A stretch of 62,230 nt of DNA, the filler included, from a bacterium (GTDB lineage Bacteria; JAMORN01): the NCBI GenBank assembly GCA_027063545.1. It is 20 parts of 20 records of this genome, joined end to end, with 100 filler letters (N's around TTAATTAATTAA, not from the genome) between each part and the next. Parts side by side here need not be neighbours in the genome. Positions count along the whole stretch, not along the records: positions 29,945 to 32,449 come from JAMORN010000342.1; 19 more parts are not named here. One strand, written 5' to 3'. The translations under genes and the position numbers were made by a program. Each line of letters starts with the position of its first letter. The stretch's first letter is position 1. The notes under the pieces were generated by a model. The model saw only the letters and a program-made list of their open reading frames with translations. It was not told where the DNA came from and ran no database searches. Shown one piece after another: positions 1 through 62,230 of the stretch.

Positions 1-541
1 GTTTTTTTGCTTCAGAAAGCACACTTTGAGAAAAGTCTTTATTTTTTAAATTTTCAGGAAATGTATATAAATTTTTAAATTTATTATTTTCCTCAATTAC
101 AATTCTAACAGCAGAAGCATCAAATAATTTATATATAAATTTTAATAAATCTAAAGTTGCTTTATCAATAGAGTTAGAATTAAAAATTTCTTGAAGAGTA
201 TTAAATAAATTTAACAAGAATTCATCAAATTTTAATTCTCCAATCTTTAATATAGAAGACTCCTCTTCAATAAATCTTATCTTTAAATTATTTAAAGAGA
301 TAATATCATTGTTTTTCAAAAGATACTCTTCTTTTATAACCTTATTATTAACCATTAGATTAGGATGAGAAGGTTTTAAAATATATTCATTAGGTTTTTT
401 ATTTACAATAATTATAGTTGCCTCTTTATCTTTTATTTGATTTGGATCAACAATAATATTATTAAAATCTTCACTACCAATTGTTATAATTGCCATATCT
501 ATAGAGTATTTTTGGCCGTTTATTTCTAAAAATGCTCCCAT
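1..541 (-). CDS. FHA-like plus GAF-like domain regulator, N-terminal part (runs off the window)
   Basis: Not in the ORF track. ATG at 541 after an AGGGG RBS, frame open to position 1. MGAFLEING...ITIGSEDFNNIIV...LMVNNKVIKEEYLLKNNDIISL is FHA-like, followed by a helical/GAF-like segment. Confidence 0.6.
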   Translation of the reverse strand, partial: MGAFLEINGQKYSIDMAIITIGSEDFNNIIVDPNQIKDKEATIIIVNKKPNEYILKPSHPNLMVNNKVIKEEYLLKNNDIISLNNLKIRFIEEESSILKIGELKFDEFLLNLFNTLQEIFNSNSIDKATLDLLKFIYKLFDASAVRIVIEENNKFKNLYTFPENLKNKDFSQSVLSEAKK

Positions 542-565
542 ATTCTCTATCCCCTTTTAGTTAAA

Positions 566-1885
566 TTAAAATTTCACAGGTGTTATTTTATAAGGCACAA
601 TTTTTACAATAATTTTTTTATTCTTTTTCTTATTATAAAGTTCATATTCTCCAGCAGGTAATGATATTACTTTTTTAGTAGTTAATAATTTCCCATTTAT
701 ATATATAGAATCAGTTAAATTGTCTATAATTTTTAAAGTACCATTTGGAAGAGTTGGATCTTCCTCTTTGAATTTTAAATCTAAGTTATTATATGCTTTT
801 TTACTCATTTTTAATTTAAAAGGATTAGCAATAAGATCAATATTCTTCTTATTTGTTCTAAAGTAAAGTCTATGGGAATCACCAGAAATAACATAAAAGA
901 TGGTTGCTAAAGTTAGTATAATAAGAAGTAAAATTACATAAGATATTTTTGTTTTATATAATTGTTTTTCAATATTTTTTGATGTTGAGATATTTGAGAG
1001 AAGTTCTTTTAGAGAAAAATCTTCAGGATCAATTTTTATTGCTTTTTTTACTAGTTTTAGAGATAGTACAGGATTCTTTTTTTGAGAATTTTGAGAAAGA
1101 ATCTTATAAATATTTACTTTTTCCTTTTTTTCTTCTTTTTCTACAGTTGAATTTAGTCTTTGTATTATAGATGAATCTGTTTGTAGAATTTCTGCAATAC
1201 TTAGTATCTCTTCTTCTATTTTTTCTTCTATTTCTTTTTGTGAATATATTTCTATATTTAAAATTTTATTAAATATTTGGATTTCATCTCTAAATCTTGA
1301 AAAAGTTTTTACAATGCTATATATATCTATGAAAAAAGGATTTTCTTTTAGTATAATATCATAATCAGGAGGGAGAAAGTTTGTATCTATAATAATATTA
1401 AGGTTTTTTATATCAATAGGTTGTAAAAAGCCAGAATCTATGAATTTTATCTCTAACTCTTTTGTTATAATAATATTTGATGGAGAGAGATCTCCATGAA
1501 TAAGATTTAAATTATGAATTTTTTTAATATTAGAGTAAATTTTATAAAATAAAAATACAGCTTCTTGATAAGAAAGTTTATCTATAATATTTGATAATAA
1601 AACGCCAGGAATAAATTCGTATATATATATGTAATATTCAGGAGTTTCTCTGGTATATAAAATATTTTCAGTAAAAAGAAAATTCTTTTGAATAGATGTT
1701 TTCCTTGTGAAAAATAAAGTATTTATATGATTTTTTAGTATTTTTTTCTTTACAAAGCAAAGTTCGAGGTTGTCTTTTTTTAGCAAAAAGTAGATTTCCC
1801 TATCCTTTTTTTTAGAAAAGAGAATATTTTCATAAAAAAGAAGAGTTTTAAAAAATAAAAAACTACCTTTTTTCATTTGTTTCAA
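566..1885 (-). CDS. Membrane-anchored Ser/Thr protein kinase-like protein (divergent)
   Basis: HGDLSPSN catalytic loop, DSG in place of DFG, YEFIPG hinge, one TM helix (YVILLLIILTLATIFYVI) and a PEGA-like tail. True start may be 1876. Confidence 0.75.
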   Translation of the reverse strand: MKQMKKGSFLFFKTLLFYENILFSKKKDREIYFLLKKDNLELCFVKKKILKNHINTLFFTRKTSIQKNFLFTENILYTRETPEYYIYIYEFIPGVLLSNIIDKLSYQEAVFLFYKIYSNIKKIHNLNLIHGDLSPSNIIITKELEIKFIDSGFLQPIDIKNLNIIIDTNFLPPDYDIILKENPFFIDIYSIVKTFSRFRDEIQIFNKILNIEIYSQKEIEEKIEEEILSIAEILQTDSSIIQRLNSTVEKEEKKEKVNIYKILSQNSQKKNPVLSLKLVKKAIKIDPEDFSLKELLSNISTSKNIEKQLYKTKISYVILLLIILTLATIFYVISGDSHRLYFRTNKKNIDLIANPFKLKMSKKAYNNLDLKFKEEDPTLPNGTLKIIDNLTDSIYINGKLLTTKKVISLPAGEYELYNKKKNKKIIVKIVPYKITPVKF

Positions 1886-2501
1886 ACCTTCTTGCTTTAT
1901 CTAGATACTCTTTTGCTTTTTTTAAATCTCCGTTTTCAAGGGCAATTATAGATAAATTATAGTAAGCATTTGCATTAGTAGAGTCTATTAATATAATATT
2001 AAGAAAGTAGTCTTGAGCAATATCAGATCTTCCTAGTTTATAGAAGATAATACCAGAGAGATTTAAAGAAGCAATATTTTTTTTATCAAGTTTTAAACTT
2101 TTATTTAATGTTTTTAAGGCTAAAAGAGTATCTCCTTTTTCTAAAAGAATTTTTGCTTTTCTATATAAAATTTGTGAAGTCTCCTTTTTAAGTTTTACTT
2201 CTGGATTAATTGATAAGGCTGCAGATAATTCATTTACACATAGATCAATTAAAGAGTCCTGTTCTTGAATTGAAAGTTTATCCTTTTTTATATCAAACTC
2301 TTGGATATATGCATGGGCAAGTCCAACCCTTGCTCTATAGTTTGCAGGATTTTTATCCAATGCTCTATTAAAGAATCCAATTGCCCTTTTATAATCCCCT
2401 AGTTTTAAGGCAACCTCTCCTTTTGATTCTTCTGAAGAACAACCTATTAAAAAAGAGATATTTAATGCTATTATAATTATTATTATAATATTCTTCTTCA
2501 T
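1863..2501 (-). CDS. TPR-repeat lipoprotein
   Basis: Lipobox LIG-C and several TPR helix pairs; overlaps the kinase start. Confidence 0.8.
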   Translation of the reverse strand: MKKNIIIIIIIALNISFLIGCSSEESKGEVALKLGDYKRAIGFFNRALDKNPANYRARVGLAHAYIQEFDIKKDKLSIQEQDSLIDLCVNELSAALSINPEVKLKKETSQILYRKAKILLEKGDTLLALKTLNKSLKLDKKNIASLNLSGIIFYKLGRSDIAQDYFLNIILIDSTNANAYYNLSIIALENGDLKKAKEYLDKARRFETNEKR

Positions 2502-2547
2502 ACCTTCTTCCTTTTTACCATCTTATATATTTTCTATAAACAACAGA

Positions 2548-2647
2548 NNNNNNNNNNNNNNNNNNNNNNNNNNNNNNNNNNNNNNNNNNNNTTAATTAAT
2601 TAANNNNNNNNNNNNNNNNNNNNNNNNNNNNNNNNNNNNNNNNNNNN
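2548..2647. other. Artificial contig spacer, first of 19 (others start at 5191, 19358, 21992, 24615, 27233, 29845, 32450, 35043, 37588, 40119, 42648, 45170, 47663, 50134, 52580, 54997, 57412, 59825)
   Basis: Identical 100-bp N-run/TTAATTAATTAA/N-run unit giving stops in all six frames; flanking genes are truncated. Confidence 0.98.
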
Positions 2648-5149
2648 ACCACCTTTACCACCAGAATACTTTGCTATCTCTCTAACAATTGCTCCAGCAT
2701 CTATACCTCTATTTACTAAGTTGGAGCCTACTATTACTAAATAAGATTTTTTCTTTCCTGTAATACCTATACCTATAAATATACTATCTTTATTATTCTT
2801 TTCAAAGTTTTCAGCAAAAAGCTTTAATTCATTTTTATCATCAAAAGAAACATCACCTATATAAACTTCAATTTCTCCTATATTTAATTTCTTGAATGTA
2901 TTACCCGATGAAGCTGAAGCTTTCAATCGAGAAACTTCTTTTTTCAGTTTTTTGTTTTCATCTTTTAAGGATACTATGTAATTTAGAATTTCCTCTTCTT
3001 TATTAATCTCTAAATTATTTTTTATATCTGAAATCATATCCCTTTGTTTTAATAAATATTTTATAGCTTCTCTTCCAGTTAAAGCCTCTATTCTTCTTAT
3101 TCCTGAAGCAACCGATGTTTCTGTTATTATAACAAAACTTCCTATATATGATGTCCTATCAACATGAGTTCCACCACAAAACTCGCTTGAAACATCACCC
3201 ATTTTTACAACTCTTACTATATCCCCGTATTTTTCTTCAAAAAATGCTAATGCCTCTTTCTTTGCCTCTTCTATAGGTTTATATTCAATTTTTACCTTAT
3301 AATCATTCAATATCCATTCATTAACCTGCTTTTCTATTTTCTTCAATAATTCTGAGCTTACCTTTTGGTTATAAGTAAAATCAAATCTCAATTTTTCATC
3401 ACTCACAAATGAACCAGCTTGTCTAACCTCTTTTCCTAAAAACTTTCTTAAAGCTGAATGTAATAAATGAGTAGCTGAATGATTTCTAGTAATATCCTCT
3501 CTTCTTCTTTTATCAACTTTACATACCACCTTATTTGAAGTTATATTACCCTCTAAAATTCCTATATGTACATAGAAATTCTTATATTTTTGAACATCTT
3601 CAACTATTATTTTAAAAGAATCACCATTTATAATCCCCTTATCAGCAACCTGTCCCCCACTTTCAGCATAAAATGGAGTTTTATCTAAAATTACATAAAT
3701 TTTTCCATCATGTAAGATATATCTTATTATCTTTGATTCTTCTTCAAGTTTCTCATAACCTACAAATTCAGTCTCTTTATCCTCTTCAAAAACAACCCAT
3801 TCACCTAAAAAGTCATAATCTACTCCTTGAGTAAACTTGGAAGCCTTTCTTGCTCTCTCTCTTTGCTGTTGCATATATACTTCAAATCCACTTTCATCAA
3901 TCTTTAATTCTTCTTCTTCTGCCATTACTCTTGTGAGATCAACAGGGAATCCATAGGTATCATATAATAAAAATACATCTTTACCATCTATAGTATCTTT
4001 ATTTTCCTTTTTTATCTTTTCCACTATAGAATAAAAAATAGATAATCCATTATCTATTGTTCTATTAAATCTCTCCTCTTCATGTTTTATTATATTTTTT
4101 ACTATCTCAGGATTATTTTTCAATGAAGTATAATAATCTCCCATAGCATCTATTACTGAATCAACCAATTTGTATAAAAATGGCTCTTTTAAATTAAGCT
4201 TTCTTCCATATCTAAAAGCTCTTCGTAAAATTCTTCTAATAACATACCCCCTACCCTCATTAGAAGGAATAACTCCATCATTAACAGCAAATGTAATAGC
4301 TCGAATATGATCCATTATTACCCTATAAGCTACAAGAACGTCCTCATTCTCTTTCCAATCAATTCCTGTCATCTCTTTTAATTTATTTCTAATAGGATCA
4401 AAAATATCTATTGCATAATTATCATAAGTGCCTTGGAGAATAGAGGTTATTCTCTCCAATCCCATTCCTGTATCAACAAATTTGTCCTTTAATGGATGTA
4501 AATTACCCTGTTCATCTCTATAATATTGGATAAAAACAAGATTCCATATTTCAATAAATCTAGGACTACCTGTATTTACACCAGCTTCTGGAGAAGGATC
4601 AAATTCTTCACCAAGATCTATATGGATTTCACTACAAGGGCCACAGGGACCTGTCTCTCCCATTTCCCAAAAATTATCTTTATCTCCAAATTTTAAAACT
4701 CTTCCTGGAAGAATATCAGTTTCTTCATACCAAATCTTTTCTGCCTCATCATCTGTATAATGAACTGTTGCATAAAGTCTTTCTTTAGGTATACCCCAAA
4801 CTTTTGTTATAAGCTCCCATGCCCATCTTATTGCTTCCCTTTTATAATAATCACCAAAAGACCAATTACCTAACATTTCAAAAAATGTATGATGATAGGT
4901 ATCTTTACCAACTTCTTCTAAATCATTATGCTTTCCAGATACTCTTATACAAGCTTGAGAATTAGCTACTCTTTTATATTTAGGTTTTTCTTCTCCTAAA
5001 AAAATTCCTTTAAATGGATTCATTCCTGCATTAACAAACATCAAAGTTGGATCACCTTTGGGAACAACAGGAACTGATGGAACAAAAACATGATCCTTAG
5101 ATTTAAAAAACTCTATAAACTCCTGGCGAATTTCTCTGGTTGTTTTCAT
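2648..5149 (-). CDS. alaS: Alanine--tRNA ligase (last few codons cut off)
   Basis: DPTLMFVNAGM, HHTFFEMLGNWSFGDY, DTGMGLER, editing motifs HSATH and CGGTH. Confidence 0.98.
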
Positions 5150-5290
5150 AGGTTTTCACTCTCCTCAATATAATTAAGAGTATTTATTATNNNNNNNNNN
5201 NNNNNNNNNNNNNNNNNNNNNNNNNNNNNNNNNNTTAATTAATTAANNNNNNNNNNNNNNNNNNNNNNNNNNNNNNNNNNNNNNNNNNNN

Positions 5291-6770
5291 AAAAATTATA
5301 ATTAACGCCTCTAGCTTCCATAAATTAGAAGATAAAAAAGTAAGATTTAATTATCATACTCCTCAAGAAGAGCTGAAAATAGAGTTTAATCCTTTGTTAA
5401 AAAAGTGTAGAATTTTAGTTGTTGGCATGGGACCTGCAGGGCTTATTGCTTCTTTTGTATTAAAGAAAAAAGGTTTTGATGTAGTATTAATTGATAGAGG
5501 TAAAAAAGTTGAAGAAAGAGAAAAAGATATAAATTTATTTTTTAGAGAAAAGGTTCTTAATTTAGATAGTAATGTTCAATTTGGGGAGGGAGGGGCAGGT
5601 ACATTTTCTGATGGAAAACTTCATACAAGAATTAAAGATAAGTTAAAAACATATATTTATAAATTATTTGTAGAATTGGGAGCTCCTGAAGAGATTCTTT
5701 ATCTATCAAAGCCTCATATTGGAACAGATAAATTAAGATTCATGATAAAAAATTTTAGAGAGGTTTTAAAAACGCTAGGTGTTGAGATTAGATTCAATAC
5801 AAAACTTGAGGATTTTGAGATTATAGAAAAGAAAATAGAAGGTATTATTCTAAAAGATTTAATAAGTAATAAGATATATAGAGAGGTTTTTGATTTTGTA
5901 TTTTTAGCAATAGGTAACTCTTCTAGAGATACATTTTATATGTTAAAGGAAAATGGTATAGAACTTCAAGCAAAGCCTTTTGCAGTAGGCTATAGAGTAT
6001 TACACCCACAAGAGATAATAGATAAAATTCAATACAAAAAATCTTATAAACATCCTAAACTACCACCAGCAGAATATAGTTTGACTTTTAATTTTAAATC
6101 AAGAAGTGTATATTCCTTTTGTATGTGTCCAGGAGGGGTAATTTTAAACTCCACCAATGAATATAACAGAAACGTAACAAATGGTATGAGTTTTTATAAA
6201 AGAGATTTACCTTTTGCAAATAGTGCTATCATAGTAAGTTTAACACCAGAGGATTTTAAAAATGATCCATTTATTGCTATTGATTTTCAAAGAAAAATAG
6301 AGGAAAGAAGTTTTGGCCTAACATCTTCCTATAAACTTCCTTTATGGTTTTTATCTAAGTTTACAGATAAAAATTCAAAAAATATATCAGAGAAAACTTT
6401 AGATAAGATAATATCATCAAATACTATTCCTTCAGGATTTGAGGTTATAGAGAATATTGAGGATATTTATGATATAAAAATAGGGGAGAGAGATTTTAGT
6501 TTTATAAACACTTTAATTAAAAAGGCATTTATAAAATGGAATAGCCTTTTGAAAAATAGATGGATAATAGGAGAGAGTTTTATAACAGGCCCAGAAACAA
6601 GAAGTTCAAGTCCTATAAGAATAGTTAGAAATAAAAATTTTAGAAGTGTTTCAATAGAAAATTTAATTCCCATAGGTGAAGGGTCTGGTTATGCTGGAGG
6701 GATAACATCAAGTGCGGTTGATGGATTGAAAGCAGCTTTAGATTTAATAAAATTCTTAGAGGAGAGATAA
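5291..6770 (+). CDS. FAD-dependent oxidoreductase/dehydrogenase (COG2509-like), 5'-truncated
   Basis: GMGPAG Rossmann motif, GEGGAGTFSDGKL, FCMCPGG, GEGSGYAGGITSSAVDG. Frame is open back to the contig edge. Confidence 0.9.
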
Positions 6771-6776
6771 TATTTT

Positions 6777-7613
6777 TTATACTTTATATGTTATAAATAA
6801 AGACATAATAATAGCACCTATACCAAGAAAAGAGTAAATATCTAAACTTTCATGTAGAATTACATAAGAATATATGGTAGATAGTCCTATATTTAAATAA
6901 CTTATAGAGGTTGCATTTGCAGCCTTCAAGTATTTCAACCCTAACGTTAAAAAGTACTGAGCAAAGTGGGTAAATATACCTAAAAGTATTACAAGTATTA
7001 TATGCTCTTTATGAGGAAATTGAAATTTATAAAAAATTGGTAAAGATATTATAGTAGCCATAAATTGGAAATAGAATATTATTAAAAACACGTTTTCTTT
7101 TAATTTATTTAAAATTCTCACCATATTATAGGCTGTTCCTGCTATTAAAGCAGCAGTTAAGCCAAATATAGCACCAATGTTAAAATGAGAAGGATTAGGT
7201 TTTGCTATTAATAATACTCCAATAAGTGCAATTGTTATAGATATATAAATTGTTTTCTTCACTTTTTCTCTAGCAATAAAAGGGGAAAGTAGAGCGGTAA
7301 ACAAAGGATTTGTATATTGAATACTTACAGCTTCTGCCAAGGTTAAATATTTAAAAGATAAAAAATATAAACTTAGTCCCAAAGCTCCAGCAATACCTCT
7401 AATTAAATGAAGTTTTAAGTATCTGGTTTTAAAAGGATTATAAAGTTTATGTTTTATCATCATTATATATACTAGAAAAAGTGTTATAGAGCTTCTAAAA
7501 AATACCAATTCCTGAGATGGAAGATAATTTAAGAATTTAATAATAAGTCCTACTAGAGAAAAACCTGTTGCAGAAAGTATCATAAATATAAAGCCTTTAT
7601 ATTTATTTTCCAT
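6777..7613 (-). CDS. DMT/EamA family transporter
   Basis: About 10 hydrophobic helices in two EamA repeats; YTNPLF...REKV motif. Confidence 0.9.
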   Translation of the reverse strand: MENKYKGFIFMILSATGFSLVGLIIKFLNYLPSQELVFFRSSITLFLVYIMMIKHKLYNPFKTRYLKLHLIRGIAGALGLSLYFLSFKYLTLAEAVSIQYTNPLFTALLSPFIAREKVKKTIYISITIALIGVLLIAKPNPSHFNIGAIFGLTAALIAGTAYNMVRILNKLKENVFLIIFYFQFMATIISLPIFYKFQFPHKEHIILVILLGIFTHFAQYFLTLGLKYLKAANATSISYLNIGLSTIYSYVILHESLDIYSFLGIGAIIMSLFITYKV

Positions 7614-7675
7614 AGGCTAAAATATATATTTTTTTAACTTTAATATATAAAATTATTTAAATGGAGGGGTAAATC

Positions 7676-8320
7676 ATGAGGTATAAATTTTTAATTTTAT
7701 TTATACTAAGTTTAATTTTTAAGATATTTGCTGTACAAATTCAACCTTTTGTAATACCAGATTTTCGTTTAATAGATTTGTATCTAATGATACAACATCT
7801 AATAGAATATGGGAATATAAGGCAGGATATTCTTTATTAGGAGGTATAGATATTCCAGTAAACAATCAAGTATATTATTCTGTAGGAGGAGGAATTGTTG
7901 CTACAGGAAGTAATTTTGAAATAAATGTTGACTTAGGAGGATTGTATTCAGCAGATATAAATGGTGTGTATGATCTTTTTTATTTTTCTATTATTAATCA
8001 AATAAATATTATATCTCAAGTAGGGATAGGATTTAGTCTAGCTTTAAGATATTCTATTTTACTTGATGCTACATTAACAACAATAACAAAACAAACTATT
8101 TTAGGGGGGGGATGAGACTACAACAGATAATAATGATAATATAAAGGATGATATAAAAAATTCTGACTTAGGTTTATGTTTTGGTATATCAAAAGATTTA
8201 AGCGATATTTTAACAATTATACTTTCATATTATGCAGGTTTTGTAGACTTAGATACTCAAAATTCTGATTTCTCTATTAAAAATTCAGGAATAGGCTTAA
8301 AATTGAAAATTAAATTATAA
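7676..8320 (+). pseudogene. Outer-membrane beta-barrel protein (PorT/OMP_b-brl-like) with two frameshifts
   Basis: GGAGG RBS, ATG 7676 and a signal peptide. Adding one T near 7762-7765 and removing one G from the G8 run at 8104-8111 gives a 214-aa amphipathic beta protein ending IKNSGIGLKLKIKL (TAA 8320). Confidence 0.65.
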
Positions 8321-8321
8321 A

Positions 8322-8350
8322 AAATTTCTCGGGGAATTCCCGGGGATTTA
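8322..8350. terminator. Probable terminator between convergent genes
   Basis: GC-rich imperfect hairpin TTCTCGGG...CCCGGGGA with G-U pairs. Confidence 0.4.
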
Positions 8351-9417
8351 ACCTATTTTTTTATTTAATATAAACAGCTTCTTTACAATAGATTTATTTT
8401 CATCAATTAGTTTAATAAATAAGATAGATGAAGCGATTTTTTGAATTCTCTTACTCATCCAACTCCATAATTAACAGCATATCCAAAATAAGAATTTACT
8501 ATAGAGACATTATATGAATATTCAAATATTACATGCCCTCTGGTTGCATTGTAAGAGTAAACATTATTTATAAAACAATTTTCAGCAAATCTAAATACTA
8601 TATTAAAAACATCATTTGTTCCACCTTGAGTATAATCACTGGAAGTTTTTACATTTATATGTTCTATATATAAATTTTCAATTCCGACATTTTGCACAAT
8701 ATCTTCTGTAGGATAAATACTAGCTCTAGGATTTTGTTGATCATGAAAATCAATAAATATTGGATTTTCTAAAGTTTACAGTGTTACCATTTACAGCAAT
8801 AATTTTGTTGGATTGTCCATAGGATTTTACTGCCCACTCAGCTTTACCTGCCTCCCATTTTTTATACCAAGCTTCAGAAGTATTTGCTTCTGGGAACATT
8901 AAATCAGGAGGATTATTCTCTTTTATACATACTAAAGACCCTACTTTTACATCAGAATTTGTATATGATAGAGTTATTGTTTTATCTCCAGTTTTAGAAG
9001 TAACAGAAAGAGATATAGGCTTATTTCTATCAGAATATCCAGCTTTAGACTCTGCCCATATTAGCCCATCAAAATAATCAACATCACAATCAAATAGTAG
9101 TTTTGTTTTTGTTGGTCCAGTACCCTTTATTATAATATTATCATTGTTTGCATTTATCATTATTGGAATTTCAAAATAATACTCTCCTTCAGGAAAATAT
9201 AATACAGTTGGACTACTATGATTATCAATAAAATTTTGTACCTTCTGTCCGACGTATTCTCCAGGTAAAATACCAATAGTAGTTATATTTATAGTATCCC
9301 AAGTCTTTCCTAATTCAGGTTTTATTTCATGCCATTGAGCAATAAAGCGTTCAAGGGGAAGGGCACAAAGTCATCAATAGCCTTTAAAGTATTTGAAAGA
9401 CCAAGAATAATTCGCAT
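8348..9417 (-). pseudogene. Degraded secreted beta-helix (pectate lyase 3-like) protein, paralog of 11154-13004
   Basis: AGGAGG RBS and ATG 9417. Frameshifts near 9361 and 8775 join ORFs 8750-9160 and 8455-8697 (YFPEGEY, IIIKGTG, VGIENLYI, NYGVG). A remnant T9SS-type tail (ILFIKLIDENKSIVKKLFIL) follows. Confidence 0.75.
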
Positions 9418-9441
9418 AAGGCACCTCCTTTTTGTTGTTTT

Positions 9442-11139
9442 TTACTTTACTAATACTACTTTTTTTAAAATAAAATCTTTTTTATTATCTAACGCTATGA
9501 AATATATACCTGAGGATAAATTTTTCCCCGAGAATTTAATTTTGTTATAACCGAATTTTAATTTAAAAGTTTTTATAATTTTACCATTTATATTTATTAC
9601 TTTAATTACAGCATTTTTATATTTATTATATACTTCAATATTGAGTATAGGATTAAAGGGATTGGGAAAAACATTAATTGTTGTTTTTAAATTATTATTG
9701 TTTAGATTAGTTATATAAGTTGCAGAATAGAATTCATAACATCCTAGATCTACAATATTATTTACTCTTTTATTCCCATCTAAATCCAAAATTGTATCAG
9801 AAATGAAAAAATCAGGATCTCCTTTATCAATAGCAGGAGAACTCTCTTGGAGTCTAAAGTTATAAGAGGCTGTATCTATGAATAAAGGATCATCTAACAT
9901 GGAATGTTCTCCAAAAGAAGTAATGCTTCTATAATTGTCAAAATCCATAGCTATACCACCCATTTCCCATCTTATATTAGAAGGATTATCTGAATAAAAT
10001 AGATTATAGTCAAAATGATTTACCTCAATAGAATCATTTGTATAATCAGCAAATGCGATATTTTTATCTGATGTATAGATAATATTGTTGAAAATATAAT
10101 TATTTTCGGCTCTTTGAACAGTTAGTTGAGCCCATCCTACATCAGGATGAATAGAGTTTTTAAATAAAGTATTATTGTAAAAATAGCAGTTTTTTGCCCA
10201 GCCATTTTCATCAGAACTTCCACCAATTATTATACCATCTTTATTACAAAAATAAATTAAATTATTTCTAACAAAAACAGAATCAGTTATTTTATCCTTA
10301 TTCTCAGATCCAATAGAAATTCCAAAATCACCATTTTTTATAATATTTTGCTCTATTACAATCTTTCTTCCTCCATCAACATAGATAGCTGCACATGATA
10401 TATATCCATTATAAGCAGGGTTGTCTTTTGAGGTTATGTTATACAAAAAATTTCTTCTACAAACTCCATTTCTTGCTTGATCATTATAAGGTGCAACGCC
10501 CCAAAATCCAGCCATATCAATTCCAATATTATCAATATCATGAATAATATTGTTTTCTACTAAAAAACCATCAACATTACCATTTAAAGTAATAGCCTCA
10601 CTATATCCTAACTGGCAATCGTATATTTCATTCTCTTTTATTATAATATTTGAAGAGGGACTATCACCACTGTTTGCATAAACATGAATACCATGAGCTC
10701 CTTGTTTAGGGTTTTTGATATCATGAATTTTTAAATTTTCTATTATTATATTACTACAGGAGCCTCTTACTAAAACGCCTGTAGGATCTGAACCTGTAGG
10801 AGTCCCTTGAATTTCCAAATTTTTTAAAATAATAAAGTTTTGGTTATTTATTTCTATTATATAATCTCCATCTAGCCCAGTTGCATCAATTATTGGTTTA
10901 TTAATAGAATCACCAATAATGGTGAAATAAGAATTTTTAGTTCCACCTTTTGTAATATATATCATTTCATTATATATACCGGATTTTATATAAATTGTAT
11001 CTCCGGTAGAACTATTGGAAATAGCAGATGTTATTGTAGAAAAATCAGAGTTTGTATCTTTAGATACTATCCAAGTTTTAGCATAAAGATGAATAAATAA
11101 ATAATAAAAACTAATTAATATTAATAATATCTTTTTCAT
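9442..11139 (-). CDS. Secreted right-handed parallel beta-helix protein with T9SS-type C-terminal sorting domain
   Basis: Signal peptide, GDTIYIKSGIY, PbH1 repeats, SPAIDKG...DLGCYE motif, C-terminal FPNPFNP...SSGIYF...KKVVLVK. Confidence 0.85.
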   Translation of the reverse strand: MKKILLILISFYYLFIHLYAKTWIVSKDTNSDFSTITSAISNSSTGDTIYIKSGIYNEMIYITKGGTKNSYFTIIGDSINKPIIDATGLDGDYIIEINNQNFIILKNLEIQGTPTGSDPTGVLVRGSCSNIIIENLKIHDIKNPKQGAHGIHVYANSGDSPSSNIIIKENEIYDCQLGYSEAITLNGNVDGFLVENNIIHDIDNIGIDMAGFWGVAPYNDQARNGVCRRNFLYNITSKDNPAYNGYISCAAIYVDGGRKIVIEQNIIKNGDFGISIGSENKDKITDSVFVRNNLIYFCNKDGIIIGGSSDENGWAKNCYFYNNTLFKNSIHPDVGWAQLTVQRAENNYIFNNIIYTSDKNIAFADYTNDSIEVNHFDYNLFYSDNPSNIRWEMGGIAMDFDNYRSITSFGEHSMLDDPLFIDTASYNFRLQESSPAIDKGDPDFFISDTILDLDGNKRVNNIVDLGCYEFYSATYITNLNNNNLKTTINVFPNPFNPILNIEVYNKYKNAVIKVININGKIIKTFKLKFGYNKIKFSGKNLSSGIYFIALDNKKDFILKKVVLVK

Positions 11140-11153
11140 GGAGAGTTCTCCTT

Positions 11154-13004
11154 TTATTTAATAAGTAATACCTTTTTTGTTATAATTTTATTTTTATCTT
11201 TTAATTTTATAAAAAATATTCCACTAGAAAGTGTTGGTTTTTTTAAGACTATTCTATTTAACCCTGATTTTAATAATTGTTTATGAAAAATTATTTTACC
11301 CTGGATACTGTATATAGATATAGAAGCATTGTTATATAAAGTATAACATTCAATATTTAATATAGGGTTAAATGGATTAGGATATACTTTTAAAGACAAA
11401 TTTTTATTTTCAATAACATTTTTTTCTGAATTATTAGTTGGAGTTTCTTCTGGAATATATGCCTTTGCTTTATATCTTATTTGTGCAGGAATCTTTCTGA
11501 ATGAATTATTTGAAAATTCTGGTCCCCAAACAGGCCAATTCAGTTCTCCAAAAAATGAAGGATTAGAATCTTTATAATATGAATAAGGTAAATTATGATC
11601 ACTTATACTATCAGACCATTGTAGAGATCCATTTACCACGTTTCCATGAACAATTAAATCACTAGATGTAGATTTACCATACCATTCTAAATCTTTATCT
11701 GTTATTTGGTATGTTATATTTCCAATAATATTTTGAAATCTCGCATGATCTTGATAAGTAATACCATCATTGAAGACTTCAGTTTTAACCATATTTCTAA
11801 AATAAGTATTCCCAGGGCCAGCAGGACCCCAATAATCATTTATACCTATTTTATTGACAGAATTAGATTCAAATAGATTCTGATAAGAAAAATGACCATG
11901 TATTGATATATCGGGAGGATTCCAATCTTGATTAAAATTAGTAGTGTCATTATCACTTTGGATTGGATGAGTAGAATAATTATAACCATATATATTCCCA
12001 TTCGCTCCAAGATGAATAAGCATAGCGTGTCTTAAAGAATCAAAAATATTGTCTTCTATTAAACAATTTGTTGTATGAAAAGAGGAATTAACTCCATATC
12101 CATGTCCTCCACCGCCATAGTTATAGGATTTATGAAAGTAAGATTCTCTAATTTCACATCTAAAAGCTGTTTCCATATCTACATGGCTTTTGTTTGTTTT
12201 ATTACTTTCTACCCTTTTTATCCAACAATAAGCAGCATTTTTTAATAAAATAGTAGAAACATCAGTGTTTGTCTTTAAATCAATGTATAAGTTTTCAATA
12301 CCTACATACTTAACAAATCCTTGAGGTCTTATTTGGGGATTTAGATCAGATTTAAATGTATAATGTAGTGGAGGATCTATTTTTATATAGTTTTGAGATG
12401 TATTAACCTCTTTAATAACAAAAAGCTGTCCAACAGCATTTTGTGCCCAACTTTGGTTCCAATTAGAATTTGTATACATAAAAGCAGCATCATTTTCTTG
12501 TTGTATTTCTCCAAAATTTCCTATACTAAAAAGGGAAGCATCTTGTACATATAGAATACTATCACCTTTATTATAATTATATACCTCTTGCCAATCTCCT
12601 CTATTATATTTTACAATAGCAATACATGCTCCTTGATCATCTGGATCATAAAAGTGAAGTTTTGTTTTTTGATATCCATCTCCTCTTAATATTATATTAT
12701 CATATCCTATTCTTATTGTCCCTATTATTTTATAGGATCCTTCAGGAATATAAACCACACCTCCGCCATTATTATGGGCATCTGTTATAGCATCAAGTAT
12801 TGCTTGTTTTGAGTCATTTGTTCCGGATGGATCTGCACCATAGTTTATTACATTATATATTGGTCCATCGATTTGTGGTATTCCGTTTGGAATTCCTATA
12901 ATTTCATTTTTCCAATCAATTTTTCTGTCTTCTGGAATTATTTGAGAATATATAAAAGTAGTTAAGCATAGTATAAAGAGTGTTAATTTTATTATAAGTT
13001 GCAT
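11154..13004 (-). CDS. Secreted pectate lyase 3/GH28-related beta-helix protein with T9SS-type C-terminal domain
   Basis: NVINYGA...D..AI...GGGVVYIPEGSY N-terminus and C-terminal YPNPFNP...SSGIFF...KKVLLIK. Confidence 0.85.
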   Translation of the reverse strand: MQLIIKLTLFILCLTTFIYSQIIPEDRKIDWKNEIIGIPNGIPQIDGPIYNVINYGADPSGTNDSKQAILDAITDAHNNGGGVVYIPEGSYKIIGTIRIGYDNIILRGDGYQKTKLHFYDPDDQGACIAIVKYNRGDWQEVYNYNKGDSILYVQDASLFSIGNFGEIQQENDAAFMYTNSNWNQSWAQNAVGQLFVIKEVNTSQNYIKIDPPLHYTFKSDLNPQIRPQGFVKYVGIENLYIDLKTNTDVSTILLKNAAYCWIKRVESNKTNKSHVDMETAFRCEIRESYFHKSYNYGGGGHGYGVNSSFHTTNCLIEDNIFDSLRHAMLIHLGANGNIYGYNYSTHPIQSDNDTTNFNQDWNPPDISIHGHFSYQNLFESNSVNKIGINDYWGPAGPGNTYFRNMVKTEVFNDGITYQDHARFQNIIGNITYQITDKDLEWYGKSTSSDLIVHGNVVNGSLQWSDSISDHNLPYSYYKDSNPSFFGELNWPVWGPEFSNNSFRKIPAQIRYKAKAYIPEETPTNNSEKNVIENKNLSLKVYPNPFNPILNIECYTLYNNASISIYSIQGKIIFHKQLLKSGLNRIVLKKPTLSSGIFFIKLKDKNKIITKKVLLIK

Positions 13005-13102
13005 TTTTTTACCTTCTAATTTTTATATATATAGTTTAAAATAGTAATATTAAAAAGAATGGTAAATAGAAATATATAAAAAAATTATAGAAAAAATTAT
13101 AA

Positions 13103-13153
13103 AAAAAGACCTTCCTCAGAAAACAACAGAAGAGCTATGAGGAAGGTCTTTTT
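13103..13153 (-). terminator. Terminator downstream of metE
   Basis: Perfect inverted repeat AAAAAGACCTTCCTCA...TGAGGAAGGTCTTTTT. Confidence 0.7.
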
Positions 13154-13168
13154 GAAAATAGGGGGAGG

Positions 13169-15268
13169 TCAACTATACTTTTTTCTAATTATATATGCAG
13201 CCTTCATCATATTTTCTAATGAAGGTTTAACCTCTTCCCATTTTCTTGTTTTTAATCCACAATCAGGATTTATCCAGAAGTTTTCCTTTGGAATAATTCT
13301 CAAAGCCCTTTCAACTATCTCTATTATATCTTCAACCTTTGGAGTCTTTGGCGAGTGAATATCATAAACCCCAAGGCCTATTTGTCTTTTATAATTATAC
13401 TTTTCAAAAGCCTCTATTAATTCACCTTTTGATTTTGTTGTTTCAATAGATATAACATCAGCATCTAAAGCATCAATTTTATCAATTATATCACCAAACT
13501 CAGAATAACACATATGAGTATGAATTTGGATTTCTTTTGGAGCATATGAAGCTAGTTTAAATGCCTTAATAGCCCAATTAAAATACCTATCCCAATCTCT
13601 TTTTTTAATAGGTGTCATTTCTCTAAAAGCAGGTTCATCTATCTGGATTATTTTTATTCCATTTCTAATATAATCTTGAACCTCTTCTTGAAGAGCAGAG
13701 GCAATTTCATAAGCAATCTTTTCAATAGGATATTCTGGATTAACATAACTCCATGCTATTATTGTAATAGGTCCTGTTAGCATTCCTTTTACTGGTTTTT
13801 TAGTTAAACTTTGGGCATAAACTATTTCATTAATAGTCATAGGTTCAATTCTCTTGATATTTCCTATTATAATAGGAGGTCTATAAACTCTACTTCCATA
13901 GGAAATAACCCAGCCTTTTTTTGTTGTTAAAATTCCATCTAATTTTTCTGCGAAAAATTCAACCATATCAGTTCTTTCAAACTCACCATGAACTAAAACA
14001 TCAAGTCCTAATTCTTCTTGAAAACGAATAGTTTTTTCTATTTCCTTTTTAATAAACTTATCGTACTCTTCTTTTGATATCTCACCTTTTCTATATTTTA
14101 ACCTCATACTTCTAACTTCAGGAGTCTGAGGGAAACTTCCAATAGTTGTTGTTGGAAATAAAGGTAGATTTAAATAACTTTGTGCTTTTAATCTTTCCTC
14201 ATAAGATTCTCTTGTTTTTTCTGGTATTTCAAAGGTTTCTTTTTCTAAAGAAAAATTAGAAGGATTTATTTCTAAATTTTTTAAAAAATTTAATTCTTCA
14301 AGTTTTTCAATTGCAAATCTTAGATTATTTTTTATATACTCATTTTTTTCAACCTTTGTTGTTATTGGGAGTAAAAAAAGCCCGCCAGCAGATGAGATTA
14401 TTATTTCATTATTTACTTTATTTTTGATTTCATATAAAACTTTGTTAATAAATTCGCCATTTTTTGGGAAAACACTTCTTGAGTCAATTACTCCAGCAAT
14501 AATTTTTGATTTAGGATTAATTGAAGATATTATATCTAAATTTTTTATTCCCCTTATAAAATCAAATCCCCAAGCATTAACCTCTATATTTTCTATTAAT
14601 TCTGGATGATCTATACTCTCATAATATGTTATTAAATTAATTCTATCCCAATAATTTTCCAACTTTTTGTAAGTATTTAAAATTTTATTCATCTCATCTT
14701 TAGAATATTCTAAAACAAAAGCAGGTTCTTCTATGTGAAATATTGTATTTTTATATTTCTCAAAAAGTTGAGAATATGCCTTTATTAGCTTATCTAAAAT
14801 TATCTCTTCATTTCCATTTATTTTTGAGAGTTTTAGAAGGGTGTAAGGACCTATTATATAAAGAATTTTTGGATCTTTTATACCAAAAAATTCATATTTA
14901 TCCCAAGAGAATTTTATATCATCTTCCTGAGATATCTCAATTTTTATGTAATGATAATTAGTATTAAAAAATTTTTTCATAGGAAGCGCATTTTCACCTC
15001 TTGCTAAATTATAATAGTTCTCAATAGAAAAGTCTCTATAGATATTAAACATAAATCCTAGATCAAGTATAGAATCATATAAGGTTATTTCTCCCTCTGG
15101 ATAGAGATCAACATAGTTTTGATAAATAGAGAGTCTTTCACTTTCAATTTTTTTTAGATTATCAATTAATTGTTTTTCATTAATTTTTTTGTCCCAAAAA
15201 GCCTCCAGTGTTTTTTTGTACTCTCTTTCTTTTCCAAGCCTTGGGAACCCGTATGCATAAACTAACAT
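13169..15268 (-). CDS. metE: Cobalamin-independent methionine synthase
   Basis: GFPRLG, PTTTIGSFPQT, HGEFER, zinc ligands HTHMC and NPDCGLKTR. Ends in TGA used as a normal stop. Confidence 0.97.
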   Translation of the reverse strand: MLVYAYGFPRLGKEREYKKTLEAFWDKKINEKQLIDNLKKIESERLSIYQNYVDLYPEGEITLYDSILDLGFMFNIYRDFSIENYYNLARGENALPMKKFFNTNYHYIKIEISQEDDIKFSWDKYEFFGIKDPKILYIIGPYTLLKLSKINGNEEIILDKLIKAYSQLFEKYKNTIFHIEEPAFVLEYSKDEMNKILNTYKKLENYWDRINLITYYESIDHPELIENIEVNAWGFDFIRGIKNLDIISSINPKSKIIAGVIDSRSVFPKNGEFINKVLYEIKNKVNNEIIISSAGGLFLLPITTKVEKNEYIKNNLRFAIEKLEELNFLKNLEINPSNFSLEKETFEIPEKTRESYEERLKAQSYLNLPLFPTTTIGSFPQTPEVRSMRLKYRKGEISKEEYDKFIKKEIEKTIRFQEELGLDVLVHGEFERTDMVEFFAEKLDGILTTKKGWVISYGSRVYRPPIIIGNIKRIEPMTINEIVYAQSLTKKPVKGMLTGPITIIAWSYVNPEYPIEKIAYEIASALQEEVQDYIRNGIKIIQIDEPAFREMTPIKKRDWDRYFNWAIKAFKLASYAPKEIQIHTHMCYSEFGDIIDKIDALDADVISIETTKSKGELIEAFEKYNYKRQIGLGVYDIHSPKTPKVEDIIEIVERALRIIPKENFWINPDCGLKTRKWEEVKPSLENMMKAAYIIRKKYS

Positions 15269-15388
15269 AAATAATACCTCCTTTTTGGTTTGTTTTTTTT
15301 AAATTTTAACCTGCAAGGTCCCAAGGCTTAAGGTAATAAGGCGACAACCCTAGCCGCCCTATTCCTTAAGCCCGAGGAATAGGGGTTA

Positions 15389-15584
15389 ACTCTTCGGGCA
15401 GGTCTCCTGGCTTAGGGGCTACCTACTCGGCCGCCTTCCCACCTCAAAATTTTAGATTTTTGAGGCAGTGGCATTATTGGCCTTTCGTTCCCCAACACAG
15501 TTCCGGGTCGAGCGCCGGATTCTCACCGGACTTCCCTTTTAAGGCTCACCCCTCTTTTTTAGGGGATATTGCCACCCGAAGAGT
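15389..15584 (-). promoter_or_regulatory. Cobalamin (B12) riboswitch upstream of metE
   Basis: Minus strand shows P1 ACTCTTCGGG/CCCGAAGAGT, AAAAGGGAAGTCCGGTGAGAATCCGG, GCCACTG, GGGAAGGC and the B12 box AGCCAGGAGACCTGCC. An expression-platform hairpin CCCTATTCCT/AGGAATAGGG follows. Confidence 0.93.
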
Positions 15585-15747
15585 GCTTCTTATTTTTTTT
15601 AAAGATAATAAAAATAATTTTTTTAATATAAAAAATGGTAAAAACTTACATTTTTTTCTTGTTTTATTTGATAATTTAAAATTATTTTAAATTTTAACTT
15701 AATAAATTTAATCTAAAAATATTAAAATATTAAAAGGAGGTTTTATT

Positions 15748-16797
15748 ATGAAGAGAATTCCAGCATTTTTCCTACTAATATTTTTATTATTGGGATTTTC
15801 ATTATTTTCATGTAGTGAGGATAATATTGATAATAATTTAAATGTATCTGATACTATCCAAAATACATCTGATGATTCTGCAATTTGTTCTCAAGATATA
15901 ATAAATTCAAATTTTAAAGAGGTTTTAACAGCCCAATGTTTTAAAGACTTATTTAAAAAAGATAGTAATCTTACTTTAATTAAAGCAATAGATAATGAAG
16001 TGATATATAAATTATTTAATACATTACCAACGGATTACATAGATAGTGTAAAAAATTTTTTAGAAGAAAGAGGAGCAAGGTTTATAAGTGGAGTAGGGAA
16101 AATTTATCTAGATACTAATGTGGTAACCCAATTATTCAAAATAAATGATGTTTTTAAATATAACAGTAATACAGGTGAAAATGAACTTACTACCTCTTAT
16201 TACATAAAAGTAATATATAATAATATGGATTCTTTAATTAGTCTATATTTATTAGCAAGAGACTTGTCAGATACTAGTGATAATGATAGCTCTTTGATAG
16301 ATAATGGGGAAGAAGAAGGCGATACAACCCAACTTGAAGATAGTACTTCAATTTCTAATGATAGTTTAATTTTTACCCCTTTATATGACAGTGTAAAAGC
16401 TTTGGAAGATAGTATTTGGAATTTTTTAAATATATATATAGATGATACAATACAAATTTTAGATCTTTATGAAGAATATACTGATACCGGATTTTTATAT
16501 AGTGTTCCATTTAGTTCATCACCTCTTGATACAAATGATGTAGATATAATTATATTTGATTTACAGGAATATTATGAAGATTTTGGTTTTGTATTAGATA
16601 CTATTTATGATCCATCTTTAGAGCAAGATGGTCTTAGTACTTTAATGATATTATATAGAATATTCTACAATGAAGATAGTACAATTACTAAAGATAGGAT
16701 AACAATATATATATTTAATGAAATAGACGGAGAATATCCAGAATTTTTTTTATCTGTAGAGTATGAAGTTTTTTATAATTATACTTTAGAAAAATAA
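15748..16797 (+). CDS. Acidic lipoprotein of unknown function
   Basis: AGGAGG RBS, lipobox LFS-C, D/E/Y-rich. Confidence 0.8.
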   Translation: MKRIPAFFLLIFLLLGFSLFSCSEDNIDNNLNVSDTIQNTSDDSAICSQDIINSNFKEVLTAQCFKDLFKKDSNLTLIKAIDNEVIYKLFNTLPTDYIDSVKNFLEERGARFISGVGKIYLDTNVVTQLFKINDVFKYNSNTGENELTTSYYIKVIYNNMDSLISLYLLARDLSDTSDNDSSLIDNGEEEGDTTQLEDSTSISNDSLIFTPLYDSVKALEDSIWNFLNIYIDDTIQILDLYEEYTDTGFLYSVPFSSSPLDTNDVDIIIFDLQEYYEDFGFVLDTIYDPSLEQDGLSTLMILYRIFYNEDSTITKDRITIYIFNEIDGEYPEFFLSVEYEVFYNYTLEK

Positions 16798-16814
16798 TTT
16801 CCCATTTCATTTCA

Positions 16815-16844
16815 CTTTCCCTTTTTAAAGGGGGAAGATTTTTT
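16815..16844 (+). terminator. Possible intrinsic terminator
   Basis: CTTTCCCTTT/AAAGGGGGAAG hairpin followed by a T tract. Confidence 0.5.
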
Positions 16845-16906
16845 ATATTTTTATTATTATGATATAAGTATAATAGAATAAAAATAGAGATAAAAAGGAG
16901 GAAAAA

Positions 16907-18157
16907 ATGAAAAAGTATTATTTAAAAATCTTATTATTATTTAGTATAACTTTTTTTACTTTTTTTGGTTGTTCTGGAGATGATAGTGTTTCTAGTAATG
17001 TAGAAAATACAACAACTACAAAAATAAAACCAGAAAATATTTTAGAAGTAATAAATAATAAATTAAGAGATAGTATATTATCAAACCAAGTTTATACAGC
17101 ATATTTTTTTAAAGATGAAACTATGGAAATAGATACTTTACTAAAGGTTGTTATGGAAAATAGTTCAACAGGAGAGAATCCAAATACTATTTTAACAGAG
17201 AAAATAGAAGAAGAAATAGATAATTATATAGTAGAAGTAATGGGATTAGAATATATTGATGGTGAATATACCTCTGATGTTTCTACAGGTGAAGTTTATG
17301 AATATGATATATATAAATTCACAGATATAGAAGTGTATTTAAGAGTTGATTACTATTATAAAGACAATACTATAACTTTTAGATTATATGGTTCTGATTT
17401 ATCTTCTAGCTATAAAGATATTGATAATACTTCTCAAGTTGAAGATTCAATATCAAATAGTAATGACTTAGATAAATTAGTAGCAGATGTATATACATCA
17501 AATTTTGATACTACAACTTATATCATTGAGAATGATACAATAAAAAATTTAAAAATTATAGAATATGTATATACTTTCAATGAAGATTATGTAATAGATA
17601 CAAAAGAAAAAAGTGAAGAATTTAAAGAAAAATTAGAAGACTATTTTTATAATTTTATAGGTGACTATTCAGAATATAATGAGGATAGAGATGAGGAAAT
17701 TTTATATCAAGTCTTTTTATATCCTCCTGATAATGATACTCTTTTAATAGGTTATTATTCTGATATGTTAGTTTTTATTTTTTACGATCATAATACAAGT
17801 TCAGAAAATTCTTTTAATAAAGATATATTTTCTCCTACAAATTTTTCAAATTATATATTAGATTATTTATTACCTTTAACATTAGGAGAAGAAAATTATA
17901 ATATTCAAAAGTCTTTAGATACAGTAATTGTTGTTTCTTATACTGGAGACAAGAGCTTTAATATTATAGAAACTAATATAAATGATATTCTATCTAACTC
18001 TATGGTATATTTATATGATTATGATGGATATGAGGGATATACTTATAATTATAGATTTAAAAATTATGAAAAATTGTTTTTAGATGTTATCTATGATGAA
18101 GGAAATAATATTATAAAGTTTGAAATGTATGGAGAAGATTTAGATACTATTTTATAG
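16907..18157 (+). CDS. Acidic lipoprotein of unknown function, probable paralog of the upstream gene
   Basis: AGGAGG RBS, lipobox FFG-C, shared linker and domain-end motifs with 15748-16797. Confidence 0.8.
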   Translation: MKKYYLKILLLFSITFFTFFGCSGDDSVSSNVENTTTTKIKPENILEVINNKLRDSILSNQVYTAYFFKDETMEIDTLLKVVMENSSTGENPNTILTEKIEEEIDNYIVEVMGLEYIDGEYTSDVSTGEVYEYDIYKFTDIEVYLRVDYYYKDNTITFRLYGSDLSSSYKDIDNTSQVEDSISNSNDLDKLVADVYTSNFDTTTYIIENDTIKNLKIIEYVYTFNEDYVIDTKEKSEEFKEKLEDYFYNFIGDYSEYNEDRDEEILYQVFLYPPDNDTLLIGYYSDMLVFIFYDHNTSSENSFNKDIFSPTNFSNYILDYLLPLTLGEENYNIQKSLDTVIVVSYTGDKSFNIIETNINDILSNSMVYLYDYDGYEGYTYNYRFKNYEKLFLDVIYDEGNNIIKFEMYGEDLDTIL

Positions 18158-18193
18158 GAGTATTTAAAATTTAAATAAAAGAAGAAGTAAAAA

Positions 18194-19357
18194 ATGAAAA
18201 GAAAAAGTTTTTTATTTTTTTTAATTTATAGTGCTTTTCTTATAGAATATGTCTATGGAACAGGATTTTTTATGGAAAATTGGGTACAAAAAAATTATTC
18301 TCCTCCTTCTGTTACTAATCCATTAGAGAATATACCTATTACTTATGATATCACTGTTTCTGTTAATGGAACAGATACTATAAATAAAGTATTAGAAACA
18401 ATTTTTGGGAATAATTTGCCTGCTTGGAGAAAAAATTTAAAAACATCTAAAGAAGCAGAAAGACATTTGAAAAATATAAAAATTACTACATTAAGAATAC
18501 CTGGAGGTAACTGGACTAATAATTGGTTATGGGATGGTCAGATCCACTGGACGTTAAAAGATAATTATAAATCTAATATTAAAAGTGAACCTACAACAAC
18601 ATGGACATTACAGACAGATGACTTATTAGATTTAGTATCAAAGTATAATTCTGAACCACAGATATGTGTTAATTATTCCCTTGCAAGATATATAGATGAA
18701 CCAAATCCTGTAGAAAAAGCAGCTTCCTATGCAGCAGGTTGGGTAAGATATATAAAATCTTTAGGAATAAAAGCAAGATATTGGGAAGTGGGTAATGAAA
18801 ATTATGGAAGTTGGCAAGAAGGTTATATAGTAGATGGAGATACAATTACTGGAGCAGAGTATGCTCAGGATTTTAGAATTTTTGCAGATTCAATGAAAGC
18901 TGCTGATCCTAAAATTAAAGTTGGAGCTGTTCTTTATCCTACAAGTACAAATTTATGGACTAATGATTGGAGTATCCAGGTATTAAAAAATGCTTCTGAT
19001 AAAATAGACTATGTTATAATTCATGAATATTTTACATGGGCGCCTAATTTGAATACAATAACACCCGAAGAAGTATTAAGTGCTAAATATTTAATAAAAG
19101 CAGATATAGATTCTGTAAACGCTATGCTACAAGCGATATTAGGTAAGACAATAGAAGATATTCCTGTGGCTATGACAGAATATAACATGAGAGCAGGAAA
19201 ATCGAATACTACAGGTGTAGCAACTCTATTTATATCTGAAGCATTAGGAGAGTTTATAAAAAATAAATATGGACTTGTGAATTTATGGGATATAGAAAAT
19301 AGTAGTGGTTTTGATGATCATGGAATTTTAACTTATGAAGAGGCGCCTACACCAGAT
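18194..19357 (+). CDS. Secreted clan GH-A glycoside hydrolase (GH51/GH44-like), 3'-truncated
   Basis: LRIPGG, acid/base YWEVGNE and nucleophile MTEYN motifs; signal peptide. Confidence 0.8.
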
Positions 19358-19458
19358 NNNNNNNNNNNNNNNNNNNNNNNNNNNNNNNNNNNNNNNNNNN
19401 NTTAATTAATTAANNNNNNNNNNNNNNNNNNNNNNNNNNNNNNNNNNNNNNNNNNNNG

Positions 19459-19659
19459 ATTAATAGACTAGAGCATACAGTAGCCAATTTAAAGAATAGT
19501 GTACTTAACACCCAAGCAGCAGAATCACTCATAAGAGATGTAGATGTAGGAGAAGAGATGGCAAACTTTACAAGACTACAAATATTAACACAAGCAGGAA
19601 CAGCGATGTTATCTCAAGCAAATGCAGTACCACAAGGAGTGATGGGATTATTTAGATAG
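19459..19659 (+). CDS. fliC: Flagellin, C-terminal fragment
   Basis: Not in the ORF track. [11 protein letters not shown]...[47 protein letters not shown]-stop. Confidence 0.95.
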
Positions 19660-19694
19660 AAATAGATATTAGGTTAATAGTTAATTTGTATATT

Positions 19695-19733
19695 AAGGGG
19701 TTATCTCTCAAGAAGAGGGATAACCCCTTTTTT
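19695..19733 (+). terminator. Intrinsic terminator after flagellin
   Basis: AAGGGGTTATCTCTC/GAGGGATAACCCCTT hairpin plus T run. Confidence 0.85.
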
Positions 19734-19839
19734 ATTTTTATTGATTTTGTTTTTTTATTTTGTTATTTTTAAATTATTTATATAGAATAGTTTTTTGTTT
19801 TTAGAATAGAAATTAAAGAAAAATATTCAAGGAGAATAT

Positions 19840-21282
19840 ATGGAATATGAAGCAGTAATTGGGCTAGAAGTTCATGCTCAATTAAAAACAAAAACAAAAT
19901 TATTTTGTTCTTGTTCTACAGAGTTTGGTGCAGAGCCAAATACTCATGGTTGTCCTGTCTGTTTAGGCTTACCAGGAAGTTTACCTGTTTTGAATGAAGA
20001 AGCTGTGAATTATGCTATAAAAATGGCTTTAGCAACAAATTGTAGAATAAATGAAACATCAATATTTGCTAGAAAAAATTATTTTTATCCTGATTTACCA
20101 AAGGGTTATCAGATTTCTCAATATGATAAGCCGTTAGCTGAGGAAGGTTTTGTTGAATTTTATGTTGATGGTGAAAAAAAGAGAGTAAGATTAATAAGAA
20201 TTCATATAGAAGAAGATGCAGGAAAGTTAAAGCATGAAGGTTCTGATGGGAGTTTATTTGATGTAAATAGAGCAGGGACTCCATTAATAGAAATAGTTTC
20301 TTATCCTGATATAAGAACCCCTAAAGAAGCTTCAGAGTATATGAAAAAATTAAGGCAGATTTTATTATATTTAGGAATTTCCGATGGAAATATGGAAGAG
20401 GGATCTTTAAGATGTGATGCTAACATTTCTGTTAGGCCTAAAGGTACAGATAAGTTAGGCACAAAAACAGAATTAAAAAATTTAAATAGTTTTAGAAATT
20501 TAGAAAAAGCTATAGAATATGAAATAGAAAGACAAATTTCTCTTATAGAAAATGGGGAAAAGGTTGTTCAAGAGACTAGATTATGGGATCCTGTAAAAAA
20601 TGTAACAAGAGCAATGAGATCTAAAGAAGAAGCCCATGATTATAGATACTTTCCAGAACCAGATTTAGTTCCTTTAGTGGTAAATGAAGAATGGATTTCC
20701 AATATAAAGGAGACAATAGAAGAACTACCAAATGAAAAAATAGAGAGATTTATGAAAGATTATAATTTGAGCTATTATGAAGCTAATCTCTTATGCGAGA
20801 CAAAAGAAAGAGCAAATTATTATGAAGAAGTAATAAAGATACATCCTGATTATAAACAAGTAGCTAACTGGATGTTGGTAGAAGTTTATAGATATTTAAA
20901 TGATAATAATATTGAAATAAAAGATTTTCCTATAAAACCAGAAGATTTAGGAGAGCTTTTAAAGTTTATAAAGGATGGAAAAATAACAAATAATATAGGA
21001 AAGAAAGTTTTCCAAAAGATGATAGAAACAGGAAAAAAGGCAGCACAAATAATAGAAGAAGAAGGTCTTGTTCAGATATCTGATACATCAGAGTTAGATG
21101 CTATAGCTGATGAAATTATAAAAAATTCACCAAAGCAGGTAGAAAAGTATTTAAAAGGTAATGAAAAAGTTTTAGGTTATTTTATTGGACAATTAATGAG
21201 AGAGACAAAAGGAAAAGCTAATCCTCAGATAGCAAACCAATTATTTAAGAAAAAATTGGAAGAACTAAAAAATAATGGATAA
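19840..21282 (+). CDS. gatB: Asp/Glu-tRNA amidotransferase subunit B
   Basis: IGLEVHAQL, RKNYFYPDLPKGYQISQ, YRYFPEPDL. Confidence 0.98.
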   Translation: MEYEAVIGLEVHAQLKTKTKLFCSCSTEFGAEPNTHGCPVCLGLPGSLPVLNEEAVNYAIKMALATNCRINETSIFARKNYFYPDLPKGYQISQYDKPLAEEGFVEFYVDGEKKRVRLIRIHIEEDAGKLKHEGSDGSLFDVNRAGTPLIEIVSYPDIRTPKEASEYMKKLRQILLYLGISDGNMEEGSLRCDANISVRPKGTDKLGTKTELKNLNSFRNLEKAIEYEIERQISLIENGEKVVQETRLWDPVKNVTRAMRSKEEAHDYRYFPEPDLVPLVVNEEWISNIKETIEELPNEKIERFMKDYNLSYYEANLLCETKERANYYEEVIKIHPDYKQVANWMLVEVYRYLNDNNIEIKDFPIKPEDLGELLKFIKDGKITNNIGKKVFQKMIETGKKAAQIIEEEGLVQISDTSELDAIADEIIKNSPKQVEKYLKGNEKVLGYFIGQLMRETKGKANPQIANQLFKKKLEELKNNG

Positions 21283-21553
21283 ATTGTTTTTTTATTTTAT
21301 AATTGTTTTTTTTATTGTAGGATTTTTGTTTTTTTTAGGGATAGAGGTAAATGCTCAAAATATAGAAGACGATTTTAACGTAGATACAAATATAACATAT
21401 TCTATTAAAACAGAAGATAAGCAATTATTATGGGAACCTAAAAAAGATAGTGTTTTAAGTAAAAATTTAAAATATTATATAGATATAGCTTTTGGCTTTA
21501 CTCTTTATTTTATAACAGCCTATTATACTACAAATTTATTAAATCCCGAATAA
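21275..21553 (+). CDS. Small hypothetical membrane/secreted protein
   Basis: Overlaps the gatB stop; signal peptide ending VNA-Q; C-terminal hydrophobic segment. Confidence 0.6.
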   Translation: MDKLFFYFIIVFFIVGFLFFLGIEVNAQNIEDDFNVDTNITYSIKTEDKQLLWEPKKDSVLSKNLKYYIDIAFGFTLYFITAYYTTNLLNPE

Positions 21554-21567
21554 TTTTTTAATTTATT

Positions 21568-21843
21568 ATGGAAAAAGATATTGTAATTATTATATTTTTA
21601 ATCAGTTTTTTGGTGTTAACTTTGTTATTTTTAGCAATTTTTTTTAGATATAGTTTAAATATTTTGTGGAATTTGGAAAGGATTGAGGAATTATTGAATA
21701 TAGATAAATTAAATACACAGGAATTAGTTAGAGTATTAAAGATAAAGATATTGGCAATAGATGAGACTATGGATTTAAAACAAAAGGAAGTAGAATATAA
21801 AGAAACATTAGAAAATAGATATTCCAAATTACTTGATATATAA
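21568..21843 (+). CDS. Small membrane-anchored coiled-coil protein
   Basis: N-terminal TM helix; operon-like spacing. Confidence 0.6.
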   Translation: MEKDIVIIIFLISFLVLTLLFLAIFFRYSLNILWNLERIEELLNIDKLNTQELVRVLKIKILAIDETMDLKQKEVEYKETLENRYSKLLDI

Positions 21844-21856
21844 TTGGAGTTGAAAG

Positions 21857-21991
21857 ATGAAAAAAACTATAGATATTTTAAAAGAAAAAGGAATAGATTT
21901 AAATAGACTTGTTGCTGCAAAGGTTGATGGTGTATTAATTGATCTAACAAGAGAGATAGAAGAAGGTAAAAATATAGAGCCTATTTATTTT
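21857..21991 (+). CDS. thrS: TGS-domain N-terminus, probably threonine--tRNA ligase (truncated)
   Basis: GGAG RBS; VAAKVDGVLIDL is a TGS motif typical of ThrRS N-termini. Only 45 codons are visible. Confidence 0.6.
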
Positions 21992-22152
21992 NNNNNNNNN
22001 NNNNNNNNNNNNNNNNNNNNNNNNNNNNNNNNNNNTTAATTAATTAANNNNNNNNNNNNNNNNNNNNNNNNNNNNNNNNNNNNNNNNNNNNTTCAACTCT
22101 TTTATATAACTATTATAACACCTATTTCAATAATATATGGGAATTTAATAAA

Positions 22153-23286
22153 ATGGAAGTAGTTTTTTTAAGTTATAATTTAATTATTTTTGGTTATTTT
22201 ATGATAGGACTTATACTTATATTCTTAAAAAAACAAAAAAAAGGTATTTGGGAAAAAATATACTTAGAAAAAGAAGGGGCACAAAGTATTGAATCTAATA
22301 TTAAGGCTGAAACTGAAAATAGGTTATCTTATAAAGACATAACAATCATAATTGGCTTTCATAATGAAGAGAAAAAACTTCCTTTTTTACTTGATAGTAT
22401 TTTGAAATATATTCCAAATGAGGTAAAAATAATATTTGTTGATGATAGAAGCAGTGATAATTCTTATAATATTGTTGAAGAGTTTTGCAAAAAAAGAAAA
22501 AATACCACTCTTTTAAAAAAGGAGAAAATTATAAACAAAGATTTATCACCAAGGCAGGACAACATACAATATGCTTTAAATTATATTCAAACCCCTTATT
22601 TTATAGTTCTTGATGCTGATGTAATTATAACAGAATATTATTTAGATAACATTTTAACATTTAAAAAACAAAAATTTTTTGGATATGGCACAACCTTTAT
22701 ACACATAGAAAACCCAAAATCAATTATTGAATATATTGAATACTCAGAACTTTTTTTCTTATTTATAAATTCTTTAATATTTTATCTTTTTAAACTTCCA
22801 GGCTCATGTATGGGAAATAATTTAATTATAAATACAAAAAAATTTAAACAAATAAACGGATATAAAAATATTGGAAAATATATTGTAGATGATATGGCTT
22901 TATATCATTATGTCTATAAAAACTTCTCTCACAAGGAAATTGAGTTTATTCCTAAAGCAAAACTTTATACTTTAAGTTATAAAAACTTAAAAGATCATAT
23001 AAAACAGAAAAAAAGATGGTTTTTTGATTCTATTAGAGTATCATTTAAATACTATAAATTAACATTTTTTGCTTCTATTTTTATGTTTTTAGTATTTTTT
23101 TCAATAATTTGCAATCTTATAATTAACCCTAATCCTATACTTCACATATTTCTTTTTATAAACTCATTTTTATTAATAAAAACCTACACCATACTTTTTG
23201 AAGAAAAACAAATAAATACTATAAAATTATCTTTAATATTTTTCTTAGAACACTACTTTTGGGTTATTTTATGGATTATATACTAA
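22153..23286 (+). CDS. GT2 family membrane glycosyltransferase
   Basis: HNEE, DDRSSD, DAD, DD and QKKRW motifs; C-terminal TM helices. Confidence 0.9.
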   Translation: MEVVFLSYNLIIFGYFMIGLILIFLKKQKKGIWEKIYLEKEGAQSIESNIKAETENRLSYKDITIIIGFHNEEKKLPFLLDSILKYIPNEVKIIFVDDRSSDNSYNIVEEFCKKRKNTTLLKKEKIINKDLSPRQDNIQYALNYIQTPYFIVLDADVIITEYYLDNILTFKKQKFFGYGTTFIHIENPKSIIEYIEYSELFFLFINSLIFYLFKLPGSCMGNNLIINTKKFKQINGYKNIGKYIVDDMALYHYVYKNFSHKEIEFIPKAKLYTLSYKNLKDHIKQKKRWFFDSIRVSFKYYKLTFFASIFMFLVFFSIICNLIINPNPILHIFLFINSFLLIKTYTILFEEKQINTIKLSLIFFLEHYFWVILWIIY

Positions 23287-23297
23287 CTCAATGCTTT

Positions 23298-24614
23298 CTA
23301 TTTCTTACAACTAAAAATAATTACCTGATAATTATTTGAAATGTTTTCTTTAAATATCTTTAATAAATTACTCTTTCTTTTTGAATCTGTATAAGCAAAA
23401 GGTTCATCAAACACAATTGGGACTTTCCCAAAATTATATTCTTCTTTTAAATAATCAAGTAAAGCTAATAAAACACTTAAAGCAAATTGATCTTTTGCTC
23501 CATCTGAAAGTTCATTATAATAGTATTCTATCTTATTCTCTCCTGTTACTTTCCAATAATCTGTAAATTTTCTTTCCTCTTTTTTGTCTTTAATATTCAT
23601 AAAATCATAAGAATATAATATTGCTCTCTTATATTTACCACTTGTTATTTTCTTCAAATAATTGTTTAATGAATTGACAAAAACAGGATTTTTAAAAATC
23701 TGAGTATAAACATTTTTTGAATAATCCTCCAATACTTTAGAGGTAATAGAGATAAGCCCATATAGTTTTTTATGAAGTTCTAAGTATTTATTTAATTTAT
23801 TTAATTCACTGCTAAGTGTTTCAATAGAATAATGTTCCAATTTCTCTTTAAGATTTTTTAATTCTAATCTCAATTTCTCAATCTCAGAGTTATTGTTAAG
23901 TTTTTCTCTCTCTAAATTATTAAGTTCTCTTTCCTTGCTATAATACTCCTCTATTATGTTTTGAAGTTCCTTATCCTTATATTGCTCTAGAAAACTAAGA
24001 TCTAATTCCTTTTTTAAGTTTTCTATGTTTATATCTATTTCTCTATCCTCTTCTTTTAAATAAACATCCTTTATTGTATCCAACTCCTTTTTTGTTTGCT
24101 GAATCTTTATTAATCTTTGATTTAATTTATTAATCTCATCTTTTGTTTTGTCTTTTTTCTCTCTTAATATATTAACCTTTAACTCTTTAATTTTCCTAAT
24201 TAAATCTTCTTTCTCTCTTTCTAAAGATGCTTTCCTTTCAATAGTCTCTTCTGATTTCTGAATTAAATCCTTTATATTCTCTTCTAATCCTATAGAATCT
24301 TTTTCTAAATACTCATTTATTTCTTCTATTTCTATAAAATTTTTAAGTTTTCTTATCATTAAGAATAGATGATCTTTATATGACGCTGATTGTCTTAAGT
24401 TATACCCTTTTTCTTCTAGTTTTTTAATTTCTAAATCAATCTGTTTTAATCTTTCATCTATTTGAGTTATATACTTTTCTGGTTGTTTTTTCAACAATTC
24501 AATCAATTTATCCTTATCTTTTATTGCTTCTTTTACTATATTTAAATAAGTTTCAGCATTTTCTTTTGTTTTATAAATATTGACTATCTCTCGTTTTTTC
24601 TCTATTGATATATC
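23298..24614 (-). CDS. SMC-like/YhaN (SbcC/Rad50-type) ATPase, C-terminal half
   Basis: Long coiled coil, signature LSDGAKDQ, Walker B IVFDEPF. Frame is open to the contig edge. Confidence 0.85.
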   Translation of the reverse strand, partial: DISIEKKREIVNIYKTKENAETYLNIVKEAIKDKDKLIELLKKQPEKYITQIDERLKQIDLEIKKLEEKGYNLRQSASYKDHLFLMIRKLKNFIEIEEINEYLEKDSIGLEENIKDLIQKSEETIERKASLEREKEDLIRKIKELKVNILREKKDKTKDEINKLNQRLIKIQQTKKELDTIKDVYLKEEDREIDINIENLKKELDLSFLEQYKDKELQNIIEEYYSKERELNNLEREKLNNNSEIEKLRLELKNLKEKLEHYSIETLSSELNKLNKYLELHKKLYGLISITSKVLEDYSKNVYTQIFKNPVFVNSLNNYLKKITSGKYKRAILYSYDFMNIKDKKEERKFTDYWKVTGENKIEYYYNELSDGAKDQFALSVLLALLDYLKEEYNFGKVPIVFDEPFAYTDSKRKSNLLKIFKENISNNYQVIIFSCKK

Positions 24615-24728
24615 NNNNNNNNNNNNNNNNNNNNNNNNNNNNNNNNNNNNNNNNNNNNTTAATTAATTAANNNNNNNNNNNNNNNNNNNNNNNNNNNNNN
24701 NNNNNNNNNNNNNNAAGTATAAATAGAT

Positions 24729-25571
24729 ATGTATATTGATAAGGGTAAATTAGGATATATTTATAGAGTCCTCCTGTATTTATTTGGAGGTCTCTTATTT
24801 TTTTATAACTTAATATATTCAGAAGTTGATTCTTTATCTCTAAACTCTAAAGGTGAATATAATTTACCTTTATTGGATACTATAGAAAACTTTTATGATA
24901 GTATATATACAATACAAGCTAAAATAACAATACATTCTTCGTTGATGAAAGAAAATGATTTTATAGAGGGTTTTATCTATTATTGTAAGAATAAAGGTTT
25001 TGTTTATAATATATATACACCTTCCAGATTGGTTATGGGCAATATAAATGATACTATATTTTTAATGGGCGAAGATAGTATATTATATTTGAATACAGAA
25101 ATAAATAGTAAATTTTACAAAAATTTTTCTAAAATATATAATATAAGAAATTACAATTTTTATAAAGTTTTAAAAAATATTTATAAATGTAAAATTACTC
25201 ATGTTTTTAGTGATGAGGTAATTATAAAATGTTTTGTTGATAATCCAAAGTATATAAAAGCAGTTTATTTAAAAATAGATCCTATATATAAGGTTTATAA
25301 ATCTATAGAAATTTATTCTTTAGATGGATATATTATAAATGCAGTTTATATGGAAAATCCTATAAAAAGAGGAAAATTTTCCATAAGCACAGAGATAGTT
25401 AATACAAGAGTAATTTCAAAAGGTTATGAGGTGTCTGATACCCTTAAACTTAGAAGAGTAATTTTTAATAAAAATACTATATACAATAAATGTATTATAC
25501 CTCAAGCTAAAGAGATAAAGTTATTAACAAAGAAGATGGTAGAAAAACAGCTAAAAAGGAAGCTAAAATAG
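24729..25571 (+). CDS. Secreted hypothetical protein, possibly LolA-like
   Basis: Signal-like N-terminus and beta-rich pattern; the fold call is an inference. Confidence 0.5.
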   Translation: MYIDKGKLGYIYRVLLYLFGGLLFFYNLIYSEVDSLSLNSKGEYNLPLLDTIENFYDSIYTIQAKITIHSSLMKENDFIEGFIYYCKNKGFVYNIYTPSRLVMGNINDTIFLMGEDSILYLNTEINSKFYKNFSKIYNIRNYNFYKVLKNIYKCKITHVFSDEVIIKCFVDNPKYIKAVYLKIDPIYKVYKSIEIYSLDGYIINAVYMENPIKRGKFSISTEIVNTRVISKGYEVSDTLKLRRVIFNKNTIYNKCIIPQAKEIKLLTKKMVEKQLKRKLK

Positions 25572-26044
25572 TGGATTTTCGTAATAGATTAATAATTATA
25601 ATACTTTTCATGTTTATTTTATCTATCTCGTGTTATTCTCAACTTATGAAAGGTACTATTTGGTATTATGAAGAATATCCAGTTGTTGATTCCACAGAGT
25701 ATAATAAATATTTTAAGAATTATGAAAAAAGAAAACAAAGGGATTCTTCTCCTTGGATGATAGTTAACCCTATAAAATTTGGCATGGTACTTTTTATAAA
25801 AACATATCAATTCTTCTTTTCTCAGCTTGATGGCTCTCATTGTCAATTTAGACCTTCATGTTCCCATTTTGGTGTTTTGGCTGTTAAGAAATATGGCCTT
25901 AAGGGTATTTTAATGACAGCAGATAGACTCTTGAGATGTAATCCTTTTACCTATAAAACATATCCATTAACCCCAGATAGGAAGCATCATTATGATCCAG
26001 TTGAAAAACATGATCTTAAACTTAAAGACTTATTTAATAATTAG
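25571..26044 (+). CDS. yidD: YidD (membrane protein insertion efficiency factor) domain protein with N-terminal extension
   Basis: YQFFFS...CQFRPSCSHF...RLLRCNP three-Cys motif. Confidence 0.85.
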   Translation: MDFRNRLIIIILFMFILSISCYSQLMKGTIWYYEEYPVVDSTEYNKYFKNYEKRKQRDSSPWMIVNPIKFGMVLFIKTYQFFFSQLDGSHCQFRPSCSHFGVLAVKKYGLKGILMTADRLLRCNPFTYKTYPLTPDRKHHYDPVEKHDLKLKDLFNN

Positions 26045-26879
26045 TATACTATTTTTTATTTGGATTGAAGGTGTTGTAGGTTTATCAATAGATAGTACTT
26101 TTTTTTACTATTTATTTAAAAATGGAGATTATAGTAATGCTTATGTAGAAGGCTTAAAATTAAAATTTTATAATAAGAAATATCAAATTTATGATGATAA
26201 AGAAATATATAAATATATAGCTTTATCTCTTTTTTATACAAAACAATATAGAAAAAGTTTAGAATATTTTAATAAATATTTAAACCATTCAGCAACTATT
26301 GAAGATTCTGTTTTTGATAAGATTATTTATATATATAAAAATGAGAATAACTTTGATGAAATGAAAAATATTTTAGAAAAGTATTATAAAAATAATCGGG
26401 AAAAATATTTATTAAATAAGGCCAAAATTGCTCACTTAGAAAAAAGCTATAGTTTAGAATTAAAAATTCTTGATTCTTTAGTTCTTTTAGACTCTTTAAA
26501 ATATAAAGATTTATCAGAGAGTATACATATTATATTTAATAATAAACCTGAAAATAAAAGTTATTTAAAAGCTTTTATTTTTTCTTTATTTCCAACAGGA
26601 GGATATATATATACAGAAAGATATTCTGATGCTTTATTTACATGGATTACTCTAACACCTTTAGCAACATTGGGTACTTTATATTATTTAAATGGAGATA
26701 AATATAGAAGTTATATAATATATTCTGTTTGTGGGATGTTTTATTTAGGTACAATATATGGATCATTAGTTAGCGTAAAATTATATAATGAAAGAATAGA
26801 AGAAATATTATATGATAAAGTATTAAAAGAGTATGAAAAAAGTAGAAAGACAGGTTTTAATATTAATTTTTCTTTTTAG
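25992..26879 (+). CDS. TPR protein with C-terminal membrane segments
   Basis: TPR-like helices, then SLFPTGGYIYTER and hydrophobic helices. Confidence 0.65.
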   Translation: MIQLKNMILNLKTYLIISILFFIWIEGVVGLSIDSTFFYYLFKNGDYSNAYVEGLKLKFYNKKYQIYDDKEIYKYIALSLFYTKQYRKSLEYFNKYLNHSATIEDSVFDKIIYIYKNENNFDEMKNILEKYYKNNREKYLLNKAKIAHLEKSYSLELKILDSLVLLDSLKYKDLSESIHIIFNNKPENKSYLKAFIFSLFPTGGYIYTERYSDALFTWITLTPLATLGTLYYLNGDKYRSYIIYSVCGMFYLGTIYGSLVSVKLYNERIEEILYDKVLKEYEKSRKTGFNINFSF

Positions 26880-27232
26880 TTTATTATTTAACAACACAAT
26901 ATTATATAGTTTTAAACAAGAAGAAATAGATAAAACTCTTTTTTTTATTTTTTCTTTAGAAAAAAAGATTGATTATTCGTTGCAATTAGGGGATTTTTTA
27001 TACTTTAATGGAGTAAAGGAGAAGGCTTTACTTGAATATAAAAGGGCCTTATTTTATTCTATGGAGTTATCTAATGATAGTTTGATCTACATATCAAGAT
27101 TAAGAATATACAATATTAATATATGGAAGAGTAAAGATATCTTAAGTATAAAATCTAATATAGAATCAATAATAGATAAGTTATATGATAAAGGAAAGTA
27201 TTTATCTATTCAAAAAAACTATAACTATCTTT
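26833..27232 (+). CDS. TPR-like hypothetical protein, truncated
   Basis: Signal peptide; GDFLYFNG..EKALLEYKRALFY. Confidence 0.55.
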
Positions 27233-27332
27233 NNNNNNNNNNNNNNNNNNNNNNNNNNNNNNNNNNNNNNNNNNNNTTAATTAATTAANNNNNNNNNNNN
27301 NNNNNNNNNNNNNNNNNNNNNNNNNNNNNNNN

Positions 27333-27668
27333 ATTGACGGGGTAGATGGCATATAGCAGGGGCATGCCGAGGTGCCAGTAACCTCGTAAAACAACTGGCA
27401 AAACAATAAGTGCAGACGAAAGCTATGCATTGGCTGCTTAATAAATAGCAGCCGGGGTACTTAAGCTGCGCCTCTGGGCTTAAGTTACTCTTCATATACA
27501 GGGGCTGGCCTAAAACCTAGCCTTCGGGTTTTAGGTGAGAGATTATGAAGGCTGGGGATAATGCCCTTTGCCTGTGGAGGGGATTATCCGACAACTAAAC
27601 ACAGGCTAAGCATGTAGTCCCTGCTATAGGCCCTATCTCGGACAGGGGTTCGAGTCCCCTCGCCTCCA
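27333..27668 (+). ncRNA. ssrA: tmRNA (5' end cut by the contig edge); tag (A)ADESYALAA
   Basis: GACGGGG 5' element, pseudoknot 1, tag ORF GCA GAC GAA AGC TAT GCA TTG GCT GCT TAA at 27412-27441, T-arm GGGGTTCGAGTCCCC and 3' CTCCA. Confidence 0.96.
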
Positions 27669-27807
27669 AAAAAGATAAAAATTTCTTTCTCATAAAAAAT
27701 CAATCAAATTTTTGTTTTTATTTTTTTCTCTTATTTATTATTTTTTTTCTCAGAATATTTTTTATCATAATAGTTTTAATATATTTAAGTCAATAGCGGA
27801 GATTATT

Positions 27808-29007
27808 ATGGAGACAGAAGTAAAAAGAGCAAGGGTAATTGTTGACTTTTCTATAGAAAAAAAGATATCTAATAGAGTTAAGTATATTTATAAAAATACT
27901 ATATCTCATATTGTAGGTGATTTTAAAAAAGGCGATATAGTCGATTTATATTCAAAAAAAGGAAATTTCTTAGGACAAGGCTTTATAAATCCTGATTCTA
28001 AAAAAAATCTTATTATTATTCTTACTTGGTCTGGAGAGGAGTTTAATGAAAAAGTTTTAATGGAAAGATTAAATAGTGCTGTAAAGTATAGGTTCAAATA
28101 TGCTTTAAAAAGCCATGAAAGTTTTAGGATTGTAGATGATATAAATGATTTATTACCAGGCCTTATTATTGATAAATTAAAGGATTTAGTAGTCATAAAT
28201 GTTTTTACCCCAGGTTGGCTTAATTTTTTAGATTATATTATGTTTTTTATAGATAACCGTTTTGATGTTAAGACTATTTATTTAAATATTCCTAAAGAAA
28301 TTATGGAAAATGAGAAAATGCCTTATGGTTCAAAAGTTTTAAAGGGAGAAATAAGTAAAAAGGAATATGTTATAGAGGAAAGAGGTTTTAAATTCTTATT
28401 TGATTTTACAAATTATAGGGAAATAGGTGTATTTTTTAAAACAAGAAGTGTAAGAGAGTATTTATATGAAGATATAAATTTAATAGATAAAAGGGTTCTT
28501 TTAATAAATCCTACAGTGGCTGTGGGCGCTCCATATCTTATACATGCAGGTATAAAACAATTATATATATTAAGTAGCTCTAAAGATAAGGAAGAGTTTA
28601 ATAATAAGATATTAAAATTAAATTCATTAATGAATAGTGATGTAATAAAATATATAACTTCCACTAGTATTGAGTATTTAAAAAAGAATTCAGAGAAATT
28701 TGATGTGATAATTTTAGGAGACTTAGATTTTAGTAGAAAAGATTTTAATGAAGATGATTTAAAAAGTTATGGGACACTTCAACAGCTTATTTTTGGGCAT
28801 TTAAAAAAAGGTGGTATATATATTGATATGACTCCTGAAAAGTTTAATAATATAAATAATTATAAAAATCTTATTTTAGATATTGTAAAATCAAGTAATA
28901 TGTATATTCAACTAGTAAAGAGTTTTAGTTACGAATTCGACAAACCTCTTCTTTTAACAGGTAGTATATTACTTAATTATTCTGCAGTTAGTTATAGAGT
29001 TATTTAA
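27808..29007 (+). CDS. RlmI-like PUA/methyltransferase-fold protein with degenerate SAM motifs
   Basis: GDIVDLY..KGNFLGQGFIN PUA domain and D.LPGLIIDK. ATG 27808 after GCGGAG is the likely start. Confidence 0.8.
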   Translation: METEVKRARVIVDFSIEKKISNRVKYIYKNTISHIVGDFKKGDIVDLYSKKGNFLGQGFINPDSKKNLIIILTWSGEEFNEKVLMERLNSAVKYRFKYALKSHESFRIVDDINDLLPGLIIDKLKDLVVINVFTPGWLNFLDYIMFFIDNRFDVKTIYLNIPKEIMENEKMPYGSKVLKGEISKKEYVIEERGFKFLFDFTNYREIGVFFKTRSVREYLYEDINLIDKRVLLINPTVAVGAPYLIHAGIKQLYILSSSKDKEEFNNKILKLNSLMNSDVIKYITSTSIEYLKKNSEKFDVIILGDLDFSRKDFNEDDLKSYGTLQQLIFGHLKKGGIYIDMTPEKFNNINNYKNLILDIVKSSNMYIQLVKSFSYEFDKPLLLTGSILLNYSAVSYRVI

Positions 29008-29021
29008 CGGAGGCAATAAAA

Positions 29022-29844
29022 ATGGATCATAGTTATTTTCTTAATTTAATGGAAAAAGTAAAGGCTAATACCTCTATTTCTGATGAAATGTATGAATTGT
29101 ATAATGTGAAAAGAGGGTTAAGAAATAAAGATGGGACAGGTGTGTTAGTTGGACTTACGGAAATTTCTTCAGTTATGGGATATATAAAGGAGGATGAAGA
29201 GGTAATTCCTATAGAAGGAAAGTTATATTATAGGGGTATTAGCGTTGAAGAAATAGTTGATGGTATTACAAAAGAAAATAGATATGGTTTTGAAGAGGTT
29301 ATTTATTTACTATTAACAGGAGAGTTGCCCAATAAAGAAGAATTAGAAAATTTTAAAATTTTATTAGCAGAAAATAGACATTTACCTAGAAATTTTGTAA
29401 GAGATGAACTTAGTACATTTAAAACACATAATATTATGAATGCTCTTTCTAGAGCTATATTAACATTATATAGTGAAGATAAAAATCCTGATGATATTTC
29501 ATTAGATAATATTTTAAGACAAGGTATTTCCTTAATAGCAAAGTTCCCAGTAATAGTGGCTTATTCATATAGAATTTATTTAGAAGAGTTTAAACATAAA
29601 AGTTTAATTATTCATAGGAATAAGAAAGACTATATGACAGCAGAGAATTTTTTACATTTAATAAGAGATGATTCAAAATTTTCTCCTGTAGAAGCAAAGC
29701 TCTTAGATATTAGTTTGATTCTTCATGCAGATCATGGTGGAGGGAACAATTCTACATTTACAACAAGGGTGGTATCTTCCTCAGGGACAGATACTTATTC
29801 TGCAATTGCAGCTGCTGTAGGTTCTTTAAAGGGTCCTCTTCATG
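29022..29844 (+). CDS. gltA: Citrate synthase family protein, truncated
   Basis: GKLYYRG, LHADHGGGNNSTFT, SLKGPLH. Confidence 0.9.
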
Positions 29845-29944
29845 NNNNNNNNNNNNNNNNNNNNNNNNNNNNNNNNNNNNNNNNNNNNTTAATTAATTAA
29901 NNNNNNNNNNNNNNNNNNNNNNNNNNNNNNNNNNNNNNNNNNNN

Positions 29945-30696
29945 TTAAAATATCAGTCTCAAATAATAAATAATCTAATATCTCTCTCTGGAAATTTATT
30001 GATAAGTTTAGCAAATGCTCTAATTAAATTAAAATGATTTTTTTGTTCAACTAGTCTTCAAATATTAATAAAAATAAAAGTATCATCTTTTATATTATAT
30101 TTCATTTTTAGTTCTTCAATATAACTGTAATTTACTTTATAATCCGAAATATTAAATGAATTAAAAATAACCTCAATTTTTTTAGAATCTATACCTCTAT
30201 TTATCAAATTATCTTTTAAATAACTACTAACAACTATTATTTTATCAGCTAATCTATAATTTATATTTTCTAATAATCTAGTCAATAAGTTAAAAATTTT
30301 TCATTTCTTAATGTTATTCCTTTCATATTCAAAATCATTATGAACAGAAATTACTACTTTAGTTTTTGTTAATTTCCCAATAATATTAGCAGCTAATCAT
30401 TCAATATGAGGATTATAGGCTCTTATTACATTCAAATCAAACTTTTTTACTATTCTTATTCCTTTAACAATATAATAAAATAAATTTATTAATTTACTTT
30501 TTATTTTAAAAGAAAAATATCTAAACTTTCATTTTTTCCTTACATAATTATTCTTTCATTTATACAAAAATATCCCCCTCTTTATTTTTCAATTAGGATC
30601 AAAATACAAATGAGGATATAAACATCTATTATTTTCTAAAATTTCATATTTCTCTAAAGCTTCATTAGGTATGAAAAGAATTCTTATTTCTTTCAT
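29945..30696 (-). CDS. GT4 glycosyltransferase (genetic code 25, UGA=Gly), 3'-truncated
   Basis: One frame with 8 in-frame TGA and no TAA/TAG. Reading TGA as Gly gives ADKIIVVS, FINI[G]RLVEQKN and LFII[G]D[G]. Confidence 0.9.
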
Positions 30697-31319
30697 ATTA
30701 TATAATATCATGTTCTAAAAAATTTTCACAAAATTGGCAAAGATAATATTTTCTCTTTCAATTTTTCAGATAGTCATAATTTTCACCAAAATGGAATTCA
30801 TCATACATAACCAACTTCTTTTATACTAAATCCTCAATCTTTCAAGAGTCTTTCTAAACTATTTCTAGTAAATCATCTAATATGAGTATAATCATCCCAA
30901 ATTATTTTAGGATTATATCAAGGTACCTGAATATATATTATTCATCCCTTTTTTAATAATTTATATAACTTAGAAATAACATTTAAAGGATATAGTATAT
31001 GCTCAAATACATCTAACGCAACAATTATATCATAAACATTTGTCAATTTTGCTTCTATTTCTTCATTTTCTAAATTTTTCAAAAAAATGTTATTATACCG
31101 TTTACTAGCATACTTTATTGTTTCTTTATCAATCTCTATCCCATCTATAATAATAGAATTTCAAAATATTTTTCTTAACCATTTAGCAAAACTTCAATTT
31201 CAAAATCAAAAATCTAAAATTCTCAAATTTTTAGTAATATATAACTTTTCTATCAAATAGCTAACCTTTTCTTCTGAAATATTTCTAAATTCTTCAGTAT
31301 AATAATAACTTTTTCCCAT
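30684..31319 (-). CDS. Class I SAM-dependent methyltransferase (code 25), 211 aa
   Basis: About 15 in-frame TGA. RILDF[G]F[G]N[G]SF motif I, DVFEHI, LLKKG[G]IIYIQVP, WDDYTH. Ends TAA. Confidence 0.92.
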
Positions 31320-32047
31320 TATTTCTTCTTAAGAATAAAAATAAATTTTCCAGAAAAAAAATTAATTACCGGGATACTACTAAGTAATTCATCTAAATAA
31401 TGTCAAAATAAATTTAAAGATAAAATTTTCTCTATTAATTTCTTCCTAAATAGAAAAGGAATAAGATCAAAATAATATATTTTTAAAATTTTAAAACCTT
31501 TATTTTTAAATTTATACATTAAAAATCTTTTAGAATATCCAAACTGTGGAATATCAAAAAATTTTTTTGAAAAGTAATAAGTAAACGAATATTTATTAAC
31601 AAATTCCAATATATAGATTGTCTTGCTATGTCAAATTAAATATAAATTAGATAACAATTTATCTATATCGTCAATATAATATAATGTAGAAAAAGAATAA
31701 ACAAGATCTATTCTATCTTTCAATCCTTTAACAATATTAGTATCCAAAATATTCCCTAAAATAATTTTAATATTGTTAATATTATTCTTTTCTATTTTAT
31801 CTTTTAAAATTTTTATCATATCTGGAGAAATATCTATTCAATAAATAAATCTTACTTTATCTGAAATTTGTAACGCATGATTTCAATGCCCAATTCCAAT
31901 ATCCAAAACATTATAATTTTTATTTAAATATTTATTCAAAATTTTTTGCTTTATTCTAAAATAGAGATTATTCCATTTATCCTTTTTAGCGAAATCCTTA
32001 TGATAATTTATTACTTTTTGTTCAATTATTTTATTAATTTGATTCAT
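31319..32047 (-). CDS. Class I SAM-dependent methyltransferase (code 25), 242 aa
   Basis: VLDIGIGH[G]NHA and IY[G]IDISPDMI. Joins track ORFs 31631-31819 and 31403-31609 in one frame; TAATG overlap with the next gene. Confidence 0.92.
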
Positions 32048-32057
32048 ATAATATCTT

Positions 32058-32449
32058 TTAATTACTAAAATAATAATAATTCTTTTCTACATTAGAATAC
32101 TTCTTTTTAAACTTTTTTATTCATTGCTCTTTAAGATTAGAAGGAGAATAAGCAACCCCCATTAAATCATACTTCTCTATTCCTAAATATCTTCAAAACT
32201 CCAAAGCTCATAATTGTATTAAATCACCAACAAAAAAAGTATTAGTTTTATATTTAGGTAATATTCAAGGTGCAGCAAAATGAGATATGTTATTAAAATA
32301 AAAAAAACTTGCTCATCATAATATTTCACTTTCTTTACCCTTTTTAGAAATTATTACTAAATATGAATTATTTTTCAATAATTTATACGCCTTCCTATTT
32401 ATATAATGAGGAGGTAATTGATGTCACAAATTTCTTTTATCCTCCTTTA
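32058..32449 (-). CDS. FemAB/GNAT-like acyltransferase, C-terminal part (code 25)
   Basis: EIL[GG]ASFFY...GIEKYDLMGV...EQ[G]IKKFKKKY; 7 in-frame TGA; ends TAA. Confidence 0.75.
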
Positions 32450-32549
32450 NNNNNNNNNNNNNNNNNNNNNNNNNNNNNNNNNNNNNNNNNNNNTTAATTA
32501 ATTAANNNNNNNNNNNNNNNNNNNNNNNNNNNNNNNNNNNNNNNNNNNN

Positions 32550-35042
32550 TATTTCTCTATTTAGATCATTCATATTTTTTAATTCTTCATAAACTTCCCA
32601 AAAATTATCTGACTTTTCTAAATTTTTATCCTCAGGGCTACTTTTTATTTTTTCAAATATTTCTTCAAAATATGTACTTTTTGCAATATTTTTATTATAA
32701 TCTTTGTATCTTATAAACAAATTTTTCCCTTTTCTAATTAATAATATCATTTCGTTATTATCTCCTTCTTTTGCCACTTTAATTCTATAAGGAAGACTCT
32801 CTACCTCTTTAACTATTTCAGGATATCTTTCCTTTATTTTTTGATACTCTTTTATTACTTTAGTAAAGAAACTTTCTTCTTCCATCTCATCTGGATTTAA
32901 ACCTAATCTTTTATATAACTCTGAAGGGTTAGGCTCTTCATCAGGAGAAAAAATCTTTGCATCCTCTCCTATACTATTATGTATAAGAAATAATTTCTGT
33001 TCTGCAATCTCCTTTTGTCTTGTATGAGACTCTCCCTGTTCTGTTGGAAAAAAATTAACAATTTTTAAACTATTAAAAACTCTTTGCCCTATTCTATTTA
33101 TTCTTCCTAATCTCTGAATAACTATAACCGGGTTCCATGGAATATCATAATTTACAACCATTCCAGCCCTTGCTAAATTAAAACCTTCAGATACTCTATC
33201 TGTTGTTAATAAAACATCATAATCATCTTTTTGCTCATCAGCTTTATAATCAAAATTTTCATTAATTTTTTTTATTAAATTTTTATCTAAATTTCTATTT
33301 ACAGTTAAAACTTTAAAATATTTTTCTAAAATAGGCTTTAAATATTCTACAGTATCTTTATATTCTGAAAAAACAATAACTTTTCTTTTAGGTGTTTCAC
33401 TTAAACTTTGTTGTATTATTTCTATTAATTTTTTTGCTTTAGGATCAAAAATATTATCATCTTCGTTCTTATTTACTAACTTTAATTCTTCCAATTCTTT
33501 TAATATTTTTTTAAATAATTCTATATCACTTTCTATATCTTTCAAAAACTGCTCTCCTAATTTCATTTTATCTATATAATAAATCATATATTTTTGCTGT
33601 TGATTATAAGAATTCTTTTTTTGTAAAAATTCCATATATTCTTTTTCTTTCTTCCTTAACTCTTCATTTGGATCTTCATATTCTTCAAAATCTTCTATGA
33701 ATCTTCTATCCATTAAATAACAATTATTTTCCTTAATAAAGTTATAAATCATTTCATAAGTTGAGAGGAAATTTCTTATACTTTGTTCAAATGCACCAAA
33801 AGAACTTTCAAATCTTTTTATTAAAAGTCTTCTCATAAAATCTCTTAAATTAGTCTGACTATAAAATTCAAAATTTTCTTTATTATCTTCATCATCAATA
33901 AGATTTTGCTCTTCAATTTCTTCTTCTTTTTTTATGTCTATACCTTTATAATATACATATGGTATATAAATCACTCCTTTAAATTCGCCTTCTTCTTTGT
34001 TAAAATATTTTGATATTACTTTATCATAAAATTCTAATTGATTATAATTTAATTCAAACAAAATATTTATAGGGTCTTCTACTTCTGGAAGATCTTTTAT
34101 TTCTTTTCTATAAATTGGATTATTTTTCAAATCAAGTCTATTTCTTCTTATCATTACTGGTTGAATGAATCTCTTAATCTCTTCTGCTAAATATTTAATC
34201 TCTTTTTCTACTTTTGATAAGATTTCCTTTTGAGTTAAATTACCCATATCTTCTCTAAAAATATTTTTATATAAAACTTTTACTCTTTTTCTCTTTTTGT
34301 TATCTTTTGACTTTAAATATTTTTTTATATATAAAAGTTGGCTGAATTTTCTTTCGTAATATTTAAATTTATAAACAGAATTTTCTTCTAAAACAATTGT
34401 AGATTTTTTAGGTATTTGAAATAATTTTAGTAAAGAAAATATATCAGATGGTCTATTATTAAAAGGAGTTGCTGTAAGTAAAATTGTTATTTTTCCTCTT
34501 GTTATTTTACTCAATAAATCATAACTTTTTGTTTTTTCGTTTCTAAATCTATGAGCTTCATCTACAATAACAACCTCTATGTCCTTATTTTTTTCTTTAT
34601 TTATTTCTTTTAAAACTTCATCTAATTTTCCTGATGAATAAACTTTCCAATCTAATTTGTTTAAAGAAAAATCCTCCATATATTCTTTCCAATTTTCCAT
34701 TAATCCAGGGGGGCATATAATTATACCTTTTTTTTGGAGAGCAAAAGCTATAGAAGAAGCTATTATTGATTTACCTAATCCTACTACATCTGCTACAATA
34801 ACTCCGTTGTTTTCTTCAATAATAGAAAGCCCTTGTTTTATTGCATCTAATTGATATGAAAATACCTTATATCCTTTCTCCTCTAATTGTTTTTCAACCA
34901 AAATAAGTTTTTTATCTGTTCTATAAGTATCCAGATATGTTTTTAAAGAATAAACGTATGCTTTAAAGGGAGTTATTTCTTTTAAAGGTGTTTCTTCTTT
35001 TATTATTTTAATAATTTTATCTTTTGTTATATTATCTTCTGT
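32550..35042 (-). CDS. SNF2/SF2 helicase, truncated at both ends
   Basis: ADVVGLGKS, DEAH, TATP, SEGFNL, QRLGRINR. Open frame spans the whole contig. Confidence 0.9.
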
Positions 35043-35142
35043 NNNNNNNNNNNNNNNNNNNNNNNNNNNNNNNNNNNNNNNNNNNNTTAATTAATTAANN
35101 NNNNNNNNNNNNNNNNNNNNNNNNNNNNNNNNNNNNNNNNNN

Positions 35143-35879
35143 CTTCCTTTAAAGAAATTCATATGAGGACTACCTATAAATCCAGCAACAAATTTATTTT
35201 TTGGATAATGGTATAAATTAAGTGGTGTATCTATTTGCTGAATTACCCCATCCTTCATTACAACAATTCTATCAGCCATTGTCATAGCTTCCATTTGGTC
35301 GTGAGTAACATATATCATTGTTGCTTCCAGTTTTGTATGAAGTTTTGATATCTCTGTTCTCATTTGAACCCTTAATTTTGCATCCAAATTAGATAAAGGC
35401 TCATCAAATAAAAATACTTTAGGATTTCTTACTAAGGCTCTACCAACCGCAACCCTTTGTCTTTGTCCTCCAGATAATTGTTTTGGTTTTCTATCTAAAA
35501 GATGAGCAATTCCTAGAAGTTCAGCTGCCCATTTTACTCTCTTATCTATTTCATCTTTAGGAATTTTTCTTAATTTTAATCCAAAAGCCATATTATCATA
35601 TACACTCATATGAGGATATAAAGCATAATTTTGGAATACCATAGCAATATCTCTATCTTTAGGAGGAACTTCATTAATTACTCTACCATCTATGCTAATA
35701 GTTCCCTTTGTTATCTCTTCCAATCCTGCAACCATTCTTAACGTTGTTGTTTTACCACATCCTGAAGGTCCTACTAATACAACAAATTCCTTATCTTTTA
35801 TTGTAAAGTTAATGTCTTTAACAGCTTCAAATCCGTTATCATAAATTTTCCATACATGATCGAACACAACTTCAGCCAT
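35143..35879 (-). CDS. Sugar ABC transporter ATPase (MalK/MsmX/UgpC family), truncated
   Basis: [40 protein letters not shown]. Confidence 0.95.
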
Positions 35880-35978
35880 TATCGCCTCCTAATTATTTTT
35901 TATTTTTCAACTTTCATATCTAAATTTAGATAAATTTTTTATAAAATTCAATTAAATTTTTTCTTATTTTTCTAAATT

Positions 35979-37587
35979 TTAATTTCTATATATTTTTTCT
36001 ATATATCCGATTGAAGTTAACATTGATATGATTTTATCCAAATGATCCAAATTTTTTACCCTTAAAATCATATAGCCTTTACCTATACCCTGATTATCAA
36101 CTTTATATACAATGTTTTCTATATTAGAATCCAATTTAGCAACATTATCAGAAATCATTTTTAAAAGACCTGGTACATCCTTGGCTACAAAATTTATTCT
36201 TGTTTTAAAATTACCACTATCTATATTCCACTGAGTATTTATCTTATTTCTTGATCTTCTATAATTTTTACAATCAATTTTATGAATAACAAGCTCTCCA
36301 GTTAACGACCTTATGGCTCCTATTTTATCCCCTGGAATAGGAAAACAACACTTTGCTATCTTTACAGGCACATTTGTTATATTATCTAATTTAATAAAAT
36401 TTTTTTCCTGTTTTAATGTTAGGTTATTTCTCTTTTTGTTGGTTTTTTGTATAATATTAACCTTACGTAAAACAACCCAAGGTGAAAGCTTCCCCATACC
36501 TATTTCTATTAAAATATCTTCCTGAGAATCTATATTTCCCCCTAGTTTATCCTTTGCATTCTTTAATATCTCCTCTATAGATATGTGATTGACCTCTCCT
36601 TCTTTTTCCAACTCCTTTAAAACTGATAAAAGCTTTTTATATCCCTCTTTTATATATAAATCTTTATTTTTTTCTTTTAAATACTGCTTAATTTTACTTT
36701 TAGCTTTATAAGTAGAAACTTTATCCAACCATTCTAAAGAAACCTCTTCTTTTGATGACTTTACAATCTCAATGGTATCCGAATTTTTAAGTTTATAATC
36801 TATAGGGACAAATTTTCCATTAACAAATGCTCCTTTTGTATGAAGCCCTAAATCTGTATGTATATAAAAAGCAAAATCAAGAACTGTAGCTCCTGAGGGT
36901 AAGAAAATGATATCTCCCTTTGGGGTATATACATATATTTCATCCTTAAAAAGTTCCTGTCTCAATTTCTTGTAAAAATAATTATAAGAAGATATATACT
37001 CTGTATTTAAAAATTCTCTCAAATTTTGAAAAGTTCTATCTACAGAATCATATTCTTTTCTATTTTCTTTATATAAAAAATGAGCTGCAATACCATATTC
37101 TGCAATTCTATCCATCTCTTCTGTTCTTATTTGAATCTCAACTATTTTACCATTAATTATTAATGTAGTATGTAAACTTTGATAATTATTAGATTTGGGA
37201 AGAGATATATAATCTTTAAATCTCCCGGCGATTGGTGTATAATTTTTGTGTAAAATACCTAAAATAGAATAACACTCTTCAACCTTTTTGGTTATTATTC
37301 TTATACCTATAATATCATATATCTCATCTATTTTCTGTTTCTGTTTTAATTTTCTATAAATAGAGTATAAATGTTTAATCCTATATTTTATTCTAAGTTC
37401 TTTAAAACCATCTTTTTCTAATAAATTTCTTATTTCTTCTATTATTTGATGTATCTTATTTATATCTAATTTTTCAACAAATTGCTTTATATAATTATAT
37501 TCATTTGGATATAATATTTTAAAACTTAAATCTTCGATTTCTCTTCTTGCCACATAAAGTCCCAACCTTGCAGCTATAGGTGCATAT
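35979..37587 (-). CDS. relA: Long RelA/SpoT homolog, 5'-truncated
   Basis: RIKHLYSIY, DYIS.PKSNNYQSLHT, EIQIRT, TGS domain, AKCC.PIPGD, ACT domain. Confidence 0.93.
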
Positions 37588-37687
37588 NNNNNNNNNNNNN
37601 NNNNNNNNNNNNNNNNNNNNNNNNNNNNNNNTTAATTAATTAANNNNNNNNNNNNNNNNNNNNNNNNNNNNNNNNNNNNNNNNNNNN

Positions 37688-38277
37688 TTTTAAATGAGGT
37701 TAGAGGGAGTAATTTAGAATATTTAGTAACAGATTCTTTACTTAGATCTATGCAAAAAGCCTATTATGGACCTGAAAATAAAGGCCATTTTGGATTATCT
37801 TTAGAATATTATGCTCATTTCACTTCTCCAATAAGAAGATATCCAGATATAATAGTTCATAGAGTGTTAAAAAAGGCTTTGAGAGGAGAAAAAAGTGTAT
37901 ATTCTTACGATGATTTAATAGAGATAGGAAGACATACTTCCTTTAAAGAAAGAATTGCTCAAAATTTAGAGAGAGATTTTACAAAGCTAAAACAGCTTGA
38001 ATTTATGTTAAATTACATTGGAAAGGAATTTTGGGGTATAGTTTCTGGAGTAATATCATCAGGAATATTTATCCAATTGGAAGAATTTTTAATAGAAGGA
38101 TTTATACCTGTTAAAAATTTATATCATTTAGATGAATTCTACTTTTCTTCAGATGCTCTTACATTTACAAGTGATAAGTATGGACCTTTGTATTTAGGTA
38201 GAAGGGTTAAGGTCAAAGTAGTAGATATAAATTTGGTAAGGAAGAAATTAACATTTGATATATTAAAAATAGAATAA
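37688..38277 (+). CDS. rnr: Ribonuclease R, C-terminal part
   Basis: HFGL..EYYAHFTSPIRRYPD and a terminal S1 domain. Confidence 0.92.
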
Positions 38278-38380
38278 CTTTTTAAGTTTATTTCAATTAA
38301 AGAAAAAGTTATATGAAAAATTTTATAGCCCAAATATTGTTGAATAGTTTGATATTATAGCTTTTTACTTTTAAAATAAA

Positions 38381-38413
38381 AAAGGGAAGCCTTCTTTTAG
38401 AAGACTTCCCTTT
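38381..38413. terminator. Bidirectional terminator between rnr and tRNA-Glu
   Basis: AAAAGGGAAG...CTTCCCTTTT inverted repeat. Confidence 0.7.
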
Positions 38414-38491
38414 TGGCGACCCCTAGGGGATTTGAACCCCTGTTACAGGGATGAAAACCCTGTGTCCTAGACCGGGCTAGACGAAGGGGTC
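38414..38491 (-). tRNA. tRNA-Glu(TTC)
   Basis: Cloverleaf GACCCCT...CAGGG-TTTTCAT-CCCTG...GGTTCAAATCC...AGGGGTC-G-CCA. Confidence 0.96.
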
Positions 38492-38535
38492 GCGCTTTAA
38501 TTTTTACCTTTTTATCATCTCAATTTACGTTTTAG

Positions 38536-38564
38536 AATATAATAAATATTTTTATTGAAGTCAA
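38536..38564 (-). promoter_or_regulatory. Sigma70-type promoter for tRNA-Glu
   Basis: TTGACT-17 bp-TATATT. The AT-rich background lowers specificity. Confidence 0.55.
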
Positions 38565-38630
38565 TATTTTTTTTTATTTTTCTTGAAAAACTTGAAAAAA
38601 TATTCATAATAAATTTATTTTAAATAAACT

Positions 38631-40016
38631 ATGATGTTATTAAAAATATTTTCTTGGAAGAGAAAAAGATTAAAAATAAATCTTTTTGGTGGAATTTTTT
38701 TTATACTAACCTTTATTATTGTATCGTTGATTATTAATATTCAAATTACGTCCTCTTCAAGTTCAAATTTAAAAAGTTATATATCCAATAATGATATTAT
38801 TTTTAATGAGAGTGAATTTTATTTTAATAATAAAAAGGAGATTATAAATAATATATTAAAAAAGTTAACATATGCGCCTTTAGATAGTATTAAAACTCAT
38901 GGGAAGTTGGATTATAAAGGCCATACTATAACATATAAAACTACTATAGATTCTATTTTACAATATTTATCTAATTATTATTTAAAAATCTATCATCCTA
39001 AATACGCTGCTTTGGTTATATTAGATTCTTATACAGGAAGAATAAAGGCCCTAATTTCATATTTTAATCCTGATTCTGGAGAGAATTCTTATAAGGATTA
39101 TAATTTTTATATGTCCAATAAATTCCCTGCAGCCAGTATTTTTAAATATATTACTTTATATACTTATCTTACCCGACATAACGGAGACATAAATGATAGC
39201 TGTTTTTTTGTTGGAAGAACAAATACATTATATAGATATCAATTAAAGGATACTATATATAGGTATTCTAGAGGTGTTAGTTTAAAAAGAGCTTATGGCT
39301 TATCTATTAACCCTGTTTTTGGTAAAATAGGATATAAATTGAATAATTTAATAATAGATGTGGCAGAGAGTACATTTTTTTTCAAAGATACTATAAATTT
39401 TATAATACCTATAGCAGGAGGAGATTTAATACCTATTAAAAAAGAATATAATTATGCTGAACTAGGTTCTGGTTTTACATATAAAACAACTTTAAATCCT
39501 ATTCAGGCAGCTCTAATTTATACAGCTGTAGTTAATAAAGGATATATTCCAAAGCCATATTTATTTGAAGAATTAAAGGTAGATAATAAAAAAGTTTATA
39601 GTGGTGAACAAGAAATTATAAAATCAGGATTAAGTAAAAGAGCATTATCTGAAATAGAAGAGGCTAGTAGATATGTTATAAAAAGAGGAACAGCAAGACG
39701 AAAGGCTAGGAGATTGAAATATATATTAAAAAAATATCCTAACTGGGTAGTTGGAGGAAAAACAGGAAATATTAATGGAAAGTATATAAAGGGTAGGACA
39801 GATTGGTTTGTAGGATTTGTATATAATAAAAATAATCCATATAAGGAAAATTTTACAATAGCAATAGTACAGGTTCATGGTTATTACTGGACACAACATT
39901 CTTCTTTTATAGCTTCCGAAATTATTAGAAGATATATAAAGTATAAGGAAAAAGAGAAAAGTAATGTTGCCAGAGGAAGAGAAGGAATTTCAAATAATAA
40001 AGAAATTGTTAGATAA
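38631..40016 (+). CDS. Penicillin-binding transpeptidase-domain protein
   Basis: N-terminal TM; SIFK (SxxK), SIN (SxN) and KTG motifs. Confidence 0.9.
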   Translation: MMLLKIFSWKRKRLKINLFGGIFFILTFIIVSLIINIQITSSSSSNLKSYISNNDIIFNESEFYFNNKKEIINNILKKLTYAPLDSIKTHGKLDYKGHTITYKTTIDSILQYLSNYYLKIYHPKYAALVILDSYTGRIKALISYFNPDSGENSYKDYNFYMSNKFPAASIFKYITLYTYLTRHNGDINDSCFFVGRTNTLYRYQLKDTIYRYSRGVSLKRAYGLSINPVFGKIGYKLNNLIIDVAESTFFFKDTINFIIPIAGGDLIPIKKEYNYAELGSGFTYKTTLNPIQAALIYTAVVNKGYIPKPYLFEELKVDNKKVYSGEQEIIKSGLSKRALSEIEEASRYVIKRGTARRKARRLKYILKKYPNWVVGGKTGNINGKYIKGRTDWFVGFVYNKNNPYKENFTIAIVQVHGYYWTQHSSFIASEIIRRYIKYKEKEKSNVARGREGISNNKEIVR

Positions 40017-40118
40017 TAAACAATTAATAGAAGCAGAATATATAGATGTTCCAAATGGTGATGATGCTGTAGTTTTAAGTACAGATAACATTTCAAAAAT
40101 AGTAATATCTCAAGATTC
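39964..40118 (+). CDS. thiL: Thiamine-monophosphate kinase N-terminus (truncated)
   Basis: EFQII...GDDAVV...SQD pattern. Confidence 0.7.
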
Positions 40119-40218
40119 NNNNNNNNNNNNNNNNNNNNNNNNNNNNNNNNNNNNNNNNNNNNTTAATTAATTAANNNNNNNNNNNNNNNNNNNNNNNNNN
40201 NNNNNNNNNNNNNNNNNN

Positions 40219-40400
40219 GCCATAGTATTTTGCTGTTCTTCAGAAATACTAGCCAAATCTGCAAAATGGTGGGTATATACATGATCTTCTGAAGTTGTCT
40301 CTTCTATAATCTCCTTATTTAAAACTCCCGTTTCCCTTAAAATTTCTTCCCTTTTAGCCAACAATTTCTTTTTTAAATATTCTAAAGTTTCCTTATCCAT
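40219..40400 (-). CDS. DksA/TraR family protein N-terminus (truncated)
   Basis: LEYLKKKLLAKREEI...HFADLAS; lies directly downstream of ileS. Confidence 0.75.
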
Positions 40401-40454
40401 TATTTCCTCCTTTACTTATATTGAAATGTTGTTTTTCTAAAAGAATAAGATAAC

Positions 40455-42647
40455 TTAATTTTCAATTTTTTCAACCCCTATTTTTACCTTTATACCATCA
40501 ATATCCCATTCCAACATATTATCTATTTGTCTATCTGTAACTATATCAATAGATAAAGTTTCCTTTTTAATATAATCTTCAAATTTAGAAATAGCTTTCT
40601 TAATATTATCACTTTCTGTTTCAATATAAACTACTATCTTATCTAATACATCCAAATCACTTTTCTTTCTTGTATTCTGTATTCTATTTACTATATCCCT
40701 AGAAAGACCTTCTAATCTCAGATCCTCATCTATATGTATATCTAATCCTATAGATATACCTCTATCTTCCTCTAATACCAACTCTTCCTTGGCTACCCAT
40801 TTAAACTCAACCATATCTTTTGTTATTTCTATCTCCCGACCATCTACATTAATAGTTATTATACCTCTTTCATTTAATTCATATGCTTTTTCCGTTCCTA
40901 ATTCTTTTAATGTATTTCCTACTTTTTGAGTTAATTTTCCGAATTTAGGACCTATAACTTTAAAATTAGGTATCACCTTAGGTTCAAGTAAATTTGAACT
41001 AGAATCTAATATTTCTAACTCTTTTATATTCAATTCATCTAGAATTATATTCTTAAACTCTTCTATTATATTTTTTACTTTATTACTAGAAACAGATACA
41101 TATAACTTTCTTAATGGCTGTCTTATCTTTATCTTTGTTTTTGCTCTTGCTGCCCTTGCTAAATTTACAACTGTTAATACATAATCCATTTTCTCTTCTA
41201 ACTCTTTATCTACTAATTTGTTATCAACTTTTGGAAAATCACAAAGATGAACACTCTCTTTACCATAAATCTTTTCACCTTCTAAAGCCCTATATATCCA
41301 ATCAGAAATAAAAGGTATAAATGGCGCTGAAATTAAACTTAAATTTAATAATACTTCATATAAGGTATAATACGCAGCCCATTTATCTTCATTTTTCTCT
41401 GTTTTCCAAAATCTTCTTCTATTTCTTCTTACATACCAGTTTGAGAGATAATCTTCTATAAAGATTGTTATTGCTTTTACAGCCTTATGAATATCATAAT
41501 TCTCCATATAATTATCTACTTCTTCTGCTAAAGAATAAACTGCTGATAAAATCCATCTATCAAAAAGATTATATTCTATCTCCTTCTTTTTATTCTCATC
41601 ATACTCAAAACCATCTATATTAGCATACATACTAAAGAAAGAGTAAGTATTAAGAAGAGTTGTTATAACCTTTAATACATCCTTAACTCCATCCCTATCA
41701 AATCTTGTAGGAATCCATGGTGGTGATACACTCATAAGATACAATCTTAAAGCATCTGCTCCATCTTTATTTATAATATCCCATGGATTAACAGTATTTC
41801 CCCTTGATTTACTCATTTTTTGACCATATTTATCTAAAATAAGTTCTGTCACTAAAACATTCTTATACGGCGCTTCTCCGAATATTAAAGTAGAAATTGC
41901 CATTAATGAATAAAACCACCCTCTTGTCTGATCAATTCCTTCTGAGATAAAATCAGCTGGAAACTGGCTCTTAAACTTTTCTTGGTTTTCAAATGGATAA
42001 TGAAATTGAGAAAATGGCATTGCACCAGAATCAAACCACACATCAATAACATCTGGCACTCTTTTCATTACACCACCGCATTTAGGACACTTATATGTTA
42101 CCTCATCAACATAAGGTCTATGAAGGTCATCTTTAGATGGAAGTGTTAGTGCATCCTTTAACAGCTCCTCTTTTGATCCAACAACCTTTATCTCTCCACA
42201 TTTTTCACATCTCCATATTGGAAGAGGTGTACCCCAATATCTGCTTCTTGATATACCCCAATCAATTATATTTTCAAGCCATTTACCAAATCTTCCTGCT
42301 CCTACTTCCTTAGGATACCAATTTACCTTTTTATTATTTTCTATCATTTTATCTTTAACTGCTGTAGTCTTAATATACCAAGATTTTCTTGCATAATATA
42401 AAAGAGGTGTTGAACAACGCCAACAATGAGGATAGTTGTGAGCATATTTTTCCTTTTTATATAAAAGATTTCTTTCTGCTAGTTTTTTCATTATATCAAC
42501 ATCACAATCCTTAACAAATCTTCCTTTAAAATCAACAACCTCTTCTGTATATTCTCCTTTATCATTTACTGGTTGAAGTATTGGTAAACCATATTTTTTA
42601 CCTACATTATAGTCATCCTCACCAAAAGCAGGAGCAATATGAACAAT
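40455..42647 (-). CDS. ileS: Isoleucine--tRNA ligase (type 2), 5'-truncated
   Basis: HIAPAFGEDD, YPHCWRC, DWGISRSRYWG, EGIDQTRGWF, KMSKS; type-2 C-terminus. Confidence 0.97.
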   Translation of the reverse strand: MVHIAPAFGEDDYNVGKKYGLPILQPVNDKGEYTEEVVDFKGRFVKDCDVDIMKKLAERNLLYKKEKYAHNYPHCWRCSTPLLYYARKSWYIKTTAVKDKMIENNKKVNWYPKEVGAGRFGKWLENIIDWGISRSRYWGTPLPIWRCEKCGEIKVVGSKEELLKDALTLPSKDDLHRPYVDEVTYKCPKCGGVMKRVPDVIDVWFDSGAMPFSQFHYPFENQEKFKSQFPADFISEGIDQTRGWFYSLMAISTLIFGEAPYKNVLVTELILDKYGQKMSKSRGNTVNPWDIINKDGADALRLYLMSVSPPWIPTRFDRDGVKDVLKVITTLLNTYSFFSMYANIDGFEYDENKKKEIEYNLFDRWILSAVYSLAEEVDNYMENYDIHKAVKAITIFIEDYLSNWYVRRNRRRFWKTEKNEDKWAAYYTLYEVLLNLSLISAPFIPFISDWIYRALEGEKIYGKESVHLCDFPKVDNKLVDKELEEKMDYVLTVVNLARAARAKTKIKIRQPLRKLYVSVSSNKVKNIIEEFKNIILDELNIKELEILDSSSNLLEPKVIPNFKVIGPKFGKLTQKVGNTLKELGTEKAYELNERGIITINVDGREIEITKDMVEFKWVAKEELVLEEDRGISIGLDIHIDEDLRLEGLSRDIVNRIQNTRKKSDLDVLDKIVVYIETESDNIKKAISKFEDYIKKETLSIDIVTDRQIDNMLEWDIDGIKVKIGVEKIEN

Positions 42648-42747
42648 NNNNNNNNNNNNNNNNNNNNNNNNNNNNNNNNNNNNNNNNNNNNTTAATTAAT
42701 TAANNNNNNNNNNNNNNNNNNNNNNNNNNNNNNNNNNNNNNNNNNNN

Positions 42748-43654
42748 TGGAAGTTTTAAAGATAATAAAATTGTAGGCCATGATAGTTATGATGAGGCTT
42801 TTAGTATATATAAAAGAGAACCTTTTAGCTTTCCAAGTGAAAATATAAAAATTCTTACCAATAAAAAGAGTATTTATGAAGAAGATAATATCATTTTTTA
42901 TTCTAGTTGGTTTAAGATACCATATTTCAATTTAAAAGATTCAAAAATAAATATTTTAATCTCTCATATAGGAATTTCCCAAGATGGAGATATTTCAAAA
43001 GAAGAATTTATAGAAAGAACAAAGAATTTTGATTATATAGCATTGGGGCATTATCATAGTTTTAATAAAATTTCTGATAGAGCTTATTATAGTGGTAGTT
43101 TAGTTCAATTTAAAGGATCTTCCTCTCAAAAAAAAAAGATTCCAAGTGGATTTATTATTGTTGAAATAGATGATAATAAAAATCTTAATGTTATTTATGA
43201 AGAGTTTAATGATATTCCTCAGATTTACAATTATCCAATTGTGTATAATAACCAAATGATCGAGGAAATAGAGCAAAAATTAGAAAATGGTAATATTGTA
43301 TTTATAGAAAATTATTTAGAAAAGTTAAAGGATGATATAAGTAAATTGAAGCATAGATTTGATAACAATTTAAGAGGAAAACTTCAATCATTAAACATTA
43401 ATAATGATATTATAAACATTTTAGAAGAGATTCTAGACCAATATGAGAATACTATAACCGAATTTAATAGAGAATATATAGACTTAGAAGATTTTCATAT
43501 AACTAAAGAGGATATATTGGATTTTCTTATATATGATTTTGCTTATTTAACCTCTCAGGAAGAACTAAAAGAATCGGTTTTAAAGAATAAAATTATTGAC
43601 TATTTGATAAAAAAATTTGAAGAAATAGGATATAGTAATGAAGGAAAGGATTAA
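42748..43654 (+). CDS. SbcD/Mre11-like metallophosphoesterase, 5'-truncated
   Basis: Frame open from the contig edge; LISH, DYIALGHYH, YYSGS motifs. Confidence 0.8.
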
Positions 43655-45169
43655 TAGTTTTATAATAAAATCAATTGAGGCAACAAATTTTAAGGTATTA
43701 GTAGATGATAAATTAGAATTTGATAAGGATTACAATTATATAGTAAGGGCAAATGAAACAGGAAAATCTACTTTAATTTTACTTATAAAAGTATTGTTTT
43801 ATTATTTAGGGGGTAAATTAGTAGAAAAGAATTTTGAAGGAAATTATAAAGGTTATGAAGAGCGGTTCTACAAAAATCAATACATATTAGAACTTTATTT
43901 ACCTTTATTAAAACATAAAGATTCTCTTTATGAGCCAAGTGTTTTTTATGATTATTCTATTAATGATAATGATTTTAGATTAGAGTTTTTGTTTTCTTCA
44001 GATAGAATTGATAAGAATTTATATGCAAAAATTGGAGATAAACTTCAGAAAATAAGTTTAGATTATATAAAAGAGAATTATGATTTATCCTATTTTTCAG
44101 AAATAGATTTTTCTAAATTTTTTATTATAGATGAAAGGGAAAGTAAAAGCTTTAATACAATTGTTTTGGATAATATTATTAATATTCTGTTTAATTTTGA
44201 GAAAATAAATACATTAAATAAAGTATTTAAATCAACCTTTATTAAATCAAATGGCTTGAGTGCAAGTGTTTTTCCTCAGGATTTAAAAGTTTCTACAATT
44301 AAAGATAATATCATAGAACTTGAAAATAAACTATCAGAATACTATAAAGATTTTCAAAGGATGAAATATTTAGAAGAAATTTTAAACAAACGAGAAACAG
44401 AGAGTAAAGTTTATGACGAGAGAATAAATTCCTTAAAAGAGGTTTTAGAAAAAATTTGGAAGGTTTTTTATATACTAAAAGATGAGAGAATAAGAAATAT
44501 TAAAGTAGAAGATGAAGCAGAGATAAAGAATCAAATATTAGAGTATGAAAAGTTAATTAAAAAGTTGGATGAAGATATACAAAAAATAGATAAAGACTAC
44601 AAAACAGAGATAGATATAGAAGAAAATTATAAAAAAGAAATAGAACAATGCCTTAATAGAATTATAAATATAGATGAAGAGTTAAAAAATTTAAGTATTT
44701 TGAATTTATATAAAAAACTTATTCTTCATAGTAAAAAGTTTGATAATATAGAAAAAGAGATAATACAATTAGAATCGGAAAAAAGAAGGTTAGAAAAGGA
44801 GAGATTACAATTAATAGAAAAGCGAGCAGAATATAAGAGAATACTAGATGAAATTAAAGAAAAGAGAGAAAATATAAGAAAAGCTTATAATAAAGTAAAG
44901 GAATTGATAGAGTTGGAATTTACAGAGGAAGAATTTTATGATAGACATTTAAAAAATACAGTATATTTGGAAAAATTGAAAAAAATATTTTCTAAAGTAT
45001 TTGTTGATACAGAGAATTTTCAATTTATAATTAAGCTAAATTCTAACAAATTAGATAAAGAGATTAAATATTCGTATGATGAAATAGATGGGACTTTAGA
45101 GGTTGGGAAAAAAGAAAAAATAGATTCAAATTATTTTAGAATTTTTGTTAAGGATAAGTTTGATATAGA
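43638..45169 (+). CDS. SMC-like/SbcC ATPase, N-terminal half (truncated)
   Basis: IKSIEATNF, Walker A ANETGKST, long coiled coil. Confidence 0.85.
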
Positions 45170-45269
45170 NNNNNNNNNNNNNNNNNNNNNNNNNNNNNNN
45201 NNNNNNNNNNNNNTTAATTAATTAANNNNNNNNNNNNNNNNNNNNNNNNNNNNNNNNNNNNNNNNNNNN

Positions 45270-46553
45270 CCTACAAAGAATAAAGGTACATTAAAGATGG
45301 TTGAACAGCCGCCTATAAGAGAGCAAGAAGTTAAGAATTGGGATTTCTTTATAGAATTACCAGATCCATCACCAGAATTATTTAATCCAGCAACTCCAAC
45401 AGGATCTCAGTTTATTAGACCATTGTTTGAATTCTCTGGAGCATGTGCTGGATGTGGTGAAACTCCATATGTTAAGTTATTGACACAACTTTTTGGAGAT
45501 AGAGCAATAATAGCAAATGCTACAGGATGTTCATCTATATACGGTGGTAATTTACCAACTACACCATATACAGTAAGAAATGATGGTAGAGGTCCAACAT
45601 GGAATAACTCATTATTTGAGGATACAGCAGAATTAGCTTTAGGAATGAGATTAGCAGTAGATAAGTTAAATGAGTATGCTATAGAGTTATCTCAAAAATT
45701 ATTAACAATGGAAGTTTCAAATGAGTTAAAAGAGGTTATAAACAATATATTAAAGAATCCACAAAAGACACAACAAGAGATAGAACAACAAAGAAATTAT
45801 GTTATAGACCTAAAGAAGATGTTAAGTTCTCTTGATAGTTTTGAATCAAAAGAGTTATTATCAGTTGCAGACTTTTTAATTAAAAAGAGTGTATGGGGTA
45901 TTGGTGGAGATGGTTGGGCTTATGATATAGGTTATGGTGGTCTTGATCATGTTATTGCTTCAGGTAAAAATGTTAATTTATTAGTATTAGATACAGAAGT
46001 TTATTCAAATACAGGTGGACAGGCTTCTAAGGCTACACCAAAGGGTGGTGTTGCAAGATTTGCCGCAGCAGGAAAACCTGTATCTAAGAAAGACTTAGGT
46101 TTAATGGCAACAACTTATGGATATGTATATGTAGCAAGAATAGCTATAGGAGCAAATCCTGCACAAGCAGTAAAAGCATTTTTAGAGGCAGAAGCTTATG
46201 ATGGACCATCATTAATTATAGCATATTCTCATTGTATTGCTCATGGTTATGATTTAAGATATGGACCAGAGCAACAAAAGAAAGCTGTTAACACAGGGCA
46301 TTGGATCTTATTTAGATATAATCCAGAATTATTAAAACAAGGTAAAAATCCATTTTTATTAGATTCTAAAGAACCAACTTTACCAATGGAAGAATACTAT
46401 AAGAATGAAAACAGATTCAAAGTATTAATGAGAACTAATCCAGAAAGAGCTAAAAAGTTAGTAGAAGAAGCAGAAAGGGAAGCTAAGTGGAGATATAGAC
46501 TTTATAAGCTACTTGCTGAAGGTGATTTTTCTGATATATATGGAAATAACTAA
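45270..46553 (+). CDS. nifJ: Pyruvate:ferredoxin (flavodoxin) oxidoreductase, C-terminal part
   Basis: FEFSGACAGCGETPY, GGDGWAYDIG, YSNTGGQ. Confidence 0.96.
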   Translation, partial: PTKNKGTLKMVEQPPIREQEVKNWDFFIELPDPSPELFNPATPTGSQFIRPLFEFSGACAGCGETPYVKLLTQLFGDRAIIANATGCSSIYGGNLPTTPYTVRNDGRGPTWNNSLFEDTAELALGMRLAVDKLNEYAIELSQKLLTMEVSNELKEVINNILKNPQKTQQEIEQQRNYVIDLKKMLSSLDSFESKELLSVADFLIKKSVWGIGGDGWAYDIGYGGLDHVIASGKNVNLLVLDTEVYSNTGGQASKATPKGGVARFAAAGKPVSKKDLGLMATTYGYVYVARIAIGANPAQAVKAFLEAEAYDGPSLIIAYSHCIAHGYDLRYGPEQQKKAVNTGHWILFRYNPELLKQGKNPFLLDSKEPTLPMEEYYKNENRFKVLMRTNPERAKKLVEEAEREAKWRYRLYKLLAEGDFSDIYGNN

Positions 46554-46590
46554 ATAAAAAATATATATTTAAGAAGTAAAAATTGAGAGA

Positions 46591-46639
46591 AAAAGGCACG
46601 AGGGAGGGCTAATGTAGGCTCTCCTGAATGCCTTTTTTT
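46591..46639 (+). terminator. Intrinsic terminator after PFOR
   Basis: AAAAGGCA..AGGGAG...CTCTCCT..TGCCTTTTTTT hairpin. Confidence 0.7.
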
Positions 46640-46676
46640 ATTTTTAAATGGAAAAAAACTTAATGGAGGGAAGTCT

Positions 46677-47144
46677 ATGGCAGATTATATATTGATGACA
46701 AAAGAGGGATATAACCAGTTATTGAATGAATTAAAAAAGTTAAAAGAGATAGAAAGACCAGCAACAGTCCAAGCTTTAGAAGAAGCTAGGCAGATGGGGG
46801 ATTTAAGGGAGAATGCAGAATATCATGCTGCAAAAGAAAAGTTAGCATTAATAGATTCTAGAATAGCAGAGATTGAATATAGGTTATCTAAAGCAAAAAT
46901 TGTTGAGAAAAGCTCTGAAGATGGAAAAGTTGGATTTGGTTCCAAAGTTAAAGTTTTCAATTATAAGCTTAATAAGGAACAGGTGTATACAATTGTTTCT
47001 TCTGATGAAATGGATTTAAAGAGTTTAAAAATATCAATAGAGTCTCCTATTGGTAAAGCATTAATAGGACATGAAGAAGGAGATGAGGTTATTGTTCAAA
47101 TACCTAGTGGAGAAATGAAATTAAAAATATTGAAAATAGAATAA
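46677..47144 (+). CDS. greA: Transcription elongation factor GreA
   Basis: GDLRENAEYHAAK, ISIESPIGKAL. Confidence 0.97.
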   Translation: MADYILMTKEGYNQLLNELKKLKEIERPATVQALEEARQMGDLRENAEYHAAKEKLALIDSRIAEIEYRLSKAKIVEKSSEDGKVGFGSKVKVFNYKLNKEQVYTIVSSDEMDLKSLKISIESPIGKALIGHEEGDEVIVQIPSGEMKLKILKIE

Positions 47145-47145
47145 G

Positions 47146-47662
47146 ATGTGGTTGATAGAAGACTTTATTTATATAGATGATGTAGAAAGTGAAGGATTTA
47201 TTTATCCAATTTTAAGGCGTAAAAGACCTAATGCATTGGATTTTTCTCATTATAGTGGAAATAAGGAGATATTGCTAGATACTAAAAAATGCGTATTTTG
47301 TAATTATAAAAGAATAGTAACACCTATAAAGTATTCATATAGTATAGAACAAAATAGGTTTTATATTTATCCTATTAATGAAGAATATTTTGAAGCAGAA
47401 GACCATAGTGATTTTTTTATAGTTAATAATTTATATGAAATATTAGAATATAAACAACTTAAAGAGAAAGGTATTTCTTACAAGTTAGAATATAAGAAAC
47501 AAATAGAAAATTGGAAAAATTTTTTATTAAGGTATAGAAGTGATTTTTTTGATAATATAAAGGAAAAGGTAAATAATATTGATTACATTTTTTATGGTTT
47601 TAATAATGTACTAATATATAAAAAACACTTATATAAAGATAAATATGGTGAATTATTTCCTT
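47146..47662 (+). CDS. Hypothetical protein, truncated
   Basis: Starts 1 bp after greA; contains a CVFC motif; no family recognised. Confidence 0.55.
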
Positions 47663-47762
47663 NNNNNNNNNNNNNNNNNNNNNNNNNNNNNNNNNNNNNN
47701 NNNNNNTTAATTAATTAANNNNNNNNNNNNNNNNNNNNNNNNNNNNNNNNNNNNNNNNNNNN

Positions 47763-48929
47763 GCATTAGAATATGCTCATACTTTTACAATTCATAGAGA
47801 TATTAAACCAGCCAATATTATGTTGCAAAATGGTAAAGCCTATTTGATGGATTTTGGAATATCAAAGGCATTAGAAACAAGTGAAATAGTAAACGAAACT
47901 GTTATTGGGGCTATGGGTACAAGAAGCTATATGGCTCCAGAACAAGCATTTAATGCAAGTGATGTAGATAAAAGATGCGATATCTATTCTATGGGTATAT
48001 TGTTTTATGAATTGCTTACAGAACAAAAACCTGAAAATACTGCTATTAAAGATGCTTTAGCACCAAGTATATTAAACAATAAAATTACAAAAGAGTTAGA
48101 TAAAATCATTTTAAAAATGATAAATGCAAAACCAGAACATAGATTTAATGATATGCAAGAAATTATAGTTGAGGTAGATAAGGTATTTTATACATCTAAT
48201 GATAAAGTTTTTAGTCAAACTATTGAAATAGAAACTAATACAACAACTATTGATAATTTAGAAAATATGATACAAATACCTGAGGGATTCTTTTTTAGAG
48301 GTAGTGGAATAGAATCAAAAGTGATTTGTGAAAAACCTAGAAAAAAAGTTTATATTGATGAGTTTTATATTTGTAAATATCCAGTTACAAATAAAGAATA
48401 TTCTATATTTATAGAAAATACAGCTTATCCTAAGCCTATAGATTTTAATGATAAATTAACTAATTTTCCAAATCATCCAGTAGTTAATGTTTCTCAATTA
48501 GATGCATTGGCTTATTGTAAGTTTATCGGTGCAACTTTACCTACAGAGGCTCAATGGGAAAAAGTAGCTAAAGGTGGGAAAAATTTAGTTTACACTTGGG
48601 GCAAAGAGTTTAAAGATAATTATGCAAATATTGATAATATTAATAATGTAATTGTAGATGTGCAATGTTATGAAAAAGCTATTAATGAATATGGTATTTA
48701 TCAGTTAGCAGGGAATATTTGGGAATGGTGTTTAGATGATTACATAGAAGATTTTTATAAAAATAGTTCTTTAAAAAATCCAATAGCATTAAATAATAGC
48801 GATGATAAAGTTGTTCGTGGTGGTTCTTTTGATTTTATAAAAGATGCTTCTCGTACTAGTTTTAGGTATAAAAAAAATATGAATTTAAAAGATTTTAATA
48901 TTGGGTTTAGAATAGTATATAATGGATAA
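47763..48929 (+). CDS. Ser/Thr kinase fused to an FGE-sulfatase (SUMF1) domain, 5'-truncated
   Basis: HRDIKPAN, DFG, GTRSYMAPE; then LPTEAQWE, GNIWEW, RGGSF, GFR. Confidence 0.92.
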   Translation, partial: ALEYAHTFTIHRDIKPANIMLQNGKAYLMDFGISKALETSEIVNETVIGAMGTRSYMAPEQAFNASDVDKRCDIYSMGILFYELLTEQKPENTAIKDALAPSILNNKITKELDKIILKMINAKPEHRFNDMQEIIVEVDKVFYTSNDKVFSQTIEIETNTTTIDNLENMIQIPEGFFFRGSGIESKVICEKPRKKVYIDEFYICKYPVTNKEYSIFIENTAYPKPIDFNDKLTNFPNHPVVNVSQLDALAYCKFIGATLPTEAQWEKVAKGGKNLVYTWGKEFKDNYANIDNINNVIVDVQCYEKAINEYGIYQLAGNIWEWCLDDYIEDFYKNSSLKNPIALNNSDDKVVRGGSFDFIKDASRTSFRYKKNMNLKDFNIGFRIVYNG

Positions 48930-49866
48930 TATGATAAAAATACTACTTGGTATAATTATTTTAACAGTAATGTTAGATGCTAAAAATAAATGTATAAAAG
49001 TAAAAAATGGAATAACTATTGAATGTTATGGATATAAAAAGAATGACAATAATATAGAGATAAAAGATGGTAAATTTACAATATTTTATAAAAATGGTAA
49101 TATTCAAAAATCTGGATTTTATAAAGAAAATAAATTAGATGGAATCTTTAAATGGTATAGTAAAAGTGGTAATTTAATAACAAAATGTTTATATAAGGAT
49201 AATTTGCCTTATAATGGAACCTGCTTAAAAACTGGATTTTCCTCATATAAAGATGATATTCTTTTTCAAGGTTATTCTATTGTTAAATATAAGAATTTTA
49301 AATTAAATGGAAAAATAAAGAGGTTTGATAGAGATAATAAACTAAATGCAGTTTTTATTTATAAAAATAATATTTTGAAAAATAAAAAAACTTGGATAAA
49401 TAAAAATAATTATAAAATAAATATTTTAGACAATAATATTAAAGAAGGTTTATGGGAATATAGAGATAATGATGGATTACTTGAAAGTGTTAAGCATTAT
49501 AAAAATGGTGTTTTAAATGGTGAAGTTATTGAATATGGTATATTTCAAAGAGTTATAAAAAGAGAAAATTATAAAAATGGTAAAAAAGTACAAAAAGTAC
49601 AAAAAGTAAGAAAAAAAGAAATTGTACAGAAAAAGAAATTTTCTGATTTTAAATACACTATTCAAATAGGTGTTTATAAAAGTTCAAACCAAGAGGTGTA
49701 TAAATATATAAATAAGCTTGAAAAAGTTAATATTTATTCATATATTAGATACAAAGATGAAACAATAGAATTATATTCTGGTAGATTTATCTCATTTAAA
49801 GATGCAAAAAAAAGATTAATTCAAATAAAAAAGGTGGTAAAAGATGCTTATGTCAAAGGGATATAG
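48922..49866 (+). CDS. Secreted MORN-variant repeat protein with C-terminal SPOR domain
   Basis: Signal peptide, G.F..Y..NG/YK.G repeats, YTIQIGVY...GRF..DAYV SPOR pattern. Confidence 0.8.
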   Translation: MDNMIKILLGIIILTVMLDAKNKCIKVKNGITIECYGYKKNDNNIEIKDGKFTIFYKNGNIQKSGFYKENKLDGIFKWYSKSGNLITKCLYKDNLPYNGTCLKTGFSSYKDDILFQGYSIVKYKNFKLNGKIKRFDRDNKLNAVFIYKNNILKNKKTWINKNNYKINILDNNIKEGLWEYRDNDGLLESVKHYKNGVLNGEVIEYGIFQRVIKRENYKNGKKVQKVQKVRKKEIVQKKKFSDFKYTIQIGVYKSSNQEVYKYINKLEKVNIYSYIRYKDETIELYSGRFISFKDAKKRLIQIKKVVKDAYVKGI

Positions 49867-50133
49867 TGATGTTGGATTGGTAAGAAAAATAAATGAAGAT
49901 TCGTTTATTATAAATAATAATATATCACTTCTTGTAGTGTCAGATGGTATGGGTGGTTATGAAAAAGGTGATATAGCTAGTCAGATTATAGTTAAAAATT
50001 TAGATGATATCATGATTGATTATAATCAAGAAACTGAAAAAACAAACTATATCGATGAAAATACCAATGATATAGAACATCAAATATCTACATATCTAAA
50101 TAGAGCAATTATAAACTCTAAAGATAGTATAAA
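49844..50133 (+). CDS. PP2C-family Ser/Thr phosphatase N-terminus (truncated)
   Basis: SDVGLVRKINED, VSDGMGG..KGDIAS. Confidence 0.9.
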
Positions 50134-50233
50134 NNNNNNNNNNNNNNNNNNNNNNNNNNNNNNNNNNNNNNNNNNNNTTAATTAATTAANNNNNNNNNNN
50201 NNNNNNNNNNNNNNNNNNNNNNNNNNNNNNNNN

Positions 50234-50379
50234 CCTATTAAATTAGGTACTTTTACATCTTCTTTATACGCACCTACAAATATAGGAAGAAATATCTTAT
50301 CTGTTAATATGTAGCCTAATACAATAAAGAAAAAAAAAGTGATAATAAAAGCTATAAAAAATTTTATTACCTTCACCAT
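50234..50379 (-). CDS. PASTA-domain protein N-terminus (truncated)
   Basis: TM helix followed by VKVPNLI, a typical PASTA start. Confidence 0.55.
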
Positions 50380-50608
50380 ACCTAATGCCCTTTTTTTTTA
50401 TTTACTTTGTAATATATAAAATATAGTATTTTTATATTGCTATACAAAAGAATTTATTTTTTATCATAAATAGGTTTGATTTTAATATAGTTTAGAGAAA
50501 AAAATCACTTTTAAATCTATTGAAATTATATCATTAAATAATTATATTAAAAATCACTTAAATAGTGATAAAAAAATAATAAACCATACATTCAGGAGGT
50601 TAATTAAA

Positions 50609-50938
50609 ATGGCGGAAAAACCAAATTTATTCCATGTAACTGACTCTGAATTTAAGGATAAAGTTTTAGGATCAGATAAACTTGTTGTTGTAGATTTTTG
50701 GGCTGAATGGTGTGTACCATGTAAAATGATTGCCCCAATAATTGAACAACTTGCTGATGAATATCCAGATGTTTTATTCGCAAAAATGGATGTAGATGCT
50801 AACCCTGAAACAGCAACTGAGTATGGAATAATGAGTATACCTACAGTTGGATTCTTTAAAAATGGACAGCTTGTTGATCAGATAGTAGGAGCTGTACCAA
50901 AGAAATTTTTTGTAGATATGATAGAAAAACATAAATAG
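50609..50938 (+). CDS. trxA: Thioredoxin
   Basis: DFWAEWCVPCK, SIPT. Confidence 0.96.
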   Translation: MAEKPNLFHVTDSEFKDKVLGSDKLVVVDFWAEWCVPCKMIAPIIEQLADEYPDVLFAKMDVDANPETATEYGIMSIPTVGFFKNGQLVDQIVGAVPKKFFVDMIEKHK

Positions 50939-50950
50939 GAGGTGATATAA

Positions 50951-51940
50951 ATGACCCCTTTAGAATTTGGATTTAGTTTAGGAGGAAGTTCTTCTTCTGA
51001 AAGTAAAGAAGCTAAAAAATTTGATGTTGGAATAATAGGGACAGGGCCTGCGGGCTTACAGGCTGCTATATATACAACAAGAAGAAGTTTAAAAACAGTT
51101 ATATTTGGTAAAGTTGAGAATAGTGATTTATACATCTCAAAACTAGAAAACTTATTTGGAGCAAAAACTTGGAATGGTGCGGAGCTTCTTTTAGAAGGAA
51201 GACAAAAAATAGAAGGTTGGGGCGGTGTGTTTACAAATACAGATATAGTAAAGGTACGTCCTATAGATGAGTATACTTTTGAGTTAAAAGATGAAAAACA
51301 TAATATATATCATGTTCATACTGTGCTTTTTGCTACAGGAATAAAGCATGATAGATTGGGTGTTCCGGGAGAAAAGGAATACTTAGGAAAAGGTGTTTCT
51401 ACTTGCGTTGAATGTGATGCTCATTTCTTTAAAGGTAAAACTGTTGCAGTGGTTGGTGCAAAAAGTGCGGCAATAGAAGGTGTTGAAATTCTTCATCCTA
51501 TTACAAATAAAGTTTATTTAATCACTCAAGAAAAAGAAGTAGATTTTGAAGAGTTAAAATATATTAAAGAATACAATAATGTAGAAATTATTAATGATAA
51601 AGTTAAAGAGATTTTAGGTGATGGTAAAAGGGTTACAGGTGTTATTTTAGAGAATGGAAAAAAAATCGATTTAGATGGTGTTTTTATTGAATTGGGGGCA
51701 AAAGGTATAATAGAATTAACAACTGATATACTTTTAGAGTTAGATGAAGATATGAAGCATATTGTGGTAAATAGAAAAATGGAAACAAATGTAAAGGGTG
51801 TATATGCAGCTGGTGATATAACAGGTCTTCCATATCAGGCTGCAAAAGCCATTGGAGAAGGTGCTGTTGCTGGTATTGAAATGGGAAATTATGTAATTAA
51901 AGTAAAAAGAATTTTAAAAGCTAAAGAGGGTAAAAAATAG
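50951..51940 (+). CDS. trxB: Thioredoxin reductase-like flavoprotein
   Basis: GTGPAG FAD motif, CVEC redox centre, TNVKGVYAAGD; adjacent to trxA. Confidence 0.88.
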   Translation: MTPLEFGFSLGGSSSSESKEAKKFDVGIIGTGPAGLQAAIYTTRRSLKTVIFGKVENSDLYISKLENLFGAKTWNGAELLLEGRQKIEGWGGVFTNTDIVKVRPIDEYTFELKDEKHNIYHVHTVLFATGIKHDRLGVPGEKEYLGKGVSTCVECDAHFFKGKTVAVVGAKSAAIEGVEILHPITNKVYLITQEKEVDFEELKYIKEYNNVEIINDKVKEILGDGKRVTGVILENGKKIDLDGVFIELGAKGIIELTTDILLELDEDMKHIVVNRKMETNVKGVYAAGDITGLPYQAAKAIGEGAVAGIEMGNYVIKVKRILKAKEGKK

Positions 51941-51950
51941 ATTTCTTTAA

Positions 51951-51976
51951 CCCCTCTCAGATAAAGCTGAGAGGGG
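51951..51976. terminator. Hairpin between convergent genes
   Basis: CCCCTCTCAG-ATAAAG-CTGAGAGGGG perfect stem. Confidence 0.75.
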
Positions 51977-52579
51977 CTATAACTCTTTAATCAAAGGTTC
52001 TATTAATGCTTCCTGTGGATAGTATTTTTTGAATAATTCTTTACATAGAATTCCATACTCTTTTAATTCTTTTGGTTGTTTTAATAAATTTTTTAAAGCA
52101 GAAACAATCTCTTCCTTTTTTACCATTAAAAGAGGAACATTCTCCCAAGGATAATCTTTTGAAAATTCACTTAAAACAGGAATACCATTATTTAATAGAT
52201 ATGACACTCGTACACTTTCAAAATAATTATAATTATATGAATGGATATTTAAAACAATTCTCGATTTCTCTATATATTTATTCCTTTCTTCTCCATAAAC
52301 TCCAAATAGATATTTAAATCTTATTTTATTTGTTTCTATCTCATCTAAAATTTTTCTTCTCCTTTCATTTACTGCTCCATAAAATAAAACATCTATAGTT
52401 TTTTTTGTATTTATATTTAATTCTTCTAAAGCTTCTGAATAACCTATCTTTAAATAATTTGCTTCTATTCCATATTTCTTTAAAAAGTCAATATTATAAA
52501 TAAAAACATCCCAAACTTTATAAGCTGATTTTAAAATATCTAAAATATGAACCCTTCTTTCTGGCACAGAGAATATTCC
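51977..52579 (-). CDS. GT-B fold glycosyltransferase, C-terminal part
   Basis: DVLFYG..NERR, SRIVLNIH, FESVR, PVLSE. Confidence 0.75.
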   Translation of the reverse strand, partial: GIFSVPERRVHILDILKSAYKVWDVFIYNIDFLKKYGIEANYLKIGYSEALEELNINTKKTIDVLFYGAVNERRRKILDEIETNKIRFKYLFGVYGEERNKYIEKSRIVLNIHSYNYNYFESVRVSYLLNNGIPVLSEFSKDYPWENVPLLMVKKEEIVSALKNLLKQPKELKEYGILCKELFKKYYPQEALIEPLIKEL

Positions 52580-52679
52580 NNNNNNNNNNNNNNNNNNNNN
52601 NNNNNNNNNNNNNNNNNNNNNNNTTAATTAATTAANNNNNNNNNNNNNNNNNNNNNNNNNNNNNNNNNNNNNNNNNNNN

Positions 52680-53322
52680 TTGAATGTCCAATATTAAGCT
52701 CTTCTATTTGAGGAATCTTGGCTATAGAGACTACATTTATATAATTTAATCCATGACCTGCATGAACTTTTATACCATTATTATACGCAAGCTCAGCCCC
52801 TCTTATTAATCTTTCCAATTCTCTTTTTACTTCATCACCTTTAGCATTTGAGTAACTTCCTGTATGAAGCTCTATAGCATCTACTCCCAAATCCCTTGAA
52901 GCTAAAATTTGATCCTCATCTGGATCTATAAATAAAGAAACTTTTATGCCTTCTTTTCTCAATATGTCAACAAATTCTTTTACCTCATCTTTTCTTGATA
53001 GAACATCTAGTCCACCTTCTGTGGTTATTTCTTCCCTTCTTTCTGGAACAATTGTAACTTGATCAGGCATAAATTTAGTAATATACTTTATCATATTAAG
53101 ATCTGCTCCACATTCTAAATTAAGCATTGTCTTTATTACTTTTCTTAAAAGCTCAACATCCCTGTCATGAATATGACGCCTATCCTCTCTTAGATGTATG
53201 GTTATGCCATCAGCTCCGCCAAGTTCTGCTAAAACTGCTGCATATATAGGATCTGGTTCTATTGTTTTTCTTGCTTCTCTTAAGGTAGCTACATGGTCGA
53301 TATTAACGCCTAATCTTATCAT
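52680..53322 (-). CDS. pdxJ: Pyridoxine 5'-phosphate synthase (truncated)
   Basis: LGVNIDHVATLR, HLREDRRHI, HAGHGL, ELNIGHS. Confidence 0.97.
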
Positions 53323-53341
53323 AAATATTTCCTCCTTTTAT

Positions 53342-54490
53342 TTAATCTTTATCAATAACAAGTGATGAAAGAAAAACAAATTCCATTCCTCTTGCTTCTA
53401 ATTTATCTATATAATCACTTAATATTTTATAAGTTATCTTTTTAGGCCTTACAACAATAACAACCTCTCCCTTTTTTATACCTTTATATAAAAATTTATT
53501 AAATCTTCTTTTTACATCTTTATAAGAATTTGAATTATCAAGTATTCCATCATATCTTATATACTCAATACCTTTTTTAAATGCTAAACTATCTGTATAA
53601 AAATAATCTAAACCACCTGTATAAAGAAAATATAAGTTTTTTTGTTTTATAAAATCATAAATTATCCCTAAAGACTCCTCATCTCTTAAGACTTTAAATC
53701 CTCTAAAGTTTGTAACTCCAGCAACAGAATAACCTTCAAAAAACTTATATAAAATGTCCAGTCTTCTTTTTATTTTATCTGTATTTAAACTTACTAAAAT
53801 ACCATAATCTGTCATATAATTTGATATTTCTACCTCTCTTTTCTTCCCTGAAATTATAGGATAATATTTTGGTTCCATTGGTATATTAATTAAAATCTCA
53901 TGCCCTCTTATTTTAGCCTCTTTCAATATTTCTTTTGAATGCTTAAAATATGGTAAAATGGCTACATTTAATTTTATTGGTAAACTTAAAATTCTTAACT
54001 CATCTTCAATATTGTAAAATCCAAAATTAATAACAACAATTGCAATTTTAACATTAGAATATAGCTTTTTATCTCTAACAAATAGATATTTTATAATGTC
54101 TTTATCTTCTTTACCAATAGTAATACTTAGCTTATCACGATTTCTATCATAATAAACGTCTTTAAAATAATATACTGAAGAATCTAAAATAGATTTAAGA
54201 TATACTAATAAATCAGTATATGGGATATTTTTCGGGAATTTATAAACTTTATAAAAGAAGTTTTTCTTTTTTAATAAAGAATCTCTATAAGTTATTTTTT
54301 CAAAAAAAAGTCTTTTTTGAAAAAAAGAATCTATCTTTTGAGATGATAAAAGTTTTTTGTTATTAATAACTTTTTCATTTTGACTATTCCCTTTTGATGA
54401 ACAACTTGTAAATATAGTTATAAAAAATACTATACTAAAAAAATATTTATTAAATATTTTTAATATCCTCATATATCTTAATGAAATCAT
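53342..54490 (-). CDS. Divergent polysaccharide deacetylase (YibQ-like) lipoprotein
   Basis: Lipobox FTS-C, IAIVVINFG, GHEILINIPMEP. Start may be 54472. Confidence 0.8.
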   Translation of the reverse strand: MISLRYMRILKIFNKYFFSIVFFITIFTSCSSKGNSQNEKVINNKKLLSSQKIDSFFQKRLFFEKITYRDSLLKKKNFFYKVYKFPKNIPYTDLLVYLKSILDSSVYYFKDVYYDRNRDKLSITIGKEDKDIIKYLFVRDKKLYSNVKIAIVVINFGFYNIEDELRILSLPIKLNVAILPYFKHSKEILKEAKIRGHEILINIPMEPKYYPIISGKKREVEISNYMTDYGILVSLNTDKIKRRLDILYKFFEGYSVAGVTNFRGFKVLRDEESLGIIYDFIKQKNLYFLYTGGLDYFYTDSLAFKKGIEYIRYDGILDNSNSYKDVKRRFNKFLYKGIKKGEVVIVVRPKKITYKILSDYIDKLEARGMEFVFLSSLVIDKD

Positions 54491-54996
54491 TTATACTAAT
54501 ATCCTCACCTCTAGTATGTTCATTATATCCATGCTTATTTAAAATACTAATTAATTTGTCTTTAGGATAATATGTTTTTAAATTATTTATTATAGTTTTT
54601 CTTTTATATTTAAAAACCCTATCGATAAAAATAAAAAAATCATCTATCTCTTCTTGGAAAAAATTTGTTTTTCTATTTATTTTAAAAAAACTGCTTAAAA
54701 CTTTTGGACGAGGTCTAAAATTGTTAGGCGATATAGTATATAAATATTCTACATCAAAAAAAATATTTAAAATAACAGACAAAAAACTTTTATCTTTATT
54801 TCTTTTTAAAAGGAATTTATCTACAACTTCCTTTTGTAACATAAAATAACCTTCTTTTATATAAGTATAATGCTTTACAATATTCAAAATTATTAAACTA
54901 CCAACACTATATGGTAAATTTCCAACCACTATTAAATTTTTAATACCAAAAGAGTAATAATCTAATTTTGTTGCATCTAAATTTTTTATAATAACT
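54450..54996 (-). CDS. rsmA: 16S rRNA dimethyladenosine transferase, C-terminal part
   Basis: VVGNLPY, MLQKEV, F.PRPKV.S, RKTI.N. Confidence 0.9.
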
Positions 54997-55096
54997 NNNN
55001 NNNNNNNNNNNNNNNNNNNNNNNNNNNNNNNNNNNNNNNNTTAATTAATTAANNNNNNNNNNNNNNNNNNNNNNNNNNNNNNNNNNNNNNNNNNNN

Positions 55097-55758
55097 CTAT
55101 CTGTTGGGGTTAATATATAGGGCGAATTAGATCCTTTAAAATATATACTATCACCCTTTAGATAATATCTTATAGTATCACTATATGTTCTTAAATCTTT
55201 ATCATAAAAGGTTGAGGAATCATAGACTTCTATATACGAGTTTTTTTTATTTATAAAAATCTCTTTCCCCATTAAAAAAAAAGAATCTTTATCTATAAAA
55301 ATTACTTTAGGATTTTTCCATATATATCCTATTTCTTTATTTAAGTCATATTCTATACTATCACTCTTTAATATCATAGTCGTATCCTCTATGTATCCAA
55401 ATATATTACCCTTTGCTTTTATTAACCTTTTTTGTTTATAGTAAAGCATAGAATCCGCTTCAAAATAATCTACAACAACTTTTCCCATTTTATCATATTT
55501 AATTATTCTTACTGAATCCTTTAAAAAGAAAAAATCGCTCTTCTTTTCGTATTTTAAGAAGTTAGAAATTAAAACTATATTATCCTGTCTTATTCTAACA
55601 TGTCCCATTAAATATGTTATTAAATTAGAATCTACAGGATTATATTCCGTTTTTAAACTATCAGTATGTTCTAGTATTATCTCTTTAGAATATAAAGTAT
55701 TAAGTAAAAAAAGAAATATAAGAAAAAAAGATAAAACTATTCTATTCAAGATCAACAT
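55097..55758 (-). CDS. LptA/OstA-like beta-jellyroll protein (truncated)
   Basis: Signal peptide, GHVRIRQ, ADS..Y, AKGN repeats; directly after lptC. Confidence 0.75.
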
Positions 55759-56530
55759 TAATAAATTTTCCTTTTATATTTCTTAAAATCTTCCACTTAT
55801 GTAAATTTCTATCACTTACAAATCCTTCCCCTTCTATAAAATTTCCCTCTTTAGTTCTAAAAAATACCTTTGAAGAAGATACTATTTTATCCTCTACATA
55901 GGAATATATTAAATTTTCTGTCTTTAAAAAACTAGAATCTAACATATTCTTTACAAAAACATTTCCTTTTAAATATATTTTCATTGAATCCTGCTTTAAT
56001 AAAGCAAACTTTGCTTTTACTATAAGATATAAAGTATCCATATTTTTATCATAAACCTCTGCGTATAAAGGATAAGCTTTTGTTATATACTTTTTGTAAA
56101 AGGATACAAGACTATCTGTTTTAACCTTTAAATGTTTATTCTCTGCAACCAGATTTAGTTTTACATCTTTTATAGCTATAATAATATATCTATCTTTCAA
56201 TAATATCCCCTTTTGAGATTTTATATCCAGAAGTTTATTCCCTGTAGAATCAAAATAAAAAAGTTCTAAAGGAGTAAATACACTTTTTTTCTTATCTTGA
56301 TAATCTATTAAAGTATCTGTTTTAATTTTCCACAATAAAATATTATCTATAGAATTATATAATAAAACATCTCCTTCCGCTTTAAAGACTTTACCCTTAG
56401 ATTTTATTATGATGGAATCTATCTGTAAATTTAAATTTCCTTTTATCTTAGATAACCTTTTTGGTCTATCTCTAGAGCATGAGTATAATATTAAAACAAT
56501 GATAAACAAAATAATTAAATACCTTTTCAT
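55742..56530 (-). CDS. lptC: LPS export protein LptC-like lipoprotein
   Basis: Duplicated jellyroll; LKTENLIY...IEGEGFVSD C-terminus. Confidence 0.7.
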   Translation of the reverse strand: MKRYLIILFIIVLILYSCSRDRPKRLSKIKGNLNLQIDSIIIKSKGKVFKAEGDVLLYNSIDNILLWKIKTDTLIDYQDKKKSVFTPLELFYFDSTGNKLLDIKSQKGILLKDRYIIIAIKDVKLNLVAENKHLKVKTDSLVSFYKKYITKAYPLYAEVYDKNMDTLYLIVKAKFALLKQDSMKIYLKGNVFVKNMLDSSFLKTENLIYSYVEDKIVSSSKVFFRTKEGNFIEGEGFVSDRNLHKWKILRNIKGKFINVDLE

Positions 56531-57411
56531 AATCCTTGATATAAAAATAACTCAATAACTCTACCAACCTTCTCTAAACTTTCTGAACTTGTATTTTCTG
56601 GTATATCATAACATGTATGCCAATAAGGATAATTGAAATCAATTAAATCTATAGTCGGTATACCTTTTTCTATAAAAGGAATATGATCATCATATATTGA
56701 AAAAACAACCTTGGGACTAATAAAATTATAATTCAATGATTTAGAAATACCATAAATTTTTTCTAAAACCTCTCTTGATGAATAATAACTATTTCTTTCG
56801 TAGTAAATATCTAAATCTTTATCCCCTACCATGTCAAGAATTATACCAAATAAATACTTGTTATATAATATCTTTGAAGCATAATATTGACTACCATAAC
56901 AAAATGTGGTATCACTTTCATAGGTGCCCTGGTCTTCTAAATCAAATAAAATAAAATCTATAGAATATTTTAATCTACTCTTATCTAAAATATCTATAAG
57001 ATGCATAATAATACTAACCCCACTGGCTCCATCATTAGCTCCTAATACATGACATCCCATATCATAATCTTTATCAGCTTTTAATCTAGTATCATAATGA
57101 GCGCCTATAAATATTAAAGGCTTATTATTATTATGGTAAAAATGAATTATATAATTATACCCCCAAATAACAGTATCTTTTTTGTAAATAGTGTTTTTTA
57201 AATTAACTCTAAATGAATCTATCTCAAAATTTATACCTCTTTTTTTAAAAAAATGATTAAAATATAATCTTAATTTTTTATGACCTATAGAGGTTGGATA
57301 TCTGTATCCTAAGTTTGTTTGTGCTATAAGATATTTAAATGCAACCTCTCCTGAAAATTTTTGAGCATATAATTTATCAAAGAATATTAAGAAAAAAAAT
57401 AAAAAAAGGGG
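56527..57411 (-). CDS. M28-family glutaminyl cyclase-like protein (start codon cut off)
   Basis: Frame extends upstream of the track ORF: FSGEVAFKY..Q.NLGYRYP, GAHYDTR, GANDGASG, FDLEDQG, LDMVG, DDHIPF, WHT..D. Confidence 0.85.
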   Translation of the reverse strand, partial: PLFLFFFLIFFDKLYAQKFSGEVAFKYLIAQTNLGYRYPTSIGHKKLRLYFNHFFKKRGINFEIDSFRVNLKNTIYKKDTVIWGYNYIIHFYHNNNKPLIFIGAHYDTRLKADKDYDMGCHVLGANDGASGVSIIMHLIDILDKSRLKYSIDFILFDLEDQGTYESDTTFCYGSQYYASKILYNKYLFGIILDMVGDKDLDIYYERNSYYSSREVLEKIYGISKSLNYNFISPKVVFSIYDDHIPFIEKGIPTIDLIDFNYPYWHTCYDIPENTSSESLEKVGRVIELFLYQGL

Positions 57412-57511
57412 NNNNNNNNNNNNNNNNNNNNNNNNNNNNNNNNNNNNNNNNNNNNTTAATTAATTAANNNNNNNNNNNNNNNNNNNNNNNNNNNNNNNNN
57501 NNNNNNNNNNN

Positions 57512-57756
57512 TCTTATTTAATAATGTTAAGATAGAGATAAAAGATAAAATAGAAGTTTTTATTAAAAGTAATATTTTTTCTACAAAAGGAAAAAGACTT
57601 ATTATCAATTCATCAATTTCTAATAATAATATTATTTCTTTTTCTTTGATAGATAAAGCTGAAGAAGAAATATTAAAAGAAGTTCTCAATAAATATAATG
57701 ATATAAAAAACAATAAGTTAAAAATAATTGTTTACGATAATCTTTTATTTGGTTAA
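57512..57756 (+). CDS. 3' end of an unidentified gene
   Basis: Open frame of about 80 codons from the contig edge to TAA 57756. Confidence 0.4.
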
Positions 57757-57761
57757 AGTAC

Positions 57762-57790
57762 TTGATTTATTATAAAAAAAAAATTATATT
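57762..57790 (+). promoter_or_regulatory. Sigma70-type promoter for the tRNA pair
   Basis: TTGATT-17 bp-TATATT, same -10 as the tRNA-Glu promoter. Confidence 0.5.
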
Positions 57791-57828
57791 TTAGATGTCA
57801 ATATTAAATAATACAATAGATATCATAA

Positions 57829-57903
57829 CGGGGCGTAGCTCAGCTTGGCTAGAGCGCGTGCCTTGGGAGCACGAAGTCGCAGGTTCAAATCCTGCCGCCC
57901 CGA
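57829..57903 (+). tRNA. tRNA-Pro(TGG)
   Basis: CGGGGCG acceptor, CGTGC-CTTGGGA-GCACG anticodon arm, GGTTCAAATCC. CCA not encoded. Confidence 0.95.
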
Positions 57904-57923
57904 TTATATAAATATAAGTAAAT

Positions 57924-57997
<74 letters not shown>

Positions 57998-58031
57998 TTA
58001 CTTTATTTTAATATAAACCAGAAGGTATTTT

Positions 58032-58391
58032 ATGATAGTTCTAATGGTTGATTATCCAGTTTTAAAAAATAAGCTTCAAGAGTTAGTAAATCAGGTTATA
58101 TCAGGGGAAAAAATTGAAATTATTGATTCATATGTAAAATTTGAGGAATATATTGAAAATCCAAAATTACCAAAATTTTTTATAGTATCTAATTATACAT
58201 TTAAGCGTTTTATTACTTTTATAACTTATGATAAAATTAAGAATATTTTTGCAAATAAGATTCCAATAATAGAGATAATAAAAGAATCAGTAGCTCCTAT
58301 AGATAAAAATCATTATTATGTTGTTGATTCTATAAAAGAGGAAGATTTAAGTTTAGAAGTTTTTAAAAATATAATAAGTAATTATGTATAA
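58032..58391 (+). CDS. Small hypothetical protein (possible degenerate receiver-like fold)
   Basis: GAAGG RBS; alternating alpha/beta pattern; overlaps the next gene. Confidence 0.55.
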   Translation: MIVLMVDYPVLKNKLQELVNQVISGEKIEIIDSYVKFEEYIENPKLPKFFIVSNYTFKRFITFITYDKIKNIFANKIPIIEIIKESVAPIDKNHYYVVDSIKEEDLSLEVFKNIISNYV

Positions 58392-59370
58392 AAAAACTTA
58401 TCTTTTTCTATTTTTTATTTTAACATCAACCTTTTCTTTGTATTCTCAAACTATTCAAATAGAAGAAGATTCAATAATTAATAAAGGAGAGAAGACTACA
58501 TATAAAGATAATATAAAAAAGAAGTGGAAAAGTATTATACTTTCGCTTTTTATTCCTGGTTATTATCATATAAAAGAAAAAAAAGATATTAAAACAGGTA
58601 TTATTTACATGGTAAATGATTTAATTGCTATAGGTGGTTATGAGTATTTTAATTATAAAGGAGATCAAACTTACGATCATGCTATAAGATTTGCAGATAA
58701 TCATTTTGATCCATATAAATATTGGGATTTTAGAAAAGAGGTTTTAAATAATGATACTTTAATTGTTCTCTCAGATGTATTTGAGTTTGACTATGAAGGT
58801 CATGAAATTCAGTTTGATTCTACAGGAAAAGTAATTAAAGATTTTGATTATTATGAAATGATAGGAAAATATAAAAAGTTTACACAAGGTTGGGATGATG
58901 CTACTCCAACTTATTATGAGATAATAAATACTTATAGGCAGTTATATATACCTGTTCATTATTATGACTCTACCATAAATCAAATATATGTTTTAAGATA
59001 TGCTTCATTAAATCCTGATGCTGCAGAGCCTGAATATGCAATTGTTAATAAAGATTCTGTATATTATATTCCTTTAGATAAAATAACCCCTGAGGATACA
59101 TGGTACTATGTTCCTTCAGAATTTCCTTTTGGAAAATCTTTTAATGCTTTATATTATATGTCATTGAGAAAAGAGGCTAATACATATTATGATTATGCAA
59201 ATTATATGTTAATTTTTCTTATAGCTAATCATTTAACGAGTTTTTTTCATTCTTTATATTTAGCTGCAACTAATAATATCTTAGATAATCCAGATTTATC
59301 CTTTAAAATTTCACCAATTTATATACCAGAGATAAACTCTAAAGGACTAAAAATTGTATGGTCATTTTAA
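58384..59370 (+). CDS. Secreted/membrane hypothetical protein
   Basis: Signal peptide, SLFIPGYY motif, terminal GLKIVWSF beta strand. Confidence 0.75.
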   Translation: MYKKTYLFLFFILTSTFSLYSQTIQIEEDSIINKGEKTTYKDNIKKKWKSIILSLFIPGYYHIKEKKDIKTGIIYMVNDLIAIGGYEYFNYKGDQTYDHAIRFADNHFDPYKYWDFRKEVLNNDTLIVLSDVFEFDYEGHEIQFDSTGKVIKDFDYYEMIGKYKKFTQGWDDATPTYYEIINTYRQLYIPVHYYDSTINQIYVLRYASLNPDAAEPEYAIVNKDSVYYIPLDKITPEDTWYYVPSEFPFGKSFNALYYMSLRKEANTYYDYANYMLIFLIANHLTSFFHSLYLAATNNILDNPDLSFKISPIYIPEINSKGLKIVWSF

Positions 59371-59824
59371 ATCGTTTTATTATATTAATTTTAATTTTTT
59401 CTATATTGAATGTATCTATTTATTCACAAGAGCTTCAAATAGAAGAAGAGGATAGTATTCAAATTATTTCTAATACAAAATTAGATTATTTAGTTAATAC
59501 TTTACTTTCAGGCACAAAAATTAAAAATAAAAAAAGAAAACAGATATATAAGACTACAGATATAATTTTATTATCATTGGTGGGTTATAGTATTTATCAA
59601 AGTAATAAATATTTAAATATTGCTGTAGAATATGGAGAAGTCCATTCAGGTATTCCTTTAGATAATAAAAGTATAGAGTTTTTAGATATAGTTTCTAGGT
59701 ATAATAGTTTAATTTCCAAAGACAAAACTGGATATAATGATTATTTACTATTAAATTATAATTCTATCCAGTTATATCCTATAAATGAAAAATATTTTTG
59801 GAAATGGGATAGTGAAGCTTCAAG
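59358..59824 (+). CDS. Probable paralog of the upstream hypothetical protein (truncated)
   Basis: YSQ.LQIEE.DSI start and similar internal motifs. Confidence 0.7.
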
Positions 59825-59924
59825 NNNNNNNNNNNNNNNNNNNNNNNNNNNNNNNNNNNNNNNNNNNNTTAATTAATTAANNNNNNNNNNNNNNNNNNNN
59901 NNNNNNNNNNNNNNNNNNNNNNNN

Positions 59925-61591
59925 TAGTTGCTCTAGGATATATAGATAGTTTACTCAATAATATTTTGTTAGATATAAATAAAAAAACAAAATTACTATT
60001 TAAAAAAGCAGAATTATATTATAAATTAGGATATTATGATAAATCAGATTCGTTATATAAAATTATTTTAGATCAATATATAAGAAAAATCCATAATGAT
60101 TCCTTATACTATTTAGCAAAATTTTATTATAATTACTCCAAATTTTATCTTGAAAAAAATTCTATATTTTCAGCTGAGTCTTTAGCATATAAAGCAGTAT
60201 TTTTTTCAAAAAAATCTAATGATTCTTTAACATTAGCTTTGACATATAAAATACTTTCAGATATTTCCTATTATAAGGGTACTATGAAAAAATGTGTTAT
60301 GTATTTTGATTCATCATTCTCTATTTTAAAAAATAAAAATGATTATACTAGATTAATAAATTTTCTTGATGATATAACTATATACTACCAAAGTAAAAAT
60401 TTCAAACTATATAGATTTTCAAAATATTTTGACTATATATTTTCCCATAGATATAATTTAACTATTGACCAAAGTATAAAGTTTTATATTATTTATACTA
60501 AATATGTAGATGATACGCAATCTGATAAATATAAAATATTAAAGTTATACTTTAGATTAATTGATTTATCTAAAAAATATCCAAATAATTTTAAAAAATA
60601 TGCTTCTGAATTTTTTGAGGTTTTTTTTCCAATATTAAATAGATATGGATATATAGAATTGGCAGATTCTTTAGTAAATCAAATAATTCTTAGATTTAAT
60701 TTAGAAAGAGATTCATTATTAACTAACCAAACAGTACAGATGGCATTTTGGTTATATAATACAGGAAATTATTCTAAAGCACAAAAGCTATTCAAAAAAG
60801 CTTTGAAAGAATATTTAAATAAGTATGGTAAAAATTCACCGGTAGTTGCTGATTTAATGGAAAAAATAGGAATTATGTATTTATCTAGTGGTTTAGGGTT
60901 AGAAGCTAGAAATTTCTTTTTAAGATCATTAGAAATAAAGAAGACTTATAATAAGGGTAATATTTTCGAATATGGGGTATTATTTACTAATTTAGGAGAA
61001 TCTTTTCGGTTAAATTCTGAGTATGATAGTTCATTAAAATATTATAGAAGGGCTATTAAAAATTTTAGACTTCTCCAGAAAGATACTTTAAAGGTTGACT
61101 CTTTAAATATATATATAGCAAAGGTATATCACAATCTTGGTGTATTGTTTATGGATATAAAAGATTATGATAGTAGTTTATTTTATTTAAAACTTTCATA
61201 TAAAATAAAAAAGAAGTTTTTTAAAAATGAAAGGAATATAGAATTTTTCTATACTGATATAGCTTTGGGTAGGGTTTATCAGATTTTAGGAGTTTTTGAT
61301 TCTTCATTTTTTTATTATAAAAAAGCAAAAAAAATTATTGATTATTATGGGCTTAATGGAACAATTTATTCTGTTTCATACTGGATAGGTATGGGAATAT
61401 TGTATTATCATTATGGAGAATTAGAGAAAGCAAGACAATATTTAGAAAAAAGTGAAATTTTTTTGGAAAAATCTGAAAGTTTTCAGAGTGAAAGATTACG
61501 AGAGGTTAGAAAAATTCTTTTTAATATTGCTAAAAAGCAAAATGATATAGAGACAATAGAAAGATTAAGGAAAAAATTGTATGAATGGTAG
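59925..61591 (+). CDS. TPR-repeat protein, 5'-truncated
   Basis: Long TPR units (NLG..Y....YDSSL.YY..A); frame open to the contig edge. Confidence 0.85.
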
Positions 61592-62230
61592 AATTAATTT
61601 TCATACCCATAGTATTTTCTCTTTTGATAGTAATACACCTATAGAAAACATGGTAAGAGAATACTTAAAATATAGATATACAGCTATAGGGTTCTCAGAA
61701 CATAATGATTTTGATCCTAGTTTAGATGAGTATATGTATTTGGATATAGAAAAATATTTTGCAACAATTGAAAATTTAAAAAAGAAGTATCCAATAGAAT
61801 TATATAAAGGTGTAGAAATTGATTTTCAAGAGAGATTTAAAACTGAAATATATAATTATATAAATAGTTATAGTTTTGACTATATTATAGGCTCTGTTCA
61901 TTATATAGATTCAAGAGCTATTGATTTACCAAACTTTAAGGAATTTTTTTATAACTTGAATGAAGAAGACAGAAGAAAGATTATAAAAAAATATATTAGT
62001 GAAAATATAAAAATGCTAGATACTATATTAATTGATATAATTGGGCATATTGATTTGATAAAGTTGTATGTTAATTTTAATTTAGATGACTTTATCTATG
62101 ATTATGAAGCTCTTTTAAAAAAAGTGATAGAAAAGGAAGTAATATTAGAGGTAAATATTTCTGCTATAAGGAAAGGAAAAAATGAACCTTATCCAAGCTA
62201 TAAATTATTAAATCTCTATAGAGAGTTAGG
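61581..62230 (+). CDS. PHP-family histidinol-phosphatase (HisJ-like), runs off the window
   Basis: Not in the ORF track. MNGRINFHTHSIFSFD, FSEH, GVEID, DYIIGSVH, IGHID, LEVN. Confidence 0.88.
   Translation, partial: MNGRINFHTHSIFSFDSNTPIENMVREYLKYRYTAIGFSEHNDFDPSLDEYMYLDIEKYFATIENLKKKYPIELYKGVEIDFQERFKTEIYNYINSYSFDYIIGSVHYIDSRAIDLPNFKEFFYNLNEEDRRKIIKKYISENIKMLDTILIDIIGHIDLIKLYVNFNLDDFIYDYEALLKKVIEKEVILEVNISAIRKGKNEPYPSYKLLNLYREL

Follow-up and report, generated by a model that had tools for sequence, protein, structure and literature searches.

The genetic code in which UGA specifies glycine (translation table 25) has been known since 2013. It is used by Candidatus Gracilibacteria (BD1-5) and Absconditabacteria (SR1), GTDB class JAEDAM01; the code and the hallmarks of the clade are treated in PMC8629427, PMC6851277 and PMC13695967, and proteomic validation has been claimed (PMC4032931, as quoted in PMC6851277). 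We analyzed a window of 62,230 nucleotides, built as a chain of 20 contigs, in which one entire contig shares with these organisms UGA as a sense codon at conserved glycines, UGG alone for tryptophan, UAA and UAG as stops, and a very low GC content. A tRNA with anticodon UCA, seen in its four nearest relatives, and the absence of release factor RF2, seen in three of them, would be expected in the source organism, which showed no difference in kind from other table 25 users. The code is a known one, and what is new is one further member. We consider it very probable that the contig derives from the chromosome of a bacterium of this clade (Candidatus Gracilibacteria/Absconditabacteria at NCBI), uncultured and very rich in AT, and that it was placed in one bin with contigs from a standard-code organism unrelated to it. 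Its four frames are real genes, predicted to encode the C-terminal part of a protein that matches no known family, two SAM-dependent methyltransferases, and the N-terminal part of a GT4 glycosyltransferase.

Open frames on a single contig

A preliminary description had placed a hidden four-gene operon with UGA as glycine at positions 29945-32449, coordinates that exactly enclose the whole contig between two artificial linkers (Table 1). This was the sole contig among the 20 to require TGA as sense. The comparison of coding density that had been proposed gave a cover by frames of at least 100 codons of 0.00 under the standard code (table 11), rising to 1.00 once TGA was taken as sense, and the remaining 19 contigs had a table 11 cover of 0.70-1.00 and gained at most 0.04. 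Only short frames were found under table 11, as described, although their range was 54-75 aa rather than 62-75 aa. Under table 25, four successive frames appeared on the minus strand, containing 34 in-frame TGA codons (the earlier hand count was about 34), 20 GGN, 4 TGG, and 3 TAA stops; no in-frame TAG occurred in any of the four. Since these frames held only 3 TAA/TAG in 835 codons, each at a gene end, compared with 52-62 per approximately 835 codons in each of the three plus-strand frames, their openness is not due to chance. The tight gene junctions were as previously described: a 10-bp gap between ORF1 and ORF2 (32057-32048), a TAATG overlap between ORF2 and ORF3 (at 31319), and a 13-bp overlap between ORF3 and ORF4 if the latter starts at the ATG at 30696 (an ATG at 30711 is likewise open).

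Table 1. Features of the recoded contig and its artificial borders, in window coordinates.
Feature	Coordinates	Strand	Description
Artificial contig joint	29845..29944	none	N44 + 12-base all-frame stop linker + N44; non-biological
Whole contig	29945..32449	none	2505 bp; GC 0.201, lowest among the 20 contigs
ORF4	29946..30696	-	First 250 codons of a predicted 385-aa GT4-family (GT-B fold) glycosyltransferase, cut by contig end; 8 in-frame TGA
ORF3	30684..31319	-	Complete, 211 aa; predicted class I SAM-dependent methyltransferase; 15 in-frame TGA; TAA stop
ORF2	31319..32047	-	Complete, 242 aa; predicted class I SAM-dependent methyltransferase; 4 in-frame TGA; TAA stop
ORF1	32058..32447	-	Last 129 codons + TAA of a 364-aa gene, start off contig; 7 in-frame TGA
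Artificial contig joint	32450..32549	none	N44 + 12-base linker + N44

The contig was recovered a second time, by independent assembly, within a metagenome contig of 9627 bp (L001), where it corresponds to positions 5469-7973 on the reverse strand with 100% identity over 2505/2505 bases. L001 carries 149 in-frame TGA codons; under table 11 it had 0 frames of at least 100 aa, and under table 25 it resolved into ten close-packed genes on the same strand. We give scarcely any credence to the idea that TGA codons are real stops here and that the frames represent pseudogenes in decay or an error of assembly. It would agree with the lack of anything open beyond 75 aa under table 11, but it is contradicted by the independent assembly, by the occurrence of 34 TGA against zero internal TAA or TAG in DNA of 20% GC, by the position of TGA on conserved glycine columns, and by the interchange of TGA and GGN at identical columns among relatives. 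TGA made up 63% of glycine codons on the contig and 72% on L001, and strong AT pressure may be what turned it into the main glycine codon.

The amino acid encoded by TGA

We scored the TGA columns of three genes (ORF4, ORF3, and a UDP-GlcNAc 2-epimerase encoded on L001) in homologs from standard-code organisms. Gly filled 40-61% of TGA-column cells compared with a background of 3-4% across the compared genes. In ORF4 (144 homologs), Gly accounted for 50.2% of 558 cells in eight TGA columns (background 3.7%), with 118/143, 63/64, and 17/17 homologs carrying it at columns 213, 246, and 248, respectively, and Trp made up at most 1% of any column. In ORF3 (20 standard-code metagenome loci), the share was 40.6% of 170 cells, and in the epimerase (61 standard-like homologs) it was 60.6% (739/1220 cells), with Trp at 0 in both. 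Gly was the commonest residue in 12 of the 20 epimerase TGA columns, and the archaeal epimerase structure 4neq likewise has Gly at 12/20 of these positions and no Trp. Enrichment of Gly in all three genes differs from the Trp or random residues that the preliminary description had named as grounds for abandoning its reading. The fit was not uniform: several TGA columns were variable among homologs, the single weak match of ORF4 to PDB by sequence (E 0.017) has Ser at column 213, and epimerase columns 64 and 103 hold Ser in 60/61 and Ala in 59/61 standard-code homologs, which fit Gly only as a lineage-specific change between small residues. TGG retained its usual meaning, with Trp in 18/19 homologs at ORF3 column 141 (two further ORF3 TGG columns are variable) and in 61/61 at epimerase column 340. 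TGA is a sense codon at positions where homologs have glycine, TGG keeps Trp, and TAA and TAG end genes.

Protein family models pointed the same way, with Pfam scores climbing from W to X to G at TGA sites in 6/7 family matches compared. ORF2 scored 58.4 bits against Methyltransf_31 with G (48.9 with X, 45.0 with W), and ORF3 68.2 bits against Methyltransf_23 (54.0 with X, 50.2 with W); both scores with G exceed the cut-offs. In the nucleotide-binding motif I, TGA encodes the third Gly in ORF2 and all three Gly in ORF3. The ORF3 motif aligns with the G-x-G-x-G of PDB methyltransferases, and standard-code homologs carry Gly there at column 38 (6/6), column 40 (6/6), and column 42 (5/6). Both are therefore best described as putative class I SAM-dependent methyltransferases, with a Rossmann-like domain and Gly-rich motif I predicted from sequence.

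Another system in which UGA is sense is table 4 (TGA = Trp), used by Mycoplasmatales and by reduced endosymbionts of insects, which resemble the present case in AT richness and in a probably reduced genome. Table 4 is also what public gene callers assigned here, such that the collection's copy of ORF3 has W at all 15 TGA positions; 57 of the best 120 epimerase matches were W-rich as well, and Glyco_transf_4 on ORF4, the exception among family matches, favoured W over G by 2.7 bits (58.0 with W, 55.3 with G, 53.5 with X). Nonetheless, a tryptophan reading is highly improbable. The systems differ in the amino acid, with TGA columns here enriched in Gly and Trp in at most 1% of any column; table 4 would convert the SAM-binding G-x-G-x-G into W-x-W-x-W; and it would give L001 products 5.8% Trp and 1.9% Gly, compared with 1.0% and 6.6% under table 25. 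A further reassignment, CGG to Trp, was reported for Absconditabacteria (PMC8629427). L001 has only 2 CGG codons and 1 CGA codon; the one of these that is present in the window, ORF3 codon 74, corresponds to a column of variable polar residues from which Trp is absent.

A putative glycan cluster and its relatives

The genes around the contig on L001 suggest a broader context than the four-gene operon first proposed. The four genes are real and consecutive, but ORF1 and ORF4 are cut by the contig ends, leaving only two complete, and rather than a closed operon, the four are one section of a putative cluster for cell-surface glycan biosynthesis that has ten genes or more. L001 encodes three predicted GT-B glycosyltransferases, a cytidylyltransferase-oxidoreductase fusion, the two methyltransferases, and an Epimerase_2 protein (368.8 bits). 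These gene types, in one tight same-strand array, are shared with surface-polysaccharide or teichoic-acid-like clusters (GT4 glycosyltransferases, WecB-type UDP-GlcNAc 2-epimerase, cytidylyltransferase), from which L001 differs in having ORF1, a gene of no family, and in that ORF1-ORF4 fall below the cut-off of every NCBIfam model.

ORF4 is most readily assigned, from its domain matches, to the GT4-family GT-B glycosyltransferases, with an N-terminal Glyco_transf_4 domain (55.3 bits on the window fragment and 54.0 on the full-length form at L001:7222-8379) and a C-terminal Glycos_transf_1 domain (32.7 and 120 bits, respectively). A search of species-representative genomes with ORF4 gave 149 pattern matches, 0 of them confirmed. 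ORF1, whose full-length form lies at L001:4766-5860, matched no family in Pfam (with TGA as X, G, or W) or NCBIfam; the full-length protein had no family at E<=0.1 and, up to E<=5, only a chance-level capsid match (E 0.13). A resemblance of ORF1 to FemAB-like acyltransferases found no support in the Pfam and NCBIfam searches.

Phages also undergo stop-codon recoding, and we considered whether the contig could derive from a phage or other mobile element with a recoding of its own. The contig has little length, and phages can carry genes that modify glycans, but this origin is very unlikely given that ORF3 yielded 12 pattern matches and 0 confirmed among viral contigs, and that the types assigned among the ten L001 genes were those of sugar-nucleotide enzymes, glycosyltransferases, and methyltransferases, whereas phage families were absent. 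Moreover, relatives with partial synteny were located on MAG contigs as long as 89 kb, and in the genomes concerned the RF1 gene too contains in-frame TGA.

Among species-representative genomes, the nearest matches to the L001 epimerase (tblastn) were L022 (76%, or 83% with TGA read as Gly), L023 (68%), and L024 (67%). All three loci are recoded, with a table 11 cover of 0.05-0.32 and a cover of 0.84-0.96 with TGA as sense, and L022 has in common with L001 the order of genes 4 and 5 plus the epimerase. L064 was a fourth recoded Gracilibacteria locus, and 43/47 loci used the standard code. Two of the records, L022 and L024, bear the title Candidatus Gracilibacteria, and L023 bears that of Candidatus Peribacteria. 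The nearest named relatives thus agree with the Gracilibacteria/Absconditabacteria-type code originally proposed, and the similarity of one protein together with the record titles, one of them Peribacteria, suggests a Gracilibacteria-type lineage. From the identity of its epimerase to that of the nearest species representative (76%/83%), the contig probably stems from a species or genus that has yet to be sampled.

No tRNA gene, release factor gene, or phylogenetic marker was found on the contig or on L001. Each of the four closest recoded relatives (4/4) has a tRNA with anticodon UCA and G1:C72, C2:G71, G3:C70, and U73, the feature set by which tRNA-Gly(UCA) was called in PMC8629427, and two of the genomes (G003 and G004) have tRNA-Trp(CCA) too. 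Acceptor features of the Gly rather than the Trp type, alongside a separate tRNA-Trp(CCA), also speak against table 4. Three of the four relatives encode RF1 with 7-21 in-frame TGA and no RF2. In the fourth (G001, 2.7 Mb), RF2 is encoded on a different contig by a gene free of in-frame TGA, and this genome looks like a mixed bin. Judging from these relatives and the literature, a tRNA-Gly (anticodon UCA) devoted to this codon would decode UGA in the source organism, and RF2, the recognizer of UGA, would have been lost, leaving RF1 for UAA and UAG.

Two codes in one assembly

The preliminary description had also noted TGA stops on other contigs and concluded that two codes coexist in the assembly. 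TGA stops do occur, although they close only 3 of the 35 frames of at least 150 codons on the other 19 contigs (TAA closes 20 and TAG 12), and these three lie on two contigs. Two codes are indeed present among the contigs, but the cause is a foreign contig in the bin: the coexistence is a binning artefact and not biology. We attach next to no weight to a single organism with two codes as the source of all 20 contigs. Membership of one assembly and the AT richness of every contig (GC 0.20-0.30) would be consistent with it. Against it are the high cover of the other 19 contigs by TGA-free frames, a few of which end in TGA, the position of the recoded contig at the bottom of the GC range, and its Gracilibacteria-labelled relatives. 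In addition, proteins with T9SS sorting domains are encoded on a 14-kb contig of the window, as is a metE most similar to that of a Spirochaetales MAG (54%; other matches, in MAGs of several phyla, reach at most 54%).

A comparable case has been reported for Chloroflexi assemblies, in which apparent stop reassignments came from Absconditabacteria contigs (PMC8629427). The situation here is alike in that a recoded contig (1/20 in the window) sits in a standard-code bin, and differs in that the host bin belongs to another lineage, as indicated by its metE and T9SS-type sorting domains. Co-binning might be non-accidental if the source were a Gracilibacteria-type episymbiont of the organism behind the other contigs, with co-varying abundances; that host would itself be a poorly sampled AT-rich lineage, its metE being only 54% identical to the best match in the collection. 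Were this so, the bin would point to a host-symbiont pair. We regard this as very improbable, and similar AT-rich composition alone is a simpler cause of the co-binning.

The significance of placing the contig in the UGA = Gly clade is practical more than conceptual. The contig belongs outside this bin, and it needs annotation with table 25 because table 11 gives no genes on it. Translated with table 4, as in public pipelines, its proteins carry Trp instead of Gly at 34 sites, the SAM-binding motif among them. Mistranslation of this kind is widespread in the public protein collection, where the W-rich epimerase homologs counted above are versions of recoded genes, and searches for homologs as well as structure predictions for the clade can be misled by it. 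With X at its TGA sites, ORF3 had only 2 matches in a word-indexed protein collection, one of them the window's own protein. For a lineage about whose cell envelope and contact with hosts little is known, the putative cluster adds a variable surface-glycan locus.

Open frames on the contig and its longer copy

The window proved to consist of 20 contigs, one of 14,067 bp and 19 of 2306–2547 bp, linked by identical artificial joints of 44 N, a 12-base linker stopping all six frames, and 44 N; frames seeming to span a joint are artefacts. The region in which the preliminary description had placed a hidden four-gene operon is precisely one 2505-bp contig. Under the standard code (table 11) it has frames of just 54–75 aa, in agreement with the short scraps reported earlier. 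With TGA read as sense, four successive minus-strand frames (ORF1–ORF4) contain 7, 4, 15, and 8 in-frame TGA codons, an exact total of 34 where about that many had been counted. There is no in-frame TAG or internal TAA, the three visible stops are each TAA, and the gene junctions are as tight as first described (10 bp apart at the first, then overlaps of TAATG and of 13 bp). TAA/TAG number 3 per 835 codons in these frames, every one terminal, versus 52–62 per ~835 codons in plus-strand frames of the same DNA, so the open frames are far beyond chance in DNA of 20% GC. Cover by frames of at least 100 codons rose from 0.00 to 1.00 with TGA as sense, compared with a gain of at most 0.04 on the remaining 19 contigs (table-11 cover 0.70–1.00). 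Codon counts on the contig were TGA 34, GGN 20, and TGG 4.

A 9627-bp metagenome contig, L001, includes the window contig at 100% identity (2505/2505 bases). It has zero frames of at least 100 aa under table 11, and ten tightly spaced same-strand genes under table 25 (UGA as Gly). The proposed operon is therefore a slice of an array of at least ten genes: its four frames are consecutive, but only ORF2 and ORF3 (both class I SAM-dependent methyltransferases) are complete, with ORF1 and ORF4 extending past the contig ends. On L001, TGA accounts for 149 of 3146 codons (72% of Gly codons), and composition is Gly 6.6%/Trp 1.0% under table 25 versus Gly 1.9%/Trp 5.8% under table 4 (UGA as Trp).

Features of the window, of metagenome contig L001, and of relatives' genomes
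Feature	Position	Length	Description
ORF1–ORF4 contig	window 29945-32449		minus-strand genes
Only CGG of the contig	window 31098-31100		ORF3 codon 74
Part of 14-kb contig	window 9442-15268		two large beta-helix-type proteins
L001 gene 1			glycosyltransferase tail
L001 gene 2			membrane protein, matches no family
L001 gene 3			cytidylyltransferase-GFO/IDH/MocA oxidoreductase fusion
L001 gene 4			glycosyltransferase
L001 gene 5			protein with alpha/alpha-barrel-type matches
L001 gene 6		364 aa	full-length ORF1, matches no family
L001 gene 7			ORF2
L001 gene 8			ORF3
L001 gene 9		385 aa	full-length ORF4, Glycos_transf_1 120 bits
L001 gene 10	L001:8382-9470		UDP-GlcNAc 2-epimerase, Epimerase_2 368.8 bits
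tRNA(UCA), genome G002	L107:73-151
RF1 gene, genome G001	C153:10080-11129
RF2 gene, genome G001	C386:140349-141419

The residue encoded by TGA

In gene queries TGA was translated as X, so that alignments were not drawn toward any residue. The L001 epimerase is the cleanest test of TGA meaning. Among the best 120 of 8000 scored homologs, 61 had ordinary Trp content, 57 were Trp-rich, and two were NCBI Candidatus Gracilibacteria proteins, excluded because table 25 had already been used for their translation. Across the 61 standard-like homologs, Gly filled 739/1220 cells of the TGA columns (60.6%, versus a background of 3.1%) and Trp none, while the TGG column was Trp in 61/61. Gly was most frequent in 12/20 TGA columns, and in at least 50/61 sequences at 11 of those; at the TGA positions the solved structure 4neq, a Methanocaldococcus enzyme matched at 423.6 bits, shows Gly in 12/20 and Trp in none. 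Nearly all standard-code homologs have Ser in column 64 and Ala in column 103, so some TGA codons do not sit on an ancestral glycine. Between the 57 Trp-rich homologs, W and G exchange at TGA columns, the pattern that TGA/GGN synonymous change would leave in recoded genes mistranslated with table 4. A public protein collection also contains ORF3 and the L001 epimerase in table-4 form, with W at each TGA (P0009, P0163-P0215). Beyond the recoded clade, the L001 epimerase is nearest to archaeal enzymes, those of Methanocaldococcus among them (L026, L063; 57–60% identity), and closer to these than to most bacterial ones, which may reflect an old inter-domain transfer.

For ORF4, the head of a GT4-family glycosyltransferase, 1.84 billion representatives were searched in full with HMMER, yielding 4409 matches at E<=0.001. 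The column count used 144 of the best 150, leaving out P0011, a Trp-rich match itself (W 3.7%, G 1.3%), and five more without alignment at the thresholds. Gly made up 50.2% of 558 cells in TGA columns (background 3.7%), Trp was <=1% in each, and Gly was most frequent in 5/8 (56/117, 18/131, 118/143, 63/64, and 17/17). A metagenome scan with ORF3 returned 21 loci, 20 of them distant standard-code loci without TGA in the match; across these 20, Gly occupied 40.6% of 170 TGA-column cells and Trp 0, with Trp in 18/19 at TGG column 141. Gly was most frequent in 7/15 columns, including all three glycine positions of the SAM-binding motif (6/6, 6/6, and 5/6), with which G-x-G-x-G of solved methyltransferases aligns. 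The earlier readings of TGG as Trp and of TGA as Gly are supported.

Pfam scores increased from W through X to G at TGA in 6/7 family comparisons, including Methyltransf_23 on ORF3 (50.2, 54.0, and 68.2 bits) and Glycos_transf_1 on ORF4 (22.0, 23.9, and 32.7 bits); the exception was Glyco_transf_4 on ORF4 (58.0, 53.5, and 55.3). With TGA as sense, open-frame cover rose on three short metagenome loci carrying ORF3 homologs (L010, 0.67 to 0.81; L013, 0.77 to 1.00; L016, 0.84 to 0.99); these may also come from recoded organisms, although their ORF3-matched stretch has no TGA. CGG as Trp has been proposed for Absconditabacteria, as described in PMC8629427, and some Gracilibacteria. The homolog column at the contig's only CGG is variable and polar (Q 6, N 2, K 2, R 2, H 1, W 0), and codon counts on L001 are CGG 2, CGA 1, and CGT 1 versus AGR 94.

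Relatives and their decoding machinery

UGA as Gly is established in Absconditabacteria and Gracilibacteria (Campbell 2013 and Rinke 2013, cited by PMC8629427) and was validated by proteomics (Hanke 2014, PMC4032931, as quoted in PMC6851277); PMC6851277 reports prfB loss from all BD1-5 genomes, and PMC13695967 names GTDB class JAEDAM01. The epimerase was used to scan prokaryote genomes, one for each species, and gave 47 loci. Four were recoded (L022, 76%; L023, 68%; L024, 67%; L064, 40%), the first three being the closest, with cover of 0.05–0.32 under table 11 and 0.84–0.99 with TGA as sense; the other 43/47 were standard. Three carry Candidatus Gracilibacteria titles and one, L023 (genome G002), Candidatus Peribacteria. 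L023 is clearly recoded (0.32 versus 0.84), G002 and the Gracilibacteria-titled G003 have 100% identical tRNA(UCA) sequences, and the Peribacteria title is probably a taxonomic mislabel. Gene order is kept in L022 across gene 4, gene 5, and the epimerase, at 71%, 77%, and, under table 25, 83%. L022 has no counterparts of ORF2–ORF4, and the genes of the window contig therefore lie in a variable part of the cluster. Viral contigs scanned with ORF3 gave no confirmed match.

The decoding mechanism was seen in four relatives' genomes only. All four encode a tRNA with anticodon UCA (SeC by ARAGORN default) whose G1:C72, C2:G71, G3:C70, and U73 are common to tRNA-Gly(UCC) of the same genomes, the rule used for tRNA-Gly(UCA) calls in PMC8629427; tRNA-Trp(CCA) is additionally present in G003 and G004. 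In G002, G003, and G004 the one class I release factor is RF1, its gene bearing 7–21 in-frame TGA, and no RF2 was found. The 2.7-Mb, Gracilibacteria-titled G001 (the source of L022) has an RF1 gene in which TGA occurs 16 times in frame, whereas its RF2 gene lies on a second contig and has 0; it is probably a mixed bin of recoded and standard-code organisms. TGA forms 68–83% of Gly codons in AT-rich relatives and 33–50% in the less AT-rich G004, consistent with AT pressure favouring TGA over GGN.

Origin of the contig

On the remaining window contigs TGA terminates 3/35 long frames, and the best match to metE among 5.8 billion proteins is 54% identical, from a Spirochaetales MAG; the main bin seems to represent an AT-rich lineage that has been little sampled. 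The metE gene adjoins the beta-helix-type proteins of the 14-kb contig, which carry T9SS C-terminal sorting domains. The suggestion that two codes coexist in this assembly is borne out insofar as TGA is a stop elsewhere, but the recoded contig is mis-binned. PMC8629427 describes false "reassignments" in standard-code assemblies arising from recoded contaminant contigs, and the window contig is one further instance. The evidence supports a fragment of a surface-glycan gene cluster belonging to an unsampled organism within the known UGA=Gly clade, and the interest of the contig is chiefly annotation hygiene.
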